Source of the DNA: a virus | Lineage: Duplodnaviria; Heunggongvirae; Uroviricota; Caudoviricetes | Strand: one strand, 5' to 3' | IMG/VR virus record: IMGVR_UViG_2711768069_000016 | DNA: 9,153 nucleotides | In this document: positions 1 through 9,153 of the stretch, one piece after another | How positions within the stretch are numbered: the stretch's first letter is position 1 | Layout of the letters: each line of letters opens with the position of its first letter | The notes under the pieces: model-generated | Told to the model about the DNA's origin: nothing | What the model saw: only the letters and a program-made list of their open reading frames with translations | Database searches by the model: none | Position numbers and translations under genes: made by a program

Positions 1-142
1 CGGCTGGGACGGAAGTCGCTGTCGTTCTCAAAATCGGTGGAGCTGCATGACAAAGTCATCGGGCATTATCTGAACATAAAACACTATCAATAAGTTGGAG
101 TCATTACCGGGGTTGAAGATGGCTGGATGTCTAAAATAAACA

Positions 143-338
143 TTGCTTCATATGTTCAACTATGCGTTAATGATTGCGTCGGTTTGAAGAACAGACGATA
201 TACGAAGTAGTTTACTAAAGCAGTTCTCATTTCAGGTGTTATTCACTTATTCCTTCTTTGAGTCTCTCCAATTAAGTACGAAGTCGTTTCTGTTATGCAA
301 ACCATTTATGCCGAAAGGCTCAAGTTAAGGAATGTAGA
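143..338 (+). promoter_or_regulatory. cspB promoter and long cold-shock-type 5'UTR
   Basis: -35 TTGCTT (143-148), 17-nt spacer, -10 GTTAAT (166-171), preceded by an AT-rich tract. Transcript would start near 178-180, giving a ~160-nt leader. Leader has a cold-box-like GGTTTGAAGAACAGA near 181-195 and an upstream-box-like GCCGAAAGGCTCA (310-322), both resembling the cspA leader; SD AAGGA 327-331. Confidence 0.5.
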
Positions 339-554
339 ATGTCAAATAAAATGACTGGTTTAGTAAAATGGTTTAACGCTGATAAAGGTTTCGGCTTTAT
401 TTCTCCTGTTGATGGTAGTAAAGATGTGTTTGTGCATTTTTCTGCGATTCAGAATGATAATTATCGAACCTTATTTGAAGGTCAAAAGGTTACCTTCTCT
501 ATAGAGAGTGGTGCTAAAGGTCCTGCAGCAGCAAATGTCATCATTACTGATTAA
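339..554 (+). CDS. cspB: Cold-shock protein, CspA family (71 aa)
   Basis: ORF translation [38 protein letters not shown]... carries the RNP1 motif KGFGFI and RNP2 motif VFVHF of the cold-shock domain. The 71-aa length and sequence match my recollection of E. coli CspB. Confidence 0.93.
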
Positions 555-835
555 AATTCATCGCTCGTCTGTATACGATAACGAAGAAGGCTGATGCCTG
601 AGTAGAGATACGGACAGAGTAGTGAATATTGGATCTCTTTAATAAAAAGTAAGGAGGTCCAATACATGAAACAATGGCTAGCATATTTGGCAAAATCTTA
701 ATCAGGAAAAGTATGCTAACCATTGTGGTGAAGTGCAGGTTTGCTGCATGAATAGTTTTACAGCAGAAGCTAACTGCTGGCATGGCAAAACAAAGTGCGT
801 AAGTGGATGACTCCCACAAAAAGCACCACAATCTC

Positions 836-862
836 AAACCCGCTCAGGCGGGTTTTTTATTA
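836..862 (+). terminator. Rho-independent terminator
   Basis: aaaCCCGC-tcag-GCGGGttt followed by tttattat: GC stem 839-843/848-852 extended by A-T pairs, T-run 853-858. Only + strand has the U-tract. Confidence 0.6.
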
Positions 863-917
863 TCTGCTTTAAATATATTATTAAAATATAAAAAATACTT
901 GTTACTAATAAAATCAA

Positions 918-1088
918 TCAGGCTACAGCTTTAAGATTTGTCTGGAATACTTTGTTGCAATGAGGGCAGATCAAAAGGGCACCTTTTTGTACTCTTGAAA
1001 AACTGTGTTCTGACTCTTGGGTGCAGTTTGGGCAGGAACATTTAACGAGATAATTACGGCGTGATTTTGAGTTTTTACGTTCTGACAT
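918..1088 (-). CDS. Small zinc-ribbon protein (56 aa), antisense to the flanking genes
   Basis: Start ATG at 1088-1086 is preceded by GGAAAAG (SD-like, ~6-nt spacer). Product MSERKNSKSRRNYLVKCSCPNCTQ...ICPHCNKVFQTNLKAVA has a basic N-terminus and CxxC...CxxC pairs. The longer 73-aa track ORF (start 1139) has no SD. Confidence 0.5.
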   Translation of the reverse strand: MSERKNSKSRRNYLVKCSCPNCTQESEHSFSRVQKGALLICPHCNKVFQTNLKAVA

Positions 1089-1307
1089 AGGCTTTTCCTG
1101 TATAAATGGCCGTATACAGTACACTAAATATGAAAACATTTCTCGTATTATTATTTTATATATGACTTTCTTTCAAAATAATTACCCACATTTTTAATGT
1201 GTATGTTTTTTTAGCGCCGTTGAGAACAACGTGTGCTGTCAAAACTACCCCGTAGACTCCGATCTTTTCAAACATATTGCACCATCCGTGTACATCGGGG
1301 TGAGGAT

Positions 1308-1523
1308 ATGAAATCAATGGATAAGTTAACAACAGGTGTTGCCTATGGCACATCGGCGGGTAATGCTGGTTTCTGGGCATTGCAGTTACTCGATAAAGTA
1401 ACTCCGTCACAGTGGGCTGCAATCGGTGTGCTGGGTAGCCTGGTTTTTGGCCTGCTGACGTATCTGACAAATCTTTATTTCAAGATTAAAGAAGACAGGC
1501 GTAAGGCTGCGAGAGGAGAGTAA
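1308..1523 (+). CDS. essQ: Class II holin / pinholin, phage 21 S family (71 aa) with dual-start motif
   Basis: [71 protein letters not shown]: two TM segments and a charged C-terminus. Met1-Lys2-Ser3-Met4 dual start as in S21 (antiholin/holin). GAGGA at 1302-1306 is better spaced for the second ATG (1317). The upstream extension of the track ORF (from 1233) is not supported. Confidence 0.9.
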
Positions 1524-1527
1524 TCCA

Positions 1528-1835
1528 ATGACTCAAGACTATGAACTGGTTGTGAAAGGAGTCCGTAATTTTGAGAATAAAGTTACGGTAACTGTAGCCT
1601 TACAGGACAAAGAACGCTTTGACGGTGAAATTTTTGACCTGGATGTCGCCATGGACCGTGTTGAAGGAGCTGCGCTGGAGTTTTATGAGGCAGCAGCCAG
1701 AAGGAGCGTCCGGCAAGTCTTCCTGGAAGTAGCAGAAAAATTGTCAGAAAAAGTTGAGTCTTATCTGCAGCATCAGTACTCCTTTAAGATTGAAAATCCT
1801 GCCAATAAGCACGAGCGTCCTCATCATAAATATCT

Positions 1836-1839
<4 letters not shown>
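1528..1839 (+). CDS. ydfR: Acidic 103-aa protein of unknown function inside the lysis cassette (YdfR/DUF1327-like)
   Basis: AGGAG 11 nt upstream of ATG 1528. Starts 4 nt after the holin stop and its stop overlaps the endolysin start (ATGA at 1836-1839), so it is translationally coupled within the operon. Confidence 0.8.
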
Positions 1840-2863
<1,024 letters not shown>

Positions 2864-3045
2864 GGTAATATTAAATCGGAACATTTACATCGCGGAATGT
2901 AAAATTTAAATAAAAAGGACTCTTCCATGAGCCAAAATTCCTGAAATCTTAAGGGTAAGATAAAAGGTCTTAATCAGAATGACACGTTTTATTAATAAAT
3001 AAAGCCATTCTTTCATTGCTGTGTTTTTCTTTACAAAAGTAATCC

Positions 3046-3225
3046 TTGCTATGGGTGGTTAATCATGCGTTAATGGTGTTCTGGTTTGTTACAAATTTAT
3101 CTGAAGCAGTCATTGTTATAATTTTATTATTTGTACCTCTTGAGATTTCCTTGTTGGTTTTTCTCTCTGATATTTTTTTTCGGACCATTCTGCCCAAGGG
3201 CTAATTTCTTCAAAAGGTAATAATT
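3046..3225 (+). promoter_or_regulatory. cspI promoter and long 5'UTR
   Basis: -35 TTGCTA (3046-3051), 17-nt spacer, -10 GTTAAT (3069-3074), in the same tgcgttaatg context as the cspB promoter. Upstream-box-like GCCCAAGGGCTAA (3192-3204); SD AAAGG 3213-3217. Downstream box ATGTCTAACAAAATGACTGG parallels cspB. Confidence 0.5.
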
Positions 3226-3438
3226 ATGTCTAACAAAATGACTGGTTTAGTGAAATGGTTTAACCCTGAAAAAGGTTTTGGTTTCATCACGCCGAAAGAT
3301 GGCAGCAAAGATGTGTTTGTCCATTTCTCAGCAATTCAGAGCAACGATTTCAAAACATTAACTGAGAATCAGGAAGTTGAATTTGGTATTGAGAACGGAC
3401 CTAAAGGTCCTGCCGCTGTTCATGTAGTGGCGCTTTGA
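3226..3438 (+). CDS. cspI: Cold-shock protein, CspA family (70 aa)
   Basis: [70 protein letters not shown] with RNP1/RNP2 motifs; matches my recollection of CspI. Confidence 0.93.
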
Positions 3439-3526
3439 GGTAGACAATATTACAAACCATATTCACTTTAGATGCCCGTGTTGTCATGGTTCCCAGTATA
3501 GAACATCATCTTTTGATGTTTCTGAC

Positions 3527-3637
3527 ATGAATCCTTTCGGGGCAAAATGTATCTTTTGTAAATCAATGATGATTACATTTGATAATATTTCACAATACTT
3601 AAATGCCAGCCGTCTGTCGTTGGATTTAAAAAAGTGA
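3527..3637 (+). CDS. Small ORF (36 aa), C-terminal half of a zinc-ribbon-like module
   Basis: MNPFGAKCIFCKSMMITFDNISQYLNASRLSLDLKK from the only in-frame ATG. The same frame upstream (open from 3428) encodes ...FRCPCCHGSQYRTSSFDVSD with a second CxxC, but has no ATG/GTG/TTG. A terminator follows immediately. Not in the ORF track (too short); coding status uncertain. Confidence 0.3.
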   Translation: MNPFGAKCIFCKSMMITFDNISQYLNASRLSLDLKK

Positions 3638-3643
3638 AAATGA

Positions 3644-3666
3644 AGGCTCCTTCGGGAGCTTTTTTG
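3644..3666 (+). terminator. Rho-independent terminator with TTCG tetraloop
   Basis: GCTCC (3646-3650) - ttcg - GGAGC (3655-3659) followed by TTTTTT (3660-3665). Likely terminates a cspI plus small-ORF transcript. Confidence 0.7.
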
Positions 3667-3709
3667 CTTGGTGTCTATTCGATGGATACTCACATACTAC
3701 GGTAACATC

Positions 3710-3940
3710 ATGAAAAAAATCATCGTTTTTTTTAACTCTGAACCAGCAGTGGTAGTGCCAGCGATGACTGGAGTTAACACCATCATGCGTGAATATCCAA
3801 ATGGCGAAAAAACACACCTTACTGTAATGGCCGCAGGGTTTCCATCTCTGACCGGAGATCATAAAGTCATTTATGTAGCCGCGGATCGACATGTTACTTC
3901 AGAAGAAATTCTGGAAGCAGCAATAAGGCTCTTGAGTTGA
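3710..3940 (+). CDS. ynfN: Small protein of unknown function (76 aa), at the position of ynfN
   Basis: ATG at 3710 gives MKKIIVFFNSEPAVVVPAMTGVNTIMREYPNGEKTHLTVMAAGFPSLTGDHKVIYVAADRHVTSEEILEAAIRLLS. The track ORF starts at an upstream TTG (3668). No clear SD. Sits between cspI and gnsB where I recall ynfN in Qin, but I recall K-12 ynfN as shorter, so symbol and extent are tentative. Confidence 0.5.
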   Translation: MKKIIVFFNSEPAVVVPAMTGVNTIMREYPNGEKTHLTVMAAGFPSLTGDHKVIYVAADRHVTSEEILEAAIRLLS

Positions 3941-4034
3941 TTTGATGCTATTGCATTGATAATTCAGGAAAATTCTCTTTGTCTGTTTGTGTAAAATTTA
4001 GACTATCGTATGTTGATTATTGCGATGTTTCATC

Positions 4035-4063
4035 TTATCTTTTACACGTTTGCACCATATAAT
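4035..4063 (+). promoter_or_regulatory. Candidate sigma-70 promoter for gnsB
   Basis: Perfect -10 TATAAT at 4058-4063 with a weak -35 TTATCT (4035-4040) at 17-nt spacing, ~50 nt upstream of the gnsB start. Confidence 0.3.
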
Positions 4064-4111
4064 CGACTTACTGTGTAACTGGAAAGTCATAACAGACTAA
4101 AAGAGGAAATG

Positions 4112-4285
4112 ATGAATATTGAAAACTTAAAAACAAAAGCAGAAGCAGATATTTCTGAATATATAACAAAAAAAATTATTGAACTTAAGAAAAAGACCGG
4201 GAAAGAAGTTACCAGTATTCAGTTTACCGCACGGGAAAAAATGACGGGTCTTGAAAGCTATGATGTCAAGATTAATTTAATCTGA
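4112..4285 (+). CDS. gnsB: GnsA/GnsB-family small protein (57 aa)
   Basis: MNIENLKTKAEADISEYITKKIIELKKKTGKEVTSIQFTAREKMTGLESYDVKINLI; the C-terminal FTAREKMTGLESYDVKI matches my recollection of GnsA/GnsB. AAGAGGA (4101-4107) upstream; an in-frame ATG also at 4109. Absent from the ORF track only because of length. Confidence 0.85.
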   Translation: MNIENLKTKAEADISEYITKKIIELKKKTGKEVTSIQFTAREKMTGLESYDVKINLI

Positions 4286-4311
4286 TGTATTCAATAATAA
4301 AATTTATCCAT

Positions 4312-4337
4312 AAACCTCGTTTTTACGGGGTTTTGTT
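4312..4337 (+). terminator. Probable rho-independent terminator downstream of gnsB
   Basis: AAACCTCG (4312-4319) - ttttta - CGGGGTTT (4326-4333), 8-bp stem with one G-U pair, followed by a T-rich tract (ttttgttatattt). Confidence 0.5.
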
Positions 4338-4436
4338 ATATTTGAATGGTTCCGAATATCTAAATCACAATTGTTGATGGTTTTTATTAAACCAATGCAG
4401 TCCGGCTCAGGAGTGAGAGAAGCCGGACGTTATGGT

Positions 4437-4847
4437 TTAGCGTGGTAAGATCTGTGTAGTTTTCTGGATGCTTTCAGTAAATAGTAATGAATTATCAAAG
4501 GTATAGTAATATCTTTTTTGTTCGTGGATATTTGTAACCCACCGAAAAACTCCTGCTTTAGCAAGGTTTCTTCTGTATTCCTGAAATGTGATCTCTCTGG
4601 ATTTCAGCTTATTAGAGGTCGTTTCTATAAGATGCCTATCCTTTGAAAATTTGACAGACACAATGTTTTTTAGGCCCTTTAATAACACTGTATTATCATT
4701 TTTTAATACAATATGAACATTCTCTGTGGCTAAATAGTAAATGTAATGTGAGACATTGTGACGTTTTAGCTCAGAATAAAACCATTGATAGTTTAAATCG
4801 TTTCGAACTTTATCAAATATTTGTTTAAAAATGACTACCTGATCCAT
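4437..4847 (-). CDS. ydfO: YdfO-family protein (DUF1398), 136 aa
   Basis: Track ORF 4437..4862. I favour the second ATG (4847-4845) because GAAGG lies 7 nt upstream of it; the first ATG (4862) has none. Product [38 protein letters not shown]... matches my recollection of YdfO. Confidence 0.85.
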
Positions 4848-4904
4848 AGATAAACCTTCCATGTGATATGAGGGGGCGTAGTCTGCACGATTATCTAAAT
4901 TGCT

Positions 4905-5138
4905 TCAATCTGGTCTGACCTGTTTTCTGAGCAATTCAGTAATGTCACTCTTTTCTTTGTTTGCTTCAGAAGAAACTCTTTTTTCTGAGCACAGTCTCCG
5001 GCGGCAGGCTTCAATGACCCAGGCTGAGAAATTCCCGGACCCTTTTTGCTCAAGAGCGATGTTAATTTGTTCAATCATTTGGTTAGGAAAGCGGATGTTG
5101 CGGGTTGTTGTTCTGCGGGTTCTGTTCTTCGTTGACAT
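4905..5138 (-). CDS. ynfO: Small basic ribbon-helix-helix (CopG/Arc-like) DNA-binding protein (77 aa)
   Basis: GGGG SD 8 nt upstream of ATG 5138-5136. Basic N-terminus (TKNRTRRTTTR), then beta-strand RNIRFP, helix NQMIEQINIALEQKG, turn SGNF, helix SAWVIEACRRRL: the RHH pattern. Lies immediately upstream of ydfO on the same strand. The symbol is from recalled Qin gene order. Confidence 0.65.
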   Translation of the reverse strand: MSTKNRTRRTTTRNIRFPNQMIEQINIALEQKGSGNFSAWVIEACRRRLCSEKRVSSEANKEKSDITELLRKQVRPD

Positions 5139-5299
5139 GAGGTTGCCCCGTATTCAGTGTCGCTGATTTGTATTGTCTGAAGTTGTTTTTACGTTAAGTT
5201 GATGCAGATCAATTAATACGATACCTGCGTCATAATTGATTATTTGACGTGGTTTGATGGCCTCCACGCACGTTGTGATATGTAGATGATAATCATTAT

Positions 5300-5526
5300 C
5301 ACTTTACGGGTCCTTTCCGGTGATCCGACAGGTTACGGGGCGGCGACCTCGCGGGTTTTCGCTATTTATGAAAATTTTCCGGTTTAAGGTGTTTCCGTTC
5401 TTCTTCGTCGTAACTTAATGTTTTTATTTAAAATACCCCCTGAAAAGAAAGGAAACGACAGGTGCTGAAAGCGGGCTTTTTGGCCTTTGTCGTTTCCTTT
5501 CTCTGTTTTTGTCCGTGGAATGAACA
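5300..5526. other. Lambda-type cos site: cosQ/cosN cohesive-end sequence plus cosB with three Nu1-binding R sites
   Basis: ...GATCCGACAGGTTACG / GGGCGGCGACCT CGCGGG... matches the lambda right-end/left-end junction; the 12-nt cohesive-end sequence is 5338-5349. R3-like GTTTCCGTTCTT 5391-5402 (+), R2-like AGAAAGGAAACG 5446-5457 (inverted), R1 CGTTTCCTTTCT 5491-5502 (+), with an AT-rich IHF-like tract between R3 and R2. The ~200 bp upstream (5139-5337) matches what I recall of the lambda right end. Confidence 0.85.
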
Positions 5527-5784
5527 ATGGAAGTCAACAAAAAGCAGCTGGCTGACATTTTCGGTGCGAGTATCCGTACCATTCAGAACTGGCAGGAACA
5601 GGGAATGCCCGTTCTGCGAGGCGGTGGCAAGGGTAATGAGGTGCTTTATGATTCTGCCGCCGTCATAAAATGGTATGCCGAAAGGGATGCTGAAATTGAG
5701 AACGAAAAGCTGCGCCGGGAAGTTGAAGAACTGCGGCAGGCCAGCGAGACAGATCTCCAGCCACCCGCGCTACGGCATGGGTAA
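5527..5784 (+). pseudogene. nohQ: Terminase small subunit (lambda Nu1) N-terminal remnant, truncated after ~77 codons
   Basis: MEVNKKQLADIFGASIRTIQNWQEQGMPVLRGGGKGNEVLYDSAAVIKWYAERDAEIENEKLRREVEELRQAS... matches the lambda Nu1 N-terminus (winged-HTH cosB-binding domain). Similarity stops near 5763; the frame then reads PALRHG and stops. The rest of Nu1 and gene A are absent. Confidence 0.85.
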
Positions 5785-7042
5785 ACGTCTTGGTGCGGCA
5801 GATGTGGATAAATGGGCGCTGTATGTCATCGGCCAGTGTTGCGACCAGTCGGTGCCGGACGGTTTTGGCGGCACGGAGCCGCGCATCACCTGTAATGCCT
5901 GGCTGACCACACAGCGTAAGGCGTGGGATGTTCTCAGTGATTTCTGCTCGGCGATGCGCTGTATGCCGGTATGGAACGGGCAGACGCTGACGTTCGTGCA
6001 GGACCGACCATCAGATAAGGTGTGGACCTATAACCGCAGTAATGTGGTGATGCCGGATGATGGCGCGCCGTTCCGCTACAGCTTCAGCGCCCTGAAGGAC
6101 CGCCATAATGCCGTTGAGGTGAACTGGATTGACCCGGATAACGGCTGGGAGACGGCGACAGAGCTTGTGGAGGACACGCAGGCCATTGCCCGTTACGGTC
6201 GTAACGTCACGAAGATGGATGCCTTTGGCTGTACCAGGCGGGGGCAGGCGCACCGAGCCGGGCTGTGGCTGATTAAAACGGAACTGCTGGAAACGCAGAC
6301 CGTGGACTTCAGCGTGGGTGCCGAAGGGCTTCGCCATGTACCAGGTGATGTCATTGAAATCTGTGATGATGACTATGCGGGGATCAGCATCGGCGGGCGC
6401 GTGCTGGCGGTGAACAGCCAGACGCGGACACTGACGCTCGACCGTGAAATCACGCTGCCATCCTCCGGCACCACGCTGATAAGCCTGGTTGACGGGCAGG
6501 GTAATCCGGTGAGCGTGGAGGTCCAGTCCGTCACCGACGGCGTGAAGGTGAAAGTGAGCCGGGTTCCTGACGGCGTTGCCGAGTACAGCGTGTGGGGGCT
6601 GAAGCTGCCGACGCTGCGTCAGCGCCTGTTCCGCTGTGTGAGTATCCGTGAGAACGATGACGGTACGTATGCCATCACTGCCGTGCAGCATGTACCGGAG
6701 AAAGAAGCCATCGTGGATAACGGGGCGCACTTTGACGGTGACCAGAGCGGCACGGTGAATGGTGTCACGCCGCCAGCAGTTCAGCACCTGACCGCAGAAG
6801 TCACCGCAGACAGCGGGGAATACCAGGTGCTGGCGCGCTGGGACACGCCGAAGGTGGTGAAGGGGGTGAGCTTTATGCTTCGCCTGACCGTGGCAGCGGA
6901 CGACGGCAGTGAGCGGTTGGTCAGCACGGCCCGGACGACGGAAACCACATATCGCTTCACGCAGCTGGCGCTGGGAAATTACAGGCTGACAGTCCGGGCG
7001 GTAAATGCATGGGGACAGCCGGTGCACATACCCATTCGATGA
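5764..7042 (+). pseudogene. Internal fragment of a lambda J-like tail-tip/host-specificity protein (~420 codons), lacking its N- and C-termini
   Basis: Frame reads ...YGMGKRLGAADVDKWALYVIGQ...[14 protein letters not shown], which I recognise as collinear with the central part of lambda J. The ATG at 5675 in the ORF track lies in the Nu1 region in another frame and is probably not a real start. J similarity ends at about 7018, then 8 codons to a stop. Confidence 0.8.
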
Positions 7043-7317
7043 CATTTGTTTCAGGTGGTTCCAGTGGTGCTCCGGGAAGTGGATCACCTGATTATTCTAA
7101 ATACAGTGTTAACACTTCTTCTGCAGGCGCTCATACGCACTCTGTATCGGGTACTGCTGCAAGCGCAGGTGCACACGCACATACTGTCGGTATTGGTGCT
7201 CATACGCACTCCGTTGCGATTGGTTCACATGGACATACCATCACCGTTAACGCTGCTGGTAACGCGGAAAACACCGTCAAAAACATCGCATTTAACTATA
7301 TTGTGAGGCTTGCGTAA
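7009..7317 (+). pseudogene. stfQ: Side-tail-fibre C-terminal fragment with His-rich GAHTHS repeats
   Basis: ...[65 protein letters not shown]: repeated HxH motifs and a C-terminal end typical of lambdoid Stf proteins. Out of frame with the J fragment. Stop TAA overlaps the tfa ATG (TAATG at 7315-7319). In-frame ATGs at 7009 and 7039 could still allow a short product. Confidence 0.75.
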
Positions 7318-7892
7318 TGGCATTCAGAATGAGTGAACAACCACGGACCATAAAAATTTATAATCTGCTGGCCGGAACTAATGAATTTATTGGTGAAGGT
7401 GACGCATATATTCCGCCTCATACAGGTCTGCCAGCAAACAGTACCGATATTGCACCGCCAGATATTCCGGCAGGCTTCGTGGCTGTTTTCAACAGTGATG
7501 AGGCATCGTGGCATCTCGTTGAAGATCATCGGGGTAAAACGGTTTATGACGTGGCTTCCGGCGACGCGTTATTTATTTCTGAACTCGGTCCGTTACCGGA
7601 AAATGTTACCTGGTTATCGCCGGGAGGGGAATATCAGAAGTGGAACGGCACAGCCTGGGTGAAGGATACGGAAGCAGAAAAACTGTTCCGGATCCGGGAG
7701 GCGGAAGAAACAAAAAACAGCCTGATGCAGATAGCCAGTGAGCATATAGCGCCGCTTCAGGATGCTGTGGATCTGGAGATCGCAACGGAGGAAGAAACCT
7801 TGTTGCTGGAAGCCTGGAAAAAGTATCGGGTGTTGCTGAACCGTGTTGATACATCAACTGCACCGGATATTGAATGGCCAGCACTGCCGTAG
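7317..7892 (+). CDS. tfaQ: Tail-fibre assembly protein (Tfa family), 191 aa
   Basis: [78 protein letters not shown]... is characteristic of lambdoid Tfa chaperones. Start coupled to the stf fragment stop. Confidence 0.92.
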
Positions 7893-7968
7893 GGTAAAAC
7901 ATATAAATTCTATAATTAGATGTATCTCTCCATTTACGGCAAGGAAGGGGGCTTGGAAGACGTAAAGC

Positions 7969-7990
7969 ATCTCACACCGAGATTATTTTT
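7969..7990 (+). terminator. Weak candidate terminator between convergent tfa and pin
   Basis: ATCTC (7969-7973) - acacc - GAGAT (7979-7983), then t a TTTTT (7986-7990). Short AU-rich stem, so low confidence. Overlaps the pin stop codon. Confidence 0.3.
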
Positions 7991-8580
7991 TATATGTCAG
8001 GTGTCTGAAGTTTTGCTTTGGCTCTTAAAATGGTTTGCCGCGAGGTTTTGAATTCCCGGGCAATGGCACTTATACTTACACCTGACTTAATTCGTTCGAA
8101 TACCACCTGTTTCTGTTCTTCATTTAACACAGGTGGTCGACCAAAACGTTTCCCTGCGCCGCGGGCTCTTACTATCCCGGAATGAGTGCGTTCAAGTAAA
8201 AGGTCTCGTTCAAATTCAGCGACTGCTGAAATTACGTGCATCATCATTTTTCCTGTTGGACTGGTCAGGTCAATGCCCCCCAATGCTAAGCAATGCACTC
8301 TGATACCTGTTTCGGTCAGTTGTTCCACTGTTTTCCTGATATCCATTGCATTACAACCAAGGCGATCCAGTTTTGTCACAATCAATTGATCACCACATTT
8401 CAGGCGAGCAAGCAACCGGTTAAAACCAGGACGCTCACTGGTTGCTGCTGAGCCGCTAATGTGTTCTTCGATTATTTGCTGAGGTTTGATTTTAAAACCT
8501 GCACTTTCGATTTCCCGGCGTTGATTTTCGGTGGTCTGATCCAGCGTTGATATCCGACAGTAAGCAAAAATTCGAGACAT
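7990..8580 (-). CDS. pinQ: Serine recombinase, DNA invertase of the Pin/Gin/Hin family (196 aa)
   Basis: N-terminal catalytic motif YCRISTLDQ (nucleophilic Ser), resolvase-type core, and a C-terminal HTH ([22 protein letters not shown]). Matches my recollection of the Qin/Rac Pin paralogues. Confidence 0.93.
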
Positions 8581-8896
8581 AGTGAGACTCTATACGAAAT
8601 TGGTGTTCATATCATAATGCATCTCAGAAAATAATTTTGATTATTTTTGTGCATATTTGTATGTACACGTTCGAAAATAAACGAATGCGTATGCAACCCC
8701 GTAACTTTGGTGAGACCCAAAATCGATTTTGTGAAAAATGGCTTTAACTCGGTTTGTTTTTCGAGTTCCGGGCGGACTCAAGGAAGAAGAATAGTGTTGC
8801 GTGTTATTTTAACCAGATTTCAAGTTGTTTGGTCGTGGAAAAGTGGAGCAAAATGTTGTTAAAGTGGAAAAATGATAAAAAAGTAAGTTTATTATA

Positions 8897-9085
8897 TTAC
8901 ATTTTACCATTTAAATTTTGGTTGTCTTTAAGAACTGATATCGCTGTTTGTAATAATTCTTTGTTATCCAGCCATGATTTTTTCTTTATGTTTCCTTCAA
9001 TGTAATCAAGCAATGTTCTGGTATTGATAGGTCTTCCCTGTTTTGCTACTTCCACTACAGCATCCCCTAGGGAAGGTGCGAACAA
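8897..9085 (-). CDS. ydfK: YdfK/YnaE-like small ORF (62 codons from a TTG), start unresolved
   Basis: Frame encodes ...LGDAVVEVAKQGRPINTRTLLDYIEGNIKKKSWLDNKELLQTAISVLKDNQNLNGKM. There is no in-frame ATG; the track start is TTG at 9085, and an in-frame stop lies 5 codons upstream. An ATG at 9147 opens a different frame that overlaps this region. Sits next to the pin 5' end, where I recall ydfK in Qin. Confidence 0.4.
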   Translation of the reverse strand: MFAPSLGDAVVEVAKQGRPINTRTLLDYIEGNIKKKSWLDNKELLQTAISVLKDNQNLNGKM

Positions 9086-9153
9086 GTTCCTGATATGAGA
9101 TCATCATATTCATCCGGAGCGCATCCCAGAGGGACATCATGAGCCATCAACTC

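Follow-up and report, generated by a model that had tools for sequence, protein, structure and literature searches.

The two minus-strand genes ynfO and ydfO, located in the 9,153-nt stretch of DNA analysed here (hereafter the window), are likely to be two independent accessory ('moron'-type) genes that lie antisense to the late operon. Comparison with related phages indicates that the two genes are inherited separately, and on block alignment they are separate mosaic blocks that also differ in base composition. The first-pass annotation of this DNA had proposed, from the gene layout, a type II toxin-antitoxin (TA) or other autoregulated regulator-plus-effector module. This proposal was not sustained, as the pairing is not conserved, ydfO has its own upstream region and no toxin or defence signature was found.

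The window represents a Qin-type defective lambdoid prophage of E. coli. Its gene order is cspB, holin, ydfR, lysozyme, rzpQ, cspI, ynfN and gnsB, followed by ynfO/ydfO, and beyond these lie cos, a truncated nohA, tail-fibre genes and pinQ. The terminase has been lost from this prophage and ynfO is still intact. Matches to the ynfO/ydfO locus in complete E. coli genomes have 99.6-100% identity, and the names ynfO and ydfO are those used by RefSeq. The open reading frame (ORF) list showed that the two ORFs are co-directional on the minus strand and separated by a 57-nt spacer, in agreement with the first-pass annotation, and the other physical features claimed there were also recovered (Table 1). 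ydfO does have its own Shine-Dalgarno sequence, GGAAGG, and the locus does lie just inside cos, the distance from the ynfO start codon to the cosN sequence GGGCGGCGACCT being 200 nt. The position is likewise that of accessory genes, since the pair sits in the Rz-to-cos region, where lambda carries bor. An alternative ydfO ATG at 4862 gives a protein of 141 aa, which is the form used for PDB entry 2HH8.

Table 1. Features of the ynfO/ydfO locus (positions refer to the window)
Feature	Position	Strand	Remarks
Hairpin between convergent gnsB and ydfO	4312-4333		Terminator-like score on the plus (gnsB) strand
Stable hairpin	4400-4428	minus	Directly after the ydfO stop codon; RNA fold of 4290-4440, z-score -3.0
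ydfO CDS	4437-4847	minus	136 aa, DUF1398; soluble protein; ORF list, Pfam, PDB 2HH8
ydfO Shine-Dalgarno GGAAGG	4855-4860	minus	7 nt before the ATG at 4847; kept in L002 and L003
ynfO CDS	4905-5138	minus	77 aa, DUF3950 (YlcI/YnfO family); ORF list, Pfam, NCBIfam, RefSeq name
GGTCAGACC palindrome, PdhR-box-like	4912-4920	minus	Inside the ynfO 3' end; upstream region of the DUF1398 gene; single match in the window
Mosaic junction	4926-4975		50 nt in place of the 609-nt ybcW segment of lambda/DLP12; encodes part of the variable YnfO C-terminal tail
ynfO conserved N-terminal core, codons 1-54	4976-5138	minus	Part of the cos-proximal mosaic block, which reaches at least 5400
Imperfect inverted repeat	5208-5240		13-nt arms, 85% complementary; 70-100 nt upstream of ynfO; candidate operator only
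cosN cohesive-end GGGCGGCGACCT	5338-5349	plus	Exact match to lambda; boundary with the packaging module
cosB-type repeats	5391-5502		Repeat search
nohA remnant	5527-5784		Nu1-like ORF

The earlier assignment of the larger protein to DUF1398 (YdfO) was confirmed by a profile-HMM search and by a match to a solved structure. YdfO matched Pfam DUF1398 (PF07166) with an E value of 1.5e-46 and 157.7 bits (cut-off 22) over profile positions 1-119 of 119, and it matched PDB 2HH8 with an E value of 9.5e-87 and one differing residue; this entry is a solution structure that bears the name 'hypothetical protein ydfO'. Searches of Pfam, NCBIfam, PHROGs and PADLOC with YdfO returned DUF1398 or nothing, with no toxin or defence family among the results. 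A weak match to parafibromin (E 0.013) was gone in the profile search, and a structure-based assignment of function was dropped: the AF2 model, built from a shallow alignment, had a pLDDT of 47, and Foldseek against the PDB missed even 2HH8. ydfO is a real gene under purifying selection, with a dN/dS of about 0.2 relative to ybcV, values of 0.07-0.69 between alleles and no region above 1. Positive selection in the variable centre of the gene was considered and rejected (dN/dS there 0.07-0.38). The GC content of ydfO is 0.316, compared with 0.444 for ynfO and 0.440 for the whole window.

A full-text literature search found no functional study of the DUF1398 or DUF3950 family, and the labels 'head protein' and 'envelope protein' carried by lambda p78 and its homologues look unfounded. 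Published expression data showed that ydfO mRNA was increased 12-fold (array) to 116-fold (qPCR) after ionic-liquid shock (PMC4077768), and a change in ydfO mRNA on DicC induction is also on record. The statement that overexpression of YdfO leads to oxidative-stress resistance (PMC4077768) was rejected, as it goes back to a confusion with yfdO of prophage CPS-53, the gene that the paper cited there concerns.

The first gene does encode a small basic protein, as the first-pass annotation described, and this protein is probably of DNA-binding type. YnfO matched Pfam DUF3950 with an E value of 2.7e-21 and 75.6 bits (cut-off 25) and the NCBIfam model YlcI_YnfO_N with 36.6 bits (cut-off 30), and no PADLOC defence model matched it. 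When codons 1-47 were compared with the copies in Stx phages, dN/dS was 0.03-0.07 at a dS of 0.7-1.4, implying that the core is conserved at the protein level and not at the DNA level. ynfO is thus a real gene under purifying selection. One stretch of nucleotides within ynfO is almost invariant, but its conservation did not clearly exceed what the codons demand. The C-terminal tail is encoded across the mosaic junction, and the tails are unrelated among family members, including those that adjoin DUF1398. An apparent natural YnfO-YdfO fusion (P0122, 233 aa, 761 member sequences) was discarded, because the DNA has a TGA at the junction that the gene caller had read as Trp.

With regard to the ribbon-helix-helix (RHH) fold, no RHH family in Pfam gave a match to any of 26 members of the YnfO family even at E values up to 10, and sequence and profile searches of the PDB with YnfO matched no solved structure. 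A YnfO profile, diversified by the addition of a Pasteurella homologue, was aligned by hhalign with Arc, the query sequence having been confirmed as Arc by a PDB search. The result showed that YnfO residues 10-34 align with Arc residues 7-31 (P 0.004; one of 200 shuffled Arc sequences scored equally well) in the expected register, with N-I-R-F-P on N-L-R-W-P. The alignment with Mnt had the same register (P 0.09), and CopG gave no match. The AF2 model of YnfO consists of a coil, a helix at residues 19-32 and a further helix from residue 34. In addition, YnfO had a weak PHROG match to HicB-like proteins (E 0.01), and CopG/RHH names recurred among its weak BFVD matches. The support is weak but consistent, and YnfO is probably an Arc-like RHH protein. 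It would most likely be a small dimeric DNA-binding regulator with an Arc-like N-terminal ribbon, two helices and a tail that depends on the junction, and its residues T12, N14 and R16 would match Arc Q9, N11 and R13.

Comparison of the locus with related phages by blastn showed that its two halves differ in their identity to these relatives. In DLP12 and Tritos-type phages the ybcV block has 85-87% identity to window positions 4418-4925, which comprise ydfO and 78 nt upstream. For positions 4976-5400, comprising ynfO codons 1-54, the upstream region and cos, the identity to lambda, DLP12 and 434 is 96%. Four independent loci (L002, L003, L004 and L006) share the block ends 4925 and 4976. Stx/HK97-type phages share only positions 4998-5138, which correspond to the N-terminal 47 codons of ynfO. 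Strain D3 has 98-100% identity to the window on the ynfO side, as against 64-66% in the body of ydfO. In the Qin lineage, ynfO and ydfO would be adjacent only because the ybcW segment that lies between their homologues in lambda and DLP12 is absent, and YnfO appears to stay with the boundary of the packaging module and not with ydfO.

The distribution of the two genes was consistent with this arrangement in blocks. In lambda and DLP12 the order is ybcV(-), ybcW(+), ylcI(-) and cos, so that the opposite-strand ybcW splits the pair. Phage 434 and strain GPEC1240 carry ylcI alone, without DUF1398, and in Stx/HK97-type phages the DUF3950 gene is also alone and is divergent from HNH-terS-terL, at a distance of 41 nt in the Stx type. 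Conversely, Tritos-type phages and strain HCM-27C-1 have DUF1398 without DUF3950, and in the Tritos type DUF1398 and ybcW adjoin a different terminase. A weak DUF3950 match in the Tritos-type loci (19% identity) was rejected as an artefact of an HMM that contains error-laden read-through sequences. A tblastn search of the phage collection found DUF3950 in 153 records and DUF1398 in 43, which means that at least 72% of the phages with DUF3950 have no DUF1398. Among 75 DUF3950 loci from IMG/VR, sampled with a Stx-type protein as the seed, DUF1398 was present in 21 and missing in 54; the first 80-locus IMG/VR samples contained near-identical Qin-type copies only and were uninformative on co-occurrence.

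Distant DUF1398 loci (at most 49% identity) were also inspected, comprising the ycgX type and loci from Citrobacter, Klebsiella, Kluyvera, Raoultella, Pseudocitrobacter and Salmonella diarizonae. No DUF3950 ORF was found within 4 kb in any of the 30 loci, the ycgX type included, and none of the 30 had a conserved co-directional small neighbour. Several of these distant genes were found in plain chromosomal contexts, for example downstream of yeeE-yeeD. In E. coli, the best ydfO match was only 60-80% identical in 2368 of 5389 matching records, and the rows sampled among these were ycgX. The ynfO core was present in 9861 copies in 4184 of 5426 complete E. coli genomes, with up to 12 copies per genome, and at least 80% of the 1.1-kb query was covered in 2640 of the 5426 genomes, a count that includes the ybcW-interrupted type. 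The adjacent ynfO-ydfO arrangement is common and is seen with two or more diverged alleles of ydfO. The conserved pairing across genomes that a module would entail was therefore not observed: the pairing is confined to one lambdoid group, lambda and DLP12 have ybcW between the genes, and the pair is missing from all of the distant DUF1398 loci and from at least 72% of the phages with DUF3950.

These data bear directly on the TA proposal, according to which YdfO would be the toxin and YnfO an RHH antitoxin that neutralises it and represses the operon. The gene layout, with a small gene of basic DNA-binding type 57 nt upstream of a larger gene and no terminator between them, fits such a system, as does the weak PHROG match of YnfO to HicB-like antitoxins. 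However, the mosaic junctions and the separate occurrence show that the two genes are not co-inherited, orphan DUF1398 genes are usual outside this lineage (none of 30 distant loci with a DUF3950 neighbour) and ycgX is widespread in E. coli, and YdfO has no toxin or defence match in Pfam, NCBIfam or PADLOC. Moreover, the YnfO tail, the part expected to bind a toxin, is hypervariable and made by the junction even in the copies associated with DUF1398. Published genetic data also argue, indirectly, against a TA system. ydfO was listed as 'essential only by TraDIS' in an essential-genome paper whose main text does not include ynfO (PMC5821084), and a later study that used the TraDIS gene set counts the antitoxins hipB, higA and relB as essential (PMC8229198); an essential ydfO together with an unlisted ynfO is the reverse of what a TA system predicts. 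We suspect that the TraDIS essentiality of ydfO is an insertion or mapping artefact, the gene being AT-rich and having paralogues. For ybcV, a Keio deletion strain and an ASKA overexpression clone both exist in the literature and both grow; the clone was scored for glycogen phenotypes, implying that the overexpressing cells grew (PMC2853380). On this evidence a TA function is highly improbable, and ynfO-ydfO should not carry the TA label.

The sequences around the two genes were also inspected for regulatory signals. No terminator-like site was found between ynfO and ydfO, and a consensus scan of 4200-5600, including the region upstream of ynfO, found no sigma-70 consensus promoter. Conservation with ybcV (L002) and with the Tritos-type gene (L003) extends over the 70 nt before ydfO, a segment in which the GGTCAGACC palindrome is found together with a GATAAT motif and the Shine-Dalgarno sequence. 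Genomic SELEX with PdhR showed in vitro binding at the GGTCAGACC palindrome of the ybcV/ybcW and ynfO/ydfO loci, and ybcV mRNA was reduced 10-fold in a pdhR mutant (PMC7660256). In lambda and DLP12 the upstream region of the DUF1398 gene faces the divergent ybcW, implying that the gene is transcribed there without ynfO; judged from this arrangement, the DUF1398 genes of DLP12 and lambda probably have their own promoter. The first-pass annotation had named separate promoters and a terminator between the genes as evidence that would speak against a module. The DUF1398 genes do carry their own conserved upstream region with a PdhR-bound palindrome, and ynfO and ydfO have no terminator between them. 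The hairpin between gnsB and ydfO also forms on the minus strand, where it is not followed by a clean T-run, and it probably ends ydfO transcripts as well. In the Qin arrangement, transcripts from a ynfO promoter may extend through ydfO, but such co-transcription is not required.

Such co-transcription is central to the suggestion that the Qin-type pair is a working operon without TA function, in which YnfO autoregulates a leftward promoter near cos and ydfO is, partly or wholly, read-through cargo. The co-directional genes with their 57-nt spacer and no terminator, the 3' structures that appear only after ydfO, the wide occurrence of the adjacent arrangement and its retention with two diverged ydfO alleles, and the inverted repeat upstream of ynfO are all in line with this suggestion. 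On the other hand, ydfO retains the upstream region of its lambda/DLP12 homologue together with the PdhR-bound palindrome, and that homologue is expressed with no ynfO upstream. There is also no promoter consensus upstream of ynfO, and the lambda-type and Stx-type flanks have no common motif despite a proposed DNA-binding segment that is about 90% identical. When these flanks were compared for a shared cis operator, no common 11-mer or longer was found and 10-mers occurred at chance level, and the inverted repeat at 5208-5240 was absent from the Stx-type loci in the flank comparison. We regard an operon of this kind as rather unlikely.

The same comparison of flanks is relevant to a possible role of YnfO/YlcI in the packaging module, in which the protein would bind near cos or the terminase promoter region and modulate packaging or late transcription, ydfO being irrelevant. 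Nearly all sampled loci with enough upstream flank have a divergent packaging gene as the nearest upstream neighbour of the DUF3950 gene, and this holds for two unrelated systems, lambda cos-Nu1 and HNH-terS-terL. The very strong conservation of the ynfO core (dN/dS 0.03-0.07) would agree with such a role, as would the listing of the DUF3950 family in capsid-forming PICIs (PMC13612085) and the presence of an unannotated homologue in the Pasteurella element Pmp7, which carries a terminase gene. However, the two upstream contexts have no common sequence, which makes a shared cis target near the packaging genes unlikely, and ynfO is antisense to the late operon. The prophage in the window has no terminase and an intact ynfO. 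Furthermore, packaging still occurs with lambda cloning vectors from which this region is missing, which also counts against a packaging role. We therefore consider this explanation distinctly improbable.

Given that the DUF3950 contexts have no common flanking motif, the target of YnfO, if the protein binds DNA, is probably not beside the gene. It is conceivable, though unlikely, that the DUF3950 protein is a trans-acting Arc-like regulator common to many co-resident prophages, with ydfO as an unrelated neighbour. A near-invariant core of 47-54 residues without a shared cis motif would fit a common target elsewhere, in combination with the up to 12 copies per E. coli genome, the retention of the gene at the lysis/packaging junction in lambdoid phages of two unrelated packaging systems and the homologue in a Pasteurella element. 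If this were true the target might be involved, for example, in cross-talk between prophages or in the control of a host gene.

Two independent accessory genes thus remain the preferred explanation. ynfO and ydfO would occupy a non-essential region between the lysis genes and cos. Since they are antisense to the late operon, they are expected to be expressed from the prophage and not during lytic growth, and expression in lysogens is also presumed by analogy with bor and from the published ydfO transcript data (PMC4077768). YdfO may be viewed as a soluble DUF1398 protein whose gene brings its own 5' region with a site, bound in vitro, for the host pyruvate regulator PdhR, and which appears to have partner-less chromosomal paralogues such as ycgX. 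For YnfO an RHH fold and DNA binding are presumed; the same applies to transcription through ynfO into ydfO in Qin and to any role in physiology. DUF3950 is a widespread and highly conserved small phage protein, and it represents a cheap and well-defined target for functional work.

ynfO and ydfO are already named and annotated, one structure has been solved, and the adjacency of the genes is a by-product of phage mosaicism. In the K-12 Qin locus, ynfO and ydfO have the same sequence, order and spacing and likewise lie between cspI-ynfN-gnsB and cos-nohA, and by sequence the locus in the window is K-12 Qin ynfO/ydfO or a near-identical copy, with no difference of substance. RelBE, ParDE and CcdAB, TA systems with RHH antitoxins, resemble ynfO-ydfO in layout alone; unlike them, ynfO and ydfO are not co-inherited, include no toxin family and have widespread orphan homologues of the supposed toxin, an unconserved antitoxin tail and a regulatory region of ydfO's own. 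Arc and Mnt of P22 are of a size like that of YnfO and have a basic N-terminus with an N-[IL]-R-[FW]-P motif; in YnfO this motif would likewise form a strand and precede a helix, a Gly turn and a second helix. The genes for all three proteins lie in the late region of temperate phages; however, no significant sequence or fold match links them to YnfO.

The right end of lambda and DLP12 consists of bor, lambdap78 (ybcV, DUF1398), lambdap79 (ybcW), an unannotated ylcI ORF and cos. The position and strand of the genes are as in the window, YbcV is 79% identical to YdfO, and YlcI is identical to YnfO over approximately the first 50 residues; the differences are the 609-nt ybcW segment between the genes and another YlcI tail, which gives a protein of 64 aa. 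In the RefSeq record of lambda, p78 is labelled 'head protein' and the ylcI ORF is unannotated, and this ORF is strongly conserved, with 64 aa and a start at 48,303, about 200 nt from the end of the record at 48,502. Like bor and other lambdoid morons, ynfO and ydfO lie between modules on the strand opposite to the late operon and are present or absent among otherwise homologous phages, whereas the AT-rich composition and the 3' hairpins of morons apply to ydfO only.

Examination of the right end of the phage lambda genome (NC_001416; locus L313) showed that it encodes a YlcI-type ORF of 64 aa to which RefSeq assigns no annotated feature (see table). Residues 1-50 of this ORF are identical to YnfO, and strong purifying selection acts on the YlcI/YnfO family, to which it belongs. 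For lambdap78, the lambda DUF1398 gene, RefSeq and PHROGs give the label 'head protein', and other sources 'putative envelope protein'. Both labels look unfounded: the gene lies outside the head genes and on the opposite strand, paralogues of it occur on chromosomes, and its product is a homologue of the soluble protein in PDB 2HH8.

Features of the window and of the phage loci compared with it
Feature	Location	Strand	Remark
cspA-type thermoregulator leader of cspB	window 178-570	+	Rfam
cspA-type thermoregulator leader of cspI	window 3080-3465	+	Rfam
gnsB	window 4109-4285	+	convergent with ydfO; RefSeq 'GnsA/GnsB family addiction module toxin'
nohA (Nu1 homologue) and overlapping 455-aa ORF	window 5527-7042	+	
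IS009 RNA, within tail-fibre assembly gene	window 7660-7858	+	Rfam
lambdap78 (DUF1398)	L313 1143-1676	opposite to head genes	PHROG 413
YlcI-type ORF, 64 aa	L313 2210-2404 (NC_001416 48109-48303)	-	about 200 nt from lambda right end
DUF3950 homologue, 59 aa, unannotated	L315 3001-3180 (Pasteurella phage Pmp7)	+	39.6% identity over tblastn match

Matches to DUF1398 and DUF3950 also appeared in Pseudomonas, Kitasatospora, Brevibacillus, Staphylococcus, Flavobacterium and others (loci L014-L053; many ENA proteins, P0014-P0120 and P0138-P0239). These matches were located on contigs of about 3.5 kb, a size that fits the nanopore control amplicon, or close to the end of a contig about 48.5 kb long; their DUF1398 gene was 79% identical to ydfO, the same value as for lambda's copy. 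The assemblies look contaminated by lambda control DNA; the true hosts of the DUF1398/DUF3950 genes are Enterobacteriaceae.

A 233-aa cluster of 761 member sequences (P0122) suggested a natural YnfO-YdfO fusion. In the window, ydfO is in frame with ynfO, with one TGA and 19 sense codons between the two (4848-4907), and the TGA is present in the DNA behind the fusion (L316 301-1002). The fusion was thus dismissed as the product of a gene caller taking TGA as Trp on short contigs. RefSeq gives a toxin name to gnsB, and therefore the closest annotated toxin-like gene is the neighbour on the other strand, not ydfO.

Comparison of ydfO at L314 (2539-2949) with that of the window (4437-4847) showed that the gene centre (window 4600-4700) is only 64-66% identical between two loci otherwise 98-100% identical. 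The ydfO alleles are thus mosaic in their own right. With a dS of 1.4 and a dN/dS of 0.25 in the centre, this divergence indicates exchange of old alleles and not positive selection. The K-12 ydfO has been classed as 'essential only by TraDIS' (PMC5821084); an insertion-bias or mapping artefact is suspected, because the gene has a GC content of 0.316 and a paralogue, ybcV, that is 79-85% identical. In addition, ydfO and yfdO have been interchanged in the literature (PMC4077768, PMC9181523, PMC3105296): the source cited for increased oxidative-stress resistance on YdfO overexpression actually concerns YfdO of prophage CPS-53, and another paper has ydfO in place of the intended yfdO.

nohA presumably diverges from lambda Nu1 past about 78 residues, and runs into the overlapping 455-aa ORF, which resembles the tail-fibre/host-specificity protein J. 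This junction would mean that the head and tail genes have been deleted from the prophage, leaving an intact cos without terminase.

Among more distant homologues (L057-L075), in 12 loci from Kluyvera and related genera, a neighbouring gene of about 75-105 aa is conserved about 170-500 nt upstream of the DUF1398 gene and reads divergently from it. In Pmp7, the DUF3950 homologue is antisense to a 224-aa ORF that is annotated as a 'transcriptional repressor' and looks spurious by its sequence. The Pmp7 element is small and satellite-like, with genes for primase, excisionase and terminase.

Follow-up and report, generated by a model that had tools for sequence, protein, structure and literature searches.

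The region from 5,300 to 5,784 of the window, which is the whole 9,153-nucleotide stretch analysed here, contains a lambda-type cos site next to a truncated small-terminase gene. We consider it most likely, with a probability of about 85%, that this is the cos, together with the 5' part of the small-terminase gene, of the Qin cryptic prophage located at ydfJ of a non-K-12 E. coli, and that its present layout results from neutral, stepwise deletional decay. The cos and the Nu1 stump constitute an ordinary, already annotated remnant and not a new system. The cos and Nu1 homologues of Qin and DLP12 (nohA and nohD) belong to standard annotation and carry little weight as a discovery. The useful result is that public genomes contain the same prophage in graded states, ranging from an operon with all morphogenetic genes to alleles without cos, which documents stepwise, microhomology-mediated prophage decay.

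The Nu1 remnant in the Qin late region

The window corresponds to the late region of a Qin prophage at ydfJ and is collinear with the Qin prophages of K-12 and BL12 at 99% identity. The gene order cspB, essQ, ydfR, rrrQ, rzpQ, cspI, gnsB, ydfO, ynfO, cos is also that of the Qin prophages in K-12 and NCTC10973. Left of cos, ynfO (YlcI/YnfO family; 4905-5138, minus strand) is the last prophage gene still intact; it matches Pfam DUF3950 with E = 2.7e-21 and carries the name ynfO in RefSeq. To the right of cos, the same Qin order continues with fragments of Nu1, J and stf followed by tfaQ, pinQ and ydfK, adjoining ydfJ. The J fragment (5764-7019, plus strand) is an internal piece of the tail-tip gene that corresponds to lambda 16347-17608 (92.6% identity by blastn; Pfam Phage-tail_3 and Ig_J), and its reading frame after 5763 differs from that of Nu1. 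The C-terminal remnant of the side tail fibre and then an intact tfaQ (7317-7892) occupy positions 7020-7892 on the plus strand. In the PGAP annotation of NCTC10973 the truncated genes are labelled "terminase small subunit, incomplete, missing C-terminus", "host specificity protein J, incomplete" and "tail fiber protein, incomplete". The Nu1 stump is already a pseudogene in RefSeq.

The left end of the window (1-108) is 100% identical to an IS1 end in BL12, indicating that the strain of origin has an IS1 approximately 230 bp upstream of cspB. No IS is annotated upstream of cspB in NCTC10973. Rfam matches to the cspA thermoregulator are located at 178-570 and 3080-3465, overlapping cspB and cspI and the DNA upstream of each, and a match to the family IS009 lies inside tfaQ (7660-7858). 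There is no Rfam match to a structured RNA within 5300-5784.

The Nu1 remnant is an open reading frame of 85 codons (5527-5784, plus strand). It is composed of Nu1 codons 1-79 (5527-5763), followed by six foreign, out-of-frame codons and a TAA stop at 5782-5784. Its Nu1 part differs from lambda by a single substitution, A75T, residues 1-74 being identical. The product matches the lambda gpNu1 DNA-binding domain (PDB 1J9I) over residues 1-68 and the N-terminal TerS fragment of the RppC complex (6HN7_B) over residues 1-83, and covers profile positions 1-81 of 164 in Pfam Phage_Nu1 (PF07471). The recognition helix (residues 17-24) and the wing (residues 31-39) are the same as in lambda (domain limits from PMC9026076). 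The central oligomerisation domain and the C-terminal TerL-binding domain are missing together with Nu1 residues 80-181, and gene A is absent as a part of the 15.9 kb lost relative to BL12. With these parts missing, the locus cannot package itself.

The original prediction, made from the sequence alone, placed the cut in Nu1 after approximately 77 codons and proposed that the winged helix-turn-helix is kept. The domain is indeed present, but the count is 79 codons, including the A75T substitution. That the terminase-assembly part and gene A are gone, as also predicted, is borne out by the alignment, the Pfam coverage and the comparison with BL12, and the predicted inability of the locus to package itself follows from these missing parts.

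No promoter-like site was found between ynfO and the open reading frame. The single match to the promoter consensus lies inside the frame, and the total is no higher than in shuffled sequence. A promoter of its own was rejected for the stump, as there is no upstream match, and we infer that the 85-codon frame is a pseudogene lacking one. The frame does retain the ribosome-binding site of lambda and an undamaged domain, which we count against decay as the only explanation.

Deletion junctions and the Qin allele series

The Qin prophage of BL12, also located at ydfJ, contains the complete operon: nohA, A, W, portal, protease, D, E, FI, FII, tail genes, J, lom, stf, tfaQ and pinQ. This prophage (NZ_CP079780.1, 666-702 kb) has an apparently complete head and tail operon but frameshifted ydfR and rzpQ, and serves here as the reference for an undeleted ancestor. 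The window equals BL12 minus 15,917 bp, with CCA at the junction, and minus 4,834 bp, with CAGC at the junction. At the Nu1::J junction (5761-5763), lambda bp 427 is joined to lambda bp 16347 at the 3-bp microhomology CCA. The J::stf junction (7016-7019) contains the 4-bp microhomology CAGC, at which the 4,834 bp present in BL12 were removed.

A single primary 15.9-kb deletion, independent of other alleles, was our initial reading of the truncation and had to be revised. On both sides of the junction (window 5000-5763 and 5761-7700), FDAARGOS_1337 matches the window at 100% identity, and it contains 478 additional bp in which Nu1 bp 428-699 are followed directly by J bp 16135-16346. This comparison indicates that the truncation in the window is a second, nested 478-bp deletion within an older fusion of Nu1 (bp 699) to J (bp 16135). 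In the proposed order of events, an ancestor with a complete lambda-like head and tail operon would first have lost approximately 15.4 kb between Nu1 bp 699 and J bp 16135, which were thereby joined, and would also have lost the 4.8 kb between J and stf. The 478-bp deletion at the CCA microhomology within the Nu1::J fusion would then have left Nu1 codons 1-79.

Qin of FDAARGOS_1337 and DLP12 of E. coli C, which occupy different chromosomal sites, have an identical Nu1(699)::J(16135) junction sequence, suggesting transfer by recombination between prophages. The J fragment (window 5761-7019) is 94.4% identical to BL12; its flanks are 99.0-99.3% identical. These identities suggest that the fragment is a mosaic J allele.

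The left deletion ends of Qin alleles from other genomes are given here in lambda coordinates. In LR-46, the left end lies at lambda -115, cosQ and cosN are absent, and ynfO and tfaQ are kept. GF31 (left end +148) retains cosQ, cosN, R3 and R2 but has lost R1 and the whole of Nu1, with a portal fragment joined instead. Both were found with a chimeric query for alleles that have ynfO near tfaQ. The window follows with a left end at 427 and Nu1 codons 1-79, and then FDAARGOS_1337 with the Nu1::J fusion at 699. FORC064 (703) has a nohA frame of 181 codons, in which Nu1 up to lambda bp 703 is fused to the J fragment. In K-12 (719) the product is the 189-aa NohA fused to stfQ, in Z226-5 (~730) Nu1 is joined to tfaQ, and P13-6 (956) has Nu1 and part of A. 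A further allele, with a partial A gene joined to tfa, is present in EC556 and related pig isolates. Every junction examined contains a microhomology of 2-10 bp. The left breakpoints are spread across cos and Nu1, and some of them destroy cos.

The junction of the window was found in 26 genomes as single-piece matches with 99.9-100% identity over 2.1 kb. That these 26 genomes are nearly identical indicates a recent allele that has spread clonally. Searches at a coverage of at least 80% gave 64 and 69 genomes, which include the DLP12 Nu1::J loci of E. coli B/C type strains as well as other alleles; we rejected these counts as a frequency of the allele since other loci and alleles are included. 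Among the inspected genomes, an unsystematic sample confounded by clonality, alleles that retain cos far outnumber those without it. The retention of cos in three alleles was at first read as a sign of selection, and this argument was dropped once cos proved to be absent from LR-46, and R1 and Nu1 from GF31.

Across the alleles compared there is no convergence on a layout of cos plus the DNA-binding domain only. This layout is one stage of neutral decay and is incidental. The cos shows no sign of being kept; it survives because it is a 200-bp target just left of the breakpoints and because the allele is young. Four of the left ends (699, 703, 719 and ~730) fall within approximately 30 bp at the 3' end of Nu1 and the start of A, and at least three of them look independent. 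This clustering may be due to chance or to a local hotspot.

The cos site

A lambda-type cos spans positions 5308-5503 of the window. In a megablast search against lambda, 625 bp are aligned at 98.7% identity (E = 0). An alignment was made of window 4900-5900, K-12 Qin and the lambda genome (NC_001416) with its right end connected to its left. Positions 5002-5389 correspond to lambda -336 to +52 and contain no differences. The cosQ heptamer GGGTCCT (5308-5314, plus strand) is the same as at lambda 48473-48479 and lies approximately 30 bp left of the nick site. It is the signal for packaging termination (PMC4669245). The 12-nt cohesive end of cosN, GGGCGGCGACCT (5338-5349, plus strand), is the same as lambda bp 1-12 including its flanks, which places the nicks at 5337/5338 on the top strand and at 5349/5350 on the bottom strand. 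The spacer I2 between cosN and R3 (5350-5386, plus strand; lambda bp 13-49) is unchanged in sequence and length. There are no indels between lambda -336 and approximately +136, so that the distance between cosN and R3, which is critical for function (PMC4669245; PMC9026076), is preserved.

The R core CGTTTCCNTTCT has exactly three matches in the 9.2-kb window, allowing one mismatch in R3, compared with 0.17 expected by chance. R3 (5387-5402, core 5390-5401, plus strand) corresponds to lambda bp 50-65 and carries the mismatch, reading TGTTTCC. The core of R2 (5445-5460, core 5446-5457, minus strand), which is inverted relative to R3 and R1, is an exact match, as is that of R1 (5488-5503, core 5491-5502, plus strand). 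The order and orientation of the sites are as in lambda. The interval between R3 and R2 (5403-5444), which contains the IHF site in lambda, was assigned to the I1 region by alignment position. It has the length found in lambda and two substitutions (bp 73 and 102) that are common to viable phages; the IHF site is placed by position only.

Five differences from lambda are observed in cosB: C to T at bp 53, A to G at bp 73, T to C at bp 102, the loss of one base near bp 137 and C to T at bp 151. The change at bp 53 (window 5390) replaces the C with which the R3 core CGTTTCC begins. TerS contacts R3 at bp 55-63, and mutations at bp 56, 58 and 59 affect packaging (PMC4669245; PMC9026076). The change at bp 53 falls outside the contact segment, and T56, C58 and C59 are retained. 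For comparison, we aligned the cos regions of ten lambda-like phages, all deposited as isolated phage genomes. T53 is carried by 2H10, phiSTEC1575-Stx2k, Stx1_112808 and PhiR29_1, and T151 by 2H10, phiSTEC1575-Stx2k and PhiR26_1, while G73 and C102 are the majority state among the compared cos sequences. Near bp 137, lambda is the outlier with one extra base, and all 12 other sequences are one base shorter. The R2-R1 spacing in the window is accordingly 1 bp less than in lambda, as in every other phage compared. The cosB of the window differs from that of phage 2H10 by one base, and each of the five differences occurs in phages deposited as isolated genomes.

The cos is intact by every sequence criterion applied. 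The predicted cohesive end and three R sites in lambda-like spacing and orientation are confirmed by the alignment and the core search, with the reservation that R3, although present, is not identical to that of lambda. The alignment was also inspected for mutations at positions known to abolish function; none was found, R3 bp 56, 58 and 59 and the cosN-R3 spacing being unchanged.

Cutting in trans and alternative explanations

Terminase initiates at cosN and cosB, remains attached at the cosB end and moves towards Nu1, and termination of packaging requires a downstream cosQ-cosN (PMC4669245; PMC9026076). The rightward path from this cos leaves the prophage body behind, runs through the J and stf fragments, tfaQ, pinQ and ydfK and then enters host DNA. 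The host genes on this path are ydfJ, dcp, marR, marA, marB, marC, lsr, hipBA and the ydeQ-ydeT fimbrial genes. NCTC10973, which carries this allele, has only one matching place in its genome, and no second cosN is present within 50 kb downstream.

Judging from the sequence, it is plausible that the terminase of a co-resident or infecting phage with lambda specificity cuts this cos. Lambda packaging has no headful termination. Particles of the docL type reportedly start at cos, enter host DNA, and are tail-less and non-infectious unless trimmed. Given these particles, the single cos and the lack of a downstream cosQ-cosN within 50 kb, the expected product in trans is an abortive particle that never terminates packaging and not a transducing phage. 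The original prediction that the locus could be cut and packaged in trans thus divides into two parts: cutting remains plausible, but packaging would run into host DNA without a second cos within 50 kb. The likely result would be a double-strand break made by terminase, leading to recombination with the phage and to abortive rightward packaging of host DNA. We infer that recombination promoted by the break is a more likely consequence than packaging. An intact chromosomal cos is of practical relevance as a likely point of breakage and recombination during growth of a lambda-type phage in the same cell.

DLP12 provides a precedent for an infecting phage interacting with the cos of a cryptic prophage: its recombinants with lambda are concentrated at cos, half of their junctions adjoin it, and a break made by terminase has been proposed as the cause (PMC3945230). 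Lambda, K-12 Qin and the window show no differences from one another in the 336 bp left of cosN or in the first 52 bp on the other side. In the next 370 bp (5390-5763), approximately 10 differences are found between the window and K-12 Qin alleles. This asymmetry may reflect cos-stimulated recombination to the left of cos, as described for DLP12 (PMC3945230).

The cosB differences and the geometry of the locus bear on two alternatives to neutral decay. One is that the R3 bp 53 and R2-R1 changes abolish terminase recognition, leaving the cos as a fossil. R3 is the most critical R site, bp 53 lies within the nominal 16-bp element at bp 50-65 (PMC9026076), and K-12 Qin has another change at the adjacent bp 54. 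Four phages deposited as isolated genomes nevertheless have T53, and PhiR42_1 has A54; the contacted bp 55-63 and the packaging-affecting bp 56, 58 and 59 are all unchanged, and the R2-R1 difference of 1 bp is the state of every compared phage but lambda. As every cosB difference occurs in isolated phages and the critical positions are unchanged, a cos killed by the R3 change was ruled out as a working explanation, and we give it the smallest chance of the readings considered. The opposite possibility, that the cos is under selection as a packaging start which exploits a helper, so that the adjacent chromosome (ydfJ, mar, lsr and hipBA) is transferred in a cos-phage analogue of lateral transduction, is very unlikely. 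It would fit an intact sequence with a cosB one base from that of the viable phage 2H10, the retention of cos in most of the Qin alleles seen, and the use of a chromosomal cos in trans by helpers of matching specificity, at approximately 0.7-2 particles per cell in passive-prophage assays (PMC4669245). These assays, however, require a second cos in the same orientation, which is lacking within 50 kb downstream in NCTC10973 with its one matching place. Host-DNA particles are also said, from work on docL, to be tail-less and non-infectious unless trimmed, and alleles without cos (LR-46) or without half of cosB (GF31) persist.

A further alternative concerns the stump. An expressed 85-residue product might act as an anti-phage factor, either by occupying R3, R2 and R1 of an incoming phage or by heterodimerising with full-length TerS, via the interface at which the DNA-binding domains dimerise, and poisoning terminase assembly. 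The whole ordered domain is present, with the recognition helix and wing as in lambda, and N-terminal TerS fragments are soluble dimers (PMC6739421). A precedent is Rpp of satellite islands, whose TerS-like winged-helix domain pairs with the DNA-binding domain of TerS and thereby prevents the packaging of lambda (PMC6739421). A heterodimer of the stump and TerS, in contrast to that of Rpp and TerS, would have a normal DNA-binding surface. The truncation is a random nested deletion in the Nu1::J fusion, and the frame has no promoter-like site upstream and lies behind the convergent ydfO and ynfO. Sister alleles have a full-length, a longer or no Nu1, and do not converge on a DNA-binding-domain stump. 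The isolated Nu1 DNA-binding domain is also said to bind DNA weakly. We regard this function as very unlikely. The suggestion in the original prediction that the Nu1 fragment sits on cosB and interferes with the terminase of a superinfecting phage likewise finds no support in the analysis. The chance is equally slight for the more general view that decaying lambdoid prophages keep a working cos, with or without a TerS stump, because it pays as a cheap decoy defence or as a trap for phage recombination. If this were true, an infecting phage of lambda specificity would cut the host chromosome, and its terminase and proheads would be diverted to dead-end packaging; alternatively, the stump would pair with the incoming TerS. 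Neutral decay of a Qin prophage is the reading we prefer over all of these.

One of the most similar known systems is the cos and nohA (b1548) region of K-12 Qin. It belongs to the same prophage, with the same ydfJ insertion and flanking genes, is 99.3% identical over window 4295-5763, and has cosQ, cosN, R3, R2 and R1 all present. In K-12, Nu1 extends to lambda bp 719, is fused to stfQ in the 189-aa NohA and is not followed by a J fragment, whereas the window has 79 codons and a J fragment. The R3 variants also differ, with A54 in K-12 Qin and T53 in the window. DLP12 (cos and nohD) similarly has a lambda-type cos and a Nu1 homologue beside lysis genes and has lost its head and tail genes, and in E. 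coli C it contains the Nu1(699)::J(16135) fusion from which the allele of the window is derived. Its nu1 functions in lambda (PMC3945230). Unlike the window, DLP12 is located near appY and ompT, shows approximately 95-97% identity and has a full-length or nearly full-length Nu1. Lambda itself shares an identical cosQ-cosN-I2, the same cosB architecture and Nu1 residues 1-74, while the window has five small cosB differences, which are natural polymorphisms, and lacks Nu1 residues 80-181 and gene A.

Phage-inducible islands of the cos type with Rpp (PICIs) resemble the locus in having a chromosomal cos without their own terminase, which only a helper can package. The winged-helix, TerS-like domain of the stump could in principle pair with a helper TerS, as in Rpp. 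In contrast to these islands, the cos of the window has the specificity of the helper (lambda) and is not redirected, and the body of the element lies upstream of cos and would not be packaged. PICI modules (integrase/excision, helper-induced replication and Rpp) are found neither in the window nor in the annotation of the 25-kb context in NCTC10973. The packaging of passive prophages by a helper, and lambda docL particles, share with the locus a chromosomal cos on which the terminase of a helper with matching specificity can act in trans. Helper packaging of the chromosomal DNA between two cos is an established assay (PMC4669245). Productive packaging needs two cos in direct orientation at a packageable distance, whereas the locus has a single cos.

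Modules of lambda-type cos and Nu1 are close to ubiquitous in E. coli. A query from ydfO to Nu1 is matched by 4,700 of 5,426 complete genomes, 2,446 of them over at least 80% of its length. In many E. coli genomes the homology to the window ends at 5378-5382 (lambda bp 41-45), consistent with the conserved cosQ-cosN-I2 segment giving way there to a cosB-Nu1 module that has another packaging specificity.
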